The notes below the pieces were generated by a model. That model had not been told where the DNA came from. It saw only the letters and a list, made by a program, of their open reading frames with translations, and made no database searches. A stretch of 64,000 nt of DNA from Escherichia phage EcNP1. Below are positions 1 through 64,000 of this stretch, one piece after another. How positions within the stretch are numbered: the first letter of the stretch is position 1; every line of letters starts with the position of its first letter. The stretch is taken from sequence record NC_054910.1. One strand, 5' to 3'. Position numbers and translations under genes: made by a program.

Positions 1-684
1 CATGCTACTGGATATTATCAAAAGCATTCTATCACAGAGTACGCAACTCCGGTGAAAGTTGGTACTAGACATGATATTGATACCTCTACTGTTGGTGTTA
101 AAGTTATCATTGAAAGAGGCGAACTTGGCGACTGCGTTGAATTTATTAACTCAAATGGATCAATATCAGTTACTAATCCTTTAACGATTCAAGCTATTGA
201 TTCAATTAAAGGCGTTTCAGGTAATTTGGTAGTAACTAGCCCATATAGTAAAGTAACTTTGCGCTGTATTTCATCTGATAATTCTACGTCAGTTTGGAAT
301 TATTCTATTGAAAGTATGTTTGGCCAAAAGGAATCACCGGCCGAAGGTACATGGAATATTTCTACGTCTGGATCAGTTGACATTCCGCTATTTCATCGTA
401 CTGAATATAACATGGCTAAATTGTTAGTTACATGCCAATCAGTAGATGGAAGAAAAATTAAAACAGCAGAAATAAATATTCTTGTAGATACTGTTAATTC
501 AGAGGTCATTTCTTCTGAATATGCTGTCATGCGAGTTGGGAATGAAACCGAAGAAGACGAAATCGCTAATATTGCATTTAGTATTAAAACAAATTATGTA
601 ACAGCGACTATAAGTTCTTCAACTGTCGGTATGAGAGCAGCAGTTAAAGTTATCGCTACGCAGAAAATCGGGGTGGCTCAATAA
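1..684 (+). CDS. 9: Baseplate wedge protein gp9, C-terminal part (5-prime end upstream of window)
   Basis: Open frame from position 1 (HATGYYQKHSITEYATPVKVGTRHD...) to stop at 684; matches C-terminal ~228 aa of T4 gp9 as recalled. Track ORF 52..684 is the same frame from an internal GTG. Confidence 0.9.
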   Translation, partial: HATGYYQKHSITEYATPVKVGTRHDIDTSTVGVKVIIERGELGDCVEFINSNGSISVTNPLTIQAIDSIKGVSGNLVVTSPYSKVTLRCISSDNSTSVWNYSIESMFGQKESPAEGTWNISTSGSVDIPLFHRTEYNMAKLLVTCQSVDGRKIKTAEINILVDTVNSEVISSEYAVMRVGNETEEDEIANIAFSIKTNYVTATISSSTVGMRAAVKVIATQKIGVAQ

Positions 685-2489
685 TGAAACAAAATATTAA
701 TATCGGTAATGTTGTTGATGATGGTACCGGTGACTACCTGCGTAAAGGTGGTATAAAAATAAATGAAAACTTTGATGAACTTTATTATGAACTTGGTGAT
801 GGAGATGTTCCATATTCAGCCGGTGCCTGGAAAACTTATAATGCTTCATCTGGACAAACACTAACGGCAGAATGGGGAAAATCATATGCCATTAATACTT
901 CGTCTGGAAGAGTAACTCTACAACTTCCTAAAGGAACTGTTAATGATTACAACAAGGTAATTAGAGCTAGAGACGTATTCGCTACATGGAACATCAATCC
1001 AGTTACTTTAGTAGCTGCTTCCGGAGATACAATTAAAGGGTCGTCATCATCGGTTGAAATTAATGTTCAATTTAGTGATTTAGAGTTAGTTTATTGCGCT
1101 CCAGGACGTTGGGAATATGTCAAAAACAAACAAATTGACAAAATTGTTAGTTCAGATATTAGTAATGTAGCTCGCAAAGAATTTTTAGTCGAAGTTCAAG
1201 GACAAACAGACTTTTTAGATGTTTTTCATGGAACTAGTTATAATGTCAATAACATCAGAGTAAAACATCGTGGTAACGAATTATATTACGGCGATGTATT
1301 TAGTGAAAACAGTGACTTTGGCTCTCCAGGGGAAAATGAAGGAGAACTAATTCCTCTCGATGGATTTAATATTAGACTAAGACAGCCATGTAATATTGGT
1401 GACACCGTTCAAATTGAAACATTTATGGATGGTGTATCACAATGGAGAAGTTCATATACAAGACGCCAAATAAAAGTACTAGATTCAAAACTAACATCAA
1501 AGACTTCATTAGAAGGAAGTATTTACGTTACTGATTTATCGGCGATGAAATCAATTCCATTTTCTGCATTTGGATTAATTCCTGGTGAACCCATTAATCC
1601 TAACTCTCTTGAGGTTCGTTTTAATGGAATTTTACAGCAGCAGGCTGGAACAGCTGGATATCCTCTGTTTTTGTGTGAAGGCGCTAGTTCAGATACACAA
1701 GAAGGATGTATATCTCTTGGTGGCGAATGGAAAGAATCAAACACAGATTATTCTATAGAATATGAAGATGGAAAACCTACCAGTCTTTTATTTGATAGAA
1801 AATTTGAATCAGGTGATATAATCGTTATAACGTGGTTCAATAATGATTTAGGAACTCTTTTAGAAAAAGATGACATCATTGAATTGACTGATGACCGTTA
1901 TGTTAGTAAAGGATCATCTACTGAAGTTACTGGTGATGTAGCCTTAACGGATTTTGATAAAATCGGTTGGCCAAATGTTGAAAAAGTTGATTCTTATACT
2001 AGAACGTATAATTCAATATCATCTATTTTCGATAGCATTTATCCTGTAGGTTCAATTTATGAAAATGCTATAAATCCAAATAATCCGGTGACTTATATGG
2101 GATTTGGTTCATGGAAATTATTTGGTAAAGGACAAGTTTTAGTAGGATGGAATGATGATGTTACGGATCCAAACTTTGCTTTAAACAATAATGATTTAGA
2201 TTCTAGCGGAAATCCTTCACATACTGCCGGTGGAACAGTTGGAACAACAACGGTGACACTTGAAAACGCAAATCTTCCTGCAACTAAAACCGACGAAAGA
2301 GTTTTAATTGAAGACGAAAATGGATCGGTTATTATTGGGGGTTGCCAATATGACCCAGATGAAACTGGTCCTATATATACAAAATACCGTGAAGATTACG
2401 CAACAACAAACTCTTCACATACTCCTCCTGCTAATATTAGTAATATTCAACCGTCTATTACTGTATACCGTTGGATAAGGATTGCATAA
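684..2489 (+). CDS. 10: Baseplate wedge subunit and tail pin gp10
   Basis: 601-aa ORF; ATG overlaps gp9 stop (TAATG); length and sequence match T4 gp10 as recalled; synteny 9-10-11-12. Confidence 0.93.
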
Positions 2490-3148
2490 TGAGTTTACTT
2501 AATAATAAAGCGGGAGTTATTTCCCGCTTAGCAGATTTTCTTGGTTTTAGAACTAAGAAAAATGATATTTCGGTTATGAATAATCAGCCAGTAGGCGCTG
2601 TAACAATTTCACAAATAGCAAAAGGTTTTTATGACCCAAATGTAGAATCTGCTATCAATGATGTTAGAAATATGGCAGAGCAACAGGTTGGAGCTGTATT
2701 AGTTAATATAAGCGGCGTATCTCCTACTGGCGTGCAACAAACAGACTACTGGTCATTTGAAGGAACCGTTACTGATACTTCAGCCAAACCAGGTGATCCA
2801 GTTATTGTTAACATGTTTGGTATTCCAGTTAAAGCTACTAATGGAATGACTTCAATCGAATTTACTAGTGCCGTTAGAGTAGCTCTACAGGAAATGGTTG
2901 TAAAATTTATTGCAATTGATTCATTTGAAGACCATCCTACCATAGGAAATAAAATACAAGTTAAGTATTTAGATAACCAAGAACATATCTTAGAACAATA
3001 CTCTGATAAAGGAATTACTTTCAAACAGGAAATAATTTCTCCTTCTAAACCTGGGTACGGAACTTGGCAATTATTAGGTGCGCAAACTGTTACGCTAGAT
3101 AGTCACACACAACCTACAGTATTTTATTATTTTGAGAGAGTAGCATGA
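2489..3148 (+). CDS. 11: Baseplate wedge subunit and tail pin gp11
   Basis: 219 aa from ATG at 2489 ([12 protein letters not shown]...), overlapping gp10 stop as TAATG; the track start at 2471 is TTG. Confidence 0.92.
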
Positions 3149-4695
3149 GTAACAATACATATCAGCACGTATCAAATGAATCAAAATATGTTAAATTCGA
3201 TCCTACTGGATCGAATTTTCCTAACACTGTTACGACAGTGCAGTCTGCATTATCAAAAATAAGTAATATCGGCGTAAATGGTATTCCTGATGCAACTATG
3301 GAAGTTAAAGGAATAGCAATGATTGCGTCAGAACAAGAGGTTTTAGATGGAACTAATAATTCTAAAATCGTTACGCCAGCTACATTAGCAACAAGGTTAT
3401 TATACCCAAATGCTACTGAAACTAAATATGGTTTAACGCGTTATTCAACAAATGAAGAAACGTTAGAAGGCTCAGATAATAATTCATCAATAACGCCGCA
3501 AAAACTGAAATACCATACTGACGATGTGTTCCAAAATAGATATTCGTCTGAGTCATCAAACGGGGTTATTAAAATATCATCTACACCTGCAGCTTTGGCC
3601 GGCGTAGATGATACTACGGCAATGACTCCATTAAAAACCCAAAAACTTGCAATAAAATTAATTTCACAAATAGCTCCGTCAGAAGACACTGCAACAGAAT
3701 CGGTGAGAGGAGTAGTTCAATTATCTACTGTTGCGCAAACTCGTCAAGGAACTCTCCGCGAAGGATATGCAATTTCCCCGTATACCTTTATGAATTCTGT
3801 TGCAACAGATGAATATAGGGGTGTTATACGTTTAGGAACACAGACTGAAATTAATAATAATTTGGGGGGTGTTGCAGTAACAGGTGAAACACTAAATGGT
3901 CGAGGAGCTACCGGTTCTATGCGTGGAGTAGTTAAATTAACGACGCAAGCCGGTATTGCCCCTGAAGGTGATAGTTCTGGAGCATTAGCATGGAACGCAG
4001 ATGTAATTAATACTCGTGGTGGACAAACTATTAATGGTTCTTTAAATTTAGACCATCTTACAGCAAACGGAATTTGGTCGCGTGGTGGAATGTGGAAAAA
4101 TGGCGATCAACCTGTTGCCACTGAAAGATATGCGTCCGAAAGAATTCCAGTTGGGACTATTATGATGTTTGCAGGTGATTCAGCACCTCCAGGTTGGTCT
4201 ATGTGTCACGGTGGAACCGTGTCAGGTGACCAATTTCCTGATTATAGAAACGTAGTTGGAACAAGATTTGGTGGTGATTGGAATAATCCTGGTATTCCTG
4301 ATATGCGAGGTCTTTTCGTCAGAGGAGCCGGCACAGGCGGTCATATTTTAAATCAACGAGGACAAGATGGTTATGGAAAGGATAGACTTGGCGTAGGATG
4401 TGACGGAATGCATGTTGGTGGTGTCCAGGCACAACAAATGTCATACCATAAACACGCCGGTGGTTGGGGAGAATATAACAGAAGTGAAGGCCCATTTGGC
4501 GCGTCAGTTTATCAAGGATATCTTGGAACTAGAAAATATTCCGACTGGGATAATGCTTCATACTTCACTAATGATGGATTTGAATTAGGTGGACCGAGAG
4601 ATGCTCATGGTACACTTAATCGTGAAGGATTAATTGGTTATGAAACTAGACCATGGAATATATCATTAAACTATATTATTAAAGTTCATTACTAA
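3145..4695 (+). CDS. 12: Short tail fiber protein gp12
   Basis: 516-aa ORF; ATG overlaps gp11 stop (ATGA); position and sequence match T4 gp12 as recalled. Confidence 0.93.
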
Positions 4696-4704
4696 GGATT
4701 ACAA

Positions 4705-6162
4705 ATGATTGAATTAAAAGAGTTACCTTTTGTTGATAGCGTTCCTGACGAAGGTCAGGAACGTATTTCATGGATTAAAAATGGTGAAGAAATATTAGGA
4801 GCTAGTACTAAGTATGGAAATGATGGATCAATGAATAGACCAATTGTTTCCGTGTTTAAAAACGTCGAAGTTCTTGATGAAAATGTGGGAATTCTTAAAA
4901 CTGCCATTGAAACATCACAGAAAGATATTAAAACAATTCAAGGAGTTTTAGATGTATCAGGAGATATAGAAGCACTATCGCAGATCAGTGTTAATAAAAA
5001 TGACATATCGAATTTAAAGACACTTACTAGTGAACACACTGATATATTAACTGGAACTAATAATACAGTTGACAAAATTATTGCTGATATAGGTCCATTT
5101 AATGATGAAGAAAACTCTGTTTATAGAACAATTAGAAATGATTTACTGTGGATTAAACAGGAATTAGGACAATATTCTGGCCAAGACATTAACGGTCTTC
5201 CTGTTGTTGGTAATGCTAGCACAGGAATGAAACACAGAATAATAACAAATAGTACATTATTATCTTCACAAGGCATTCGTTTAAGCGAATTAGAAAATAA
5301 ATTTACTGAATCTGACGTAGGATCATTGACTGTTGAAGTTGGTAAATTACGTGATGAACTTGGTAATAAACCGGTAGATTTTGGACCAAATATTTATAAT
5401 AGATTAAACACTATAGATGATAAACAAACTTTAATAAATTCTGATATAGCAGAAATTAAATCTTCTATTGGATACCCAGAAAATGTTTCTATAATAACAG
5501 AAATTAATAATAACAAAAGTAGCATTGAAGCTATTAATAATGAATTAAATCAGAGTGAAGGTGTTAAACAACGCTTAACGGCTATTGAAACTTCTATCGG
5601 TTCAGATGATATTCCTTCTAGTATTAAAGGAAAAATTAAAAATCACACAACTTCTATTGAGTCTTTAAACGGAATTGTTGGTGAAAACACTTCGTCTGGT
5701 TTAAGAGCGAATGTTTCGTGGTTAAATCAAATTGTTGGAACTGACTCCAGCGGAGGACAACCGTCTCCTTCTGGATCTCTATTAAATAAAGTTTCAGTGC
5801 TTGAAGGAGAAGTTTCAGTTTTAAACAATAATGTTCAAAATATACAAGTTGAAATAGGAAATAATAGAACAGGAATTAAAGGTCAAGTTATTGAACTTAC
5901 TTCACTTATAAATGGAAATAATCCTGACGGATCAACTGTTGAAGAACGAGGATTAACTAATTCTGTAAAAACGAATGAAACCAACATTGCGGCAGTTACA
6001 CATGAAGTAAATACAGCTAAAGACAATATATCCTCTTTACAGAGCAGCGTTCAAGCTCTACAAGAAGCAGGTTATATTCCTGAAGCTCCAAAAGATGGCC
6101 AAGCTTACGTTCGTAAAGACGGCGAATGGGTACTACTTTCTACCTTTTTATCACCAGCATAA
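4705..6162 (+). CDS. wac: Fibritin (whisker/neck fibre)
   Basis: 485 aa; long heptad-repeat-like region; C-terminal foldon [27 protein letters not shown] read directly. Confidence 0.95.
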
Positions 6163-6193
6163 CATGGGGCCGCAAGGCCCCAAAGGATTTTAA

Positions 6194-7895
<1,702 letters not shown>

Positions 7896-7936
7896 TAAAT
7901 ATTATAAACTAATTAAAGCCCAGATTAGGAGAAATC

Positions 7937-11077
<3,141 letters not shown>

Positions 11078-11105
11078 TATTAAAGCATATTAAAGAGGAT
11101 TAAAA

Positions 11106-13085
11106 ATGACTTTATTATCTCCGGGCATTGAGCTCAAAGAAACTACGGTTCAAAGCACCGTGGTTAATAACTCTACTGGTACAGCAGCTTTGGCCGGTAA
11201 ATTCCAGTGGGGTCCTGCTTTTCAGATTAAACAGGTTACAAATGAAGTAGATTTAGTTAATACTTTTGGTCAACCTACAGCTGAAACTGCTGACTATTTT
11301 ATGTCTGCAATGAATTTCTTACAATATGGAAATGATTTGCGAGTTGTGCGTGCTGTCGATAGAGATACCGCTAAAAACTCATCTCCGATTGCTGGTAATA
11401 TTGAATACACTATTTCTACCCCAGGTAGTAACTACGCGGTTGGAGATAAAATCACAGTTAAGTATGTTTCAGAAGACATTGAAACGGAAGGTAAAATTAC
11501 CGAAGTAGATGCTGATGGAAAAATTAAGAAAATTAATATTCCTACTGCAAAAATTATCGCTAAAGCGAAAGAAGTTGGTGAATATCCAGAACTAGGTTCT
11601 AACTGGACCGCGGAAATTTCTTCGTCTTCATCTGGTTTAGCTGCAGTAATAACTCTTGGAAAAATTATTACTGATTCTGGTATTTTATTAGCTGAAATTG
11701 AAAATGCCGAAGCTGCTATGACAGCGGTTGAATTTCAAACAAATCTCGAAAAATATGGAATTCCAGGAGTAGTAGCTCTTTATCCAGGCGAGTTGGGCGA
11801 TAAAATCGAAATCGAAATCGTATCTAAAGCTGACTACGCAAAAGGAGCTTCTGCATTACTCCCAATTTATCCAGGTGGCGGAACACGCGCATCTACTGCT
11901 AAGGCAGTGTTTGGATATGGACCACAAACTGATTCACAATACGCTATTATAGTTCGCCGTAATGATGCTATTGTTCAAAGTATTGTTCTTTCAACAAAGC
12001 GTGGTGAAAAAGATATTTACGATAGTAACATCTACATTGATGACTTTTTCGCAAAAGGCGGTTCAGAATATATTTTCGCAACTGCACAAAACTGGCCAGA
12101 AGGCTTCTCCGGAATTTTAACTCTGTCTGGTGGATTATCATCAAATGCTGAAGTAACAGCAGGAGATTTGATGGAAGCCTGGGACTTCTTTGCTGACCGT
12201 GAATCTGTTGACGTTCAGTTGTTTATTGCGGGTTCTTGTGCCGGTGAATCTTTAGAAACAGCATCTACTGTCCAAAAACACGTCGTTTCAATTGGGGATG
12301 CTCGTCAAGATTGCTTAGTATTATGCTCACCACCGCGTGAAACTGTAGTTGGAATTCCTGTAACTCGCGCTGTTGATAACTTAGTCAATTGGAGAACTGC
12401 AACAGGTTCATACACTGATAATAACTTTAATATCAGTTCAACCTACGCAGCAATTGATGGTAACTACAAGTATCAGTATGACAAATATAATGATGTGAAT
12501 CGTTGGGTTCCATTAGCAGCTGATATTGCTGGTTTATGTGCAAGAACCGATAACGTTTCTCAGACTTGGATGTCTCCAGCTGGTTATAATCGTGGCCAGA
12601 TTCTTAACGTTATTAAACTTGCTATTGAAACTCGCCAGGCGCAGCGCGACCGTTTATACCAAGAAGCTATCAACCCGGTAACCGGTACAGGTGGTGATGG
12701 TTACGTATTGTATGGCGATAAAACAGCTACTTCTGTTCCTTCTCCATTTGATCGTATTAACGTTCGTCGTCTGTTTAATATGTTGAAAACGAATATCGGA
12801 CGTAGTTCAAAATATCGTTTGTTCGAATTAAACAACGCGTTTACTCGTTCATCATTCCGCACAGAAACTGCCCAATACTTACAGGGAATTAAAGCTCTCG
12901 GTGGAATTTATGAATATCGTGTAGTTTGCGATACAACAAATAACACTCCGTCAGTAATTGATAGAAATGAGTTTGTTGCAACATTCTACATCCAACCGGC
13001 TAGAAGCATTAACTACATTACCTTGAACTTCGTAGCAACTGCTACAGGTGCAGATTTCGATGAGTTAACTGGTCTTGCAGGTTAA
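11106..13085 (+). CDS. 18: Tail sheath protein gp18
   Basis: 659 aa, same length as T4 gp18; TATAAATA late promoter core just upstream. Confidence 0.95.
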   Translation: MTLLSPGIELKETTVQSTVVNNSTGTAALAGKFQWGPAFQIKQVTNEVDLVNTFGQPTAETADYFMSAMNFLQYGNDLRVVRAVDRDTAKNSSPIAGNIEYTISTPGSNYAVGDKITVKYVSEDIETEGKITEVDADGKIKKINIPTAKIIAKAKEVGEYPELGSNWTAEISSSSSGLAAVITLGKIITDSGILLAEIENAEAAMTAVEFQTNLEKYGIPGVVALYPGELGDKIEIEIVSKADYAKGASALLPIYPGGGTRASTAKAVFGYGPQTDSQYAIIVRRNDAIVQSIVLSTKRGEKDIYDSNIYIDDFFAKGGSEYIFATAQNWPEGFSGILTLSGGLSSNAEVTAGDLMEAWDFFADRESVDVQLFIAGSCAGESLETASTVQKHVVSIGDARQDCLVLCSPPRETVVGIPVTRAVDNLVNWRTATGSYTDNNFNISSTYAAIDGNYKYQYDKYNDVNRWVPLAADIAGLCARTDNVSQTWMSPAGYNRGQILNVIKLAIETRQAQRDRLYQEAINPVTGTGGDGYVLYGDKTATSVPSPFDRINVRRLFNMLKTNIGRSSKYRLFELNNAFTRSSFRTETAQYLQGIKALGGIYEYRVVCDTTNNTPSVIDRNEFVATFYIQPARSINYITLNFVATATGADFDELTGLAG

Positions 13086-13120
13086 TACGGTGCATTCTAA
13101 AGGCCTGTTTCGGCAGGCCA

Positions 13121-13128
13121 TATAAATA
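13121..13128 (+). promoter_or_regulatory. Late promoter core TATAAATA (gene 19, distal)
   Basis: Exact TATAAATA in the 18-19 intergenic region. Confidence 0.6.
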
Positions 13129-13179
13129 CACTATATCCTTAATTCTTTAATTCTATATGCCCTAGGTTAAACATAGGGA

Positions 13180-13187
13180 TATAAATA
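13180..13187 (+). promoter_or_regulatory. Late promoter core TATAAATA (gene 19, proximal)
   Basis: Exact TATAAATA 15 nt upstream of gene 19 ATG. Confidence 0.65.
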
Positions 13188-13201
13188 CTACAGAGGCTAA
13201 T

Positions 13202-13693
13202 ATGTTTGTAGATGATGTAACACGAGCGTTTGAATCTGGTGATTTTGCTCGACCTAACTTATTCCAAGTAGAAATTTCTTATCTTGGACAAAATTTTACG
13301 TTTCAATGTAAAGCCACTGCTTTACCAGCTGGTATTGTAGAAAAAATTCCAGTCGGATTTATGAACCGTAAAATTAACGTAGCAGGCGATCGTACATTCG
13401 ATGACTGGACTATTACAGTAATGAATGATGAGGCGCATGATGCACGCCAGAAGTTTGTTGACTGGCAAAGCATTGCTGCTGGGCAAGGAAACGAAATTAC
13501 TGGTGGAAAACCAGCAGAGTATAAAAAGAGTGCTATTGTACGCCAATATGCTCGTGACGCTAAAACTGTAACAAAAGAAGTCGAAATTAAAGGCCTGTGG
13601 CCTACTAACGTGGGTGAACTTCAGTTAGATTGGGATTCAAACAATGAAATCCAAACCTTTGAAGTAACTCTCGCTCTCGATTATTGGGAATAA
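13202..13693 (+). CDS. 19: Tail tube protein gp19
   Basis: 163 aa, same length as T4 gp19; two TATAAATA cores in the upstream intergenic region. Confidence 0.95.
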   Translation: MFVDDVTRAFESGDFARPNLFQVEISYLGQNFTFQCKATALPAGIVEKIPVGFMNRKINVAGDRTFDDWTITVMNDEAHDARQKFVDWQSIAAGQGNEITGGKPAEYKKSAIVRQYARDAKTVTKEVEIKGLWPTNVGELQLDWDSNNEIQTFEVTLALDYWE

Positions 13694-13725
13694 AATGAAT
13701 GGGGAGAAATCCCCATCCTGCTTAA

Positions 13726-15350
<1,625 letters not shown>

Positions 15351-15351
<1 letters not shown>

Positions 15352-15584
15352 TGGAAGGTTTAATTGAAGCTATTAAATCAAACGACCTCGTAGCCGCTCG
15401 TAAATTATTTGCTGAAGCCATGGCTGCAAGAACGATTGATTTAATTAAAGAAGAAAAAATCGCTATCGCTCGTAATTTCTTAATCGAAGGTGAAGAACCT
15501 GAAGACGAGGATGATGACGAAGATGGTGATGATAAAGACGACAAAAAAGACAAAGACTCTGACGAAGACGAGGATGATGAATAA
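15351..15584 (+). CDS. 67: Prohead core protein gp67
   Basis: 77 aa; ATG overlaps gp20 stop; poly-acidic C-terminus ([14 protein letters not shown]...). Confidence 0.9.
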
Positions 15585-16009
15585 TGCTTCTAATCCCTGA
15601 AACTCATGAATTAGTTCTCGAGAATGTCGAAGCACTTATTCCTGAAGCACAGGGTCGCTTTGACGAATTGTCTTCTGCTTTAAATAAAGACGATATAAAT
15701 ACAATTGTCGAGAATATGCTTGATGATGAAACTGATTTAGCAGTTGCATTAGCTTCTATTAATGAAAACATGCCGTTAAATGAATTCATTGTTAAGCACG
15801 TTTCAGCTCGTGGTGAAATTACACGTACTAAAGATCGCAAAACACGCGAACGCAATGCATTTCAAACCACTGGGCTGTCTAAAGCAAAACGTAGACAAAT
15901 TGCTCGCAAAGCTACCAAAACGAAGATTGCCAATCCAGCAGGTCAATCTCGTGCTCAGCGTAAGCGTAAAAAAGCTCTTAAACGCCGTAAAGCATTAGGA
16001 TTAAGCTAA
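15584..16009 (+). CDS. 68: Prohead core protein gp68
   Basis: 141 aa, same length as T4 gp68; overlaps neighbours at both ends; basic C-terminus. Confidence 0.9.
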
Positions 16010-16647
16010 TGAATGAACCCCAATTACTAATTGAAACTTGGGGTCAACCTGGCGAAATTATTGATGGCGTGCCAATGCTCGAATCCCACGATGGAAAAGA
16101 CTTAGGTTTAAAACCGGGTTTATACATCGAAGGAATATTCATGCAAGCAGAAGTCGTCAATAGAAATAAACGTCTTTATCCAAAACGCATATTAGAAAAA
16201 GCGGTAAAAGACTATATTAATGAGCAAGTTTTAACTAAACAAGCTCTCGGAGAATTAAATCATCCTCCACGCGCTAATGTTGACCCGATGCAAGCCGCTA
16301 TCATTATAGAAGATATGTGGTGGAAAGGAAATGACGTATACGGACGAGCTCGTGTTATTGAAGGTGACCACGGTCCTGGAGATAAATTAGCAGCTAATAT
16401 TCGTGCCGGATGGATTCCAGGAGTTTCTTCTCGTGGATTAGGTTCATTGACTGACACAAATAAAGGTTATCGTATCGTAAACGAAGGATTCAAATTAACT
16501 GTAGGTGTTGATGCAGTATGGGGTCCAAGTGCTCCAGATGCATGGGTAACTCCTAAGGAAATTACCGAATCACAGACGGCGGAAGCCGATACAAGTGCCG
16601 ATGACGCCTATATGGCTCTCGCAGAGGCCATGAAAAAAGCGTTATAA
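16009..16647 (+). CDS. 21: Prohead core scaffold protein and protease gp21
   Basis: 212 aa, same length as T4 gp21; ATG overlaps gp68 stop. Confidence 0.95.
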   Translation: MNEPQLLIETWGQPGEIIDGVPMLESHDGKDLGLKPGLYIEGIFMQAEVVNRNKRLYPKRILEKAVKDYINEQVLTKQALGELNHPPRANVDPMQAAIIIEDMWWKGNDVYGRARVIEGDHGPGDKLAANIRAGWIPGVSSRGLGSLTDTNKGYRIVNEGFKLTVGVDAVWGPSAPDAWVTPKEITESQTAEADTSADDAYMALAEAMKKAL

Positions 16648-16650
16648 ATA
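16643..16650 (+). promoter_or_regulatory. Late promoter core TATAAATA (gene 22)
   Basis: Exact TATAAATA overlapping gene 21 stop, 28 nt upstream of gene 22 ATG. Confidence 0.65.
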
Positions 16651-16677
16651 TTATTATCTAAACAACAGGACTACAAA

Positions 16678-17487
16678 ATGCTTAAAGAACAACTGATTGC
16701 TGAAGCGCAAAAAATTGATGCTTCCGTTGCTCTTGATAGTATTTTCGAATCAGTTAATATTTCTCCGGAAGCAAAAGAAACTTTCGGCACTGTATTCGAA
16801 GCTACCGTCAAGCAGCACGCCGTTAAATTAGCTGAATCTCATATCGCTAAAATTGCTGAAAAAGCAGAAGAAGAAGTAGAAAAAAATAAAGAAGAAGCCG
16901 AAGAAAAAGCTGAGAAGAAAATCGCTGAGCAAGCTTCTAAATTCATCGACCATCTTGCGAAAGAATGGCTCGCTGAAAATAAATTAGCAGTTGATAAAGG
17001 CATCAAAGCCGAACTGTTTGAATCCATGCTTGGTGGATTAAAAGAGCTCTTTGTTGAACACAACGTTGTTGTTCCAGAAGAATCAGTTGATGTTGTGGCT
17101 GAAATGGAAGAAGAGCTGCAAGAACATAAAGAAGAATCAGCTCGTCTGTTCGAAGAACTCAATAAGCGTGACGCATATATCAATTATGTGCAGCGTGAAG
17201 TGGCATTGAGCGAAAGTACTAAAGATCTGACTGAGTCTCAAAAAGAAAAAGTCTCTGCTCTGGTCGAAGGTATGGATTATTCAGATGAATTCTCAAATAA
17301 ATTGAGTGCCATCGTAGAAATGGTGAAGAAGTCTAATAAAGATGAAAGCACTATTACTGAGGGTATAAATACTCCTGATACTGAAGCAGCCGGACTGAAT
17401 TTCGTCACTGAAGCTGTAGAAGATAAAGCTGCACCTGGTGCAGAAGATATTGTAAGTGTATATGCGAAAGTCGCATCTCGTTTCTAA
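16678..17487 (+). CDS. 22: Major prohead scaffolding core protein gp22
   Basis: 269 aa, Glu/Lys-rich helical protein, same length as T4 gp22. Confidence 0.95.
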   Translation: MLKEQLIAEAQKIDASVALDSIFESVNISPEAKETFGTVFEATVKQHAVKLAESHIAKIAEKAEEEVEKNKEEAEEKAEKKIAEQASKFIDHLAKEWLAENKLAVDKGIKAELFESMLGGLKELFVEHNVVVPEESVDVVAEMEEELQEHKEESARLFEELNKRDAYINYVQREVALSESTKDLTESQKEKVSALVEGMDYSDEFSNKLSAIVEMVKKSNKDESTITEGINTPDTEAAGLNFVTEAVEDKAAPGAEDIVSVYAKVASRF

Positions 17488-17505
17488 TTTTAAAGGTTAA
17501 CACAA

Positions 17506-19071
17506 ATGACTATCAAAACTAAAGCTGAACTTTTGAACAAATGGAAGCCATTACTGGAAGGTGAAGGTTTACCGGAAATTGCTAATAGCAAACAAGCGAT
17601 TATCGCTAAAATCTTTGAAAACCAGGAAAAAGATTTCCAGACAGCTCCAGAGTACAAAGACGAAAAAATCGCCCAGGCGTTCGGTTCTTTCTTAACAGAA
17701 GCTGAAATCGGTGGTGACCATGGTTACAATGCTACTAACATCGCTGCTGGTCAGACTTCTGGCGCAGTAACTCAGATTGGCCCAGCTGTTATGGGTATGG
17801 TACGTCGTGCTATTCCTAACCTGATTGCTTTCGATATTTGCGGCGTTCAGCCGATGAACAGCCCGACTGGTCAGGTATTCGCACTGCGCGCAGTATATGG
17901 TAAAGACCCAATCGCTGCCGGTGCTAAAGAAGCATTCCACCCAATGTATGGTCCAGATGCAATGTTCTCTGGTCAGGGTGCTGCTAAGAAATTCGCTGCT
18001 TTGAAAGCAAGTGATACTCTTGAAGTTGGAACTATTTACACCCACTTCTTCCAGGACACTGGTACTGTGTATCTGCAAGCTACAGAAGCTAAACAAATTG
18101 ATTCCACTGCATCTGACGCAGCTAAATTAGATGCTGAAATTAAGAAACAAATGGAAGCTGGCGTACTGGTAGAAATCGCTGAAGGTATGGCTACTTCTAT
18201 CGCTGAACTTCAGGAAAGTTTCAATGGTTCTACCGATAATCCATGGAATGAAATGGGCTTCCGTATCGATAAACAAGTTATCGAAGCTAAATCTCGTCAG
18301 CTGAAAGCTGCTTACTCTATCGAATTAGCACAAGACCTCCGCGCTGTTCACGGTATGGATGCTGATGCTGAACTGTCTGGTATTCTGGCTACCGAAATCA
18401 TGCTGGAAATCAACCGTGAAGTTGTTGATTGGATTAACTACTCAGCTCAGGTTGGTAAATCTGGTATGACCCTGACTCCGGGTTCTAAAGCTGGTGTATT
18501 TGACTTCCAGGATCCAATTGATATTCGTGGTGCTCGCTGGGCGGGTGAATCCTTTAAAGCTCTGTTGTTCCAGATTGACAAAGAAGCAGTTGAAATTGCT
18601 CGTCAGACCGGTCGTGGTGAAGGTAACTTCATTATCGCTTCCCGTAACGTAGTTAACGTTCTGGCTTCAGTTGATACTGGCATTTCTTATGCTGCACAGG
18701 GTCTGGCTACCGGCTTTAACACTGATACTACCAAGTCAGTATTTGCGGGTGTTCTGGGTGGTAAATACCGTGTATATATCGACCAGTATGCTAAACAGGA
18801 TTATTTCACTGTAGGTTATAAAGGTCCGAACGAAATGGATGCTGGTATTTACTATGCTCCATATGTAGCTCTGACTCCGCTGCGTGGTTCCGATCCGAAG
18901 AACTTCCAACCAGTAATGGGATTCAAAACTCGTTACGGTATCGGTATCAACCCATTTGCAGAATCCGCTGCTCAGGCTCCGGCTTCTCGCATCCAGAGCG
19001 GTATGCCTTCTATTCTGAATAGCCTTGGTAAAAACGCTTACTTCCGCCGTGTATATGTTAAAGGTATCTAA
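17506..19071 (+). CDS. 23: Major capsid protein gp23 precursor
   Basis: 521 aa, same length as T4 gp23; strongly biased codon use typical of a highly expressed gene. Confidence 0.97.
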   Translation: MTIKTKAELLNKWKPLLEGEGLPEIANSKQAIIAKIFENQEKDFQTAPEYKDEKIAQAFGSFLTEAEIGGDHGYNATNIAAGQTSGAVTQIGPAVMGMVRRAIPNLIAFDICGVQPMNSPTGQVFALRAVYGKDPIAAGAKEAFHPMYGPDAMFSGQGAAKKFAALKASDTLEVGTIYTHFFQDTGTVYLQATEAKQIDSTASDAAKLDAEIKKQMEAGVLVEIAEGMATSIAELQESFNGSTDNPWNEMGFRIDKQVIEAKSRQLKAAYSIELAQDLRAVHGMDADAELSGILATEIMLEINREVVDWINYSAQVGKSGMTLTPGSKAGVFDFQDPIDIRGARWAGESFKALLFQIDKEAVEIARQTGRGEGNFIIASRNVVNVLASVDTGISYAAQGLATGFNTDTTKSVFAGVLGGKYRVYIDQYAKQDYFTVGYKGPNEMDAGIYYAPYVALTPLRGSDPKNFQPVMGFKTRYGIGINPFAESAAQAPASRIQSGMPSILNSLGKNAYFRRVYVKGI

Positions 19072-19086
19072 TCTTTGACGATTTAA

Positions 19087-19115
19087 GGGACCTTCGGGTC
19101 CCTTTAGTTGTTTTT
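19087..19115 (+). terminator. Intrinsic terminator after gene 23
   Basis: Hairpin GGGACC-TTCG-GGTCCC then TTTAGTTGTTTTT. Confidence 0.75.
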
Positions 19116-19119
19116 ATGG

Positions 19120-19127
19120 TATAAATA
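19120..19127 (+). promoter_or_regulatory. Late promoter core TATAAATA (gene 24)
   Basis: Exact TATAAATA 28 nt upstream of gene 24 ATG, downstream of the gene 23 terminator. Confidence 0.7.
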
Positions 19128-19154
19128 AATCATATAAACTAAAAGGAAAGCGCA

Positions 19155-20438
19155 ATGGCTAAAATCAACGAACTTCTGCGCGAATCAACCACAACGAATA
19201 GCAACTCAATCGGTCGCCCAAATCTCGTTGCTTTGACTCGCGCTACCACTAAATTAATATATTCTGACATTGTAGCAACGCAAAGAACTAATCAACCTGT
19301 TGCTGCTTTTTATGGTATCAAATACCTTAACCCAGATAACGAATTTACATTTAAAACTGGTGCTACTTACGCTGGCGAAGCTGGATACGTAGACCGAGAA
19401 CAAATCACAGAATTAACAGAAGAGTCTAAATTAACTCTCAATAAAGGCGATTTATTCAAATATAATAATATCGTTTATAAAGTATTAGAAGATACACCAT
19501 TTGCTACCATTGAAGAAAGCGATTTAGAATTAGCTCTTCAGATTGCAATTGTTCTTTTAAAGGTTCGTCTATTTTCTGATGCTGCGGTAACAAGCAAATT
19601 TGAAAGCTCTGATAGCGAAATTGCGGATGCTAGATTCCAGATTAATAAATGGCAAACCGCAGTTAAATCTCGTAAACTTAAAACTGGCATTACAGTTGAA
19701 TTAGCACAAGATTTAGAAGCAAATGGATTCGATGCTCCTAATTTCTTGGAAGATTTGCTTGCAACTGAAATGGCGGATGAAATCAATAAAGATATTCTAC
19801 AGTCTTTGATTACAGTATCAAAACGCTATAAAGTTACAGGAATTACTGATACCGGATTCATTGATTTGAGTTATGCATCTGCACCTGAAGCTGGTCGTTC
19901 ATTATACCGAATGGTATGTGAAATGGTTTCGCATATCCAAAAAGAATCAACTTATACTGCAACGTTCTGTGTTGCTTCAGCTCGTGCCGCTGCGATTCTT
20001 GCTGCATCAGGTTGGTTAAAACATAAACCAGAAGATGACAAATATCTTTCACAAAATGCCTACGGATTCTTAGCTAATGGTTTACCGCTTTATTGCGATA
20101 CTAACAGCCCATTAGATTATGTAATCGTTGGTGTAGTAGAAAATATCGGTGAAAAAGAAATTGTCGGATCAATTTTCTATGCTCCGTATACAGAAGGTCT
20201 TGACTTAGATGACCCTGAACATGTAGGTGCATTTAAAGTTGTAGTTGATCCAGAAAGCTTACAACCATCTATTGGTTTATTGGTTAGATATGCTTTATCT
20301 GCAAATCCTTACACTGTAGCAAAAGATGAAAAAGAAGCAAGAATAATTGATGGTGGAGACATGGATAAAATGGCGGGTCGTTCAGATTTGTCTGTTTTAT
20401 TAGGTGTTAAGCTACCAAAAATTATCGTTGATGAATAA
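19155..20438 (+). CDS. 24: Capsid vertex protein gp24
   Basis: 427 aa, same length as T4 gp24; late promoter and SD upstream. Confidence 0.95.
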   Translation: MAKINELLRESTTTNSNSIGRPNLVALTRATTKLIYSDIVATQRTNQPVAAFYGIKYLNPDNEFTFKTGATYAGEAGYVDREQITELTEESKLTLNKGDLFKYNNIVYKVLEDTPFATIEESDLELALQIAIVLLKVRLFSDAAVTSKFESSDSEIADARFQINKWQTAVKSRKLKTGITVELAQDLEANGFDAPNFLEDLLATEMADEINKDILQSLITVSKRYKVTGITDTGFIDLSYASAPEAGRSLYRMVCEMVSHIQKESTYTATFCVASARAAAILAASGWLKHKPEDDKYLSQNAYGFLANGLPLYCDTNSPLDYVIVGVVENIGEKEIVGSIFYAPYTEGLDLDDPEHVGAFKVVVDPESLQPSIGLLVRYALSANPYTVAKDEKEARIIDGGDMDKMAGRSDLSVLLGVKLPKIIVDE

Positions 20439-20444
20439 AACAAA

Positions 20445-20465
20445 GGGACCTTTCGGTCCCTTTTT
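20445..20465. terminator. Bidirectional intrinsic terminator between gene 24 and rnlB
   Basis: Hairpin GGGACC-TTTC-GGTCCC with T-runs on both strands, between convergent genes. Confidence 0.8.
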
Positions 20466-20467
20466 AT

Positions 20468-21472
20468 TTAACTTACCAATTCAATCCAAGCCGGACGAAG
20501 TACATCTTGTACCATTTTAACTAATTCCTTCTTAATCAAAGAAGGATTATCCGCTTGAGTTAAAGTAATACCTTCACGAGAAGTTTCTTCCAAAATATCT
20601 TGAACAGTTAGTCCCATCACCTTTCCAAAATCTTTTGGACCAATTTCGCCAATTTTAGAAATAACGTTATTTACCCGGTTCAGTGTAACGTAGCAAGCTA
20701 AAATCCCCAGCAATTTATTATCAGCTTCTGACAGCTCAACTTTAGCTTTAATAGGCTTATCAGACTTTTTCTTTTCACTAAATTTAGAGTTCTTGCATTT
20801 AATAGCTACACGATTTCCGTTAGGCATCCAAGAAGGATAACAAGGTTTCAATACATAACCTTCAGCGGTAAATACTTCACCTTTTGCTTCGGCATTCCAA
20901 ACGCATTTATTTGCATCAACTAATCCAGCGTGATCTACCGTAAAATTATAATCCTGGACGACAGAATCTAAATCATTTGGCAATTTAATAAGTTCTTCAA
21001 ATTTACCACGACCCAAAAGTGGAGCCATTTTAAATTTAAATGTATTACAGAATGATTCCATCATATAATCATCGACATAAGTCACATCACCACTTTCGGT
21101 AGTAACAATAATGTCAAATACATAAAAATCTTTATCGCCATAATCGACATTCTTCTGAATGCCAGGTCCAGCGAATTCGCCGAAGACTTGATAAGATACA
21201 ATTGCCGAAGTTTCCATAATATCTTGTACTGCTTTAATGGAATCAGCGTAATTCTTTAGAATAATTTCATACCCAAAGAAATCTTCAGCAGGAAGAATCG
21301 GTCCAGTACGTTTAGCACAAGTTGCTTTATCGCGTTCAATAATCAGTGAGAAATTTGTGCCATGAATCTTTTCACGAGCTACCCATTCGCCGCCAGTCAA
21401 TCCTAAACTGTAAAGTTTTTCAATGAATTTAGAATTGTAATGATTTTCAAGACTGCTATACTTTTTAAACAT
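20468..21472 (-). CDS. rnlB: RNA ligase 2
   Basis: 334 aa; nucleotidyltransferase lysine motif KIHG; matches T4 Rnl2 as recalled. Confidence 0.93.
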
Positions 21473-21481
21473 AATTAATCC

Positions 21482-21760
21482 TCAAAATGTAATTTCTAAC
21501 CAATCACCATCACGCTGATCACTATTGACTTTAAAGCTAAATCCTTCTTTTCTCAGCCAATCACCAATTTCTTCAGTAATCAATTTATCACGAGCAGTGC
21601 AATAATAACTAAAATATGTTTTACCTTGTTCAGCTGCTTTATTAGCAAGTTCCGAAAAATCTTTAATAAAACACTCTAGTTTAAACTGTTTACTTTTAAG
21701 TGCTTTTTCACGTAATTGATTAGCAAAAGATTCATTTTCATAAAGATCATACTGTTCCAT
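21482..21760 (-). CDS. 24.2: Hypothetical protein (T4 24.2 position)
   Basis: 92-aa ORF between rnlB and hoc, same strand and tightly packed. Confidence 0.65.
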   Translation of the reverse strand: MEQYDLYENESFANQLREKALKSKQFKLECFIKDFSELANKAAEQGKTYFSYYCTARDKLITEEIGDWLRKEGFSFKVNSDQRDGDWLEITF

Positions 21761-21962
21761 TTTTCACCTTTTTATTAATATGTCTTTTTCTATAGACAAC
21801 TTTTTCTCGAGTCTCAAATTTATTCTTAGCAGTCATAGCTCGAGCCCATAATACAGCCACTTCTTTTGCCTGTAAGTTCAATTCACGAGCAATTTCAATG
21901 AATGACTTTCCAGACTCATGGAGTGTAAACACCACAACCTCAGTTCTCATAATCAATCTCAT
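21747..21962 (-). CDS. 24.3: Small helix-turn-helix-like protein (T4 24.3 position)
   Basis: 71-aa ORF; segment SGKSFIEIARELNLQAKEVAVLWARA resembles an HTH; start codon uncertain. Confidence 0.6.
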   Translation of the reverse strand: MRLIMRTEVVVFTLHESGKSFIEIARELNLQAKEVAVLWARAMTAKNKFETREKVVYRKRHINKKVKNGTV

Positions 21963-22020
21963 GTTATCGAGTTGGTGCCATTATATACATCGTTTTCTGA
22001 TTGTGTTTTGTGTGCTTTCA

Positions 22021-22045
22021 AAATGAAGAAAGGGGCCGAAGCCCC
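22021..22045 (-). terminator. Intrinsic terminator after hoc
   Basis: Hairpin GGGGC-TTCG-GCCCC on the minus strand then TTTCTTCATTT. Confidence 0.7.
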
Positions 22046-22051
22046 TTATGA

Positions 22052-23185
22052 TTATGGATAGGTATAGATGATACCAGTTTCTAAAGCAGTTTTATGAATG
22101 ATGTATCCATTGCGCGATTCTTGAACATCAACTTCTGGATAGTCTTTCATCATCTTCTGAAGGGTGTAACGATGCAAGTAGTACTTACTATCTGGGTCGT
22201 CAGTTTTCCAATCTTTACCTTCTTCAGTCATTTTTTGGATTTCATCCATAACCCACCAACCGCACCAGATATAAGCTGAAGTACGATGTGGAAGAGGATG
22301 AACATAAGGCAATTCACCTTCTGGTTCCGGAGCAACTTTATCAGTTACCTGAACTTGACCTGTTGTTTTAACTGTTTTGCTATCATAGTCAGTTGCTGTA
22401 ACGACAGCAGTAACTTCAATAGTTTGACTTCCAACAGATGAGGTATCGATAGTATATACGTTAGTTGACCCTTCTACAGGAGAAGAATCTTTCTTCCACG
22501 AGTAAGTAATTTGTGCTGCGTCAGGTGCGCCAGTAACATTAGCAGTAAATGTAGCCGAAGCATCTTGCTGAACATTAATAGAAGGAGGAGTCAATGCAAT
22601 TTGTGGATTCATTGTCTTCTTATTAACTGTCAATGATACTTCATTAGAAGTAACTTCCTTTGCATCATCATAATCTGTCGCGGTTACTTGAGCTACACAC
22701 TTAATTTTTTTAACTCCGCTTGTAGTAGGAGTGTAATTGAATGTAGCACTAGTTGCTTCGCTCACAGGAGAACCATCTACATGCCACTGATACGTAGCAG
22801 ATGCACCTGATGGTTGAGAAGCTAAGGCAGCGGTAAATTCAACAGGAGTTCCAATTACTCCAGCTGAAGGACTATCAGGAGTTACAGCTAAGGTAGTTGT
22901 CTGTGTCTTATTTTGAACTGTGATAGTTGTAGTAGCTTCTGCTGTTTCAGCTTCAGAATCAGGAATAGTATTTGTTGCAACTACTTTAATAGTCTTTTGA
23001 CCGGCAGGTCCTTTTAATACATAATCAAAAGTTGCTGCTGATCCTTCTTGGGGAGCATCATCTACACTCCAAGCATAGGTAATAGTTCCACCTCCAGTTT
23101 CACCACTGGGTGTAGCAGTAAACTGCTGAGTCTGATCTATAACTCCAGTAGGTGTTTTAGGAGTTATATCAACTGTAAAAGCCAT
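22052..23185 (-). CDS. hoc: Highly immunogenic outer capsid protein Hoc
   Basis: 377 aa; tandem Ig-like repeats; N- and C-termini match T4 Hoc as recalled. Confidence 0.95.
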   Translation of the reverse strand: MAFTVDITPKTPTGVIDQTQQFTATPSGETGGGTITYAWSVDDAPQEGSAATFDYVLKGPAGQKTIKVVATNTIPDSEAETAEATTTITVQNKTQTTTLAVTPDSPSAGVIGTPVEFTAALASQPSGASATYQWHVDGSPVSEATSATFNYTPTTSGVKKIKCVAQVTATDYDDAKEVTSNEVSLTVNKKTMNPQIALTPPSINVQQDASATFTANVTGAPDAAQITYSWKKDSSPVEGSTNVYTIDTSSVGSQTIEVTAVVTATDYDSKTVKTTGQVQVTDKVAPEPEGELPYVHPLPHRTSAYIWCGWWVMDEIQKMTEEGKDWKTDDPDSKYYLHRYTLQKMMKDYPEVDVQESRNGYIIHKTALETGIIYTYP

Positions 23186-23194
23186 AAGTTATCC

Positions 23195-23875
23195 TTATTT
23201 TAATGTTACGAAAGAAGAATTGCGTGTTTCACGAATTAAAACTGATCCGTCACGGTTAATGTAGTAAATTAAGCTAAATAAAGTTTGGTGTGCCGACGCG
23301 TGTTCAAAACTAGTTGGGTGAGATTTCCAATCCGGAGTTTCAGCGATCCATTGATAAATCCACCAAGGAACGGTACAAAATCCTGGATTTTTCCCAATCA
23401 GCTGAAGATTAGGACTAAAGTTTTCCGGAAGAGTAAATACAGACGGTTTTTCAGATTCAATAATCTCAGCTACAGCCTGTTCGAATTTTTCTTCAACAAA
23501 AGGAGTATCTTCAATCAAAACATCGATATTTTCAGGAATTTTATCCGTTTCTACCACTTCAATTTTAATGTCAGATTTAACCGGAGAATCAATCAGAAGT
23601 GCTGCCTCTGGATTGACCTCTTCATCGTCATATTTTAATCCCTCTGCAGCATCAGCAGCATTAATTAAGTCTTTAATAGATAACCCATCAGTCTCTGGCA
23701 TAGGTTCACTAGCGAGCTTCTGGAGGGCTTCTTCAATATCAATAACGATATTATCAAAAGATTTATTCTTTTTGACCTTTATACCAAACTGTTCAGCATA
23801 TTCAGCTAATTTAGCCTTAGCTTCTTTATTATCATCAAGAGCCTTCAGCTCTGCAATATAATCTTTATCTATCAT
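23195..23875 (-). CDS. inh: Inhibitor of prohead protease Inh
   Basis: 226 aa, same length and position as T4 inh. Confidence 0.88.
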   Translation of the reverse strand: MIDKDYIAELKALDDNKEAKAKLAEYAEQFGIKVKKNKSFDNIVIDIEEALQKLASEPMPETDGLSIKDLINAADAAEGLKYDDEEVNPEAALLIDSPVKSDIKIEVVETDKIPENIDVLIEDTPFVEEKFEQAVAEIIESEKPSVFTLPENFSPNLQLIGKNPGFCTVPWWIYQWIAETPDWKSHPTSFEHASAHQTLFSLIYYINRDGSVLIRETRNSSFVTLK

Positions 23876-23888
23876 AATATTTCCTCAG

Positions 23889-23896
23889 TATAAATA
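23889..23896 (+). promoter_or_regulatory. Late promoter core TATAAATA (uvsW)
   Basis: Exact TATAAATA 30 nt upstream of uvsW ATG. Confidence 0.65.
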
Positions 23897-23925
23897 TAGA
23901 TATATTTATTACATGGTATTTAGAC

Positions 23926-25437
23926 ATGACTGACATTAAAGTACATTTTTATGATTTTAGTCACGTGAGAATTGATTGTGAAGAAAGTACGTTTCATGAA
24001 CTCCGTGATTTCTTTAGCTTTGAAGCTGAAGGGTATCGTTTTAATCCAAAATACAAATATGGTCACTGGGATGGACGAATCCGTCTTTTAGATTATAATC
24101 GTCTTCTTCCATTCGGCTTAGTCGGGCAAATTAAAAAGTTCTGTGATAACTTTGGCTATAAAGCCTGGATTGACCCACAAATTAACGAAAAAGAAGAATT
24201 ATCAAGAAAAGATTTCGATGAATGGCTTTCTAAGTTAGAAATCTATTCAGGAAATAAAAGAATTGAACCGCATTGGTATCAAAAAGATGCAGTGTTCGAA
24301 GGATTAGTTAATCGTCGTAGAATTCTTAATCTTCCAACATCCGCAGGTAAATCTTTAATTCAAGCTTTACTCGCTCGGTATTATTTGGAAAATTATGAAG
24401 GTAAAATTCTTATCATTGTTCCAACAACTGCTCTGACAACTCAGATGGCTGATGACTTTGTTGACTATCGTTTATTCAGTCATGCAATGATAAAGAAAAT
24501 CGGTGGTGGAGCATCAAAAGATGATAAATATAAAAATGATGCACCGGTCGTTGTTGGTACATGGCAAACTGTAGTAAAACAGCCAAAAGAATGGTTCTCA
24601 CAGTTTGGAATGATGATGAATGATGAATGCCATCTTGCCACAGGAAAAAGTATTTCATCTATCATATCAGGTTTAAATAACTGCATGTTCAAATTTGGTC
24701 TATCAGGTTCATTGCGTGATGGCAAAGCTAATATCATGCAGTATGTTGGAATGTTTGGTGAAATATTTAAACCAGTAACGACTTCTAAATTAATGGAAGA
24801 TGGACAAGTAACTGAGTTAAAAATTAATAGTATTTTTCTTCGCTATCCTGATGAGTTCACTACTAAATTAAAGGGAAAAACTTACCAAGAAGAAATAAAA
24901 ATTATTACTGGGCTCAGTAAAAGAAATAAATGGATCGCTAAATTAGCTATTAAACTTGCACAAAAAGATGAAAACGCTTTTGTCATGTTTAAGCATGTAT
25001 CACATGGTAAAGCTATTTTCGATTTAATTAAAAATGAATACGATAAAGTTTATTACGTATCAGGAGAAGTTGATACCGAAACACGCAACGTAATGAAAAC
25101 CCTAGCTGAAAACGGTAAAGGAATAATTATAGTAGCTAGTTATGGTGTATTTTCTACTGGTATTTCAGTTAAAAATCTGCATCACGTTGTTTTAGCACAC
25201 GGTGTTAAATCTAAAATTATTGTATTGCAAACAATAGGTCGCGTATTACGTAAGCATGGTTCTAAAACAATCGCAACGGTCTGGGACCTCATTGATGATT
25301 GCGGTGTTAAGCCAAAATCTGCTAATACGAAAAAGAAATACGTTCATTTGAACTATCTTTTAAAACACGGCATTGATCGTATTCAGCGCTACGCAGATGA
25401 AAAATTTAATTACGTAATGAAAACAGTTAATTTATAA
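23926..25437 (+). CDS. uvsW: UvsW SF2 DNA helicase
   Basis: 503 aa; Walker A PTSAGKS and DECH box; near-identical to T4 UvsW as recalled; TATAAATA core 30 nt upstream. Confidence 0.95.
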   Translation: MTDIKVHFYDFSHVRIDCEESTFHELRDFFSFEAEGYRFNPKYKYGHWDGRIRLLDYNRLLPFGLVGQIKKFCDNFGYKAWIDPQINEKEELSRKDFDEWLSKLEIYSGNKRIEPHWYQKDAVFEGLVNRRRILNLPTSAGKSLIQALLARYYLENYEGKILIIVPTTALTTQMADDFVDYRLFSHAMIKKIGGGASKDDKYKNDAPVVVGTWQTVVKQPKEWFSQFGMMMNDECHLATGKSISSIISGLNNCMFKFGLSGSLRDGKANIMQYVGMFGEIFKPVTTSKLMEDGQVTELKINSIFLRYPDEFTTKLKGKTYQEEIKIITGLSKRNKWIAKLAIKLAQKDENAFVMFKHVSHGKAIFDLIKNEYDKVYYVSGEVDTETRNVMKTLAENGKGIIIVASYGVFSTGISVKNLHHVVLAHGVKSKIIVLQTIGRVLRKHGSKTIATVWDLIDDCGVKPKSANTKKKYVHLNYLLKHGIDRIQRYADEKFNYVMKTVNL

Positions 25438-25450
25438 GGGCTTCGGCCCT
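25437..25450 (+). terminator. Stem-loop after uvsW (weak terminator candidate)
   Basis: Hairpin AGGGC-TTCG-GCCCT after the uvsW stop; only a short T-run follows. Confidence 0.4.
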
Positions 25451-25462
25451 TTGGAGAAAAAG

Positions 25463-25693
25463 ATGTTACTAGAATTTAAACAATTTCTTTATGAAGCTTC
25501 TATTGATGAATTTATGGGTAAAATTGCCTCTTGCCAAACATTAGAAGGTCTAGAAGAACTTGAAGCTTATTATAAGAAAAGAGTTAAAGAAACTGAATTA
25601 AAAGATACTGATGACATCTCTGTGAGAGATGCTTTGGCAGGAAAAAGAGCTGAATTAGAAGATTCAGACGATGAAGTAGAAGAAAGCTTTTAA
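25463..25693 (+). CDS. uvsW.1: UvsW.1 small acidic protein
   Basis: 76 aa from ATG at 25463 with SD GGAG; track start 25451 is TTG. Confidence 0.8.
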   Translation: MLLEFKQFLYEASIDEFMGKIASCQTLEGLEELEAYYKKRVKETELKDTDDISVRDALAGKRAELEDSDDEVEESF

Positions 25694-25748
25694 ATTAAAA
25701 AAGGCCCAACCAAAAAGGAAGGGCCAAAACTATAGACTAAAGGTCACA

Positions 25749-25916
25749 CTATAGCAAAAGTTGTGTTTCATTTAATTGTTCTTCCGAACTTTCTGAAACT
25801 GGTAGTTCTTTAATGTAATTATAGCAAGGCCCAGGATGTACAGGACCTTTGTCTGTTTCAACAACCAATGCAGAATCGATTGGAGTTTTACAGACAACAC
25901 AAATCTTATCTGACAT
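25749..25916 (-). CDS. uvsY.-2: Small Cys/His-containing protein (T4 uvsY.-2 position)
   Basis: 55-aa ORF absent from the track (under 60 aa), hand-translated: MSDKICVVCKTPIDSALVVETDKGPVHPGPCYNYIKELPVSESSEEQLNETQLLL. SD AGGAG 6 nt upstream; minus-strand TATAAATA at 25942..25949. Confidence 0.65.
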   Translation of the reverse strand: MSDKICVVCKTPIDSALVVETDKGPVHPGPCYNYIKELPVSESSEEQLNETQLLL

Positions 25917-25941
25917 GATTGTCTCCTCTAAATTATATATC

Positions 25942-25949
25942 TATTTATA
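25942..25949 (-). promoter_or_regulatory. Late promoter core TATAAATA (small ORF 25749..25916)
   Basis: Reverse-complement TATAAATA 26 nt upstream of the ATG at 25916. Confidence 0.55.
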
Positions 25950-26169
25950 TAACTCTCATATGCATATCAATGCCCATATCTTTAGAATAAAAATATTCAT
26001 CAAGATATCCGGCAAATTTTCCTTTAATATAAAGTACATCTTCACCGCATGGGTGGTCGGCCAGGATACGAATATCCTGACGCTTGAGATTATACTTTTT
26101 CATTAAGAATTGAATTTCCGTTTCGAATTCTTCTTCATAATTAAAAGCATCATCAATGCTATATTTCAT
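25945..26169 (-). CDS. uvsY.-1: Hypothetical protein (T4 uvsY.-1 position)
   Basis: 74-aa ORF; start overlaps uvsY stop. Confidence 0.7.
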   Translation of the reverse strand: MKYSIDDAFNYEEEFETEIQFLMKKYNLKRQDIRILADHPCGEDVLYIKGKFAGYLDEYFYSKDMGIDMHMRVI

Positions 26170-26582
26170 TATTTTCCAGCCTCAAATGCTCGCATGTCTT
26201 GAATATGCTTAATAGCAAATCCACGTGATTTAATAGCATCAAGAGCTCCGCTACAGAAATCCAATAAAATTCCCCAATATTGTAATGAAGTATCAACTTT
26301 TAAAACATCCTTATCAGCTGATAGAACTGTCTTCATTTCTGATTTCTCATAACGATCCATACTAAATTCATCACCATCTCCTCGTCCCGAGTAGTAGTCT
26401 AATTTAGCTTTAAGAGCAACTTTTTTCTGCGCTTCAATTCTAAGCATTTCCTTTTTAATACTTGAATGCTTATTAAGCCATTTACTATATAACATCACAT
26501 TATTAGCTGCTTCATACTGTAATTTAGTCGAATCTATAAACACATCTTTCTTCAATTCTTCTTGAAGATCTTCTAATTTCAT
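26169..26582 (-). CDS. uvsY: Recombination mediator UvsY
   Basis: 137 aa, same length as T4 UvsY. Confidence 0.93.
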   Translation of the reverse strand: MKLEDLQEELKKDVFIDSTKLQYEAANNVMLYSKWLNKHSSIKKEMLRIEAQKKVALKAKLDYYSGRGDGDEFSMDRYEKSEMKTVLSADKDVLKVDTSLQYWGILLDFCSGALDAIKSRGFAIKHIQDMRAFEAGK

Positions 26583-26648
26583 ATTGTTCTCTATTCAATT
26601 GTTATTGGATGGACTTAGATTCATTATACCACGTTTATACGTGAAGCA

Positions 26649-27047
26649 TTATACTCTGTTACTGGAAGCCAGCTGTAGTTTTATCTGCTCAATATCATCA
26701 GGGTTATCGATAACCGAAAAGCGTATTTCTACTATCAGAGTGTAATCATCATAAACTGGTATTACATTAACTGCTAATTTATCAATACGTGGCTCGTAGT
26801 TTCTTACTGCGCTTTCGATGTTACGCTCAACTGTATCAGCAGTAAGAGGAGTCATATTCTCAAAAAGCTGATCAGATAAATCACATCCAAATTCCGGGTC
26901 AAATGGCCTCGACCCTTTTCTGGTTGTAATAATTCCCAAAAGGCTATTTTTAATTGACCTTAATCCAAGGGATCTAGAAACATCTTTGTCCCAATCCATT
27001 TTCATTTCTGGGTCAATGTCAGAATAAAGCTTATTAATATTTGCCAT
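26649..27047 (-). CDS. 25: Baseplate wedge protein gp25
   Basis: 132 aa, same length as T4 gp25; ATG overlaps gp26 stop. Confidence 0.93.
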   Translation of the reverse strand: MANINKLYSDIDPEMKMDWDKDVSRSLGLRSIKNSLLGIITTRKGSRPFDPEFGCDLSDQLFENMTPLTADTVERNIESAVRNYEPRIDKLAVNVIPVYDDYTLIVEIRFSVIDNPDDIEQIKLQLASSNRV

Positions 27048-27673
27048 TACAATAGCTCAAAGAATTCTTTGAGTCCTCTTATTACATGAGCGTGAGATTT
27101 TCCACACTCTGGACACTTAATTGGAACAGCCAAATAAACAGTAGGCTTTAAAAGCATATCTTTTATAGCTACAATATCTGACTCTGTGATGATAGAATAT
27201 AAATCTTCCAACTCTTTTTCATTCAAGTCTTCAATTGGAATGCTTTCACCGTTAGCATGAATTGTTTCTATACATGATACTATCATGTGGGCTATATTTT
27301 TATCATCAAAAATTTTAGGGTAATGGAACTTAATTTTAATGTCACCCAGTGTATACCAGAGGTCTTCTGGTGCATCTATTTGTGTATGTAATAGATTTAT
27401 ATGGGTTGGTATTTCAGTTCCACAGATGCACTTCCAGGAGTTTTCGTGATTAACTTCTCCAAGAGAATGCGCCCATAAATGAATCAGCAGTAGTTCTGAT
27501 TCTTGGCGGTTTAAATCTTTTGCATTTGTACAGTCTTTGATTAGCTTTTTAACGATCTCTTCTACTGAACCGTTCTTTTTAGCAGTAATAAGTTCTAGAT
27601 ATTCTTTAAGAGTAAATGCGCGACAGTTGATTATTTTAGAACCAACTCTCACATCAAATTTGTATTCATACAT
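27047..27673 (-). CDS. 26: Baseplate hub protein gp26
   Basis: 208 aa, same length as T4 gp26; SD AAGGAG and a minus-strand TATAAATA core upstream. Confidence 0.9.
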
Positions 27674-27694
27674 ATTTAGCTCCTTTATTTATCA

Positions 27695-27702
27695 TATTTA
27701 TA
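27695..27702 (-). promoter_or_regulatory. Late promoter core TATAAATA (gene 26)
   Basis: Reverse-complement TATAAATA within palindrome TATTTATAAATA, 22 nt upstream of gene 26 ATG. Confidence 0.6.
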
Positions 27703-27706
27703 AATA
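27699..27706 (+). promoter_or_regulatory. Late promoter core TATAAATA (gene 51)
   Basis: Exact TATAAATA 18 nt upstream of gene 51 ATG; overlaps the minus-strand core by 4 bp. Confidence 0.6.
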
Positions 27707-27723
27707 GAATAAAAGGAGCATCT

Positions 27724-28473
27724 ATGGCAAACATTATTCGTTGTAAATTACCAGATGGTGTTCATCGTTTTAAACCATTTACGGTAGAAGATTATCGAGA
27801 TTTTTTGTTAGTTCGAAACGATATAGAACATCGGTCACCACAAGAACAAAAAGAAATAATTGCTGATTTAATTGCTGATTATTTTGGAGACTATCCGAAG
27901 ACTTGGCAACCATTTATATTTTTGCAGGTATTTGTAGGGTCAATAGGTAAAACTAAAGTACCGGTCACATTTGTATGTCCAAAATGTAAAAAAGAAAAGA
28001 CAGTTCCATTTGAAATATATCAAAAAGAATTAAAGGAACCTGTTTTTGATGTAGCTAATGTTAAAATTAAATTAAAGTTTCCTTCTGAGTTTTATGAAAA
28101 TAAAGCAAAGATGATTACTGAAAATATTCATTCTGTTCAAGTAGATGAAACATGGTATAATTGGAAGGAAATTAGTGAATCGAGTCAAATAGAACTTGTT
28201 GATGCAATCGAGATAGAAACATTAGAAAAAATTCTCGATGCAATGAATCCTATTAATTTAACATTGCATATGTCCTGCTGTGATAAGTATGTAAAAAAAT
28301 ACACTGATATAGTAGATGTGTTTAAGCTATTAGTTAACCCAGATGAAATATTTACTTTTTATCAAATTAATCACACACTCGTAAAAAGTAATTATAGCTT
28401 AAATTCAATAATGAAAATGATTCCTGCCGAGCGCGGATTCGTATTAAAACTGATTGAGAAGGATAAACAATAA
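27724..28473 (+). CDS. 51: Baseplate hub assembly catalyst gp51
   Basis: 249 aa, same length as T4 gp51; SD AAGGAG; divergent from gene 26. Confidence 0.92.
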
Positions 28474-29648
28474 TGAGTATGTTGCAACGCCCTGGATATC
28501 CAAATCTCAGCGTTAAATTATTTGAGAGCTATGACGCTTGGAGTAATAATAGATTTGTTGAATTAGCTGCTACTATTACCACATTAACTATGCGGGATTC
28601 TCTTTATGGCCGAAATGAAGGAATGCTGCAGTTTTATGATTCTAAAAATATCCATACAAAAATGGATGGAAATGAAATAATTCAGATTTCTGTAGCTAAT
28701 GCAAACGATATTAATAATGTTAAAACAAGAATTTATGGATGTAAGCATTTTTCCGTGTCAGTAGATTCAAAGGGTGATAACATCATTGCTATTGAATTGG
28801 GAACTATTCATTCTATAGAAAATCTTAAATTTGGCAGACCGTTTTTCCCTGATGCAGGTGAATCTATAAAGGAAATGCTTGGCGTCATTTATCAAGATCG
28901 CACATTATTAACTCCAGCAATAAATGCTATAAATGCTTATGTTCCTGATATTCCATGGACTAGTACATTTGAAAACTATTTGTCATATGTCAGAGAAGTT
29001 GCTCTAGCTGTAGGAAGTGACAAATTTGTATTTGTGTGGCAAGACATCATGGGAGTTAACATGATGGACTATGATATGATGATAAATCAAGAACCATATC
29101 CAATGATTGTCGGTGAGCCATCTTTAATAGGTCAATTCATCCAAGAATTAAAATATCCATTAGCATATGATTTCGTTTGGTTGACTAAATCGAATCCTCA
29201 CAAACGTGACCCAATGAAAAACGCTACTATCTATGCGCATTCATTTTTAGATTCTTCATTGCCAATGATTACTACAGGAAAGGGCGAAAACTCTATTGTA
29301 GTGTCAAGGTCAGGTGCTTATTCTGAAATGACTTATAGGAATGGATATGAAGAAGCTATTCGTCTTCAAACTATGGCGCAATACGATGGCTATGCTAAAT
29401 GTTCTACTGTCGGTAATTTTAACTTAACCCCTGGCGTTAAAATTATTTTTAATGATAGTAAAAACCAATTTAAAACAGAATTTTACGTTGATGAAGTCAT
29501 CCATGAATTATCCAATAATAATTCAGTAACTCATCTATATATGTTCACTAATGCAACAAAACTGGAAACAATAGACCCAGTTAAGGTTAAAAATGAATTT
29601 AAATCTGATACTACCACTGAAGAAAGTAGTTCTTCCAATAAGCAATAA
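28473..29648 (+). CDS. 27: Baseplate hub protein gp27
   Basis: 391 aa, same length as T4 gp27; ATG overlaps gp51 stop. Confidence 0.95.
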
Positions 29649-30126
29649 AGAAGTTTCTATTCCTAAAATGGGTCTTAAACATTATAACATTTTAAAAGAT
29701 GTTAAAGGTCCTGATGAAAATTTAAAACTTCTTATTGATTCTATTTGTCCGAATTTATCACCGGCAGAAGTTGATTTCGTTTCTATTCATTTATTGGAAT
29801 TTAATGGAAAGATTAAATCTCGTAAAGAAATAGATGGTTATACTTATGACATTAATGATGTTTATGTATGCCAAAGATTGGAATTTCAATACCAAGGAAA
29901 TACATTTTATTTTAGACCTCCTGGAAAATTTGAACAATTTTTAACTGTGAGCGATATGTTATCCAAATGCTTGCTTAAGGTCAATGATGAAGTTAAAGAA
30001 ATTAATTTTCTTGAGATGCCAGCATTCGTTTTAAAATGGGCAAATGATATTTTTACAACTTTAGCAATTCCTGGCCCTAATGGTCCAATAACCGGAATTG
30101 GCAATATTATTGGATTATTTGAATGA
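29593..30126 (+). CDS. 28: Baseplate hub distal subunit gp28
   Basis: 177 aa, same length as T4 gp28; 56-nt out-of-frame overlap with the end of gene 27. Confidence 0.9.
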
Positions 30127-31895
30127 AAAAGCCACAAGAAATGCAAACGATGCGTAGAAAAGTTATTTCAGATAATAAACCAACACAGGAAGCGGCTAAA
30201 TCCGCTTCTAACACTTTATCTGGACTTAACGATATATCTACGAAATTGGATGATGCTCAAGCTGCTTCTGAATTAATTGCTCAAACTGTCGAAGAAAAAT
30301 CGAATGAAATAATTGGAGCAATTGACAATGTAGAAAGTGCAGTGAGTGATACTACTGCTGGTTCTGAGTTAATTGCTGAAACTGTTGAAATTGGCAACAA
30401 TATTAATAAAGAAATCGGTGAATCACTCGGGAGCAAATTAGATAAATTAACCAGTTTACTCGAGCAAAAAATCCAGACAGCCGGAATTCAACAAACAGGA
30501 ACTAGTTTAGCTACGGTTGAAAGCGCTATTCCTGTTAAAGTTGTTGAGGACGATACAGCTGAATCTGTGGGTCCTTTATTACCAGCTCCTGAAGCAGTTA
30601 ATAATGATCCTGATGCTGATTTTTTCCCTACCCCTCAGCCAGTTGAACCTAAACAAGAATCGCCAGAAGAAAAACAGAAAAAAGACGCATTTAACTTAAA
30701 ATTATCTCAAGCTTTAGATAAATTAACGAAGACTGTTGATTTTGGATTTAAGAAATCCATTTCAATTACTGATAAAATATCAAGCATGCTATTTAAGTAT
30801 ACCGTCAGTGCTGCTATTGAAGCTGCTAAAATGACTGCAATGATATTGGCTGTTGTTGTTGGAATAGACCTGTTGATGGTTCATTTCAAATATTGGTCAG
30901 ATAAATTTTCACAGGCTTGGGATTTGTTTAGCACTGATTTTAAAACTTTTTCAAGCGAAACCGGAACTTGGGGTCCTTTATTACAGAGCATCTTTGAATC
31001 TATTGATGAAATTAAAAAGTTCTGGGAAGCTGGAGACTGGGGTGGATTGACAGTAGCTATTGTGGAAGGACTTGGAAGTGTTCTTTATAATTTAGGAGAA
31101 CTTATTCAACTTGGAATGGCTAAATTATCAGCAGCAATTCTTCGAGTTATTCCTGGTATGAAAGATACTGCTGATGAAGTAGAAGGAAGAGCATTAGAAA
31201 ATTTCCAAAATTCTACTGGAGCATCTCTCAATAAAGAAGACCAAGAAAAAGTAGCAAATTATCAAGATAAACGAATGAATGACGATCTTGGTCCAATAGC
31301 AAAAGGATTAGATAAAATTGCTAATTGGAAAACCCGTGCATCTAACTGGATTCGTGGTGTTGATAATAAAGAAGCATTGACAACTGATGAAGAACGTGCA
31401 GCAGAAGAAGAAAAATTAAAGCAACTTTCACCTGAAGAAAGAAAAAATGCTTTAATGAAGGCTAATGAAGCGCGCGCCGCGATGATTCGCTTTGAAAAAT
31501 ATGCTGATTCAGCTGATATGAGTAAAGACTCAACAGTTAAATCAGTTGAAGCTGCCTATGAAGACCTCAAAAAACGGATGGATGACCCAGATTTAAATAA
31601 TTCACCGGCAGTTAAAAAAGAACTTGCTGCTAGATTTTCTAAAATTGATGCTACTTATCAAGAGCTCAAGAAAAATCAGCCTAACGCCAAGCCTGAAACT
31701 TCTGCTAAATCGCCAGAAGCAAAACAAGTCCAGGTTATTGAAAAGAACAAAGCACAGCAAGCTCCTATTCAACAAGCATCTCCTTCGATCAATAATACTA
31801 ATAATGTTATTAAGAAAAATACTGTCGTTCATAATATGACACCTGTTACGAGTACAACTGCTCCCGGTGTATTTGACGCGACAGGAGTTAATTAA
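30123..31895 (+). CDS. 29: Baseplate hub subunit / tail length determinator gp29
   Basis: 590 aa, same length as T4 gp29; ATGA overlap with gene 28. Confidence 0.95.
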   Translation: MKKPQEMQTMRRKVISDNKPTQEAAKSASNTLSGLNDISTKLDDAQAASELIAQTVEEKSNEIIGAIDNVESAVSDTTAGSELIAETVEIGNNINKEIGESLGSKLDKLTSLLEQKIQTAGIQQTGTSLATVESAIPVKVVEDDTAESVGPLLPAPEAVNNDPDADFFPTPQPVEPKQESPEEKQKKDAFNLKLSQALDKLTKTVDFGFKKSISITDKISSMLFKYTVSAAIEAAKMTAMILAVVVGIDLLMVHFKYWSDKFSQAWDLFSTDFKTFSSETGTWGPLLQSIFESIDEIKKFWEAGDWGGLTVAIVEGLGSVLYNLGELIQLGMAKLSAAILRVIPGMKDTADEVEGRALENFQNSTGASLNKEDQEKVANYQDKRMNDDLGPIAKGLDKIANWKTRASNWIRGVDNKEALTTDEERAAEEEKLKQLSPEERKNALMKANEARAAMIRFEKYADSADMSKDSTVKSVEAAYEDLKKRMDDPDLNNSPAVKKELAARFSKIDATYQELKKNQPNAKPETSAKSPEAKQVQVIEKNKAQQAPIQQASPSINNTNNVIKKNTVVHNMTPVTSTTAPGVFDATGVN

Positions 31896-31903
31896 GGAAT
31901 AAT

Positions 31904-32998
31904 ATGGCAATTGTTAAAGAAATAACTGCTGATTTAATTAAAAAGTCCGGTGAGAAAATTTCAGCCGGACAGAGTACTAAATCAGAAGTAGCAACTAAAA
32001 CATACACTGCCCAGTTTCCAACTGGGCGTGCTAGTGGTAATGACACTACAGGGGACTTCCAGGTAACAGATCTATATAAGAATGGATTATTATTTACTGC
32101 ATACAATATGTCATCTAGGGATTCTGGAAGTCTTAGATCGATGAGATCTAACTACTCTTCTTCATCTTCGAGTATTTTACGCACAGCCAGAAACACTATC
32201 AGTAATACAGTATCAAAACTGTCAAATGGATTAATATCAGATAATAATTCAGGAACAATAAGTAAAGCCCCTGTTGCAAATATTCTTTTACCAAGATCTA
32301 AATCTGACGTTGATACGTCATCACATAGATTTAATGATGTTCAAGAAAGTCTTATCAGCAGAGGCGGAGGTACTGCTACTGGTGTGCTAAGTAATATTGC
32401 TTCAACTGCAGTCTTTGGAGCACTGGAAAGTATAACACAAGGTATAATGGCTGATAATAATGAACAGATTTATACGACAGCCAGAAGTATGTATGGTGGT
32501 GCTGAGAATAGAACTAAAGTGTTTACATGGGATTTGACTCCACGTTCCACAGAAGATTTAATGGCTATTATTAATATCTATCAATATTTTAACTATTTTT
32601 CTTATGGTGAAACGGGTAAATCTCAATATGCTGCTGAAATAAAGGGGTATTTAGATGATTGGTATCGTTCTACGTTAATTGAACCTTTATCTCCGGAAGA
32701 CGCAGCTAAAAATAAAACACTATTTGAGAAAATGACATCGAGTTTAACTAACGTTCTAGTAGTTTCAAACCCGACAATTTGGATGGTGAAAAACTTTGGT
32801 GCAACATCTAAGTTTGATGGAAAAACTGAAATATTTGGTCCATGCCAAATACAGAGTATCAGATTTGATAAAACACCTAATGGTAACTTTAACGGATTAG
32901 CTATTGCTCCAAACCTCCCTAGTACATTTACTCTTGAGATTACTATGAGAGAAATTATCACGTTAAACCGTGCTTCTTTATATGCGGGGACTTTTTAA
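31904..32998 (+). CDS. 48: Baseplate-tail tube junction protein gp48
   Basis: 364 aa, same length as T4 gp48. Confidence 0.93.
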   Translation: MAIVKEITADLIKKSGEKISAGQSTKSEVATKTYTAQFPTGRASGNDTTGDFQVTDLYKNGLLFTAYNMSSRDSGSLRSMRSNYSSSSSSILRTARNTISNTVSKLSNGLISDNNSGTISKAPVANILLPRSKSDVDTSSHRFNDVQESLISRGGGTATGVLSNIASTAVFGALESITQGIMADNNEQIYTTARSMYGGAENRTKVFTWDLTPRSTEDLMAIINIYQYFNYFSYGETGKSQYAAEIKGYLDDWYRSTLIEPLSPEDAAKNKTLFEKMTSSLTNVLVVSNPTIWMVKNFGATSKFDGKTEIFGPCQIQSIRFDKTPNGNFNGLAIAPNLPSTFTLEITMREIITLNRASLYAGTF

Positions 32999-33963
32999 TG
33001 TATTCTTTAGAGGAATTTAATAATCAAGCAATAAACGCAGATTTCCAACGTAATAATATGTTTAGCTGCGTTTTTGCGACAACTCCATCAACTAAAAGCT
33101 CTTCGTTGATAAGTTCAATTAGCAACTTTTCTTATAATAACTTGGGTCTAAATTCAGATTGGTTAGGATTGACTCAAGGCGATATTAATCAGGGAATTAC
33201 CACGCTAATTACTGCTGGCACACAAAAACTGATAAGAAAATCAGGAGTTAGTAAATATCTTATTGGTGCCATGAGTCAACGTACAGTTCAAAGTTTATTG
33301 GGCTCATTTACAGTTGGTACATATTTAATTGACTTCTTTAACATGGCATATAACTCATCTGGATTGATGATATATTCTGTAAAAATGCCAGAGAATAGAT
33401 TATCCTATGAAACTGACTGGAACTATAATTCTCCTAATATTCGTATAACTGGGAGAGAATTAGACCCTTTGGTTATTTCATTTAGAATGGATTCAGAAGC
33501 ATGTAATTATCGCGCAATGCAAGACTGGGTTAATGCTGTTCAAGACCCAGTAACTGGACTGCGTGCTTTGCCGCAAGATGTCGAGGCAGATATTCAGGTT
33601 AATCTTCATGCTCGTAATGGATTACCTCATACTGCAGTGATGTTCACCGGATGCATTCCAGTGTCAGTGAGCGCTCCTGAGTTATCATATGATGGAGATA
33701 ACCAAATAACTACATTTGATGTTACTTTTGCGTATAGAGTCATGCAGGCTGGAGCGGTTGATAGACAAGCTGCGCTTGAGTGGCTTGAATCTGCTGCTAT
33801 AAATGGCATTCAAAGCGTTCTCGGAAATAGTGGAGGCGTTACTGGACTATCTAATTCGCTTTCACGACTTAGTAGATTAGGAGGAACTGCGGGAAGCATT
33901 TCAAACATTAATACTATGACGGGAATTGTCAATTCGCAAAGTAAAATATTAGGAGCAATATAA
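32998..33963 (+). CDS. 54: Baseplate tail tube initiator gp54
   Basis: 321 aa (T4 320); ATG overlaps gp48 stop; strong terminator hairpin after the stop. Confidence 0.93.
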   Translation: MYSLEEFNNQAINADFQRNNMFSCVFATTPSTKSSSLISSISNFSYNNLGLNSDWLGLTQGDINQGITTLITAGTQKLIRKSGVSKYLIGAMSQRTVQSLLGSFTVGTYLIDFFNMAYNSSGLMIYSVKMPENRLSYETDWNYNSPNIRITGRELDPLVISFRMDSEACNYRAMQDWVNAVQDPVTGLRALPQDVEADIQVNLHARNGLPHTAVMFTGCIPVSVSAPELSYDGDNQITTFDVTFAYRVMQAGAVDRQAALEWLESAAINGIQSVLGNSGGVTGLSNSLSRLSRLGGTAGSISNINTMTGIVNSQSKILGAI

Positions 33964-33967
33964 CAAT

Positions 33968-33996
33968 GGGGACCTTTCGGTCCCCATATTTTTATT
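33968..33996 (+). terminator. Intrinsic terminator after gene 54
   Basis: Hairpin GGGGACC-TTTC-GGTCCCC then ATATTTTTATTT. Confidence 0.8.
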
Positions 33997-34282
33997 TACG
34001 GAATGAAATAAAAGCAGCAACTGAAGCAACTAAACTGTCTTCAATATAAACTTCAATTTTTACCGGAGCTTCTGACTCAAATTTACCTGTTACTACACCT
34101 TGGAAAATGCTTTCAGTCTGTTCTGGCTTTGAAAAATTTTCAGAAGGAAAAATTCCGAACTTTTTATCTGTTCCAAAAATTTTAATAAATTCATCGTAAA
34201 CTGCTTCATTAAAAGCGTTATCAGCAGGAATAACGCCTTCAACTACAAGTTCTTGACCTAAAAAGCGCAAAGAAGATTTCAT
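33992..34282 (-). CDS. alt.-3: Hypothetical protein (T4 alt.-3 position)
   Basis: 96-aa ORF immediately downstream of the alt genes on the minus strand. Confidence 0.65.
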   Translation of the reverse strand: MKSSLRFLGQELVVEGVIPADNAFNEAVYDEFIKIFGTDKKFGIFPSENFSKPEQTESIFQGVVTGKFESEAPVKIEVYIEDSLVASVAAFISFRK

Positions 34283-34342
34283 TTTATGTTCCTCATGTTA
34301 TGTCAGTAAGATTATTATAACACAACACGAGGGACTTGTAAA

Positions 34343-36400
34343 CTACATTTTGAACTTTTTAGACATTCCGTTGATATTAACCAAAGAAGCCAAGATTTGA
34401 GAAACTTCGTTTTCCTCTTCTTTTGATTCTTCTACAAGGAATTGGTTAAATCCAGTCATTGGACGAACTTCACCAGTTTCCATTAGATGGTCGCCATCAT
34501 ATACCGATTCTTCTAATTGTTCAGAAGGAGGAACGATTGTGCCTTCGATTAGATACTTGTTATAAGCAGTTTCTTTCATCATGTACGTACTCACTTTATT
34601 AATCTTCAGCAAAATTCCACGTGGTAAAATAACTTCAGCTTCTGATGGAAATCCTGATAAATGTCCTGGAACGATAACTTTGATTCGCTCAGCTCCTTTA
34701 ATTACCATACCCACGCTAGTTTCAGCATCTTCATTGGCATACGCAGAATGACTACCCATATGCATTAAATCTTCAGCGTCAACAGAACCTTCTCCTTCAC
34801 CAGAAAATACTGCACCGGAATCATCTAGAGCCATATAGTTTTTACCATACTCACCGAAGATATTTGGTTTAAGTGATGTGGATACGAAGTTCTTGAAATA
34901 GAACATTTTATTTTCAATATTATGACGTAAAGTTTTAAAGGTAACTTCTTGGCCACGGTAAAGCGTAGTTCCTGGAGGAAGAACTGATCCTTTGGCAAAA
35001 GCAGAATCCATCGTCTCGATGTGTTTAATAGCTCGTTCCATATATTCTTCACGAGTAGAATCCGGTTTACCTAAAAGGAACGAGTTCATTTCAACATATG
35101 AATCTGCACAATAATCTTCAATTACATCAGACTCAGCCTGAGTTAATCCTTTTGGAGTTACTTCAGTACTTGCATATTCATACGCTTGAGAAGCAGACTC
35201 ATTAATCAATTTATAAACGCCATTCATGACAAATTGAATAATAGCTACCTTTTCATCTGGCGTGGCTTTAGAACCTTTAACTAAATCATTGACGATTTTC
35301 TTAATAACATCAAAGCTATTAGAAATATTAATGTCAGCAAGATCGCTTAAAATTTTATCAGTTTTATAATCAAAAAATTCTTTATTCTTTAAATATTCTT
35401 GAGAACCTTGATATGTTATATCGCTCTGTAATTTAATAGATGGATCACGTAAACGCGCATGGGCCAATGCAATATGATTTCGGAAGCTTTCTAGTTCATA
35501 ATCACTAGATTTAAAACGAGAAGCACTCCTCATACTACCGATAGCTCCTTTGCTGAAGTTTGAACCAACCTGAATAACGCCGGAGTTCATTGGTCCTTCT
35601 GCTTTATATACTGGAACTTTAGATTCAAACTCTTGATATTTCTTAGCAGCGAAGCTATCACCCTGAAGTGAAGCATCGACAGTAGAGTATTGAGCTTGTG
35701 CTGCTAATCGACGACTAATTTTAGTTTTCTGAATAACAGCTTGATCCGTGCGCTTATCATTTTCTAAGGCAATAGAAGCAGCAACAGCAACAGCTTTAGG
35801 AACAGCATTGCCTGTTTTAACATCTACATAAACATCACCAACCTTTGATTCAACCTTTGTGAATAACTCAGTTGAAATAGGAGGTACACCTGGAATGTCT
35901 TCTAAATTGGCATTTTTACGGTAAACCATAATATATGCATACTTTTTATCATAATCCCAGATTTCCTTTAAAAGAACATATCGACCTGCTCCTTTAGTAC
36001 GTACTAAACGGTCGGCAATAACTTGCATTTGACGAGCAGCTCCATTTGTTTTGCTCTTTAGTACGCGGAATAAGCATGCATCAATTTTATACTGTTTCAT
36101 TGTTTGAAGAGCAGTATCAAAAACCGCATTAATGACACCAATTGGATTTCCACCTAAGTTTTTAAGTTTAACTAATGATAGCTTTTCATTGACACCTATC
36201 ATTACGATATGCATCATTTTATCGCCTGGCTTAACGTTTTTATTTGTATCACCGCCAGAGGTGTATGTACAAAATCTAAATCCAGGAAGCACGCTTTCTT
36301 CACCTGCTTGAATAGCAAAAATTTGAGGTATTTTATGCTTCGGGTTTAAGTTAACAACCGGCGCCGAAGCGCCGTCAAATAATTCTGTAATAAGTTCCAT
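34343..36400 (-). CDS. Alt-family mono-ADP-ribosyltransferase paralog (full length)
   Basis: 685-aa ORF, SD AAGGA upstream, starts 3 nt after the alt stop. N-terminus MELITELFD and first ~230 aa similar to Alt; C-terminal region keeps TLYRGQ, FVSTSL and EAEVILPRG; central ~200 aa unrelated to Alt. Confidence 0.85.
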   Translation of the reverse strand: MELITELFDGASAPVVNLNPKHKIPQIFAIQAGEESVLPGFRFCTYTSGGDTNKNVKPGDKMMHIVMIGVNEKLSLVKLKNLGGNPIGVINAVFDTALQTMKQYKIDACLFRVLKSKTNGAARQMQVIADRLVRTKGAGRYVLLKEIWDYDKKYAYIMVYRKNANLEDIPGVPPISTELFTKVESKVGDVYVDVKTGNAVPKAVAVAASIALENDKRTDQAVIQKTKISRRLAAQAQYSTVDASLQGDSFAAKKYQEFESKVPVYKAEGPMNSGVIQVGSNFSKGAIGSMRSASRFKSSDYELESFRNHIALAHARLRDPSIKLQSDITYQGSQEYLKNKEFFDYKTDKILSDLADINISNSFDVIKKIVNDLVKGSKATPDEKVAIIQFVMNGVYKLINESASQAYEYASTEVTPKGLTQAESDVIEDYCADSYVEMNSFLLGKPDSTREEYMERAIKHIETMDSAFAKGSVLPPGTTLYRGQEVTFKTLRHNIENKMFYFKNFVSTSLKPNIFGEYGKNYMALDDSGAVFSGEGEGSVDAEDLMHMGSHSAYANEDAETSVGMVIKGAERIKVIVPGHLSGFPSEAEVILPRGILLKINKVSTYMMKETAYNKYLIEGTIVPPSEQLEESVYDGDHLMETGEVRPMTGFNQFLVEESKEEENEVSQILASLVNINGMSKKFKM

Positions 36401-36403
36401 GAT

Positions 36404-38497
36404 TTATCCTTGAACGAACTTGTAAGGCATGTTTGTAATATCTATGCAAGACGCAATAATTCCAAGAGATGATTCTACTTTCTGTTTAACGTTTGATGAA
36501 ACAAATGATGCAAAGTCAACTCTGTCTTCTATTTCAATATCACCTGTCATTGCAACTACTTCACCAGTTTCCATTAAATGGTCTCCATCATAAATTACTG
36601 ATTCGGTGAGTTCTTCTGTAGTCATAACTTCAGCTTGAATGAGTTTTGTATTATTAGATGTTGTTCCGTCATTATTAGAAGCATCAGTTATTTTATTAAC
36701 TTTGACCATCAATCCGCGCGGTAGAATAACTTCAGCTTCTGTTGCTATTCCGAGACTTCCTGGATATACAACATTAACTTTATGAGCTCCATCAATTGCC
36801 CATCCTATTTGAACTTTAACGTATTCAGGATTTTCTTTATACGCTCTTATTTCGTTTGGATTAATAGTTATTCCTTCTTCATTTTTATCAACTGTCAATT
36901 CATTACGAGCTTCTGGTTCTAAAAGACCAATACCAGCATGTGTAATTCCAAAACGTCCAAAAATGATAGGAGTTAAAGAAGTAGATACAAAATTTCTGAA
37001 ATAGAACACTTTATTTTTAACTAGTGCTTCGTATATAGGAGCAGTCATACTTTGAGCACGATAAACTGTAATGCCTTCTGGTATACGGTCACCATTTTCA
37101 AAAGCTGAATCTAAGTTATTTATAGCAGATTCAATTTCTTTTTCACTCATTACATCATATCGTTCTGGATTGTAGCGGCCTAAAAGAAGATTATTGATGT
37201 CAGTATATCCTGATCCACAATACTCTCTAATGCCGCGCTTTTGCGATGGAGTATATTTAGAACCATCGCGTGCAATGGTAATATCAATCATTGGACCTGC
37301 ACCAATTCCAGAAAAACTATAAATCATTCGTTTGAGGAATTTAGTTTTTGCTGCGTTCCAGGAATTTTTAGTTATTTCTTCCCAGACTTCATCTGGCTGT
37401 CCTTTACGGGTTTTATTATGTTTATCAAGCCATTTATCTTTGTATTCTTCAAAGAATTTATTAACAGCTGCTGCGTATTTCTCTAAACATTTTATTGAAG
37501 TAGTTGGTTCATTTTTAATCGCATTAAGAATTACATCTTTAATTTTTTCAGAAACTTCATTAACCTCACTTTTTGAAAAGAATTTATAGTCATAGTGAAG
37601 TTCATCTGCAGTTCCTTCAGCAATAATTTTTGCTGCCTTAGTTTTAGAAGCTAATGAATTAATTCCAAGCTTCATTTCTTCTGCTTCTGGAATTAAAGGA
37701 GCAGTAGCAGGTTTATTGAAATTAGCTGCAGTAGATTCATACTTCTGGAATAATTCGCTTTCAAATCTAGAAGATTCTAATGATTGACTTTGCGCAATTG
37801 CTCTACGGGAAATTTTAACTTTAACGATTACAGCTTGGTCAGAGCGTTTATCATTTTCTTGCGCAATAGATGCTGCAATTGCCTCATTTTTAGTTACTTG
37901 AGCACCAGTATCTTTATTGATATAAACATCGCCGACTTTTGATTCAACTTTAGTAAAGAGCTCGGTACTAATTTCCGGAACTCCCGGAATGTCTTCTAGT
38001 GATACATTTTTACGATGTATAAGAATATATGCATACTTTTTATCATAATCCCAGAGTTCCTTAAGAAGGACGTATCTGCCACCTGAACGACTACGGATAA
38101 GTCTATCAGCAATAACTTGAATTTGTCGAGCTTGACCAGCAGTTTTAGACTTAAGAATACGGAGCATACAGGCATCAATTTTATACTGACGCATCGTCTG
38201 CATTGCAACAGTAAAAACTGAATTGATATAATTAATTGGGCTTGGACCGAGACCTTTTAATTTAGCAATTGAACCTTTAGCAGTTAATGTAAAAGGAACA
38301 ATATGCATCATTTTATCGCCCATTTTTAAATCGCGATTAGTATCACCTCCAGATGTATAGGTACATAAACGAAAGCCTGGTTGTTCAATTGCGTCATCGA
38401 CATGAACTGAAAAAATTTGCGGTATTTTCTTCTTTGGATTTAAGTTTGTAATCGGAAGAGTAGTATCTTCGTCAAATAATTCTGTAATGAGTTCCAT
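36404..38497 (-). CDS. alt: Alt ADP-ribosyltransferase (packaged, injected)
   Basis: 697 aa from the second ATG (MELITELFDEDTTLPITNL..., SD GAGG 5 nt upstream); matches T4 Alt as recalled; motifs TVYRAQ, FVSTSL, EAEVILPRG. Confidence 0.93.
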   Translation of the reverse strand: MELITELFDEDTTLPITNLNPKKKIPQIFSVHVDDAIEQPGFRLCTYTSGGDTNRDLKMGDKMMHIVPFTLTAKGSIAKLKGLGPSPINYINSVFTVAMQTMRQYKIDACMLRILKSKTAGQARQIQVIADRLIRSRSGGRYVLLKELWDYDKKYAYILIHRKNVSLEDIPGVPEISTELFTKVESKVGDVYINKDTGAQVTKNEAIAASIAQENDKRSDQAVIVKVKISRRAIAQSQSLESSRFESELFQKYESTAANFNKPATAPLIPEAEEMKLGINSLASKTKAAKIIAEGTADELHYDYKFFSKSEVNEVSEKIKDVILNAIKNEPTTSIKCLEKYAAAVNKFFEEYKDKWLDKHNKTRKGQPDEVWEEITKNSWNAAKTKFLKRMIYSFSGIGAGPMIDITIARDGSKYTPSQKRGIREYCGSGYTDINNLLLGRYNPERYDVMSEKEIESAINNLDSAFENGDRIPEGITVYRAQSMTAPIYEALVKNKVFYFRNFVSTSLTPIIFGRFGITHAGIGLLEPEARNELTVDKNEEGITINPNEIRAYKENPEYVKVQIGWAIDGAHKVNVVYPGSLGIATEAEVILPRGLMVKVNKITDASNNDGTTSNNTKLIQAEVMTTEELTESVIYDGDHLMETGEVVAMTGDIEIEDRVDFASFVSSNVKQKVESSLGIIASCIDITNMPYKFVQG

Positions 38498-38520
38498 CAT
38501 ATCCTCTCTAGTGTTTATTC

Positions 38521-38528
38521 TATTTATA
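38521..38528 (-). promoter_or_regulatory. Late promoter core TATAAATA (alt)
   Basis: Reverse-complement TATAAATA 24 nt upstream of alt ATG (38497); Alt is a late, head-packaged protein in T4. Confidence 0.6.
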
Positions 38529-38549
38529 AAATTAAAGGCCCGAAGGCCT

Positions 38550-38738
38550 TTAATAATCTAGTGGTAAGAGAGTACGGTATATTTCAAACTTCGGACCTTT
38601 TTCATAGGCATCAAATGTTTCTGTAAATTTATTATAAGCATATGCATCTACAAATTCAAGAACGATTTGTGATACAGAAGTAGAAACATCTCCACCTTCT
38701 TTTTGAGCAACGACAATTGTTTCTAAGTAAGCTTTCAT
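38550..38738 (-). CDS. Small acidic hypothetical protein
   Basis: 62-aa ORF; its start overlaps the gene 30 stop; a hairpin overlaps its own stop. Confidence 0.55.
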   Translation of the reverse strand: MKAYLETIVVAQKEGGDVSTSVSQIVLEFVDAYAYNKFTETFDAYEKGPKFEIYRTLLPLDY

Positions 38739-40195
38739 AGACCAGTTACCTCATGAAAATCACCAAATACATCCTCGAATGTATTAGCTTTAGTTTTATC
38801 TTCACGTAAACGAATCGCAATTGGAAGAAATAATTTAACGTAATCAGTGCGGCCATCAGATTTTAACCAACCATTGCATTCGCACTCTAGAATTTTTCCA
38901 ATATAATAATTTTGGTTTTCCATAATGCGAGTACGGTCAAGTTCATGTGATTTTACACCAGCTTTATCTTTTAAACCTGAACCAGCGTTTACTTTAATTT
39001 TTCCGCATTCTGATTCAAGAATAAATCCACCTGCTTTAGTAGGGTCTTTACGGTGAGGATAAATTCCTACAATTTTTAAATCAACATCAATTACTTCTTT
39101 AAATTTATAGAGATTTTTTGAACGAGCATTTTCCCACAATCCATCGGTATTTTTGAGAATAATACCTTCAAGACCTCGGTCAATATATTTTTTATAAATT
39201 ACCTTAGCTTCATCTAGGTTATTTACTACCTGGTTTTCAATTAAAATTACTTTATCATATCCTGATGTCATTTGTTCTAGTTTAGAAAAACGTACATCAT
39301 ATTTTAAACGAAACGCCGGAAGACCGTATATTTCTACCAACGGGACATAATCCCAGACCTGAAACTTCATGCATTTGGCTTCTTTTTCAGAAATGGTTCC
39401 CTTTAAAGATTTATTGGCAATTCCATTAGAAGCAGTACGAGATTCAGCTACTTCGGCAAACTCTTTAGCTTTACTGATTTCAGGAGCATCAAAAAGAAAA
39501 TCTAGGCCTTCTGGTTCCTTTTCAACTTGCTCATGGTATACTAATTCGCCATCAATTAACACACCTTCTGGATGAATCTGGCGGGCTTCAGCAGTCATTT
39601 TGATTAACTCTTCCTTAAGAAGATCTAATCCTAGATATTCATTACCAGCTCGCGATAAAAGACGAACATCATCTAATTCATCGCCTCGGACTTCAGCAAA
39701 ACACCGAGCTCCATCTGCTTTTAACTGCGCAAAAGCTGGAAACTTGATATTCTTACTAATGCCTTTTTCATCATAAGAACTTGCCAGCATTTGAGGTTGT
39801 TCAGGAATTAAACCTGGCCAAACTTTGTTTGCAATAGATACTGAAGCACCACATTCAAGGTCTCGCATCATAACTCGACGCAAAACTTCAACATCATCCT
39901 TTTTACCATCGGTGATATATCCAGTTAATTCCTCAATTGCTGCATTGCCAGTTAATTTCCGAGTAGCTAACGTGAATTCAATGAAGTCAAGCATATCGGT
40001 AATAGTCAGCATTCCAAAACTCTGGGTAGCAATACCAGGTTTAGGCCATTTCTTGATATAATACTGTAACCCACGAGAATAAGTCAGACGATATACTCGT
40101 TTAAGCAATTCATTATCTTTATTCTTTTCAAGAATTGCTTGCTTCTGCTTAGTTGATCCGATAGATGCTATTTCATTCAGAATTTTAAGAATCAT
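38735..40195 (-). CDS. 30: ATP-dependent DNA ligase gp30
   Basis: 486 aa; adenylation motif KADG (AQLKADGARCF); near-identical to T4 DNA ligase as recalled. Confidence 0.96.
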   Translation of the reverse strand: MILKILNEIASIGSTKQKQAILEKNKDNELLKRVYRLTYSRGLQYYIKKWPKPGIATQSFGMLTITDMLDFIEFTLATRKLTGNAAIEELTGYITDGKKDDVEVLRRVMMRDLECGASVSIANKVWPGLIPEQPQMLASSYDEKGISKNIKFPAFAQLKADGARCFAEVRGDELDDVRLLSRAGNEYLGLDLLKEELIKMTAEARQIHPEGVLIDGELVYHEQVEKEPEGLDFLFDAPEISKAKEFAEVAESRTASNGIANKSLKGTISEKEAKCMKFQVWDYVPLVEIYGLPAFRLKYDVRFSKLEQMTSGYDKVILIENQVVNNLDEAKVIYKKYIDRGLEGIILKNTDGLWENARSKNLYKFKEVIDVDLKIVGIYPHRKDPTKAGGFILESECGKIKVNAGSGLKDKAGVKSHELDRTRIMENQNYYIGKILECECNGWLKSDGRTDYVKLFLPIAIRLREDKTKANTFEDVFGDFHEVTGL

Positions 40196-40461
40196 TGCTC
40201 ATCCTTCAAGGTTTGGTTTACAGCTCTATTATAAATCAATTCATCATTAAGCTCAGGCAAAGACTTATGATATGTAGTTCTAACTTTATTTCCTTGCATC
40301 CAGTGCTTGACGTAAATGAAACCTTGCTCTACACATTTTTTAAAAATTCGTTCGTCTTTTTGAGCTCGAAATTCTGGATTGCATCTAAAAAATTGATTTA
40401 CGTGACCGTAATCACGTGTAGTATTACCTTCATTTTCATAAATAGTGTGAACGACAAACAT
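40192..40461 (-). CDS. Hypothetical protein (30.x cluster)
   Basis: 89-aa ORF, ATGA-coupled to gene 30; same strand as the cluster. Confidence 0.65.
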   Translation of the reverse strand: MFVVHTIYENEGNTTRDYGHVNQFFRCNPEFRAQKDERIFKKCVEQGFIYVKHWMQGNKVRTTYHKSLPELNDELIYNRAVNQTLKDEQ

Positions 40462-41300
40462 TAGAATGCTCCTTGAAAAATATTATCACCACTAGTAGGT
40501 CTATTATACAAATACTCTATGCCACCAGGTTTAATATAGTTCCATGTCTGAAACGGATGTGTCTGATATGGATGATATAGATGATTATAAGGATTTAATC
40601 CAAGCGTTCTCCAGGTAGTGTTCCAAGGAAAAGAATCGTTTTTAACCATCTTCTCAATTAAATCTTTTATAGCTTTTTCACTATCAAAACTTTCTTTATT
40701 TTCCTTCGGCGAAAAAAGCTTATTTTCTACATCATTCCATGTATAAACTCGCTGCGCAGTTTTTGGAATATTGTCACGCTCTCCTCGAGCCATCCAATAA
40801 ACTGGAACATTTAATATTTCACTCGCATGATCGCAGTGATGAGCGAGATCGTCAATATAACAAATTACGTTATATTTCTCTTTTGCCTTTTTGAACAGCT
40901 CTTCTTTTGAAGAATCATGACCACACATCATTACTTCTGAGAAGGCACCGGGAAAAAGAGCATTCAAATTAAATTGACGATTCAACAGAGCGTCAATAGA
41001 ATCACCCAATGCTGTAACAGCTACAAAATTATAATCTTCTTTTAATTTGTTAATTACACACAGGGCATCTTTATACGGAGACAAGTAACGAATAAAATCT
41101 GAACGATTGTATTTTTCAATTAACTTGACGCCAAGTTCTTCGTCACAATTAAAGAGTTTACCTGGAGAAATAAATTTCTCATCTTGGATCATTTTTAAAA
41201 TATGTTCTAATGGAAGATTATATTTTTGAGCAAAATAAGGAAGGCCTGATTGCCAGCTTAAACAAACTCCATCAATATCAGTTAAAATAGTTGGCTTCAT
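40461..41300 (-). CDS. HAD-superfamily hydrolase-like protein (30.x cluster)
   Basis: 279-aa ORF; N-terminal ILTDIDGV (HAD motif I, DxDG) and later ICYIDD (motif IV-like). Confidence 0.75.
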   Translation of the reverse strand: MKPTILTDIDGVCLSWQSGLPYFAQKYNLPLEHILKMIQDEKFISPGKLFNCDEELGVKLIEKYNRSDFIRYLSPYKDALCVINKLKEDYNFVAVTALGDSIDALLNRQFNLNALFPGAFSEVMMCGHDSSKEELFKKAKEKYNVICYIDDLAHHCDHASEILNVPVYWMARGERDNIPKTAQRVYTWNDVENKLFSPKENKESFDSEKAIKDLIEKMVKNDSFPWNTTWRTLGLNPYNHLYHPYQTHPFQTWNYIKPGGIEYLYNRPTSGDNIFQGAF

Positions 41301-41761
41301 AGAGAGTCTCTTAATAGGTTTAACACATCAATAAATTCAGCTTCGGTTAGTATTGTATCATCTTTTGTTAGACCACTAGCCATGCTGTGCTTCAAAACTT
41401 TTCCTTTCGAGGCTTGTAATGCATCACGAAAGCCCCTGTTTTGGATCGCTGCTTCAAAATATGCATTTGTGTATAATTCTTTCCATGCTGGAGAGTATCT
41501 TGAAAATGGAACTCCAAGCCAGAACAACGTGCCACGGTCCTGAGCTCTAGCATAAGCTCGTCCAGCTTTTTGCGCGTCCAATCCGGACATCCCAAATATA
41601 CGTCTTTGCTGTTCAACATTTTTCACCTTACATCCTTGGAGGAATCCTTCGAGACCTCCAAATTGGATACCATCCATAACGAAAGGCCATTGGGCGAAAT
41701 TGCTTAATGCACATGATGGCCATCTAAAATTGCTTCTAATCTCTAGCTCAGACATTTTCAA
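41297..41761 (-). CDS. Hypothetical protein (30.x cluster)
   Basis: 154-aa ORF, ATGA-coupled to neighbours. Confidence 0.7.
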   Translation of the reverse strand: MKMSELEIRSNFRWPSCALSNFAQWPFVMDGIQFGGLEGFLQGCKVKNVEQQRRIFGMSGLDAQKAGRAYARAQDRGTLFWLGVPFSRYSPAWKELYTNAYFEAAIQNRGFRDALQASKGKVLKHSMASGLTKDDTILTEAEFIDVLNLLRDSL

Positions 41762-41954
41762 TACTTATAATTTCAACATCAGCCCAATGACCATAGCAAG
41801 GAAGACGAAATTCAATTGGCCAGTTAGGGTCCTTTTCTAATATAATAGACTTAACTTGCGGTTCTTCATGTTCATCGGTATACGGACCTTTATATGTTAC
41901 TTTATATGTAACCTTAATGTACTGAATTCCAAAAATCTTATTAATTATATTCAT
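41748..41954 (-). CDS. Hypothetical protein (30.x cluster)
   Basis: 68-aa ORF, overlaps neighbours at both ends. Confidence 0.55.
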   Translation of the reverse strand: MNIINKIFGIQYIKVTYKVTYKGPYTDEHEEPQVKSIILEKDPNWPIEFRLPCYGHWADVEIISIENV

Positions 41955-42148
41955 ACTAATTCCTTTAATCCATAGATAGGAGATAATTCATCACCCATAC
42001 GAAGGTCTTCATTTCCATCTACCCAGGAAACAATATAAGCTTCTTTTATTTGAACGTCTCTCCATTTAAATGGAGGTAGAACCTTAGAAATTAATCCAGG
42101 TATACCGACTCCCTTTAATTCAACAGTTTGACCTAAAAAGAATTTCAT
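41951..42148 (-). CDS. Hypothetical protein (30.x cluster)
   Basis: 65-aa ORF in coupled series. Confidence 0.55.
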   Translation of the reverse strand: MKFFLGQTVELKGVGIPGLISKVLPPFKWRDVQIKEAYIVSWVDGNEDLRMGDELSPIYGLKELV

Positions 42149-42429
42149 TAGAACCTCATCTGAAAACCGTGCGATTTAACATTACCGCCGCCAATGTCAG
42201 AAATGTTAATTTCACGCGCAATTGAAGGGTCAATGTCAATTTCACGATTGAGTTTAGTGATAGCTAGAGTATCACGCCCATTTACAGTACGGAACTCTAA
42301 GGGGCAGACTACATTGACGTAGTTTTTAATCGATTCACTGGTAGGTTGCAAATGAGCAGGAAGGTCTTTAGGCGCCTTAGAGAAAACTACTTCACAGAAA
42401 TTTTTGCGGGTATCAAAATAAGTAGTCAT
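42148..42429 (-). CDS. Hypothetical protein (30.x cluster)
   Basis: 93 aa from ATG at 42429; the track start at 42486 is TTG and would run through an intergenic hairpin. Start uncertain. Confidence 0.5.
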   Translation of the reverse strand: MTTYFDTRKNFCEVVFSKAPKDLPAHLQPTSESIKNYVNVVCPLEFRTVNGRDTLAITKLNREIDIDPSIAREINISDIGGGNVKSHGFQMRF

Positions 42430-42475
42430 AAACACAGTATTTTCCTCAGTAAGGGGCCGAAGCCCCTGTTTTATT

Positions 42476-42841
42476 TTAAATATCAAATTCGTTAAGAACT
42501 ACATCAAAGATTGCTTCAAGATGCTCAGGTTTAGCTCTGTTACTCAGAATATGACGAATCCAAGTTTTAACCAGAAGCTTACGATTAACGCCGTTCCAGC
42601 AAGGATGGGTACCTAAATCACGTTGACGAAAATCATCATCTAATGCGATTTTAAAAGAAGAACCTTCTTTCGTGATTGAAACCGTGATGCCATTTTCAAA
42701 TCGCATATAAACGTAATTAGGAGTCATATACTGTTCAATTTCGCATACTGATCCATTTTGATGTTTCCAAAGGCAGATAGTATCAATAGAACCTGCAATA
42801 CCATTAGAAACATATTTACGTTCAAAGTTGATGTAGTTCAT
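42476..42841 (-). CDS. Hypothetical protein (30.x cluster)
   Basis: 121-aa ORF, same strand as the cluster. Confidence 0.6.
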   Translation of the reverse strand: MNYINFERKYVSNGIAGSIDTICLWKHQNGSVCEIEQYMTPNYVYMRFENGITVSITKEGSSFKIALDDDFRQRDLGTHPCWNGVNRKLLVKTWIRHILSNRAKPEHLEAIFDVVLNEFDI

Positions 42842-42909
42842 TTTTATTCTCCGAGATGTTTAATTGCGGTACAGGTATATAATATCATATCCTGTACCAA
42901 AGTAAACAA

Positions 42910-43242
42910 TTATTTTACTACTTTCCAGTGCTGCATGTCAAGTTTGCCAACTTTTTTCATCTTCTCAATTAAGCGTTCTGCACGTTGGCGAGCTGTAACA
43001 TAATACCATTCACCTAATTCATTTTGTTCAATTTTTCCAACGATTACTGTATTCAATTCATAAATCCAACCGGTAAAGAAATTATGAACTTGAATTGTAA
43101 AGGTGAAATCTGTTCCCATACCTTCTGTTGTTTCTACTTCAATAATATCACCTTCAACTGCCATTAAGAACCACATAGTTTCGTTATATTCACCATTGAA
43201 ACATTTAGCTTTAACCGCAGCGTTCAGATTAATCGTTTTCAT
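42910..43242 (-). CDS. Hypothetical protein (30.x cluster)
   Basis: 110-aa ORF, same strand as the cluster. Confidence 0.6.
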   Translation of the reverse strand: MKTINLNAAVKAKCFNGEYNETMWFLMAVEGDIIEVETTEGMGTDFTFTIQVHNFFTGWIYELNTVIVGKIEQNELGEWYYVTARQRAERLIEKMKKVGKLDMQHWKVVK

Positions 43243-43317
43243 TTTATTCTCCTTTGTTTGTGTAAGATAATATTATCACAAAGGAACCATACTGTAAACA
43301 ACTTTGTGCAATCTTTG

Positions 43318-43346
43318 GAAAATAAAAAAGGACTCCCGAAGGAGTC
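43318..43346 (-). terminator. Intrinsic terminator downstream of the basic small ORF
   Basis: Minus strand hairpin GGACTCC-TTCG-GGAGTCC then TTTTTTATTTT. Confidence 0.75.
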
Positions 43347-43352
43347 CTCAAC

Positions 43353-43529
43353 TTATGCTTTCTGCTTACCAAAACGAGAAGCATCATCTCGAAGAACCGC
43401 ACGTGCTCGGCGCATGATCTTCTCAACAGTTTGATTGATACGAGAGTTCGACCCACGCTTGTAGCCAGCGCGTTTAGAATCACCAACTTTCTTTTCAACT
43501 GCTTTCTTTGCTTTAGCTTGTTTTGCCAT
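43353..43529 (-). CDS. Small highly basic protein (30.x cluster)
   Basis: 58 aa from ATG at 43529 (MAKQAKAKKAVEKKVGDSKRAGYKRG...); terminator hairpin plus T-run directly downstream. Confidence 0.55.
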   Translation of the reverse strand: MAKQAKAKKAVEKKVGDSKRAGYKRGSNSRINQTVEKIMRRARAVLRDDASRFGKQKA

Positions 43530-43649
43530 TATAAATTCTCTTTTAAATGAAAATGCAGGACTTATTGGCATTGCCTGCGCAAGCCCTCAAGGGGAACATA
43601 GGTTTTTGAATATTTAACGACCAGGATAACCATAAACCCGTCATCATAC

Positions 43650-43898
43650 TTACTTCAGTGTTACCACAAAGTGACGAACTGCTTTTCGTGCGGCAGAAGC
43701 CAAAGGCTTAGCATATTTAAGTTCATCTTTTTCCTGAAGCTCAGCAGCTAATGCAGTTTGAGCAGGATTCAGATGTTTGAAATAACGCAGGATTTCAAGA
43801 GCTTCGGCTTCAACATCAATAGATGCGCCATAGTTTTCGTGACCATTATTCCATGCGTTTCGTTGCAGTTCAAGAGCGTGTTGTAATTGTTTAATCAT
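43650..43898 (-). CDS. rIII: Lysis inhibition accessory protein rIII
   Basis: 82 aa, same length as T4 rIII; sequence as recalled. Confidence 0.9.
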   Translation of the reverse strand: MIKQLQHALELQRNAWNNGHENYGASIDVEAEALEILRYFKHLNPAQTALAAELQEKDELKYAKPLASAARKAVRHFVVTLK

Positions 43899-44045
43899 TT
43901 AAAAATTCTCGTTAGAGATTAAAACTCGGTAGTCACGTTCTTCTGAATTTCATCTTCTTTCGACAGATCTCTCAGTTGTAGACTACCACGTAGAATTGTT
44001 CGGTTAACTTATTATTCCGACACCCAATTCATATTATTATTTATA

Positions 44046-44381
44046 TCACTTATAAAGACACGGAATAGCTTTATAGTGACAGGTAACGAATTTTTGTTTA
44101 ATTTCTTTTGGCTGCTTAAGTCCCAGAGCTACAAAAGGATGCGGAACGTTTCGAATTTGACCAACTGGAAGAGAAGTCAAATCACCAACTTCGCAGAAAC
44201 CTTCAGGAACATCAGGACCAACGGAGTGAACTACACACAGTTCAGGAACTTCACCTTGAACACGTTTACCGATAATAAGTCCTGATTCTGTAACTTCTTC
44301 ATCACCGGCTTGCGCAGGTTCAGAAACTAAAATAACGTATTCACCGACAGCACGAATTGGTAGCTGTTGTACTTCAGACAT
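44046..44381 (-). CDS. 31: Head assembly co-chaperonin gp31 (GroES-like)
   Basis: 111 aa, same length as T4 gp31. Confidence 0.93.
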
Positions 44382-44437
44382 CGTTTTTCCTTTTTGTTAA
44401 CAGATGAATTAATAATAACAAATAATTCTTAAAGCAT

Positions 44438-44746
44438 TTATTTACCAATAAATTGAAGCAAATGCTCAACTTTCATACCATTAACGGAAATCAATTTGTC
44501 AATAGAAAAACCTCGCCATGCACCAAGCTCAACATCAAATACTGGAATCATATCAGTAGATTCTTTCCGAGTAGATTCAGTCAATTTACCGGTTTGCATG
44601 GTTGGCATAAAATCGGCATCACGAGTACCTTTCATAGTACGAATAGTACCATCAGACTTTTCAAAAACTATGTTTGAAATACCCATGGACAATTTAGTTT
44701 TCAAAATTTCACGAATTGCTACTTTTTGTTCAGTTGTCAGTTTCAT
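44438..44746 (-). CDS. Hypothetical protein (T4 31.1 position)
   Basis: 102-aa ORF between cd and gene 31. Confidence 0.65.
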   Translation of the reverse strand: MKLTTEQKVAIREILKTKLSMGISNIVFEKSDGTIRTMKGTRDADFMPTMQTGKLTESTRKESTDMIPVFDVELGAWRGFSIDKLISVNGMKVEHLLQFIGK

Positions 44747-44983
44747 TTATTTACCTATTACAGTTTTAATATGGGTTGTTCCACGTTCTTTAAGAGTGGA
44801 AAGCAATTTTTGGCATTTTTCTAAATCAGATTTCCAACTATACGGCCTATCAATACTAGTCCAATCAGTTTTATAATACTGTTTCCATTTAGAGAAAAAA
44901 TACTTCTTATACTCTACAGCAAATGAAATGTTCTCATTAGAATAAGAACTAATTGCTGTGAGCTGTACCAAACGAAATTTCAT
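44747..44983 (-). CDS. Hypothetical protein (T4 31.2 position)
   Basis: 78-aa ORF; start overlaps cd stop. Confidence 0.6.
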   Translation of the reverse strand: MKFRLVQLTAISSYSNENISFAVEYKKYFFSKWKQYYKTDWTSIDRPYSWKSDLEKCQKLLSTLKERGTTHIKTVIGK

Positions 44984-45564
44984 TATTCACCACAGAATTC
45001 GTTGATATTTTCCCAGTTTAACTTATTTAAGTTTTTCTTAGGAACATTAAACACTTCAATACCTGCATTTCGCAGAATATCATCCCAGCCAGGTTTATTT
45101 TTATCGTATGTTTCGCAATAAACCAGCTTTTTAATACCAGATTGAGCTATCGCTTTTGCGCAATCTGGGCAAGGAGAAAGTGTTACATACATAATAGCAC
45201 CTTCAATTGAAGAACCGTTTCGTGCAGCAAACAAAATCGCATTTAGTTCAGCATGAATTTCATTTTTAGACGACCATTCAGAGTGCGCGCTACGGTGTTC
45301 TTTCGCCAAGACAAAACGATCAGTTGAACCAAACGATACACATTCAGGCTTATGACCTTGAATGATAGTATGTTTAGGCTTATTCAGCAACCAGCCTTGT
45401 TCAGCAGCATAATCACAGCAATTCACACCGCCTGCAGGCGAACCGTTATATCCAGTAGAAATAATACGTCCATTCTTTTCAATTACTGCTCCTACCTTCC
45501 AGGAGCAACATTTGGATTCTTGTGATACTAAATATGCAATTTGAAGTACTGTACTCGCTTTCAT
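44983..45564 (-). CDS. cd: dCMP deaminase
   Basis: 193 aa; zinc-binding deaminase motifs HAELNAI and SPCPDCAKAI. Confidence 0.95.
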   Translation of the reverse strand: MKASTVLQIAYLVSQESKCCSWKVGAVIEKNGRIISTGYNGSPAGGVNCCDYAAEQGWLLNKPKHTIIQGHKPECVSFGSTDRFVLAKEHRSAHSEWSSKNEIHAELNAILFAARNGSSIEGAIMYVTLSPCPDCAKAIAQSGIKKLVYCETYDKNKPGWDDILRNAGIEVFNVPKKNLNKLNWENINEFCGE

Positions 45565-45899
45565 TTCATAATCACCAGATAAGCAGATTTAGCAGTTTCA
45601 ACACGATAAATTTCATGACGAAGTTTAGTTATACTTTTAATAACAGAACTAATTATATTCTGCCCATCTTTAAAGCGGTTTTTCTTATCAATAAAAATTG
45701 CGCCAACCATCTTTTTGTGAAGCTCAACTGGATACTTCGTCACAATAATAGCATCATACACAGAAGGATGAATACTATTCACTAGAGTATCATTCATTAA
45801 AGTTATTCTAATGAACTGAGCTGTTTCAGAATCAAGCGCTCTATGATCGCCAGTATCATTTTCAAGACAATTATCAATTATATCAGTTAAATTCATCAT
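45561..45899 (-). CDS. Hypothetical protein (cd-pseT cluster)
   Basis: 112-aa ORF, ATGA-coupled to cd. Confidence 0.65.
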   Translation of the reverse strand: MMNLTDIIDNCLENDTGDHRALDSETAQFIRITLMNDTLVNSIHPSVYDAIIVTKYPVELHKKMVGAIFIDKKNRFKDGQNIISSVIKSITKLRHEIYRVETAKSAYLVIMK

Positions 45900-46132
45900 A
45901 GTACGCCATACACCCTTTGTGCTTCAACTAATCCATCAAAATCCAATTTGAGATGTGTTATTTGGTCACCATCGCCTGGATTCACAATTACTAATACTGA
46001 ACGAGGAGTTTCGGTAATAACACGAACCGACGTTTCAGGAAATCGTTCAGAAACCTTATTTACCAATTCTTGAGCAAATAGTTTAACTTTTTCTTGGAAT
46101 TCTTTAACAGTAATTGGTTTTTCACTTAGCAT
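45896..46132 (-). CDS. Hypothetical protein (cd-pseT cluster)
   Basis: 78-aa ORF in coupled series. Confidence 0.6.
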   Translation of the reverse strand: MLSEKPITVKEFQEKVKLFAQELVNKVSERFPETSVRVITETPRSVLVIVNPGDGDQITHLKLDFDGLVEAQRVYGVL

Positions 46133-46653
46133 GTTGATCCTAGCTCCTTACTTTCAACGTTTTTAACTAATTTGACAGAAACTAATTCAGCATCTTGAGT
46201 AATCATTACCGGACCTTCTTCATACTCTTCAAGATATTCTAGAGCTTTCTTTTTAGCTTCTTCCTTCGTATCAGTTTGAGCATAGATATAAAACATACAA
46301 CCAGTAATACCTACTACTTTCCACTTAATTTCTTTATCAGTTTTAATTTCAAATTTACTAACAGAATCATCTTTTTGAACTTCTTCGAAAAAAGAATATT
46401 CTAACATATAAGCAATTGAAAATAACGGACTAACTTTATAGGATTCACCCATTACATCAACAGCTTTATACCAACAATCATCAATTTCGCGTTTAATGCT
46501 AATAACATTTTTCGCAGGATCTATTTTTACTTTAAATGAATTTTCCCCAATAAACTGGGCAATTCGTTTATTAGCCCCGCAAGTTTCATTAAAAATATCT
46601 TTATATCCAGCTTTAAAGCGATAAACCTTATCTTCTTCAAACCATTCGCTCAT
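46126..46653 (-). CDS. Hypothetical protein (cd-pseT cluster)
   Basis: 175-aa ORF. Confidence 0.7.
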   Translation of the reverse strand: MSEWFEEDKVYRFKAGYKDIFNETCGANKRIAQFIGENSFKVKIDPAKNVISIKREIDDCWYKAVDVMGESYKVSPLFSIAYMLEYSFFEEVQKDDSVSKFEIKTDKEIKWKVVGITGCMFYIYAQTDTKEEAKKKALEYLEEYEEGPVMITQDAELVSVKLVKNVESKELGSTC

Positions 46654-46716
46654 TTCAATTTCCTCATTTGTTTTTGGTAGAGCTATAATATCACAACTCT
46701 ACCGTAAAGTAAACTA

Positions 46717-46992
46717 TTAAATTGCCTTGAATTCTGATGTCTGTGATTCAAAGCGAATATCGCCTTTGATGACTAGCTCAGCATCAAGACCGAATACGAC
46801 GATGATATGCGCGGAACCTGGATACAGCGTAATTGCAATAGAATCCACTTGGTCTGGAAGCAAAGCGTTCAATACATGAGTCACTTGAGCGTGGATTCGA
46901 AGTTCAGCTGCATTATCAAGCTTTTCAAACATGTTATTAGCGATAATTTGGCTAAACACTACTTCTACGATTTTAGAGTAAGTCGGAAACAT
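46717..46992 (-). CDS. Hypothetical protein (cd-pseT cluster)
   Basis: 91-aa ORF. Confidence 0.6.
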   Translation of the reverse strand: MFPTYSKIVEVVFSQIIANNMFEKLDNAAELRIHAQVTHVLNALLPDQVDSIAITLYPGSAHIIVVFGLDAELVIKGDIRFESQTSEFKAI

Positions 46993-46994
46993 AT

Positions 46995-47195
46995 TTACCT
47001 CACATAATTTTCTTCAAGCCAATCAATAACATCCAAAGCGTTATCAAAAATTGAACCATCTACTTTGTCTTCTGTTTCATAATCAAGAACATCTAAGCCT
47101 ACTCTTCCATCTACAATAGGCCATAAACAAAATAGATATTTCTTTTCTTTTTCAATTTTATCACAAAGTCGATAAATCTTTTCTAGATTATTCAT
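46995..47195 (-). CDS. Hypothetical protein (cd-pseT cluster)
   Basis: 66-aa ORF. Confidence 0.55.
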   Translation of the reverse strand: MNNLEKIYRLCDKIEKEKKYLFCLWPIVDGRVGLDVLDYETEDKVDGSIFDNALDVIDWLEENYVR

Positions 47196-47384
47196 AAGTT
47201 TTCCATGGTAAAGGCAGTTTAGTTTTCTTTACTGTTAGTTCAACATCAGGATTCTTTTCTCTTAATTTAAGACATTCCTCCCAAGCTCTGTTTTCACTAG
47301 TGAAAACACAAAATTGCCCATTACTAGTACCAACTAAACCGCTATTTACAATAACAATAGACCAAGTTTCATGATGCCAAGCCA

Positions 47385-47385
<1 letters not shown>
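47188..47385 (-). CDS. Hypothetical protein (cd-pseT cluster)
   Basis: 65-aa ORF whose stop overlaps the pseT start. Confidence 0.55.
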
Positions 47386-48603
<1,218 letters not shown>

Positions 48604-48607
<4 letters not shown>

Positions 48608-48834
48608 TTATTTTTCTCAACCAATGATTGAATATAATCATGCAGGTCTTTAGATGCTTTACCCCACTTATTTTGATATTCATTTTTAAGATTAGCCCGA
48701 GATTGAGCTAATAAAACGTCATTAGTTGGAGGTAAAGATTCTAATCGTTGAATCTGACGTCCATAAATCATTGCAGCCATCTCAGATTCATAAATCAATC
48801 CTTTGAGATGTTCAAATTGATGCCATGAAATCAT
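48604..48834 (-). CDS. Hypothetical protein (pseT-alc cluster)
   Basis: 76-aa ORF in coupled series. Confidence 0.6.
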
Positions 48835-49130
48835 TTACATTTATCCTCTTTTAGCTCTTGACGATAATAACATATCATAGTTTTTTGGTCATGTACATAT
48901 CGTTTTACATCATTAAGCCAAATACGAAATTCCTGGGAATCTTCAAATGGCATACCGACCCAAGCTTTACCATCAATAACTTTAACTTGCCAAGATAGTT
49001 TAGCTTCATCGTATGACTTTATTTGCACAGGCCAATTAGGATGAACTGTTTCTTTCTTTACTTCTAGAGGCTTTGTCGAACAACCAACTAGAAGACCAAT
49101 AGATAATATTACTGCTGATAGTTTAATCAT
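48831..49130 (-). CDS. pseT.2: Outer-membrane spanin (lipoprotein)
   Basis: 99 aa; N-terminal signal with lipobox (MIKLSAVILSIGLLVGCS); immediately follows, and overlaps by 4 nt, the TM plus coiled-coil ORF. Confidence 0.75.
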   Translation of the reverse strand: MIKLSAVILSIGLLVGCSTKPLEVKKETVHPNWPVQIKSYDEAKLSWQVKVIDGKAWVGMPFEDSQEFRIWLNDVKRYVHDQKTMICYYRQELKEDKCK

Positions 49131-49480
49131 TTAGAAAGGTCCTGGATGTCTTCTGCGAACTTGTTGAAGGAGTTGTTGATTTGTTTTTCAACCAATCCTG
49201 GCTTATGAGCCACCACATCCGCCTTCTTTGCATCTTTGCGCAGTTTTTCATTTTCACGCTCAATAGCAGCAATTGCCTCACGATTTTTATTATTCATCGC
49301 ATCAATATAATTATACTGAATTCGCAAATTATCTAATGCTAAAGCGTTTTCATTGGCCGTTTTTGTAATTTCTACAACAGACGTTTCTAATCTTTCAATT
49401 TTACTTTTTAAAATTAAAGAAGTTCCGCCCAATGCAATTACAATTAATAACAAGCCTGCTGTCGTATTACTTAATTGCAT
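49127..49480 (-). CDS. pseT.3: Inner-membrane spanin
   Basis: 117 aa; N-terminal hydrophobic segment (AGLLLIVIALGGTSLIL) followed by charged coiled-coil-like sequence. Confidence 0.75.
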   Translation of the reverse strand: MQLSNTTAGLLLIVIALGGTSLILKSKIERLETSVVEITKTANENALALDNLRIQYNYIDAMNNKNREAIAAIERENEKLRKDAKKADVVAHKPGLVEKQINNSFNKFAEDIQDLSK

Positions 49481-49977
49481 AAAGTTTTAATAACCTCTAC
49501 AATATCGTCTTGAGAAAGACCGTTAATTAAAATATGATGTTCAGCCGGAGATTTAGAAATTTTAAAGCATGCCTCAACATCTTCTGCCATATCTGACGCG
49601 TTACGATTTGGATTACTAATTCCAAGACGATGTTTTCCCGTCAAAGGATTAACGATGATGTAGCATTTACAGTTGTTAATATGAACATTAGGTTGAGTCT
49701 GATTAATAAACACTTCACAATCATATTTAGCAAGCTGATTTTCTAAAAAGACTTTCATCTCCTCAACTGCATCAGGAAGCATATCACGGGCTTGCTCAAG
49801 ACGACGATTTCGATATTCTTTAATGGTCGTTTTCCGCTTGACTTGCTTAGCTAAATCTTTCTTAAGATCGGTGATATATCCAACTCGACGATTTCCTTTA
49901 AATACAGAAATCCCATCTGTAGTATCACCGTATGCTTCAACGACCATTTCAGTAGTAATAAGCTGTAAATCCATCAT
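49471..49977 (-). CDS. alc: Alc, inhibitor of host transcription
   Basis: 168 aa (T4 167); position between spanins and rnlA. Confidence 0.85.
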   Translation of the reverse strand: MMDLQLITTEMVVEAYGDTTDGISVFKGNRRVGYITDLKKDLAKQVKRKTTIKEYRNRRLEQARDMLPDAVEEMKVFLENQLAKYDCEVFINQTQPNVHINNCKCYIIVNPLTGKHRLGISNPNRNASDMAEDVEACFKISKSPAEHHILINGLSQDDIVEVIKTLCN

Positions 49978-50038
49978 AAAGTCCTCATGTTGTGTCAGTA
50001 AGTCTACTGTAACACAACATGAGGGACTTGTAAACAGC

Positions 50039-51626
<1,588 letters not shown>

Positions 51627-51648
51627 AATAAAATGGGCCTTGCGGCCC
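51627..51648 (-). terminator. Intrinsic terminator after nrdB, abutting the denA start
   Basis: Minus strand hairpin GGGCC-GCAA-GGCCC then ATTTTATT, directly followed by the denA ATG. Confidence 0.7.
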
Positions 51649-51653
51649 ACTCC

Positions 51654-52823
51654 TTAAAAATATTTTTTAAAACTCATCATAACTTTATCATCAACATCAT
51701 TATCAATCTGTGCAACAAGGTAAGATGACAGTTCTACTTCTTGCGGCGCGGATTGAACATTATCAGAATTAAGATATTCACGAATCCAAGGATACGGATG
51801 TTTAACCGGAGCATCGGTAATTGGGCATGGAAGACCGCACTGTTTCATACGAGATACAGTTAAGTAATCAATAAAGCTCCACATGCTATTTGTATTTAAT
51901 CCAGGAACATCGCCATCTTTAAATAAATGAACTGCCCAGTCTTTTTCTTGGCGGTTAACTTCCATGAAAATATCAACTGCTTCTTGTTCACACTCTTGAG
52001 CAATTTTAACCCATTCATCACCATCTGTGCCAAGTTGAAGTTGACGAATAATATATTGGGTGCCTTTAAGGTGTAGCTGTTCATCACGTGCAATGAACTT
52101 CATAATCTTAGCATTACCTTCCATGATTTCCATGTTTTTATGGAAGTTAAAGGTGCATGCGAAAGATACATAAAAACGAATAGCTTCCAAGGCGTTGATT
52201 ACATGCAAGCAGAGGTAAAGAGATTTCATTAATGCTCGTTTAGTACATTCAACAACTTTGCCTAACTCTTCTTTACGAAATCCTTCTGATAAAATTCCTT
52301 CATAATCTTCAACCGCATTCTGATATTCACGAGTCTTAACTAGAACATCATCATAATAGCGACCAATGGACTCGGCACGTTTCATAATAGCTTTATCTAA
52401 TACAATCTCATCAAATACCTTTGACGGATCAGTATAAAGATTTCGCATGATATGAGTATATGAACGGCTGTGAATAGTTTCACTAAAAGTCCATGTAGCA
52501 ACCCATGTATCAAGACTTGGGTCTGAAATTAATGACATAAGTACAGCAGACGGTGCACGACCCTGAATGCTATCCAAAAGTGATTGATACTTCAGATTAT
52601 TAGTAAAAATATCTTGCTGATACTGAGGAAGCTTGTTAAATTGTGCAGCATCCATCATCAAGTTTACTTCTTCAGGACGCCAGAAAAATGACAACTGCTT
52701 TTCGGTTAAATCTTCAAAAACTTTATGACGTTGAATATCGTAACGCGCAATACCAAGACCTGAACCGAAGAACATAGGTTCTTTTAAAACATCAACTGGA
52801 TTTGTATTAAAAACTGTGCTCAT
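51654..52823 (-). CDS. nrdB: Ribonucleotide reductase small subunit, uninterrupted
   Basis: Single 389-aa ORF from ATG at 52823; no intron. Confidence 0.95.
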   Translation of the reverse strand: MSTVFNTNPVDVLKEPMFFGSGLGIARYDIQRHKVFEDLTEKQLSFFWRPEEVNLMMDAAQFNKLPQYQQDIFTNNLKYQSLLDSIQGRAPSAVLMSLISDPSLDTWVATWTFSETIHSRSYTHIMRNLYTDPSKVFDEIVLDKAIMKRAESIGRYYDDVLVKTREYQNAVEDYEGILSEGFRKEELGKVVECTKRALMKSLYLCLHVINALEAIRFYVSFACTFNFHKNMEIMEGNAKIMKFIARDEQLHLKGTQYIIRQLQLGTDGDEWVKIAQECEQEAVDIFMEVNRQEKDWAVHLFKDGDVPGLNTNSMWSFIDYLTVSRMKQCGLPCPITDAPVKHPYPWIREYLNSDNVQSAPQEVELSSYLVAQIDNDVDDKVMMSFKKYF

Positions 52824-52874
52824 AAATTTTCCGCTTAGTTAATAGATAGTGACTCGTCCGTGAGTCAAATTATA

Positions 52875-55139
52875 TCATAATTTACAGGATGAACAATCTT
52901 CAGCTTTTGGAGTTTCTATTTCATAATCATCAGTACCAGAACCATCACGGGTATTATGATAATAGAAATTTTTTCCGCCAAAATACCAAAAGTACAAAAG
53001 GTCATCAATCATTACAGACATTGGAACCTTTCCTTTTGGAAAAATCTGCGGGTCATAATATGTATTCGCTGAAGCTGATTGACATACCCATTTCAGCATA
53101 ATAGCTACTTGCGTAAGATAAGGTTTATTACCTTTCTTAGCTAATTTCCATGTATAATCATAGAGGTCTATGTTATGTTCAATATTGGGCACGACTTGAT
53201 TAAAGGAACCCTCTTTTGATTCTTTAACCGAGACTGGTCCACGTGGAGGCTCGATACCGTTTGTACTGTTAGAAACTTGGGAAGATGACTCACATGGCAT
53301 AAGTGCTGATAATGTGCTATTACGGATGCCAAAGAGCTTAAGGTCTTCCCGCAGCGACGACCAGTCACAAACGTATTTTGGAGCTGCGATTTGGTCAATC
53401 TTTTTATTGTACCAGTCGATAGGTAATTCGCCTCGAGACCAACGAGTGTCTGAATAATATTCGCAAGGTCCTTTTTCTTTGGCGAGCTTAATGGATGCTT
53501 TGATGAGTCCATACTGTAATCTCTCAAATAGTTCATGTGTTAAATCGTTAGCATCTTCATAAGAAGCAAAGTTACTTGCCAGCCAAGCTGCATAGTTAGT
53601 AACACCTACACCAAGATTTCGACGCTTTTTAGCTTTTTCTGCTTCAGGAACTGGATATCCTTGGTAATCCAAAAGATTATCAAGAGCGCGAACTTGAACT
53701 TCTGCTAATTCATTAATTTTATCTTGGTCTTGCCAATCGAAGTTATCCAACACAAATGCAGATAACGTACACAATCCAATTTCAGCATCAGGGCTATTCA
53801 CATCATTTGTTGGAATAGCAATTTCACAACACAAGTTACTCTGACGAATAGGTGCCTTTTCACGAATAAATGGAGTATAGTTATTCGTATTATCAATGAA
53901 CTGCACATAAATCCTTGCTGTTCCTGAACGTTCAGTCATGAGTAATTCAAACAGTTCACGTGCTTTAATACGCTTTTTACGAATATTAGGGTCTTTTTCT
54001 GCGGCTTCATACAATTCACGGAAACGGTCTTGGTCTTTAAAATAAGAATAATAAAGTTCGCCACCCATTTCATGCGGACTGAACAAAGTAATGTAATCAT
54101 TCTTTCCGAATCGTTCCATCATTAGGTCATTCAGCTGGACGCCATAATCCATATGACGGATACGGTTTTCTTCTACACCTTTGTTATTTTTCAAAACGAG
54201 AAGATTTTCAACTTCCAAATGCCAAATAGGATAATAAGCAGTAGCAGCGCCGCCACGAATTCCACCCTGTGAACATGATTTAACAGCAGTCTGAAAATGT
54301 TTCCAAAAAGGAATAACACCAGTATGACGCACTTCACCTGTGCCAATCTTAGAACCTTCGGCACGAATCATACCAACGTTAATGCCGATTCCAGCTCGTT
54401 TGGAGATATATTCAACAATTGAAGCAGAAGCTTTGTTAATAGACTTCAGCGAATCACCTGCTTCAATAACAACGCATGAACTAAACTGTCGAGTTGGAGT
54501 ACGACATCCAGCCATAATAGGAGTTGGCAGTGAAATCTGTCGAGTAGATACTGCTTCATAAAAACGAATAACATGTTTTAATCTGTCAACAGGTTCATCT
54601 TGATGCAATGCCATTCCAATAGTCATAAATGCAAACTGCGGAGTTTCATAAATTTGACCAGTGGTTTTATCTTTAACGAGATATTTTTCTTTTAATTGCA
54701 TCGCCCCGGAATAAGTAAATTCCATATCCCGCTCGTGCTTAATTTTTGATTCTAAAAATGTAATTTCTTCTGCTGAATATTTTGACAACAGTTCAGGGTC
54801 GTATTTACCTTCATTTACACAGTAAGAAATATGGTCAATAAATGAACGCGGTTCATACTGTCCGTAAACATGCTTACGAAGAGCAAACATTAAACAGCGA
54901 GCGGCTACGTATTGATAATCAGGCTCTTCAACTGAAATAGAATTCGCAGCAGCCTTAATGACAATAGTCTGAATGTCGTCAGTTGTCATTCCATCACGGA
55001 GATATGATTTAATATTTTCATATAATTCATAAGGATCTACAGATGTTCCTTCAGCTGCCCAAGATAAAACTTTAATAATTTTTTGCGGGTAAAAGCTCTG
55101 AGAAACACCACTACTTTTGATAACATTAATTAATTGCAT
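52875..55139 (-). CDS. nrdA: Ribonucleotide reductase large subunit
   Basis: 754 aa, same length as T4 NrdA. Confidence 0.96.
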   Translation of the reverse strand: MQLINVIKSSGVSQSFYPQKIIKVLSWAAEGTSVDPYELYENIKSYLRDGMTTDDIQTIVIKAAANSISVEEPDYQYVAARCLMFALRKHVYGQYEPRSFIDHISYCVNEGKYDPELLSKYSAEEITFLESKIKHERDMEFTYSGAMQLKEKYLVKDKTTGQIYETPQFAFMTIGMALHQDEPVDRLKHVIRFYEAVSTRQISLPTPIMAGCRTPTRQFSSCVVIEAGDSLKSINKASASIVEYISKRAGIGINVGMIRAEGSKIGTGEVRHTGVIPFWKHFQTAVKSCSQGGIRGGAATAYYPIWHLEVENLLVLKNNKGVEENRIRHMDYGVQLNDLMMERFGKNDYITLFSPHEMGGELYYSYFKDQDRFRELYEAAEKDPNIRKKRIKARELFELLMTERSGTARIYVQFIDNTNNYTPFIREKAPIRQSNLCCEIAIPTNDVNSPDAEIGLCTLSAFVLDNFDWQDQDKINELAEVQVRALDNLLDYQGYPVPEAEKAKKRRNLGVGVTNYAAWLASNFASYEDANDLTHELFERLQYGLIKASIKLAKEKGPCEYYSDTRWSRGELPIDWYNKKIDQIAAPKYVCDWSSLREDLKLFGIRNSTLSALMPCESSSQVSNSTNGIEPPRGPVSVKESKEGSFNQVVPNIEHNIDLYDYTWKLAKKGNKPYLTQVAIMLKWVCQSASANTYYDPQIFPKGKVPMSVMIDDLLYFWYFGGKNFYYHNTRDGSGTDDYEIETPKAEDCSSCKL

Positions 55140-55456
55140 AAGTCCTCAACTTGAAAATCGTCTTTAAACAATCGGTTAACTATATGAGCTATTATATCAC
55201 CATGACACGGCTTTGGTTTACATGTGCATCCTAGCCTCATTCCACGTAAAGGCTCTAAATGTGCTTTAGTTATTTCTCCGGATTTAATTCGACGTATAAA
55301 ATCTTTTTTGAATAATTCAATGGCAGCCTCCCGGCTGCCAGCATCTTTACCGACGTAATTTCCCCAAAATGTACCACGGTGAATATTAACATCAAAGTCG
55401 GATTTATATTTATTCACTACCTGGCATAGACGGCCCGCGCGGTGATAATTCGTCAT
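55130..55456 (-). CDS. Hypothetical Cys/His-containing protein (T4 nrdA.1 position)
   Basis: 108-aa ORF; cluster [18 protein letters not shown]; start may be downstream because of 47-nt overlap with the next ORF. Confidence 0.6.
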
Positions 55457-55673
55457 ATTGTTTTTCCGTTAAAACAGTAATATCATAGTAACAATCTGAA
55501 GAAGTTTTAACTGTAGAAATTTTATTATCAAAATACTCACGAGTCATTTTATGAGTATAATATTTTTTGCCGTAAATGATAATAGGCTGATTTGGTCCTG
55601 GAACTTCTAACTCACTTGGATTAGGAAGTGTAAAAAGAACTACACCAGAAGTATCTTTAAATCGTAAAATCAT
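55410..55673 (-). CDS. Hypothetical protein (T4 nrdA.2 position)
   Basis: 87-aa ORF between td and nrdA. Confidence 0.6.
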
Positions 55674-55696
55674 ATATCCTCACAATTAATAATTAA

Positions 55697-56556
55697 TTAC
55701 ACCGCCATTTTTCCTTTAATAGGAGGGTGTGATTCGTAACCTTTAAGAACGAAATCTTTAGGCCTGAGTTTAAGAACATATTCCAATTGTTCTTTAGTAG
55801 AAAGATAGCGGAATTTATAAGGCAATCCGCCTATTACCAGTTCACAAAGCTCTTTAGGTTCACGACGCAAAATTTCTTTACATTGTTCTACGTGATTCAT
55901 ATAAATATGAGTATTACCGCCAGAAAATATCAAATCTCCTGGAATAAGATTACACATCTTAGCTACAATATGAACTAATGCAGCATATGATGCAATATTA
56001 AATGGAAGACCGAGGAAAACATCTACCGAACGTTGATACCACTGCAAATCCAAATAGCCATTACGCACATTAAACTGATAGAACATATGACAAGGCGGTA
56101 ATGCCATATATTTAAGTTCAGCTGGATTCCATGCAGAAACAATTTGACGCCTATCATTTGGTAGTTTTTTAATACGATCAACAACTTCTATAATTTGGTC
56201 TACACCGCCAAAATCACGCCATTGTTTTCCATAAATTGGACCAAGTTCACCACTATGATATCCTAAATCTTTTGCTTGATTTTCGTAATTTTCATCCCAG
56301 ACTGTTTTGCCTTGAATTAATGAATCATGTTGAATTAATCGCAAATCATTGACATTTATGCTTCCCGATAAAAACCAAAGGAGCTCAGCAATGCAAGCTT
56401 TCCAGGCGAGCTTCTTAGTTGTTACTGCAGGAAAACCTTTACTTAAATCCCAGCGCAATTTAGTACCAAACAAAGCAATTGTTCCTGTGCCTGTTCGGTC
56501 ATCGGTTTCGTAACCATTTTCCAGGATATCTTTAATTAAAAATTGGTATTGTTTCA

Positions 56557-56557
<1 letters not shown>
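55697..56557 (-). CDS. td: Thymidylate synthase, uninterrupted
   Basis: 286 aa from ATG at 56557 (MKQYQ...); active-site ALPPCH; single continuous ORF; track start 56569 is TTG. Confidence 0.95.
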
Positions 56558-57586
<1,029 letters not shown>

Positions 57587-57594
57587 ATTATCTC

Positions 57595-57930
57595 CTAATA
57601 TAAAGGATCGGGAACATATCCACTGGCTTTAATCATTTTAATTAACGTTAACATTCCTTTATTAACTGCTCGTGAGATTTCATCAAAAACTTCATCACTA
57701 AAAAGTTCTAACACGCCCTTCTGAACTTTTAATTTACAGCCAACAATTTCGTCATCGCCTATAGTAAATTCGTTTCCGCCAATTCCACCAAAAAACTTAA
57801 TTGCACCAGTCAACTGTCTTCCACGAGAATATGGGTCGTGTGATAAAGTAATATGAGTCACCCCAGGTACAGTTTTAAATTGGCAACGGATGTTTACTTG
57901 GGCAATTCCAGTTACGTGAATGTCAGACAT
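57595..57930 (-). CDS. Hypothetical protein (frd-32 cluster)
   Basis: 111-aa ORF. Confidence 0.65.
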   Translation of the reverse strand: MSDIHVTGIAQVNIRCQFKTVPGVTHITLSHDPYSRGRQLTGAIKFFGGIGGNEFTIGDDEIVGCKLKVQKGVLELFSDEVFDEISRAVNKGMLTLIKMIKASGYVPDPLY

Positions 57931-57940
57931 AATATTTTCC

Positions 57941-58183
57941 TCAAACAGACTTTTTCACAATTTTCCAATCAGCTTTAAACTGATCGACGTCAGAATGATA
58001 AATCCAGAATCCTGCGCTTTCTCCATCCTCATAAAGAGGGCATCCATCACATTCATCTTCCCATCCCATATCACGTAAAAGATGTTCAGCTTTTTCAACG
58101 AGTTCAGAATCTTTACCGATGATATTAAAATACCATTTACCTCTAACTTCTGAATCTTTGATGCTCTGGCGTTGTAATCTCAT
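57941..58183 (-). CDS. Hypothetical protein (frd-32 cluster)
   Basis: 80 aa from ATG at 58183 (MRLQRQSIKD...) with SD GAGGAG; the longer track ORF to 58282 would overlap the upstream gene. Confidence 0.6.
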   Translation of the reverse strand: MRLQRQSIKDSEVRGKWYFNIIGKDSELVEKAEHLLRDMGWEDECDGCPLYEDGESAGFWIYHSDVDQFKADWKIVKKSV

Positions 58184-58212
58184 TTTTATTCTCCTCAGTA
58201 ATTGATAGGGTA

Positions 58213-58242
58213 ATAGTATCACACTACTACCCAGAAGTAAAC
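58213..58242 (-). promoter_or_regulatory. Candidate sigma70-type early promoter
   Basis: On the minus strand GTTTAC (58242..58237), an 18-nt spacer, then TG-A-TACTAT (to 58213), upstream of the ATG at 58183. Pattern match only. Confidence 0.35.
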
Positions 58243-58643
58243 TACTTTTTGAAAGTTTTTCGCAAAAGTTCAATGATTTCATCTACATTGTTTTCGTCTA
58301 CAATGCAGTGAATTTTTGTTACGCCAGAAATCTTATCTTCGACTTCATCTTCTTCAGAAGTTGGTTCTTTATACTCGCGGAAACAATAAAACTCTTCTTC
58401 ACTAAGTTCAAAATAATCATTACCCATACCATCATCATTATAGATTTCGCCATTAGCACAAATGATTTCAGTTACATAATCAAAGCCATCTAAACTTGAT
58501 ACTGATTTAACTTCAAACCAACCACCATTTTCTTGAATGATGCCGACCATATTAGCATTTGATGAACTAATATCAATGAAAGATTTAATACGATGTGGAT
58601 TTAACTCATATTTTTTGCCGATTTCCATTTTGATTTTCCTCAT
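58242..58643 (-). CDS. Hypothetical acidic protein (frd-32 cluster)
   Basis: 133-aa ORF; alternative ATG at 58628 has SD GAGGA. Start uncertain. Confidence 0.6.
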   Translation of the reverse strand: MRKIKMEIGKKYELNPHRIKSFIDISSSNANMVGIIQENGGWFEVKSVSSLDGFDYVTEIICANGEIYNDDGMGNDYFELSEEEFYCFREYKEPTSEEDEVEDKISGVTKIHCIVDENNVDEIIELLRKTFKK

Positions 58644-58673
58644 TTTGATAGGGGCTTGACAGCCCCTTGATAA

Positions 58674-58901
58674 TTATTGTTCAATCAGTCCCATGTAAAA
58701 TTCTGCGTCTTCAGCATCCATACCATCACAATATTCATTAGCCATAAAGCGGGTGAGGTCTTCAAGAGGACCTTCAATAACAATTTGAATGCTCCAAAAC
58801 TTAGAATCTTGCACACTTGTAATACTAAGTTCAGGATAACGATTACGAATAATTTCTTCAATATACTCAAAATCAACGATGTCAATATCAACTTTAGCCA
58901 T
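58674..58901 (-). CDS. Hypothetical acidic protein (frd-32 cluster)
   Basis: 75-aa ORF immediately downstream of the gene 32 terminator. Confidence 0.6.
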
Positions 58902-58990
58902 ATTATTTTCCTCTTTAATCGTCAGCAGTATTGCCGATAGTTGTATAGTACCATGGAAGAACAGGGATGTAAACTGTTTTGTGAAAAAAT

Positions 58991-59024
58991 TTTTGAAATA
59001 AAAAAGGGGACCTCTAGGGTCCCC
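58991..59024 (-). terminator. Intrinsic terminator after gene 32
   Basis: Minus strand hairpin GGGGACC-CTAGA-GGTCCCC then TTTTTTATTTC. Confidence 0.8.
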
Positions 59025-59046
59025 AATTAATTAGTAATATAATCTA

Positions 59047-59955
59047 TTAAAGGTCATTCAAAAGGTCATCCAGGTCCGTGTCATCAGCACTAGATGAACT
59101 GCTAGAGCTTGAGCTCATAAAATCATCTTCAGTTTTTGTTTTGAAGTCATCAACATTGAATGCATCCAAATCATCAGCAACTTTATCAGCTTTCTTAGCA
59201 GCAGTTGCTGCGGCACCACCCATAGCAGCAGTTCCCATAACTTGACTGAACTTAGTGCTCAGTTCTTCAAACGATTTGAATTTATCTTTAGAAGTCATTT
59301 CAGAAAGGTCAACCATCTGTTCAAACAGTTCTTTCTGGAAAGATTCATCATCAATGTTTGGAATCGCAGATTGATTCAGGAATTTAGATTCGTCGTAGTT
59401 ACTAAAACCAGAAACTTGTTTAACTTTCAGTACAAAGTTAGCACCTTCCCACGGACAAGTTACATCAACTGGGGTTTCACCCATTTCAACATCAACTGCA
59501 ATCATTGCGTTGATTTTATCCCAGATTTTCTTACCGAAACGATATTTAAATACTTTACCTTCATTTTCTGGAGCAGCTGGGTCTTTTACTACAAGAATGT
59601 TAGCCCAGTAAGAAGTTTTACGTTTAACAAGACCGTACTCTTTATTGTCAGTGTTATACAAATCATTTTTACTGATGTACTGACATACTGGACAAGAATC
59701 GTAATCACCGTGGGTAGATGAACAGTTTTCAATATACCATTTACCATTTTTCTTGAAACCGTGATTTACAAGAATTGCGAATGGTGCTTGTTCATCATTT
59801 TTAGACGGAAGAAAACGAATTACTGCTTGACCGTTACCCGCATTATCGAGTTTCAGTTTCCACTCGCCTTTATCTTCAGAAGAAAAACCACCTTTATTTC
59901 CAGCCAGTTTAGCCATTTGTGCAGCGAGTTCAGCAGTAGATTTACGTTTAAACAT
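59047..59955 (-). CDS. 32: Single-stranded DNA-binding protein gp32
   Basis: 302 aa; zinc motif C-x3-H-x5-C-x2-C ([14 protein letters not shown]); acidic Ser-rich C-terminus; matches T4 gp32 as recalled. Confidence 0.96.
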
Positions 59956-60032
59956 TTTTATTTCCTTTTTAATTTAATTAACAGTTGGTGCTATGACGAT
60001 GTATGACCTCATAGCTGGTCAGTGAGATAATT
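59956..60032 (-). promoter_or_regulatory. Gene 32 translational operator (5-prime leader with pseudoknot and UUAAA repeats)
   Basis: Minus-strand leader reads ...GACCAGCUAUGAGGUCAUACAUCGUCAUAGCACCAACUGUUAAUUAAAUUAAAAAGGAAAUAAAAAUG: paired segments GCUAUGA/UCAUAGC and GACC/GGUC, then A/U-rich repeats before the AUG. Confidence 0.7.
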
Positions 60033-60054
60033 ATAATCTATTTATAATAAGCAA

Positions 60055-60708
60055 TTAATACTTGCAAGATTTCACAGTTTCAATGAAAACACTTTTGGCT
60101 TTCTGTGAATCAATATTTAAAATTTTTCTATAAGCCTTTAACTTTATAGAATAATTATTCCAGACTAAATTATCAGTCTGTTCATCATGTTTATCAATTA
60201 TATTTAAAAACGAATCAAGCAAGATAAACGTCTCAAACGAAATTATATTCGATTGAAGTAGTTTAAAAATATAACTTGATTGAACTTTTGGATTATACTC
60301 AAAGATTTCTTTAAAAGCAGAAACTTCAACTTTTTTACTAAAATAATAAATGTTGCGAATATCTTCTTCAAACTTAAATTTAATTTGCTTTAAGCGTCCA
60401 ATATATTCACGATAAAATACAAGTGCATCAGCGTCAGAGATGTCACCAATCCAAGCATCTTGGTTAGCAACAAGATTGCTTATAAAGATTAAAGCAAGTT
60501 CCTTTAATTTATATTTTTCTGATAACTTCTGGAAAAAATACTTATCCCTTCGCTTTTGATAAGCGGCATCAGACACCCGCATGCACCAATTATACTTAAT
60601 TACATCATACTTTCCATTCATATGTTGTTTTATCATTAAGTATAATTTATAAACTGATTTACCATCAATGTATCTTTCACCACCAGCAGGCATGCGGAGT
60701 TTAATCAT
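60055..60708 (-). CDS. 59: Helicase loader gp59
   Basis: 217 aa, same length as T4 gp59. Confidence 0.92.
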   Translation of the reverse strand: MIKLRMPAGGERYIDGKSVYKLYLMIKQHMNGKYDVIKYNWCMRVSDAAYQKRRDKYFFQKLSEKYKLKELALIFISNLVANQDAWIGDISDADALVFYREYIGRLKQIKFKFEEDIRNIYYFSKKVEVSAFKEIFEYNPKVQSSYIFKLLQSNIISFETFILLDSFLNIIDKHDEQTDNLVWNNYSIKLKAYRKILNIDSQKAKSVFIETVKSCKY

Positions 60709-61043
60709 AATAGAAAATCTAATGTATTAGTTTTTTCACAACGAACAACAGAAGGACGTAAAAGATTTTCGTCAATAGCTTCTGACTGAATTTTTTCAAT
60801 TATACCCGAAGGAATAAATTTAGCAAATTGAGTTTCAGGAATAGAATTTTCTTCCAAGAATGCTGTTGTAGCTTCAAGATAACTCATTCCAAACTCTTCT
60901 ACCATTTTTTCGATAATAAATCCATTTTCTTGGCGGTCAAGAAGCTTTGCTATTTCATCCTTTTCTTTCTTAATTGAAAGTTCTTTTTCTGAAAGACCGG
61001 TCTCATCGACCGGACGAATATCATTTAGAGAAAACTGTGTCAT
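60705..61043 (-). CDS. 33: Late transcription co-activator gp33
   Basis: 112 aa from ATG at 61043 (MTQFSLNDIRPV...); ATGA overlap with gene 59. Confidence 0.9.
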   Translation of the reverse strand: MTQFSLNDIRPVDETGLSEKELSIKKEKDEIAKLLDRQENGFIIEKMVEEFGMSYLEATTAFLEENSIPETQFAKFIPSGIIEKIQSEAIDENLLRPSVVRCEKTNTLDFLL

Positions 61044-61290
61044 AAAGTTCAACTACCTCTTCAGTTTCAGCTTCAAACACATCACGGTTATCTTTATGAT
61101 ACAAAGCTAACAGACGATTAAACATCTTACCATCAACGCCAAGTTCATCTTTGGCGCGAATTCGAATATCTTTAATCAATTCATTATAACCAGAAATTTT
61201 CAGTTTATGATCAGATGCTTCTTTAATAAATTTAGCCAAGTCTTCGCCATGGATAGCTTCATCAAATTCAACCATTTCTTTTTTAGCCAT
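61021..61290 (-). CDS. dsbA: Double-stranded DNA-binding protein DsbA
   Basis: 89 aa, same length as T4 DsbA; overlaps gene 33 start. Confidence 0.88.
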   Translation of the reverse strand: MAKKEMVEFDEAIHGEDLAKFIKEASDHKLKISGYNELIKDIRIRAKDELGVDGKMFNRLLALYHKDNRDVFEAETEEVVELYDTVFSK

Positions 61291-61298
61291 TATTCACC

Positions 61299-62216
61299 TC
61301 AAAATTCATTAATGCTATTAGTTAATTTAGAAAGACCCGCTTTTACAAAATATGAATAAATTTTGCCACGCGGTGGTAATTTATATGAATTATAGTAATT
61401 CACAATGTTTGAAGCAATATTATCAGGAATATAATCAAAATCAATTAGAACTAAATTTTCCTTATATCGATTATATTCAGATTCAGTGAGAAGCGCCTTA
61501 GCTTGCTCACGGTCATTAGCAATAGCTTCAACAATAGAAGTTTTCATTGAAGGAGTTCGTTCACCTTCAACTCTGGTAAACCAAAAGTCAGATCGTACTT
61601 TAACTGAAGCGACGTTATCCTTTTTATCACCCTTAAGAATTTTAGTCATGCAGTCAATTTCAGCAGAACCGCTTTTAATTTTAACCCATTTCTTGTGCAT
61701 CGGTGACCATTGCTTAACATTTGGATACTTATGAAGTTGGGTAAAGTCACCATCCGATGAAATGATTAAAATCTTATGTCCTTCTAAAGAAAACTTTTTA
61801 ACAAGAACAGCAATGTGATCATCTGCTTCATACTTATCAATATCCATAACAATGTATGGCATATAAGCTTTCAATTCATCTATAACTTTATGACTGGATT
61901 CAAAATAACCTTCCCAGTCCCAAGTAGATTCTTCTCGCGCTTTTCCACGGTTTTTCTTATAGTAATAAGCGAAATCACGACGCCAGTATCCAGATTTCGC
62001 GTTATCGATACACAGTATAATTTTAGTGTATCCAAGAGTTTTTGCTTTTTTGACATTAAACTTAATTGAGTTCAATATCAAATGACGAACCATTGATAAA
62101 TTAATTTTTTCTTTATCTGGGAAGTTTACCAAAGCAGTTGAAAGCGCAATTTGACTAAAGTCAATTAAGCAAATTCCTTCTTTGTAATCTTCATCCAGCA
62201 TCATTTCTAAATCCAT
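61299..62216 (-). CDS. rnh: RNase H (5-prime to 3-prime exonuclease / flap endonuclease)
   Basis: 305 aa from ATG at 62216 (MDLEMMLDEDYKEG...), same length as T4 RNase H. Confidence 0.93.
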   Translation of the reverse strand: MDLEMMLDEDYKEGICLIDFSQIALSTALVNFPDKEKINLSMVRHLILNSIKFNVKKAKTLGYTKIILCIDNAKSGYWRRDFAYYYKKNRGKAREESTWDWEGYFESSHKVIDELKAYMPYIVMDIDKYEADDHIAVLVKKFSLEGHKILIISSDGDFTQLHKYPNVKQWSPMHKKWVKIKSGSAEIDCMTKILKGDKKDNVASVKVRSDFWFTRVEGERTPSMKTSIVEAIANDREQAKALLTESEYNRYKENLVLIDFDYIPDNIASNIVNYYNSYKLPPRGKIYSYFVKAGLSKLTNSINEF

Positions 62217-62278
62217 ATGAACCTCGTTCAATTAGTGAGATTTCTATTATATACCATCCGAATCTTAAAGTAAACAAG

Positions 62279-62286
62279 TATAAATA
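62279..62286 (+). promoter_or_regulatory. Late promoter core TATAAATA (gene 34)
   Basis: Exact TATAAATA 36 nt upstream of gene 34 ATG. Confidence 0.7.
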
Positions 62287-62321
62287 CTTATTATTGAAAA
62301 CACAATAGGAGCCCGGGAGAA

Positions 62322-64000
62322 TGGCCGAGATTAAAAGAAAGTTCAGAGCAGAAGACGGTCTGGACGCAGGTGGCGATAAAATAATCAACGTAGCTTTAGC
62401 TGATCGTACCGTAGGAACTGACGGTGTTAACGTTGATTACTTAATTCAAGAAAACACAGTTCAACAATATGATCCAACTCGTGGATATTTAAAAGATTTT
62501 GTAATCATTTATAATAATCGTTTTTGGGCAGCAACGGATAATATTCCAAAACCTGCTGGAAGTTTTAATAGAATTCGTTGGAAAGCATTACGTACTGATG
62601 CCGTATATACAACCGTATCATCTGGACCATATCAATTAAAATCCGGAGAAGCAATTTCAGTAGATACATCAGTTGGTAATGACATTGAGTTTAATTTACC
62701 ACCTTCTCCGCTTGATGGAGAAACCGTAATAATTCAAGATATTGGTGGAAAACCTGGTATAAATCAGGTTAAAATAAATTCTTCAAATCAGAGTATTGTT
62801 AATTTTAGAGGTGAACAAGTACGTTCAGTTCTAATGACTCATCCAAAGTCACAGATGATATTCATTTTTAATAATCGTTTGTGGCAAATGTATGTTGCTG
62901 ATTATAGCAGAGAAGCTGCGATTGTTACTCCATCGACTGCATATCAAGCACAATCTAATGATTTTATCGTGCGTAGATTTACTTCCGCTGCGCCGATTAA
63001 TATTAAACTTCCGAGATTTGCTAATCATGGCGATATTATTAATTTCGTTGATTTAGATAAATTAAATCCACTTTATCATACAATTGTCACGACATATGAT
63101 GAAACAACTTCAGTACAAGAAGTTGGAACTCATTCTATTGAAGGCCGTACATCAATTGACGGTTTCTTGATGTTTGATGATAATGAAAAATTATGGAGAT
63201 TGTTTGACGGGGATAGTAAAGCACGTTTACGCATTATAACAACTAATTCTAATATTCGTCCAAATGAAGAAGTTATGGTATTTGGTGCGAATAACGGAAC
63301 AGCCCAAACAATTGAACTTCAACTTCCAACCGATATTTCCATTGGTGATACTGTTAAAATTTCCATGAATTACATGAGAAAAGGACAAACAGTTAAAATC
63401 AAAGCTGCCGGTGAAGATAAAATTGCTTCTTCAGTTCAATTGCTGCAATTCCCAAAACGTTCAGAATATCCGCCTGAAGCTGAATGGGTGACTGTCCAAG
63501 AATTAGTTTTCAATGGTGAAACTAATTATGTTCCGGTTTTACAACTTGCTTATATAGAAGATTCTGACGGAAAATACTGGGTTGTACAACAAAACGTTCC
63601 AACGGTTGAAAGAGTCGATTCTTTAAATAATTCTACTAGAGCAAGATTAGGCGTAATTGCTTTAGCTACACAAGCTCAAGCTAACGTCGATTTAGAAAAT
63701 TCTCCACAAAAAGAATTAGCAATTACACCAGAAACATTAGCTAACCGTACTGCTACAGAAACTCGTAGAGGTATCGCAAGAATAGCAACTACTGCTCAAG
63801 TGAATCAGAACACCACATTCTCTTTTGCTGATGATATTATCGTCACTCCTAAAAAGCTGAATGAAAGAACTGCTACAGAAACTCGTAGAGGTGTTGCTGA
63901 AATTGCTACACAGCAAGAAACTAATGCAGGTACTGATGATACTACAATCATCACTCCTAAAAAGCTTCAAGCTCGTCAAGGTTCTGAATCATTATCTGGT
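62322..64000 (+). CDS. 34: Long tail fibre proximal subunit gp34, N-terminal part (3-prime end beyond window)
   Basis: ATG at 62322 (MAEIKRKFRAEDGLDAGGDKIINVALADRTVG...) open to the window end; matches T4 gp34 N-terminus as recalled; TATAAATA core 36 nt upstream. Confidence 0.93.
63749..63892 (+). repeat. Direct repeats inside gene 34 coding sequence
   Basis: Identical 24-mer ACTGCTACAGAAACTCGTAGAGGT at 63749..63772 and 63869..63892; also TCACTCCTAAAAAGCT at about 63844 and 63950. Confidence 0.8.

Follow-up and report, generated by a model that had tools for sequence, protein, structure and literature searches.

The window analysed here, a stretch of 64,000 nucleotides from Escherichia phage EcNP1 (NC_054910.1), comes from a T4-like phage of Tequatrovirus. 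Between gene 30/alt.1 and alt.-3/gene 54, behind a late promoter as at other Alt-family loci, it carries two tandem open reading frames, alt and alt2, which are separated by a 3-nt spacer and whose products both begin MELITELFD (Table 1). The alt product would be 698 aa long if an additional ATG at 38500 were taken as the start. ORF calls, BLASTP and Pfam agree with the initial annotation that these are two full-length Alt-family ADP-ribosyltransferase genes and that the second frame is intact. RefSeq names the alt2 product ‘Alt-like RNA polymerase ADP-ribosyltransferase’, an annotation made by homology.

Table 1. Features of the alt–alt2 region; positions are those of the window
Feature	Position	Strand	Remarks
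Candidate terminator hairpin AAGGCC-TTCG-GGCCTT	38535..38550	-	GC-rich with T-rich tail; read from the sequence; directly 3' of the alt.1 stop
T4-type late promoter box TATAAATA	38521..38528	-	About 20 nt 5' of the start of alt; followed by SD GAGAGGA
alt (first copy)	36404..38497	-	697 aa; presumed N-terminal delivery domain identical to that of T4 Alt
Shine-Dalgarno AAGGA for alt2	36407..36411	-	Within the last codons of alt; sequence ...CAAGGATAAATCATG
alt2 (second copy)	34343..36400	-	685 aa + stop; ortholog of the T4 alt.-1/alt.-2 ancestor
Alt2 aa 1-6, MELITE	36383..36400	-	Predicted N-terminal propeptide, ending at gp21 site ITE-6
Alt2 aa 7-232	35705..36382	-	Conserved N-terminal alpha/beta domain (Pfam PF26846 Tevenvirinae_ADPRT)
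Alt2 aa 233-415	35156..35704	-	All-helical central module; homology to the Alt centre undetectable
Alt2 aa 416-631	34508..35155	-	ADP-ribosyltransferase (ART) domain (C3/VIP2-like), ending at predicted gp21 site LEE-631
Alt2 R482	34955-34957	-	Catalytic motif Arg
Alt2 S507-T508-S509	34874-34882	-	Catalytic STS motif
Alt2 E587-A-E589	34634-34642	-	Catalytic ExE motif
Alt2 aa 632-685	34346..34507	-	Predicted acidic C-terminal propeptide, 54 aa, pI 4.6; low model confidence
alt2 stretch missing in T4 (~1.7 kb)	34363..36062	-	Local BLASTN
Short direct repeat CTAAA(G/A)AG..CAAAA	36049-36063 and 34348-34362		Flanks the T4 deletion
Bidirectional terminator hairpin	33966..33987	.	Closes the alt-alt2-alt.-3 unit and the convergent gene 54

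The signals around the two genes suggest a single late unit. The only late promoter lies upstream of alt; alt2 has neither a late promoter nor a terminator of its own, and none was found between the two genes. A second TATAAATA inside alt (37117-37124) was considered as an alt2 promoter and rejected, being missing from RB7 and other alt genes, and is treated as chance. The hairpin behind alt.1 was not picked up by the terminator scan; it is nevertheless likely to be a terminator shielding alt from upstream early transcription, and a conserved terminator upstream of alt has been described (Nolan et al. 2006; PMC1524935). On this layout, alt2 would be transcribed late together with alt and translated from the Shine-Dalgarno sequence embedded in the 3' end of alt, with translational coupling of the two genes being plausible.

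T4 Alt and Alt2 belong to the same length class and share a four-part layout of N-propeptide, N-terminal domain, helical centre with ART domain, and C-propeptide. Residues 7-232 of Alt2 are presumed to form the module for head-core targeting and delivery; the precomputed match to PF26846 is listed for Alt2 orthologs and was not reported by the local copy of Pfam. The gp21 prohead protease sites of T4 Alt, ITE-6 and LTE-619, have been defined experimentally (PMC5694885). Searching for an N-terminal ITE-6, and for LxE before S-V-(I)-Y-D-G-D near the C terminus, places sites in register in Alt2 at ITE-6 and at LEE-631, the latter followed by S-V, and E6 is invariant across 22 Alt family members. 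The same mapping gives the published 68.2-kDa mature T4 Alt. Cleavage of Alt2 by gp21 after Glu6 and Glu631 is predicted, which would leave a mature protein of ~69 kDa. A conserved YDGDHLMETGEV segment lies within the C-terminal piece that would be removed.

Alt and Alt2 both match Pfam PF03496 (ADPrib_exo_Tox) above its curated cut-off of 23.4 bits, Alt with 129 bits (E 1.9e-37) and Alt2 with 73.1 bits (E 2.5e-20). The arginine, both serines and both glutamates of the R-STS-ExE signature are invariant in a 22-sequence family alignment; Alt2 has them in order, and a check for loss of the catalytic Arg, Ser or Glu from the second copy found all of them retained. The ExE motif, EAE in Alt2 and EME in T4 Alt, is consistent with arginine specificity. 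Searched by sequence, the PDB yielded no match to Alt2. The AF2 model is of moderate confidence (pLDDT 74), with confidence falling exactly from residue 629 on, and Foldseek aligns its ART core with Vis, C3, CDTa, iota Ia and VIP2 at E values from 2e-7 to 1e-4, all with probability 1.0, the best of the PDB matches listed being Vis (4xzk, E 2.3e-7). With these toxins (C3 exoenzyme, VIP2, iota-toxin Ia, CDTa and Vis) Alt2 shares the catalytic fold and motif order, at a TM to target of 0.54-0.64, but only 14-21% sequence identity; they are delivered by secretion or as binary toxins rather than by a phage head, and Alt2 bears ~415 extra N-terminal residues, for which no informative structural relative was found. 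T4 ModA and ModB belong to the same R-S-E clade, and the ExE glutamates align, but at ~200 aa they have no propeptides and neither a centre nor an N-terminal delivery domain. Their genes are early ones at another locus, and the products are not packaged (PMC5512222).

Alt and Alt2 are 42% identical over their full length (BLASTP, E 1e-161), but the likeness is very unevenly distributed. The initial annotation had described similarity over the first ~230 residues and the C-terminal domain around an unrelated central part, and the regional figures agree: aa 7-232 are 67% identical, aa 238-415 12%, the ART domain 35% and the C-terminal tail 46%. The paired motifs that it had listed (TVYRAQ/TLYRGQ, FVSTSL, EAEVILPRG and DGDHLMETGEV) are all present. 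Profile-profile comparison by hhalign links the N-terminal domains (E 5e-98) and the ART domains (E 9e-53) of the two types, whereas for the ~180-aa centres no homology is detectable (probability 0.6%, E 0.09). Divergence extends to the loop region that separates STS from ExE. Much the same holds against T4 Alt, to which the N-terminal domain of Alt2 is 67% identical, with the R-STS-ExE signature, gp21 positions, locus and late promoter context alike; the ART domains are 34-35% identical and differ in the insert that follows STS and precedes ExE, and in the centre, at 11-12% identity, homology is undetectable (hhalign probability 0.6%). Judged from its codons the duplication is old, as had been proposed, because synonymous sites between the two copies are saturated. 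Recent gene conversion is ruled out as the source of the N-terminal likeness, pS there being 0.54-0.76.

T4 retains a remnant of alt2. In line with the initial annotation, the T4 record has the ORFs alt.-1 and alt.-2 here, and local BLASTN, chosen since a global MAFFT alignment put the remnant in the wrong place around the large gap, aligns T4 DNA collinearly at the same locus with the first ~370 nt of alt2 (94% identity) and, at the same position, with its last 20 nt running into alt.-3 (95%). The lesions that separate T4 from the intact, ancestor-like gene in the window are a 1-nt deletion, which shifts the frame, and the ~1.7-kb deletion, and they leave two small ORFs. The PHROG families of these ORFs match Alt2 aa 1-56 (E 2e-40) and 62-117 (E 3e-38), and their matches to Alt are far weaker. 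On these alignments alt.-1/alt.-2 is the decayed ortholog of alt2, which T4 has lost by the frameshift and the deletion. Two database notes have the polarity reversed: that of the T4 record, which calls the pair an old ‘duplication of the first part’ of alt, and that of the T6 record (‘apparent insertion in alt.-2’). The deletion junction is common to 91 phage records, T4 and 90 others; alt2 is dispensable in some lineages.

T4 is the exception. Intact alt2 is present in ~400 phage genome records, T2, T6 and RB7 included, and is the majority state in Tequatrovirus; paralogs of alt were noted as early as 2006 by Nolan et al. (PMC1524935). The initial annotation overstated the novelty of the gene, which is an ordinary and already annotated genome feature. 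Literature searches found no virion proteomics, activity assay or mutant for a second alt copy. Strong purifying selection acts on alt2: among orthologs with dS 0.1-0.26, dN/dS is 0.02-0.05, low in every region and in several lineages, with the tightest constraint on the N-terminal domain (0.00-0.03). Ortholog DNA was drawn from phage records and Logan contigs, a scan of IMG/VR having yielded only five loci, and Shigella phage sb4 was left out, both of its alt genes and gp48 being fragmented in a way that suggests sequencing errors.

T4 Alt is a head-packaged, injected NAD:arginine ADP-ribosyltransferase, and of the Alt proteins considered here it alone is known to ADP-ribosylate the alpha subunit of RNA polymerase (‘alteration’). 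We think it somewhat probable that alt2 encodes a second functional effector of this type. Alt2 would be recruited to the prohead core through the N-terminal domain and/or the terminal propeptides that it has in common with Alt, and after processing would enter the host with the DNA, there to act as an arginine-specific mono-ADP-ribosyltransferase. The loss of alt2 from some lineages, and the single chimeric genes of other phages, speak against this reading. The central module is assumed to determine the choice of target, in T4 Alt as well. Because this module is unrelated in the two proteins and the STS–ExE loop has diverged, Alt2 most likely modifies a set of host proteins different from that of Alt, and given the unrelated centre it is uncertain whether Alt2 acts on the RNA polymerase alpha subunit.

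It is unlikely, by our estimate, that Alt2 is instead a redundant back-up, packaged and active on essentially the key targets of Alt (e.g. the RNA polymerase alpha subunit) and kept for dosage or robustness. The common delivery domain, arginine-specific ExE signature and operon would fit such a role, as would the loss of alt2 from the T4 lineage. A single chimeric Alt/Alt2 gene also occurs in ECML-134, PST and SCS4, complete genomes of cultured phages, and these natural chimeras retain only the Alt2 effector, so that either effector alone seems enough for a viable phage; such phages show that a pair of distinct effectors is not a necessity. Three of the chimeras came from short-read contigs, but the same structure in the ECML-134, SCS4 and PST genomes rules out an assembly artefact. 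Redundancy does not, however, sit well with the non-homologous centres or with the divergence of the ART domains and their inserts, and it is hard to reconcile with the fact that both copies, although their synonymous sites have diverged to saturation, are kept under purifying selection in ~400 genomes.

Less probable still is that Alt2 is not injected at all and acts in the producing cell, or is mainly a structural part of the head core with a secondary enzymatic role. T4 Alt has been described as belonging to the core, with changes in DNA packaging when it is lost (PMC3012670; PMC11404850), and no proteomic report of the second copy in virions was found in the literature. Against this, a most constrained N-terminal domain with both gp21 sites kept fits a packaged and processed protein, and the catalytic residues of Alt2 are invariant. 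T4 shows that the copy can decay, but that alt2 is a non-functional duplicate still free of stop codons is scarcely credible, being already contradicted by dN/dS far below 1 (the low values above span all 685 codons in several lineages, and against one copy with dS ~1.4 the ratio is 0.14), by a frame intact in ~400 records and by invariant catalytic and cleavage residues.

What is known of phage-injected ADP-ribosylation comes nearly all from T4, an atypical lineage in which alt2 is deleted. Most T-even phages, T2 and T6 included, probably inject two different ADP-ribosyltransferases. Should Alt2 have targets of its own, current accounts of how the host is taken over, or its defences countered, in the opening seconds of infection leave something out.

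The first copy is not simply T4 Alt. The match that the initial annotation had claimed holds for the first 240 residues and the final ~60 (95-98% nucleotide identity) but not for the centre, which is 32% identical to that of T4 at the amino acid level, or the ART domain (65%). The alt gene in the window is a deeply diverged effector allele, different from T4 alt, and the cassette formed by its centre and ART domain belongs to the ‘Nami type’, found in ~317 phage records, not to the T4 type. Effector alleles at the first position are thus at least two in number and far apart.

Tandem alt paralogs are also known from 44RR and RB49 (PMC1524935), and Dhakavirus QL01 has three copies in tandem; locus, 3-nt spacing and architecture are as in the window, whereas copy number varies from 1 to 3 against the window's two. 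We propose that the alt locus is a small array, of 1-3 copies in different Tevenvirinae, that couples a conserved delivery module to effector cassettes which can be exchanged. It is also possible, though less likely than not, that the Tevenvirinae locus is an array of polymorphic effectors, in which a genome-specific delivery module co-evolves with its own head and is recombined with interchangeable cassettes. The delivery module might then comprise the N-terminal domain and terminal propeptides, and the cassette the helical centre and ART domain. Tequatrovirus could hold at least three deeply diverged cassette types (T4-Alt, Nami-Alt and Alt2), at 1-3 copies per genome, and these would be reshuffled by unequal crossing-over inside the N-terminal domain and move between genera. 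Such a pattern, if true, would suggest an arms race about which proteins of the host, perhaps those of its defences, are disabled at injection, with T4 showing only a reduced version of the system.

The third copy of QL01 has an Alt2-type cassette (45% identity in the centre and 57% in the ART domain). In the one Dhakavirus examined, N-terminal domains cluster by genome and not by cassette type. QL01 shows an exchange of cassettes between genera.

The tandem of intact Alt-family ADP-ribosyltransferase (ART) genes in the window, alt and alt2, is real, yet it is already known. The initial annotation had reported the pair with its coordinates, and this is correct, since the ORF positions, the full-length alignment of the products (42% identity, E 1e-161) and a Pfam ADP-ribosyltransferase exoenzyme domain far over threshold in both Alt and Alt2 all agree. 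The genes are 3 nt apart, both proteins begin MELITELFD, and the minus-strand order is DNA ligase (gene 30), alt.1 (Pfam Phage_blade), alt, alt2 and alt.-3, followed by the convergent gene 54. Escherichia phage vB_EcoM_Nami (MZ502380.1, Tequatrovirus) matches the window at 100% across the 4.9 kb tested. Two adjacent in-frame ATGs (ATGATGGAA; 38495..38500, minus strand) stand at the start of alt, the second being implied by annotation and by the published ITE-6 numbering.

Features of the alt locus, of the Alt2 model and of comparison loci
Feature	Location	Strand	Remarks
alt	36404..38497	-	697-aa ORF
alt2	34343..36400	-	685-aa ORF
alt.-3 (DUF5498)	33992..34282	-	
T4 late-promoter box TATAAATA	38521-38528	-	upstream of alt; SD (Shine-Dalgarno) then precedes alt
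GC-rich hairpin AAGGCC-TTCG-GGCCTT, T-rich tail	38535..38550	-	after alt.1 stop, before alt late promoter
Strong sigma-70-like promoter, TTTACA-17-TATAAT with TG	34314..34342	-	upstream of alt.-3
Alpha/beta N-terminal domain	Alt2 about 12-215		AlphaFold2 model
All-helical stretch	Alt2 about 230-470		AlphaFold2 model
ART core	Alt2 about 480-622		AlphaFold2 model
Low-confidence tail	Alt2 629 onward		AlphaFold2 model
Three tandem alt paralogs	L021 (Dhakavirus QL01) 864-7124		694, 681, 707 aa; 3-nt spacers
Single chimeric alt gene	L014 (ECML-134) 2501-4561		
Single chimeric alt gene	L015 (Yersinia phage PST) 2501-4561		
Single chimeric alt genes	L011-L013 (metagenome contigs)		

We favour, with some reserve, the reading that Alt2 is a putative second late-made, head-packaged, injected arginine-specific ART, processed by the prohead protease gp21 and with targets other than those of Alt. 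Identity between Alt and Alt2 is 67% over aa 7-232, 12% over 238-415, 35% in the ART domain (416-628) and 46% in the tail. Profile-profile comparison of Alt2-type with Alt-type sub-alignments joined the N-terminal domains (E 5e-98) and the ART domains (E 9e-53) but gave no signal for the centre (probability 0.6%), so the earlier description of the central ~200 aa as unrelated holds at the sensitivity of these tools. The unrelated centre and a diverged STS-ExE insert would direct Alt2 to different host targets. In the 22-member family alignment the catalytic arginine R482, S507 and S509 of the S-T-S motif and the E-x-E glutamates E587 and E589 of Alt2 are invariant, and T508 nearly so. The AlphaFold2 model (mean pLDDT 74, pTM 0.60) has four parts, and its ART core resembles the toxins Vis, C3, CDTa, iota Ia and VIP2 (Foldseek E 2e-7 to 1e-4, probability 1.0); sequence search and Foldseek found no Alt-family structure in the PDB. 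In T4 Alt (L003 5455-7503, minus strand) the ExE glutamates of the EME motif are E574 and E576 in the 682-aa sequence used here, with whose numbering the published LTE-619 site agrees. A catalytic-dead T4 mutant is named Alt E577A (PMC11404850), and the mismatch with E576 is probably a +1 offset in the numbering of that construct.

T4 Alt is cut by gp21 after ITE-6 and LTE-619, losing a 63-residue C-terminal propeptide (PMC5694885; review PMC9026906), and these sites reproduce the published 68.2 kDa of the mature protein. Alt2 keeps ITE-6 and, in register, LEE-631 followed by S-V-Y-D-G-D; the glutamates of both putative sites are invariant across the Alt family, and the predicted mature mass of Alt2 is 69.1 kDa. 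The conserved DGDHLMETGEV segment highlighted by the initial annotation therefore falls within the propeptide predicted to be removed, where the confidence of the AlphaFold2 model drops.

The simplest reading of the expression signals is that alt and alt2 are co-transcribed late in infection. The SD of alt2 (AAGGA) sits within the final codons of alt, the terminator scan found no terminator at the alt-alt2 junction, and a bidirectional terminator ends the alt-alt2-alt.-3 unit. The hairpin preceding the late promoter looks like a terminator and is absent from the scan output. A second TATAAATA, internal to alt, was rejected as a promoter of alt2 because orthologs do not keep it. As for alt.-3, C-terminal extension mutants of its T4 product escape the CmdTAC defence system (PMC11618068).

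Redundancy of Alt2 with Alt, to which the repeated loss or fusion of one copy in nature would lend support, seems unlikely, and it is less likely still that Alt2 acts chiefly inside the cell late in infection or as a structural protein. A decaying duplicate is contradicted by the codon data and excluded by the low dN/dS of alt2, which among Tequatrovirus orthologs (dS 0.1-0.26) is 0.02-0.05 overall, 0.00-0.03 in the N-terminal domain, 0.02-0.10 in the centre and 0.00-0.05 in the ART domain, and is 0.14 in the comparison with a divergent copy from a metagenome (74% aa identity, dS ~1.4). Synonymous divergence between alt and alt2 of the window has reached, or nearly reached, saturation along the whole length, and the conserved N-terminal domain is no exception (pS 0.54-0.76, nt identity 63-72%). 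The duplication is therefore old, as had been proposed, and the shared N-terminus has been kept by protein-level selection, recent gene conversion being ruled out as its source.

An intact alt2 is what most T-even phages normally carry and what their annotations already list, and T4 is the outlier. Alt2 at 90% identity or above occurs in about 400 records of the phage collection, the T4-type deletion junction in 91, and a single chimeric alt gene in about six, among which three distinct phages were identified (ECML-134, SCS4 and Yersinia phage PST). An Alt2 of identical sequence is deposited in NCBI, RefSeq and UniRef under the name 'NAD(+)--arginine ADP-ribosyltransferase' or 'Alt-like RNA polymerase ADP-ribosyltransferase', and the 90% cluster to which it belongs counts 772 members. 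T2 and T6 both carry the intact pair; the T6 annotators described alt2 as 'apparent insertion in alt.-2; also similar to alt', RB7 names its counterpart alt.-2, and alt paralogs, among them one of full length in phage 44RR, appear in Nolan et al. 2006. The T4 annotation does have, as the initial annotation stated, separate ORFs at this position, alt.-1 (61 aa) and alt.-2 (67 aa), described in the record as a duplication of alt's first part. Local alignment shows them, at the nucleotide level, to be a remnant of alt2 itself, with 94% identity to its first ~370 nt, a 1-nt deletion causing a frameshift, and a loss of ~1.7 kb between the short repeats CTAAA(G/A)AG..CAAAA, after which the match resumes 20 nt ahead of the alt2 stop. 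PHROG families built on alt.-1/alt.-2 match Alt2 far better than Alt. The record of Shigella phage sb4 (PQ666542.1) has gp48 and both alt genes broken into several short ORFs, which most probably reflects frameshift errors left in the sequence and has no biological meaning. What remains of interest is a probable second injected enzyme of classic phages, T2 and T6 among them, for which our literature search found no study or experimental test, and a locus that appears modular.

The reasoning of the initial annotation was largely sound, but its match of the upstream copy to T4 Alt stands only for codons 1-240 and the last ~60 (95-98% nt identity); across codons ~241-620 (about 36638..37777, centre and ART domain) synonymous divergence is saturated, with an aa identity of 16-73%. 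Compared with T4 alt, this first copy is mosaic and carries a distinct effector allele. Among phage records the 'Nami-type' cassette (centre plus ART domain) numbers about 317 and the T4 type about 174. The N-terminal domains of the QL01 paralogs share 67-89% identity among themselves against 41-46% with any Tequatrovirus copy, whereas the cassettes have their counterparts in the other genus, Nami Alt for QL01_a (centre 64%, ART 95%) and Alt2 for QL01_c (centre 45%, ART 57%). The ART segments of QL01_a and Nami alt (81-92% nt identity; flanking genes ~61-65%) have a pS of 0.31-0.49, below the flanking-gene baseline of 0.62-0.84, which indicates, or at least suggests, cassette exchange between the genera after their split. 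These few loci, with QL01 as the single Dhakavirus, suggest a delivery module (N-terminal domain and terminal propeptides) with swappable effector cassettes. The natural chimeras join an Alt N-terminus to the remainder of Alt2 at differing crossover points, at least four in number, and L012, L014 and L015 have no alt-family gene at the locus besides the chimera. The ECML-134 crossover lies within the longest exact alt/alt2 match (32 nt, codons ~147-157), a pattern expected from unequal homologous recombination between tandem paralogs.

Follow-up and report, generated by a model that had tools for sequence, protein, structure and literature searches.

The window, a 64,000-nucleotide stretch of Escherichia phage EcNP1 (NC_054910.1), belongs to a Tequatrovirus, and the region between its DNA ligase and rIII genes is very probably its copy of the T4 gene block 30.1–30.9. 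We are equally confident that the nine genes are a real set of early accessory genes, individually dispensable, on the same strand as the DNA ligase gene and upstream of it. The island is not new, but a known T4-type block; the observation is real but ordinary.

A sequence-only reading had placed nine tightly packed minus-strand ORFs in the interval from DNA ligase to rIII, and the ORF list bears this out: the nine co-oriented genes encode 58–279 aa, with a coding fraction of 0.93 (Table 1). The ATGA/TAATG coupling it reported is seen at five junctions, with ATGA overlaps at 30.1/30, 30.3/30.2 and 30.5/30.4, and TAATG overlaps at 30.2/30.1 and 30.6/30.5. The 30.4/30.3 junction is an 8-nt overlap (ATGTCTGA), and gaps of 40, 68 and 110 nt lie ahead of 30.6, 30.7 and 30.8, respectively. 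The right-hand boundary had been placed at 43571, where an in-frame ATG further upstream would make 30.9 a 72-aa protein. In Mosigvirus and Dhakavirus the added stretch contains a 1-nt indel or a stop codon, and the conserved start is therefore 43529; the reported length of 58 aa stands.

Table 1. Features of the 30.1–30.9 region in the window and their identity to T4.
Feature	Position	Strand	Description	Identity to T4
DNA ligase (gene 30)	38735..40195	-	flanking gene	
30.1	40192..40461	-	89 aa; DUF3045; stop overlaps ligase start (ATGA)	96.6%
30.2	40461..41300	-	279 aa; predicted HAD-superfamily phosphatase	96.4%
30.3 (adfN)	41297..41755	-	predicted NADAR DNA ADP-ribosylglycohydrolase, anti-DarTG1	96.1%
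30.3'	41392..41619	-	nested +1-frame ORF inside 30.3, 75 aa; Pfam DUF2883	72%
30.4	41748..41954	-	68 aa; acidic; conserved C-terminal motif LP.YGHWADVEIISI	92.6%
30.5	41951..42148	-	65 aa; small beta-rich protein	95.4%
30.6	42148..42435	-	95 aa; GTG start	96.8%
Hairpin	42452..42467	-	stable UUCG-tetraloop hairpin AGGGGC-UUCG-GCCCCU in the 30.7–30.6 spacer; terminator scan and sequence reading	
30.7	42476..42841	-	121 aa; Pfam PF06919	96.7%
Putative promoter before 30.7	42879..42906	-	early-type sigma-70, TTTACT-16-TATTAT, upstream TG; consensus match	
30.8	42910..43242	-	110 aa; Pfam PF06019	96.4%
Putative promoter before 30.8	43270..43298	-	early-type sigma-70, TTTACA-17-TAATAT with TG; consensus match	
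Intrinsic terminator after 30.9	43318..43349	-	GAGGACUCC-UUCG-GGAGUCCUU then UUUUUAUUUU; terminator scan	identical
30.9	43353..43529	-	58 aa	100% (aa and nt)
Module A	43530..43640	-	conserved non-coding spacer between rIII and 30.9	
rIII	43650..43898		flanking gene	

In T4 (NC_000866, 127205-130540) the interval from gene 30 to rIII is filled by the same nine genes, with order and orientation unchanged. The ORFs share 92.6–100% aa identity with their T4 counterparts, and the nt identity is 95.0% with 4 gap columns. The gene overlaps are the same, and the nested 30.3' frame is also present in T4. The window differs in that its 30.2 is longer by one residue, its 30.6 begins with GTG instead of ATG, and it lacks a 124-nt non-coding insert located just after rIII in T4. 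Moreover, nt identity to T4 is 100% over 30.9 and the spacer upstream of it, and rIII has only two synonymous changes, whereas the neighbours of this patch show dS of 0.10-0.43; this near-zero divergence points to a recent exchange of the 30.9/spacer/rIII patch. The region has 99.7% nt identity to phage vB_EcoM_Nami. Each ORF has a PHROG family match, and for five there is also a Pfam family that was built from T4 30.x proteins. In HIDEN-SEQ of T4 on E. coli K-12, genes 30.1-30.9 were non-essential, with transposon insertions at 95-100% of TA sites; genes 30 and 31 were essential.

The proposal that the island is an uncharacterised place that may hide an undescribed function was not upheld, since each of its ORFs has a single counterpart among T4 30.1-30.9. 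The sequence-only reading had paired such conservation with a lack of anti-defence phenotypes; the conservation was found, but phenotypes of this kind have already been published.

AdfN and its neighbours 30.4 and 30.2

The 30.3 product was inferred to be AdfN, with its activity transferred from the 96%-identical T4 protein on the basis of identity, intact length and catalytic residues. T4 30.3 (AdfN) counters the DarTG1 defence (PMC11825919, PMC11125620), and its log2FC on DarTG1 is -7.25 in HIDEN-SEQ Data S6. Experiments on the T4 protein showed that it strips from phage-DNA guanines the ADP-ribose attached by the bacterial toxin DarT1, which lets the phage replicate in DarTG1 hosts; the window's protein would do likewise. 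T4 gp30.3 is a phage NADAR enzyme, with the DarG1 antitoxin and E. coli YbiA among its relatives. The window's protein matches Pfam PF08010 (E 3e-69), and the best PDB match of its profile is YbiA (2b3w, E 0.0023). It is full length with an intact C-terminus and keeps E36, K43 and H123; E36 and K43 (both mutated in the published study), the phage-type histidine and the C-terminal helix are shared with T4 AdfN. None of the six substitutions relative to T4 (window residue, position, T4 residue: M56L, D60A, K63Q, A67S, R107K and M125I) is at a reported catalytic position, and the gene has no RB69-type frameshift. The N-terminal extension of the DarT1-linked DarG1 is missing from the protein, as it is from other phage NADARs (PMC11825919). 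Translation from the T4-type ATG gives 152 aa, and a TTG two codons upstream would give 154 aa. This ATG lies inside the end of 30.4, and 30.3 has no strong Shine-Dalgarno (SD) of its own. Homologues occur in 1509 phage records.

AdfN(T4) fails to rescue DarT1 toxicity without infection and protects non-T-even phages only partially; a T-even factor was postulated (PMC11825919). The acidic 30.4 protein is a candidate AdfN helper. It might be the T-even-specific factor required for full AdfN activity, the two genes then forming a two-gene anti-DarTG1 cassette; we consider this rather unlikely. Conditional essentiality on DarTG1 was seen for just two T4 genes: besides 30.3, the sole significant gene in the HIDEN-SEQ table is 30.4 (Data S6, log2FC -1.79, p 1e-4, Padj 0.014), which is unchanged (+0.36) in another Data S6 comparison. 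The 8-nt overlap, the joint presence of the two genes in four Tevenvirinae genera and their joint absence from two (Moonvirus and Jiaodavirus), where only a 160-183 nt gap separates 30.5 and 30.2, together with the failure of AdfN(T4) alone, also favour a cassette. However, 30.3 lacks a good SD and begins within the end of 30.4, to which it is translationally coupled; a transposon in 30.4 should by itself lower AdfN translation, which would explain the partial depletion. Adjacent genes are also expected to be lost jointly. Moreover, 30.4 is only 46-49% identical in other genera, whereas AdfN is 86-94% identical, and there is no 30.4-like ORF before the distant NADAR homologues of Acj9, FL04 and Matisse. 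The 30.4 signal on DarTG1 would reflect either broken translational coupling or the postulated T-even cofactor of AdfN.

The one HAD-like hydrolase named by the sequence-only reading is 30.2, for which catalytic motifs and the structural model agree. The protein looks like an active HAD phosphatase that carries a helical C1 cap, and in fold it comes closest to the 5'(3')-deoxyribonucleotidases, which makes a nucleotide or sugar-phosphate the most likely substrate. Residues 1 to ~195 form the HAD core with the C1 cap, followed by an aromatic-rich C-terminal tail (~200-279) of low model confidence. Among 31 homologues D8, D10, K132, D150 and D151 are invariant and T96 is nearly so. The four motifs (DxD, T, K, DD) are those of the C1-cap HAD phosphatases, especially 5'(3')-deoxyribonucleotidases (PDB 2jao, 2i7d, 1mh9, 3bwv), which also share the Rossmannoid core and a helical cap inserted after motif I. 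The AF2 model has a mean pLDDT of 82, with the core mostly above 90. Its Foldseek matches in the PDB reach probability 1.0 to HAD hydrolases, and the most compact are the deoxyribonucleotidases 3bwv, 2jao and 2i7d. The TM score (target-normalised) is 0.64-0.71 and the rmsd 4.0-4.9 Å, at a sequence identity of only 16-18%. Sequence-profile searches gave no Pfam, NCBIfam or PDB sequence model match, including the Pfam and NCBIfam models of HAD and NT5C. The ~80-residue tail is additional to the HAD phosphatases, and many relatives lack it.

A functional pair of 30.2 and AdfN, in which 30.2 is the missing helper and might for example dispose of released ADP-ribose, is very unlikely. Beyond the Tevenvirinae, 30.2 and 30.3 are the sole island genes still found beside the ligase (Acj9, Matisse), and they occur in similar numbers of phage records (1438 and 1509, respectively); however, T4 30.2 insertions were not depleted on DarTG1 (log2FC -0.12, p 0.61), and each gene is also found without the other: Moonvirus and Jiaodavirus have 30.2 but no 30.3, and Krischvirus has 30.3 but no 30.2.

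Gene content and selection among T4-like phages

Per-ORF presence and absence across T4-like genomes, a check which the sequence-only reading had proposed, gave a nearly fixed set within the genus and losses between genera. Its statement that the 30.x region varies between genomes is thus right for different genera; within Tequatrovirus, the present sequence comparison shows an essentially constant set of genes. By megablast the region was matched in 934 phage records, and 473 records cover at least 80% of it in one place. The single ORFs are at least 90% identical in ~390-830 phage records, compared with ~500 records having the ligase at 95% or more. Between genera, 30.1 is absent from Moonvirus, and 30.6 from Moonvirus CF1 and Mosigvirus SHSML-52-1; additional unrelated ORFs are inserted in the islands of Mosigvirus and Jiaodavirus. 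Genes 30.8, 30.4 and 30.1 also diverge far faster than their neighbours. These losses (including 30.3/30.4), insertions and fast divergence might suggest a hyper-variable island whose copy here may carry genes not seen in T4. We give this hardly any credence, since the window holds exactly the T4 set in T4 order with no additional ORF and the block recurs in the hundreds of records given above; the one-to-one T4 match rules it out for this window.

All nine ORFs are under purifying selection as estimated from dN/dS (0.04–0.39 overall; 0.04-0.27 in the T4 comparison, 0.06-0.39 in those with three other genera), which indicates real genes. That some are chance open frames, as the shortness of several (58-68 aa), the AT-rich DNA and the many spurious ORFs reported by scan tools might suggest, can practically be dismissed, because dN/dS is far below 1 for each ORF against up to four genera, the positions are conserved with hundreds of homologues per ORF, and only the nested 30.3' looks like chance among the frames examined. 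This tenth ORF is probably not a functional gene. It is less conserved than the host frame (72% against 96%), and a stop interrupts its Mosigvirus SHSML-52-1 copy. Conditioned on the protein sequence of 30.3 and on local codon usage, chance alone would leave this frame open with P ~0.19; requiring its ATG as well lowers P to ~0.14.

The remaining small genes and putative regulatory elements

T4 30.5 binds the host polyphosphate kinase (Ppk) and activates the bNACHT11 sensor (bioRxiv 10.1101/2024.12.17.629029). Ppk binding and bNACHT11 sensing are predicted for the window's 30.5 from this 95%-identical protein, also of 65 aa. The GIPG and WVDG motifs are conserved in both, whereas residues 30-32 are RDV here and SGI in T4. 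Homologues occur in 701 phage records. The view that such early genes hold host-takeover or anti-defence factors is borne out by T4 30.3 (anti-DarTG1) and T4 30.5 (Ppk binding, bNACHT11).

Apart from the HAD-like and the basic protein the island had been read as having no recognisable function; these two calls were right, whereas 30.3, a NADAR enzyme, had been missed. The basic protein is 30.9 (pI 11.4, K+R = 19/58 residues), which presumably binds nucleic acid or another polyanion. Its invariant core is SKRAGYKR..N.RI.Q...RAR.VL..DA, and it reaches 90% identity or more in 829 records and 99% or more in 494. 30.1 matches Pfam PF11243 (E 5.6e-63), with dN/dS of 0.05-0.39 and 924 phage records. 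30.6, with homologues in 720 records, has a GAGG SD with the GTG start 9 nt after it. 30.8 (homologues in 1037 records) is the fastest-diverging member across genera: its identity is 81% in Dhakavirus but falls to 38-43% in Moon-, Gapriver-, Mosig- and Jiaodavirus. The AF2 model of 30.7 has moderate confidence (pLDDT 67) and shows seven beta-strands followed by two helices; only ~25 half-identity clusters were found among 1.84 billion proteins. The structural search suggested by the sequence-only reading led to HAD phosphatases for 30.2, and for 30.7 Foldseek gave no PDB match at E below 0.1. Judged by their context, 30.1, 30.4, 30.6, 30.7, 30.8 and 30.9 are most likely host- or defence-directed binding proteins.

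From the sequence and the T4 literature, transcription would enter the island from upstream, be partly stopped at the terminator after 30.9, and restart at the early sigma-70-type promoters before 30.8 and 30.7. These promoters are putative, and the density of the promoter scan was not above that of shuffled sequence (18 found, 14.2±4.1 expected). The 30.7 promoter is overlapped by an inverted repeat (GGTACAGG/CCTGTACC, repeat finder) and followed by the SD CGGAGAAUAAAAAUG, and the 30.8 promoter by the SD AAGGAGAAUAAAAUG. The hairpin between 30.7 and 30.6 has no T-run after it on the sense strand and is terminator-like only on the plus strand. From 30.6 down to the ligase, translation would be tightly coupled via the ATGA, TAATG and ATGTCTGA overlaps. 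The GGAG SD of T4 30.7 is a documented RegB cleavage site (PMC9409239), and the GGAG sites of 30.7 and 30.8 here may be of the type cut by this nuclease. Module A, which includes the last 42 nt of the island as first delimited, gave no significant Rfam match; T4, Mosigvirus, Dhakavirus and Gaprivervirus carry it almost unchanged, although its reading frame is not kept.

Gene content of the island and its T4 counterparts

The interval between the DNA ligase gene and rIII holds nine co-oriented minus-strand ORFs, which encode, from the ligase side, proteins of 89, 279, 152, 68, 65, 95, 121, 110 and 58 aa. These ORFs correspond one-to-one, with the order kept, to genes 30.1-30.9 of the T4 reference annotation, and the same applies to the Escherichia phage vB_EcoM_Nami, which is 99.7% identical across the region. 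The nine proteins share 92.6-100% amino acid identity with the T4 proteins of the same rank over their full length (blastp), and at the nucleotide level the identity with T4 reaches 95.0% (four gap columns over 3.4 kb). Matches to the region came from 934 phage records, and in 473 of these at least 80% of its length was covered. The island is a set of orthologues of the already known T4 genes 30.1-30.9. The sequence-only reading had described it as uncharacterised and as a plausible place for an undescribed function, and had named one-to-one conservation with T4 30.1-30.9 among the observations that would speak against this; such conservation is what was found. Its view of the kind of region holds, whereas the uncharacterised status and the likely undescribed function do not. 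T4 annotations have listed these genes for decades, and the characterisation of both AdfN (the product of 30.3) and the Ppk-binding 30.5 dates from 2024-2026; the island therefore carries little weight as a discovery. Six of the nine genes are functionally blank, as they are in T4 itself, and are reasonable targets for a defence-panel screen.

Pfam searches gave matches for five ORFs to families that were built on the T4 30.x proteins (PF11243, PF08010, PF06919 and PF06019 among them), all of them T4-named or DUF families, and NCBIfam gave none for any ORF. Each ORF matched a PHROG family, and every one of these families is labelled 'unknown function'. The PADLOC defence-system models had no match among the nine ORFs. 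Several labels in the record of Nami (MZ502380), the closest relative, are evidently wrong: 30.9 is mis-annotated as a '1,4-alpha-glucan branching enzyme, GH-13-type', 31.1 and 31.2 are mislabelled 'tail fibers protein', and 30.7 is called DUF4314, whereas PF06919 alone scores here.

The ORF map agreed with the tight packing described earlier. The nine ORFs cover 93% of the interval. Five junctions overlap as ATGA or TAATG, 30.4 and 30.3 overlap by 8 nt (ATGTCTGA), and spacers (40, 68 and 110 nt) occur only at the three upstream junctions. The GC content (0.33-0.41) is unremarkable compared with the surroundings. The dN/dS ratio, calculated against T4 and three other Tevenvirinae genera, is 0.04-0.39 for every ORF, and each of the nine has homologues in hundreds of phage records. 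The nine ORFs are genes under purifying selection. HIDEN-SEQ, a published T4 transposon screen, found 30.1-30.9 all non-essential and genes 30 and 31 essential; by orthology, the nine genes would be dispensable on K-12 in the window phage, as was shown in T4.

The right end of the island had been placed at 43571, an in-frame ATG upstream that gives a 72-aa 30.9. This extension is out of frame or stopped in Mosigvirus and Dhakavirus, and the start of 30.9 is therefore assigned to the conserved position 43529 (58 aa). One further frame, the 30.3' of T4, was considered as an overlapping gene and rejected. Its identity with T4 is 72%, compared with 96% for the host frame 30.3; it contains a stop in the Mosigvirus SHSML-52-1; and the chance of its staying open given the 30.3 protein sequence is about P = 0.14-0.2. 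Thus, 30.3' behaves as a chance ORF and is probably not a gene.

Coordinates of the features discussed (positions in the window, unless another locus is named)
Feature	Position	Strand	Remark
DNA ligase (gene 30)	38735-40195	minus	
30.3' (T4 name; Pfam DUF2883), probable chance ORF	41392-41619	minus	nested in +1 frame of adfN, open in the window
30.4	41748-41954	minus	68 aa
30.6 start codon	42433-42435	minus	
UUCG-tetraloop hairpin	42452-42467		between 30.7 and 30.6
30.7	42476-42841	minus	121 aa
Patch nearly identical to T4	43353-43898		30.9, spacer and rIII
Conserved non-coding spacer	43530-43640	minus	rIII to 30.9
rIII	43650-43898		flank of island beyond 30.9
~137-nt element, locus L003	3396-3540		rIII-30.9 spacer
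~137-nt element, MN04 (L006)	~3606-3745		rIII-30.9 spacer
~137-nt element, locus L007	~2143-2280		rIII-30.9 spacer
~124-nt insert, T4 (L002)	~9660-9785		
adfN of SHSML-52-1 (L005)	5446-5904		

The ligase-flanking loci of nine other Straboviridae were searched with the nine island proteins. Genes 30.2, 30.5, 30.7, 30.8 and 30.9 were present in all six Tevenvirinae genera sampled; Moonvirus lacks 30.1, Moonvirus and Mosigvirus lack 30.6, and Moonvirus and Jiaodavirus lack both 30.3 and 30.4. Near the ligase outside the Tevenvirinae, 30.2 and 30.3 were the only island genes detected. The divergence is also mosaic; between Mosigvirus and the window, the identity is 94-97% for 30.3, 30.7 and 30.9, but 40% for 30.8, 49% for 30.4 and 63% for the ligase. 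The tblastn searches, which covered the whole database, returned 924, 1438, 1509, 706, 701, 720, 993, 1037 and 982 records for 30.1-30.9 in order, and 1762 for the ligase; where the ligase is at least 95% identical (roughly 500 records), each island gene almost always occurs with high identity as well. It follows from this genus-level presence and from the record counts that the window copy is a standard one, and that the island content varies between genera and not within the genus of T4. The 30.x region had been expected to differ between T-even genomes, and this is correct for comparisons between genera (losses of 30.1, 30.3/30.4 and 30.6) but not within T4's own genus.

The NADAR enzyme AdfN and the adjacent gene 30.4

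All ORFs except the HAD-like one and the small basic one had been regarded as having no recognisable function, which does not apply to 30.3. This gene encodes a NADAR enzyme with 96.1% identity over 152 aa to the characterised T4 AdfN. In T4, AdfN is necessary and sufficient for the T-even resistance to DarTG1, and RB69 is DarTG1-sensitive because a 1-nt insertion truncates its copy (PMC11825919); AdfN activity has also been reported in vitro (PMC11125620). The genome-wide screen HIDEN-SEQ (bioRxiv 10.1101/2025.11.20.689424) confirms that 30.3 can be dispensed with on K-12 and is lost on DarTG1.

The six differences between the window and T4 proteins are all at non-catalytic positions, and the catalytic E36 and K43 (T4 numbering) are present. 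E36 is invariant across six homologues, down to 33% identity, and aligns with the glutamate of the SEHYFQ motif of YbiA. The best PDB relative of the six-homologue profile is E. coli YbiA (2b3w), with the E36 motif aligned; a PDB search with the single 30.3 sequence gave no match. Phage NADARs have a histidine in place of Glu/Asp in the last strand (PMC11125620), and H123 (KVLKHS), also invariant in the alignment, may correspond to it, as judged from the sequence. The window AdfN is full length (152 aa, ending ...LNLLRDSL) with no frameshift, and the C-terminal helix lost in the inactive RB69 allele is intact. By orthology, the window AdfN would reverse the guanine ADP-ribosylation by DarT1, removing ADP-ribose from guanine in DNA, and would protect against DarTG1, an activity shown for the T4 allele only. 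The window phage is thus predicted to be DarTG1-resistant via its intact AdfN. An intact, full-length adfN (94% identical) was also found in SHSML-52-1, where it is missing from the RefSeq annotation; this phage should be DarTG1-resistant, unlike the congeneric RB69.

AdfN of T4 is fully effective only in a T-even infection, and a helper factor has been postulated (PMC11825919). In Data S6, the DarTG1 supplementary table of HIDEN-SEQ, two genes are significant genome-wide, namely 30.3 (log2FC -7.25) and 30.4 (log2FC -1.79, Padj 0.014); 30.4 is unchanged in another comparison of the same file. The conditional-essentiality section of the HIDEN-SEQ main text names 30.3 alone. Most simply, translational coupling is lost when a transposon inserts in 30.4, and the AdfN level falls. 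The 30.3 start is overlapped by 30.4 and lacks a convincing Shine-Dalgarno of its own. It is rather unlikely, in our estimation, that the 68-aa 30.4 is itself the T-even-specific factor for full AdfN activity, with 30.4-30.3 forming an anti-DarTG1 cassette gained and lost as a unit. Such a role would fit 30.4 being the sole other gene that is significant genome-wide on DarTG1 in the published T4 data and the joint presence or absence of 30.3 and 30.4 across the six genera; however, loss of coupling accounts equally well for the evidence on 30.4. No 30.4-like ORF was found upstream of distant NADAR homologues. As a partner or helper of AdfN, 30.2 was rejected, since T4 insertions in 30.2, as in the other island genes, are unchanged on DarTG1 (Data S6). 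For the question of a T-even potentiating factor, 30.4 is a modest and testable side-lead.

The predicted HAD phosphatase 30.2 and the remaining genes

The HAD-like assignment of 30.2, previously made by eye, was strengthened by conserved motifs and a confident structural model. HAD motifs I (DxD), II (T/S), III (K) and IV (DD) were all found; D8, D10, K132, D150 and D151 are invariant among 31 homologues (35-73% identity), and T96 is at least 90% conserved. The core of the AF2 model has a pLDDT mostly above 90, and the last ~80 residues are poorly modelled. A Foldseek search against the PDB gave 116 matches at E <=0.001, and those listed are all HAD-fold enzymes with a probability of 1.0. Because of the conserved motifs, the confident core and the HAD-only matches, 30.2 is predicted to be a catalytically intact C1-capped HAD phosphatase. 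The most compact superpositions (TM target 0.64-0.71) were with 5'(3')-deoxyribonucleotidases and a deoxyribonucleotidase-like protein, at 16-18% identity, whereas other HAD subfamilies are equal by E-value. The substrate would most likely be a nucleotide or a sugar phosphate. Curated models gave no Pfam match at E <=0.1, no NCBIfam match and no PDB sequence match for 30.2; PF00702 was sub-threshold in one homologue. According to the published transposon data, 30.2 is not needed against DarTG1. In one metagenomic homologue (P0015, 302 aa, a single cluster), the HAD core is fused in frame to a DUF3045 (30.1-like) domain, which replaces the T4-type C-terminal tail. This fusion is possibly a Rosetta-stone link between 30.2 and 30.1, or merely a lost stop at the TAATG junction.

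T4 has three redundant triggers of the bNACHT11 sensor, among them 30.5, which co-purifies with the host polyphosphate kinase (Ppk) (bioRxiv 10.1101/2024.12.17.629029). The window 30.5 is 95.4% identical to T4 30.5, with differences at residues 30-32. By orthology it would also bind Ppk and be sensed by bNACHT11, whereas binding of Ppk and of the SNaCT domain is a reported feature of T4 30.5 only; the window phage is thus predicted to be open to bNACHT11 sensing via 30.5.

In T4, the 30.7 transcript is cut by RegB at the GGAG of its Shine-Dalgarno (PMC9409239). A GGAG-containing Shine-Dalgarno precedes both 30.7 and 30.8 in the window, and by orthology RegB would cut that of 30.7. The AF2 model of 30.7, built from only 10 usable homologues (pLDDT 67, pTM 0.57), has seven strands and two helices, and Foldseek found nothing in the PDB below E 0.39. 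The 30.7 family is tiny and phage-restricted, with about 25 phage-sized relatives in an exhaustive HMMER profile search of 1.84 billion proteins. Residues ~15-63 of the profile also matched a unit of ~48 residues, present in 5-19 copies in four giant proteins of 1332-4516 aa, where PKD-, Ig- or fascin-type repeats surround the units. At about 8 bits per unit, homology to these repeats was judged too weak and was rejected; the matches are hints, too weak to call, that the N-terminal sheet may derive from an Ig-like or beta-repeat ancestor.

PDB searches with six-genus profiles of 30.1, 30.5, 30.8 and 30.9 produced only noise (E >=0.19), and the word-indexed search for 30.8 homologues yielded 6 sequences, too few for structure prediction. 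Literature searches on 30.1, 30.2, 30.4 and 30.6-30.9 yielded, as functional information, only the 30.7 RegB site and the citation of a 2003 study on the expression of rIII and 30.9; the main text of the CRISPRi-ART paper has no mention of the island genes. 30.9 may bind a polyanion, and host- or defence-directed roles are conceivable for 30.1, 30.4 and 30.6-30.8.

Expression signals and the rIII-30.9 spacer

A terminator is present after 30.9. Two early promoters are putative, being consensus matches that are no denser here than in shuffled sequence. The 30.6 start codon is GTG in the window and ATG in T4; the next ATG lies two codons downstream, and a GAGG Shine-Dalgarno is found 9 nt ahead of the GTG. 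The UUCG-tetraloop hairpin has a T-run on the plus (antisense) strand only. Its sense-strand role may be to stabilise the mRNA or mark it for processing, rather than to terminate transcription.

Between rIII and 30.9 lie about 100 nt of non-coding sequence (…ATGATGACGGGTTTATGGTTATCCTGGTCGTTAAATATTCAAAAACCTATGTTCCCCTTGAGGGCTTGCGCAGGCAATGCCAATAAGTCCTGCAT…) that are nearly identical in T4, Mosigvirus, Dhakavirus and Gaprivervirus; the reading frame is not preserved across those genera. Moonvirus and Jiaodavirus have GGGAGC…GCTCCC in place of the GCAGG…CCTGC hairpin of this spacer. The spacer may be a regulatory RNA or a promoter element for 30.9. Rfam gave no known RNA family for the island and the spacer; the only matches were below the gathering score, over a terminator or promoter hairpin.

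In other genera, the rIII-30.9 spacer contains an element of about 137 nt (CGGCAAGTGCATGCTACCCCGAGGCGATGGCC…CAACAGATAAGAG), GC-rich and without annotation, which is not in the window or T4. It is single-copy in 403 phage records and at least 90% identical in 384 of the 403. These are Klebsiella, Escherichia, Enterobacter and Yersinia phages, and the flanking proteins are 40-76% identical to those of the window. The element had no Rfam or tRNA match, and its MFE z-score is -0.56; one compensatory pair was found (TATACA/TGTATA vs TATATA/TATATA). An additional non-coding insert of ~124 nt, which includes an AT-rich hairpin (TAATGATT-TGCG-AATCATTA), is found in T4 and the Dhakavirus MN04; on the coding strand, it directly follows the rIII stop. 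This insert is missing from the window and Nami. The rIII-30.9 spacer is therefore mosaic, assembled from at least three portable non-coding modules.

The nucleotide identity with T4 is 100% for 30.9 and the spacer, and in rIII the only differences are two synonymous changes; the dS is 0.10-0.43 in the adjacent genes 30.8-30.1. This patch reflects either descent from a very recent common ancestor or an exchange with a T4-type genome.

Follow-up and report, generated by a model that had tools for sequence, protein, structure and literature searches.

How translation is initiated at a start codon that has no Shine-Dalgarno (SD) sequence within normal distance is a question raised by the junction between nrdB and denA in Escherichia phage EcNP1. 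In the window, that is, the whole 64,000-nt stretch of NC_054910.1 that was analysed, the first-pass annotation had described on the minus strand an SD-like sequence overlapping the nrdB stop codon, followed by a hairpin, a short tail and the denA AUG, and had remarked that no SD lies at the usual distance from that AUG. Both statements hold upon inspection of the sequence: the order and all coordinates matched, 23 nt lie between the SD and the AUG, and the tail is devoid of any SD-like motif. The hairpin had further been interpreted as the nrdB terminator and, possibly, as part of a split ribosome-binding site. The latter interpretation appears well supported by the position of the SD, the covariation of the stem, the constancy of the effective spacing and the geometry of T4 gene 25, and we assign a probability of roughly 60% to the denA element being a split, hairpin-bridged translation initiation region (TIR).

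Architecture of the nrdB-denA junction

Table 1. Features of the nrdB-denA junction in EcNP1, with the basis for each assignment.
Feature	Coordinates	Strand	Basis
nrdB (ribonucleotide reductase small subunit)	51654..52823	-	ORF list; homologous gene named nrdB in records
UAAGGAG: nrdB stop UAA (51656-51654) overlapping the proposed denA SD AAGGAG (51655-51650)	51650..51656	-	sequence
In-frame GTG, denA start in the T4 record, judged non-functional	51648..51650	-	T4 annotation AF158101.6
Hairpin UGGGCC-GCAA-GGCCCA, GNRA tetraloop	51634..51649	-	folding, covariation, RNAalifold
U-rich tail UUUUAUU, 7 nt, from hairpin base to AUG; also candidate terminator U-tract	51627..51633	-	sequence
denA (endonuclease II, GIY-YIG), 136 aa + stop, ATG 51626-51624	51216..51626	-	phrog_1111

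The features of the junction are collected in Table 1. The upstream gene, nrdB, is intronless in EcNP1 and encodes 389 amino acids, and its stop codon forms part of the denA SD, with all 7 nt of UAAGGAG being complementary to the 3′ end of 16S rRNA. The hairpin consists of a 5′ arm (51649-51644), a GCAA loop (51643-51640) and a 3′ arm (51639-51634), in which GGGCC (51648-51644) pairs with GGCCC (51639-51635) to give a 5-bp core that a closing U-A pair (51649/51634) extends to 6 bp. The geometry of the site is therefore an SD, 0-1 nt (d1), a 5-6-bp GC stem with its GCAA loop, 7-8 nt (d2), and the AUG. With the hairpin folded, the effective SD-AUG spacing is approximately 7 nt (7-9 nt depending on the definition of the stem), as opposed to the 23 nt of the linear sequence. 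The downstream product, DenA, is 99% identical to the crystallised T4 EndoII (PDB 2WSH).

The overlap between the denA SD and the nrdB stop codon resembles the stop-start overlap (ATGA) that couples denA to its upstream gene in phages without the hairpin module. However, the nrdB stop and the denA AUG are separated by 27 nt (51653-51627) with a stable hairpin in between, and simple overlap coupling therefore does not apply.

The split-TIR reading would account for this layout as follows. UAAGGAG is the sole SD available to denA, at a distance from the AUG too great for normal initiation, and the tetraloop hairpin directly 3′ of it would loop out 14-16 nt of the interval. In the folded mRNA, the SD would then adjoin the stem on its 5′ side and the AUG would follow 7 nt past the 3′ base, which corresponds to a canonical effective spacing. 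The 30S subunit could thus bind both SD and start codon while the hairpin protrudes, an arrangement demonstrated by experiment for T4 genes 25 and 38. We infer that folding of the hairpin would be needed for EndoII synthesis.

The start codon of denA

The first-pass annotation took the ATG at 51626 as the denA start, while the T4 reference record AF158101.6 places it at the GTG equivalent to 51650-51648, yielding a protein of 144 aa. Were denA to begin at this GTG, 3 nt past the nrdB stop, initiation would occur by termination-reinitiation coupling and the hairpin would be part of the denA reading frame. The GTG is indeed in frame, and in Dhakavirus IME08 an in-frame ATG occupies the same position and is annotated as the start. 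Yet in most lineages a start codon at this position is either missing or out of frame (L008, L009, L013, L014, L018, L020, L021, L022, L025, L029, L030, L034 and L035), and the T4 and Dhakavirus clades alone have an in-frame GTG or ATG at +4. Conversely, the conserved ATG is annotated as the denA start in six of the eight named records, Met1 and the N-terminal motif MK.IA.EYSF are conserved in 14 diverged DenA homologues, and MKEIA is the beginning of both the active recombinant EndoII and the construct of the 2WSH crystal structure.

Furthermore, the 24 nt between the GTG and the ATG change by compensatory stem substitutions and by length shifts (12-18 nt) rather than codon-wise, and the last G of the SD also belongs to the GTG, so that the SD spacing would be zero. 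The GTG was thus rejected as the denA start on comparative grounds, since it is not conserved, and we regard initiation at this codon as extremely unlikely. It is the ATG at 51626 that the homologue N-termini, the crystallised construct and the comparison of junctions together favour.

Conservation and covariation of the hairpin

The same layout, in which a stop codon with AAGG(A) is followed by a hairpin, a short tail and the ATG, was found in approximately 25 different junctions, which represent at least nine T4-related groups (Tequatrovirus, Mosigvirus, Dhakavirus, Gelderlandvirus, Moonvirus, Kanagawavirus, Bragavirus, TG1-type Yersinia phages and Klebsiella T4-likes), with stem sequences that differ and with DenA identities that reach down to about 58%. 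Distant DenA-like loci (L078-L082 and L114-L121), at 34-42% identity and in unrelated contexts, were left out of the comparison. In all of the approximately 25 hairpin-bearing variants, a stop codon and AGG, GGA or GAG lie directly 5′ of the stem, and none of the hairpin-bearing relatives examined possesses an SD in its tail. L032 and L033 have only a weaker UAAGAGAGGG motif at the SD position. GGAG itself is not conserved, with relatives carrying GGAA, GGAU, GGAC or GGU in its place, and because the SD overlaps the stop codon, part of its conservation (the UAA) has a trivial cause.

When the stem was aligned across 23 relatives, 88.8% of cells were paired, and double-sided changes were present in 23 cells and affected four of the six pairs, although the relatives share phylogeny and the cell counts therefore exceed the number of independent events. 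The covariation score was 0.442, compared with 0.192 ± 0.033 in shuffles (0 of 500 reached 0.442), and slid registers yielded no more than 0.257. The identical 6-bp stem was recovered de novo by RNAalifold, with the SD and the tail single-stranded in the consensus, and the pair probability of the hairpin is close to 1.0 in nearly all relatives. The linear distance from GGA to AUG ranges from 21 to 28 nt among the relatives and the length of the hairpin from 12 to 18 nt; once the hairpin is subtracted, the effective spacing is 6-10 nt in 23 of 24 relatives (mean 8.3, standard deviation 1.7), with a single outlier at 14. We consider this comparative support for the hairpin to be strong.

A metagenome scan for hairpin-less variants returned a single new stem variant (L104) and no new junction architecture; the hairpin is likewise present in mar005P1. 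Several named phages do depart from the common layout. In Yersinia phage fHe-Yen9-01, the SD, the hairpin and the tail are all missing, and the nrdB TGA overlaps the denA ATG. Aeromonas phages 25 and Ah1 have an ATGA overlap between denA and the gene before it. In Phi1, denA lies downstream of another gene, and its leader contains a hairpin, GGCGGGA-GAAA-UCCCGCC, followed by its own SD, GAGGAAAGGA, which adjoins the ATG; no hairpin follows nrdB in this phage. These natural variants fit the split-TIR model in the manner it would predict, in that absence of the hairpin, or a different gene upstream of denA, goes together with either an ATGA overlap or a new SD beside the AUG.

Hairpins of the same kind as that of denA are otherwise found as ordinary T4-type intercistronic tetraloop hairpins, examples in the window being UGGGGCC-GCAA-GGCCCCA at 6165-6182 (+) and AAGGGC-UUCG-GCCCUU at 25436-25451 (+). 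In these, as in the Phi1 denA leader, the hairpin comes first and the SD (AAGGA, GGAG or GAGGAAAGGA) stands between it and the AUG, and at the other hairpins situated directly upstream of genes in the window the SD also comes after the hairpin. The T-even denA junction is unlike them, as its SD is 5′ of the hairpin and there is none in the tail.

Comparison with T4 genes 25 and 38

Hairpin-bridged initiation has precedent in T4, where a review of post-transcriptional control lists only two such sites, those of genes 25 and 38, in which the SD-AUG spacing is shortened from 27 to 11 nt and from 22 to 5 nt, respectively (PMC3014915). The split, or 'accommodated', TIR of gene 25 is located at the gene 26-25 junction (Nivinskas et al. 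1999; Malys and Nivinskas 2009; via PMC3014915). A scan of the entire window for the arrangement SD-hairpin-ATG, covering ORFs of at least 50 aa, retrieved only denA, gene 25 and one false positive. This third candidate, at 58643, was rejected, as an in-frame AUG 15 nt downstream has a canonical GAGGA SD in front of it.

In EcNP1, the gene 25 site (27078-27045, minus strand) reads GAGG-A-CUCAAAGAAUUCUUUGAG-CUAUUGUA-AUG, with an 18-nt hairpin, d1 = 1 and d2 = 8. Both it and the denA site are intercistronic, comprise an SD and then a stem-loop with about 8 nt to the AUG, and are conserved among relatives. The two differ, however, in the nature of the stem, which is A/U-rich with 7 bp and an AAUU loop for gene 25, and G+C-rich with a GNRA or UUCG tetraloop for denA. 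Since the gene 25 hairpin has no U-run, it is not terminator-like, whereas the denA hairpin is followed by a U-tail; and the denA SD, unlike that of gene 25, overlaps the upstream stop codon. The phylogenetic range is also different, with the gene 25 arrangement being limited to close T-even phages (PMC3014915) and that of denA extending to Bragavirus (Proteus PM2) and to Klebsiella, Citrobacter, Enterobacter, Salmonella and Yersinia T4-likes. Finally, the gene 25 site is backed by reporter and DMS evidence, and the denA site by sequence comparison. Gene 38, which lies outside the window and for which the figures are those of PMC3014915, resembles denA in having a linear SD-AUG distance of 22 nt (versus 23 nt) that is shortened by a hairpin.

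A distant SD, a stem-loop that reduces the spacing, the absence of a nearer SD and compensatory conservation are thus all found at denA, which is probably a new member of the class of split TIRs known from these two T4 genes. The literature searched contained no reporter, toeprint, N-terminal or ribosome-profiling data for denA, nor any earlier description of a split TIR at this gene, though subscription papers may contain one.

The hairpin as a possible transcription terminator

The other half of the first-pass proposal, that the hairpin is the nrdB terminator, is plausible. A Watson-Crick stem with at least 5 T in the next 8 nt, a generic terminator criterion, is found in 22 of the 24 variants, the exceptions being L032 and L033, and the EcNP1 hairpin, taken with its Watson-Crick stem, has 6 T in the next 8 nt. 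Across relatives the tails are 66% U, and 72% U in their first 5 nt, compared with 31% for the canonical SD-AUG spacers in the window, and none of these 41 spacers reaches 5 T in the final 8 nt. A consensus terminator scan does not list the nrdB-denA hairpin, likely because greedy extension of the stem through G·U pairs runs into the T-run. Nothing relevant to this site in the way of nrdB 3′-end mapping, T4 Term-seq or Ribo-seq data was present in the literature searched.

These properties, together with the exceptional stability of the tetraloop on its G+C stem and the presence in the window of a whole class of similar intercistronic hairpins, could indicate that the hairpin is merely an intrinsic terminator and/or a 3′-exonuclease barrier of nrdA-nrdB. 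The upstream SD would then be unused, and denA would be translated at a low level from read-through transcripts, for example through the action of S1 on the U-rich leader or through re-initiation by ribosomes that have just finished nrdB. Protein S1 can bring ribosomes to a U-rich leader that has no SD, and it follows that the conserved denA tail alone might drive initiation. That leaky terminators tune downstream genes in T4 (PMC2790892) is also in keeping with this explanation. Yet a terminator alone leaves unexplained why an SD-like purine motif is located 5′ of the stem in every lineage, why the effective spacing is constant, and why no lineage has an SD in the tail when the order elsewhere in the genome, and in Phi1, is hairpin, SD and AUG. 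L032 and L033, which have kept both the hairpin and the SD with no U-run, likewise argue against it, as do the Phi1 nrdB, with no hairpin after it, and fHe-Yen9-01, with no hairpin at all. We therefore judge that termination as the only function of the hairpin is unlikely.

Alongside the split TIR, we propose as a secondary and less certain role that the G+C hairpin and its U-run may act as a leaky intrinsic terminator, an attenuator or a 3′-end stabiliser of the nrdA-nrdB transcripts. A pattern scan revealed no late or MotA-type promoter pattern inside nrdB, and sigma-70-like promoter matches were at the level of shuffled sequence. Having no promoter pattern of its own, denA needs read-through, and any termination must therefore be partial. 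Such partial termination is known from T4, in which terminators can be only 30-50% efficient, the efficiency measured for the mobE terminator, which tunes a potentially harmful downstream nuclease gene (PMC2790892). Both this terminator, which is located inside mobE, and the denA hairpin combine a stem-loop whose loop has 4 nt with a U-tract, within a polycistronic transcript of the nrd region (PMC2790892); however, the mobE stem is 9 nt, compared with 5-6 bp at denA, the mobE 3′ ends have been mapped, and the mobE terminator lies outside any ribosome-binding site. Leaky termination after nrdB would hold expression of the nuclease low relative to that of ribonucleotide reductase.

Stability of the hairpin and accessibility of the SD

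The core hairpin has a calculated free energy of -10.0 kcal/mol with 5 bp or -11.6 kcal/mol with 6 bp. The 81-nt fold around the junction has a z-score of only -1.98, and the EcNP1 sequence by itself is therefore weak evidence for structure. An Rfam search of 51300-52000 (E up to 10) detected no family near its gathering score: the best match, L20_leader, reached 23.4 bits where the gathering score is 58.7, and all others had E > 2.

In the minimum free energy (MFE) structure of the T4 type, the stem is extended by G·U and A-U pairs over GGAG, with (A)GGAGU paired to AUUUU(A), and the unpaired probability of the SD is 0.18 in EcNP1; folding of many relatives gave values of 0.03-0.4. As this extension covers the SD, the structure could be partly inhibitory. 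The U-rich tail might, on this basis, pair with the purine-rich SD upon a helix nucleated by the hairpin and thereby keep synthesis of a potentially toxic nuclease low, and the T4 genes e, soc, 49 and I-TevI have inhibitory hairpins in their TIRs (PMC3014915). However, the masking extension is made up of weak G·U and A-U pairs that cost 4.6 kcal/mol to open, versus -8.5 kcal/mol for the 7-bp duplex between UAAGGAG and the anti-SD at the 16S 3′ end. When the site is co-folded with the 16S 3′ end, UAAGGAG is bound to the anti-SD and the 6-bp hairpin persists (-20.9 vs -16.8 kcal/mol). In 11 of 23 relatives, the bases of the outermost G·U pair, the one that would mask the SD in T4, are unpaired; masking is similarly at odds with the single-stranded SD and tail of the RNAalifold consensus. 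Moreover, an unmasked SD would still be 23 nt from the AUG without the core hairpin, so that bridging would be needed even here. Masking of the SD as the function of the element thus seems very unlikely.

Possible RegB immunity and coupling to nrdB translation

Targets of the RegB endoribonuclease comprise GGA(G) and about 11 nt of downstream single-stranded RNA for S1 activation (PMC1702504). While GGAG is present at 51653-51650, the junction does not have the makeup of a RegB target: the stem begins 0-1 nt past GGAG, and the stretch that RegB requires to be single-stranded is consequently base-paired. The stem also starts 5-8 nt past the nrdB stop codon, such that a ribosome terminating on nrdB would, judging from footprint size, cover its 5′ arm, a point that also speaks against the hairpin serving simply as the nrdB terminator.

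The split TIR could conceivably be one component of a conserved T-even switch that combines attenuation after nrdB, obligatory assembly of the denA ribosome-binding site and immunity to RegB, and that is gated by translation of nrdB. The tetraloop hairpin would attenuate transcription past nrdB and, on the read-through RNA, would be required for assembling the ribosome-binding site of denA, and the pairing of the 11 nt past GGA would make the denA SD among the few early-gene SDs that are RegB-immune. Every ribosome that reaches the nrdB stop codon would open the stem for a moment, and nrdB translation would thereby gate both termination and denA initiation. We regard this combination of roles as doubtful and, taken as a whole, decidedly unlikely.

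Implications

The evidence argues that both the T4 reference record, with its GTG and 144 aa, and the IME08 record mis-annotate the denA start, and that gene callers will misplace starts at hairpin-bridged sites. If true, a third case after genes 25 and 38 would make the hairpin-bridged arrangement a recurrent design rather than a curiosity, and one with a far wider phage range, an ultra-stable GNRA or UUCG tetraloop and a terminator-like appearance. The approximately 25 naturally 'mutated' stems constitute a ready set for studying how the 30S subunit accommodates a helix that separates the SD from the start codon. The arrangement also suggests how expression of a nuclease that degrades host DNA may stay low in comparison with the ribonucleotide reductase genes upstream of it.

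Architecture of the nrdB-denA junction

The window comes from a Tequatrovirus (T4-like) genome and, over the denA region, shares 98-99% identity with T4, RB3 and similar phages. At the junction, the order noted in the first-pass annotation, namely AAGGAG at the nrdB stop, a hairpin, a short tail and the denA ATG, is correct in every detail. Equally accurate was the remark that no Shine-Dalgarno (SD) sequence lies at a normal distance from this ATG, as the SD is 23 nt away and none is present in the tail. The denA product matches phrog_1111 and is 99% identical to the T4 EndoII of PDB 2WSH, a construct that starts at the same Met. Upstream, nrdA and nrdB are adjacent and nrdB is intronless; T4, in contrast, has mobE and an nrdB group I intron with I-TevIII.

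Coordinates of features at the nrdB-denA junction and of the sites compared with it
Feature	Position	Strand	Description
nrdA-nrdB spacer	52823-52875		no mobE
Weak hairpin	52867-52850		within nrdA-nrdB spacer; listed by terminator scan
nrdB	51654-52823	minus	intronless
nrdB stop UAA	51656-51654	minus	overlaps UAAGGAG
SD UAAGGAG	51656-51650	minus	7-nt match to 16S 3' end
GTG	51650-51648	minus	in frame with denA; rejected as start
Hairpin UGGGCC-GCAA-GGCCCA	51649-51634	minus	directly 3' of UAAGGAG
Tail UUUUAUU	51633-51627	minus	between hairpin and AUG
denA AUG	51626-51624	minus	opens 136-aa GIY-YIG endonuclease
MotA-like element	51180-51225	minus	right after denA stop; TGCTT and -10-like TATATT (GATGCTTCCACATGGAGTGTGGTACTATATT); contains inverted repeat CCACA..TGTGG
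Gene 26-25 junction	27045-27078	minus	GAGG-A-CUCAAAGAAUUCUUUGAG-CUAUUGUA-AUG; known, experimentally validated split TIR
Third scan site	58626-58667	minus	CAAGG, hairpin AGGGGCUGUCAAGCCCCU, 6 nt, AUG 58643

The denA start codon

An in-frame GTG, absent from the first-pass annotation, also precedes the ATG. In the T4 reference (AF158101.6; locus L001, 1849-2283), denA is annotated from a GTG located 3 nt downstream of the nrdB stop, giving 144 aa, and in IME08 (NC_014260.1; locus L093, 501-938) from an ATG at the same position. Phage 107 and most other records instead use the conserved ATG (136-138 aa). Among DenA relatives, this ATG and the N-terminus MK(E/D)IA.EYSF are conserved, whereas just two clades, those of T4 (GTG) and Dhakavirus (ATG), have an in-frame start at the T4 GTG position. 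In the other relatives the position holds no start codon (ACG, AUA, ACA, AAA and others), or the start is out of frame, as in loci L009, L013, L025 and L030. Furthermore, the 24 nt between the candidate starts change through paired stem substitutions and length changes rather than codon-wise, and the G of the GTG also belongs to the SD. The GTG was therefore rejected and ATG 51626 taken as the start, as first proposed. Judged from these comparisons, the T4 GTG and the IME08 upstream ATG are probably mis-annotations produced by gene calling in the only two clades where a start codon lies in frame upstream of the conserved ATG.

Conservation and covariation of the hairpin

DenA relatives drawn from IMG/VR, GenBank phages and metagenomes yielded about 25 different nrdB-denA junctions, across which DenA identity drops to about 58-60%. 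All but one share the same order: an nrdB stop (UAG in one case, otherwise UAA) that overlaps or adjoins AAGG(A/G), 0-2 nt, a hairpin, a U-rich tail of 5-10 nt, and ATG. This module occurs in Tequatrovirus, Mosigvirus, Dhakavirus, Gelderlandvirus, Moonvirus, Kanagawavirus, Bragavirus, TG1-type Yersinia phages and Klebsiella T4-likes. The hairpin has a 5-7-bp G+C stem (GGGCC, GGGAC, GGGGC, GGGAGAC, AAGGGC, UAGGGC, CAGGGC, GAGGGC, AGGGCC or GGGAG), closed by GCAA or GUAA in the T4 clade, by UUCG in most others, and by UUUG, UUAG and CUUGA once each.

In an alignment of 23 sequences, 88.8% of cells are paired, and double-sided changes affect four pairs and 23 cells. Covariation scores 0.442, compared with 0.192 +/- 0.033 for shuffled alignments (0/500 reach 0.442) and at most 0.257 in slid registers. 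Folding of the leader, suggested at the outset as a check, bears this out in part: the 81-nt single-sequence fold is unremarkable (z = -1.98), so the case rests on comparative evidence, and RNAalifold recovers de novo the same 6-bp stem, with SD and tail single-stranded.

More distant DenA-like loci (L078-L082, L116-L119; 40-42% identity) lie on ~150-kb viral contigs in contexts unrelated to nrdB; their start and N-terminus could not be placed because several stop codons lie in frame upstream of the matched region.

Spacing and the proposed split initiation region

Among the variants, the linear distance from the GGA core to the AUG is 21-28 nt and the hairpin occupies 12-18 nt. Subtracting the latter leaves an effective spacing of 6-10 nt in 23 of 24 variants (mean 8.3, SD 1.7), and 6-10 nt is the canonical SD-AUG range in E. 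coli initiation. Hairpin length thus varies freely, yet the two single-stranded links remain short and of almost constant length, as expected if folding brings the SD beside the AUG. Co-folding with the 16S 3' end gives a 7-bp duplex with UAAGGAG (-8.5 kcal/mol) and leaves the 6-bp hairpin folded. A weak G.U/A-U extension covers the SD in the T4-type minimum-free-energy fold, costing 4.6 kcal/mol to open, but it is not conserved, its outer pair being unpaired in 11 of 23 relatives.

The denA site has all the sequence-level features of a split TIR, in which an intervening hairpin loops out the excess between a distant SD and its AUG. The folded hairpin would place UAAGGAG next to the denA AUG and so restore canonical effective spacing. 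The proposal of a split ribosome-binding site has strong comparative support from covariation, constant effective spacing and natural variants, and we put the probability that denA initiation functionally depends on hairpin folding at roughly 0.6.

A window-wide scan looked for hairpins with an SD 0-3 nt upstream and, 3-10 nt downstream, an ATG that opens an ORF of at least 50 aa. Three sites were returned: denA, the gp25 gene (27047) and an ORF at 58643. The gp25-type baseplate wedge ORF (phrog_261) serves as a positive control, and its geometry is nearly that of denA (GAGG, 1 nt, 18-nt hairpin, 8 nt, AUG). The third ORF (133 aa, function unassigned, phrog_622) was discarded as probably ordinary, since a second in-frame AUG at 58628, 15 nt downstream and preceded by a canonical GAGGA SD, is the likelier start.

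Very stable intergenic hairpins with loops of UUCG, GNRA or GAAA type also form a class in the window (for example 6165-6182, 19085-19104, 20442-20463, 22030-22047, 25436-25451, 33966-33987, 38531-38554, 42452-42467 and 43329-43348), many reading as hairpins on both strands and several with U-runs. Where other stable tetraloop hairpins directly precede genes, the SD follows the hairpin, as on the plus strand at 25436-25451 and at 6165-6182, which shares the GCAA loop and a near-identical stem with denA but is followed by its own SD.

Natural variants

Lineages lacking the standard module fit the split-TIR model. Yersinia phage fHe-Yen9-01 (KY593455 / NC_055716; locus L027, 1381-1620) has no SD, hairpin or tail, and its nrdB ends ...FKKYL-TGA, with the TGA overlapping the denA ATG. 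The nearest relatives of this DenA, in TG1 and phiR1-RT (about 91%), both keep the module; as the fHe-Yen9-01 nrdB 3' end is instead E. coli-phage-like (about 80% to VR5), the boundary resembles a recombination joint. Phi1 (Krischvirus) has denA downstream of an unrelated ORF, with a leader that runs hairpin, long tail, own SD GAGGAAAGGA adjoining the ATG. In Aeromonas phages 25 and Ah1, denA is joined to the upstream gene by an ATGA overlap. A hairpin lacking both an upstream-adjacent and a downstream SD occurred in no lineage examined.

In Phi1 (EF437941.1, 131000-133000; loci L083 / L086), five small ORFs (225-229) separate nrdB from denA. In several (225-228), an early-promoter-like GTTGACA...TA(A/G)NAT occurs with an embedded stem-loop and with a canonical SD, which fits the promoter-stem-loop cassettes reported from this group of phages (PMC2839356).

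Is the hairpin also a terminator?

The same hairpin had been proposed to terminate nrdB. With the Watson-Crick stem, hairpin and tail qualify under a generic terminator criterion (6 T in 8), as do 22 of 24 relatives. The consensus terminator scan of the window does not list the hairpin, probably because G.U pairs extend the stem into the T-run. Canonical SD-AUG spacers in the window (n=41) are 52% A and 31% U, and 0/41 have at least 5 T in the last 8 nt, whereas denA tails of relatives are 66-72% U; this U-richness is thus no by-product of spacer composition, and something selects for the U-run. The obvious candidate function is partial termination or attenuation, with S1 binding or pairing with the SD as alternatives.

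A strong or essential terminator, however, agrees poorly with L032 and L033, denA loci that keep hairpin and SD without the U-run, with Phi1 nrdB, which no hairpin follows, and with fHe-Yen9-01, where the hairpin is wholly absent. The stem also begins only 5-8 nt past the stop codon and would be covered by a ribosome terminating there. Moreover, a pattern scan found no late (TATAAATA) or MotA-type promoter inside nrdB, so denA apparently depends on read-through. T4 terminators measured elsewhere in the nrd cluster are 30-50% efficient (PMC2790892), which makes a leaky terminator realistic; the literature searched yielded no 3'-end data for the nrdB-denA site. A terminator role is thus plausible, though on this evidence it would be leaky at best. 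The MotA-like element after denA is a candidate middle promoter for rnlA.

Relation to known split TIRs

The first-pass annotation pointed to hairpin-bridged initiation in other T4 genes, and a review of T4 post-transcriptional control indeed names split TIRs, only for genes 38 (22 to 5 nt) and 25 (27 to 11 nt), with denA unmentioned (PMC3014915). No earlier description for denA was found in the literature searched, although older key publications or the T4 genome review of 2003 may contain one. At denA, unlike gene 25, the hairpin is G+C with a tetraloop and runs into a terminator-like U-tail, the SD is fused to the upstream stop codon, and the arrangement is far more widely conserved than the review of post-transcriptional control reports for gene 25 (PMC3014915); gene 25, conversely, is validated experimentally, the denA arrangement being predicted from sequence.

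RegB/S1 requires about 11 nt of single-stranded RNA from the GGA on (PMC1702504). At denA this stretch is base-paired, so the hairpin might protect the SD of this early gene against RegB; GGAG is not conserved among denA relatives. As a split TIR, denA would be the third example and a much more broadly conserved one, and its analysis also corrects the reference annotation of the denA start.
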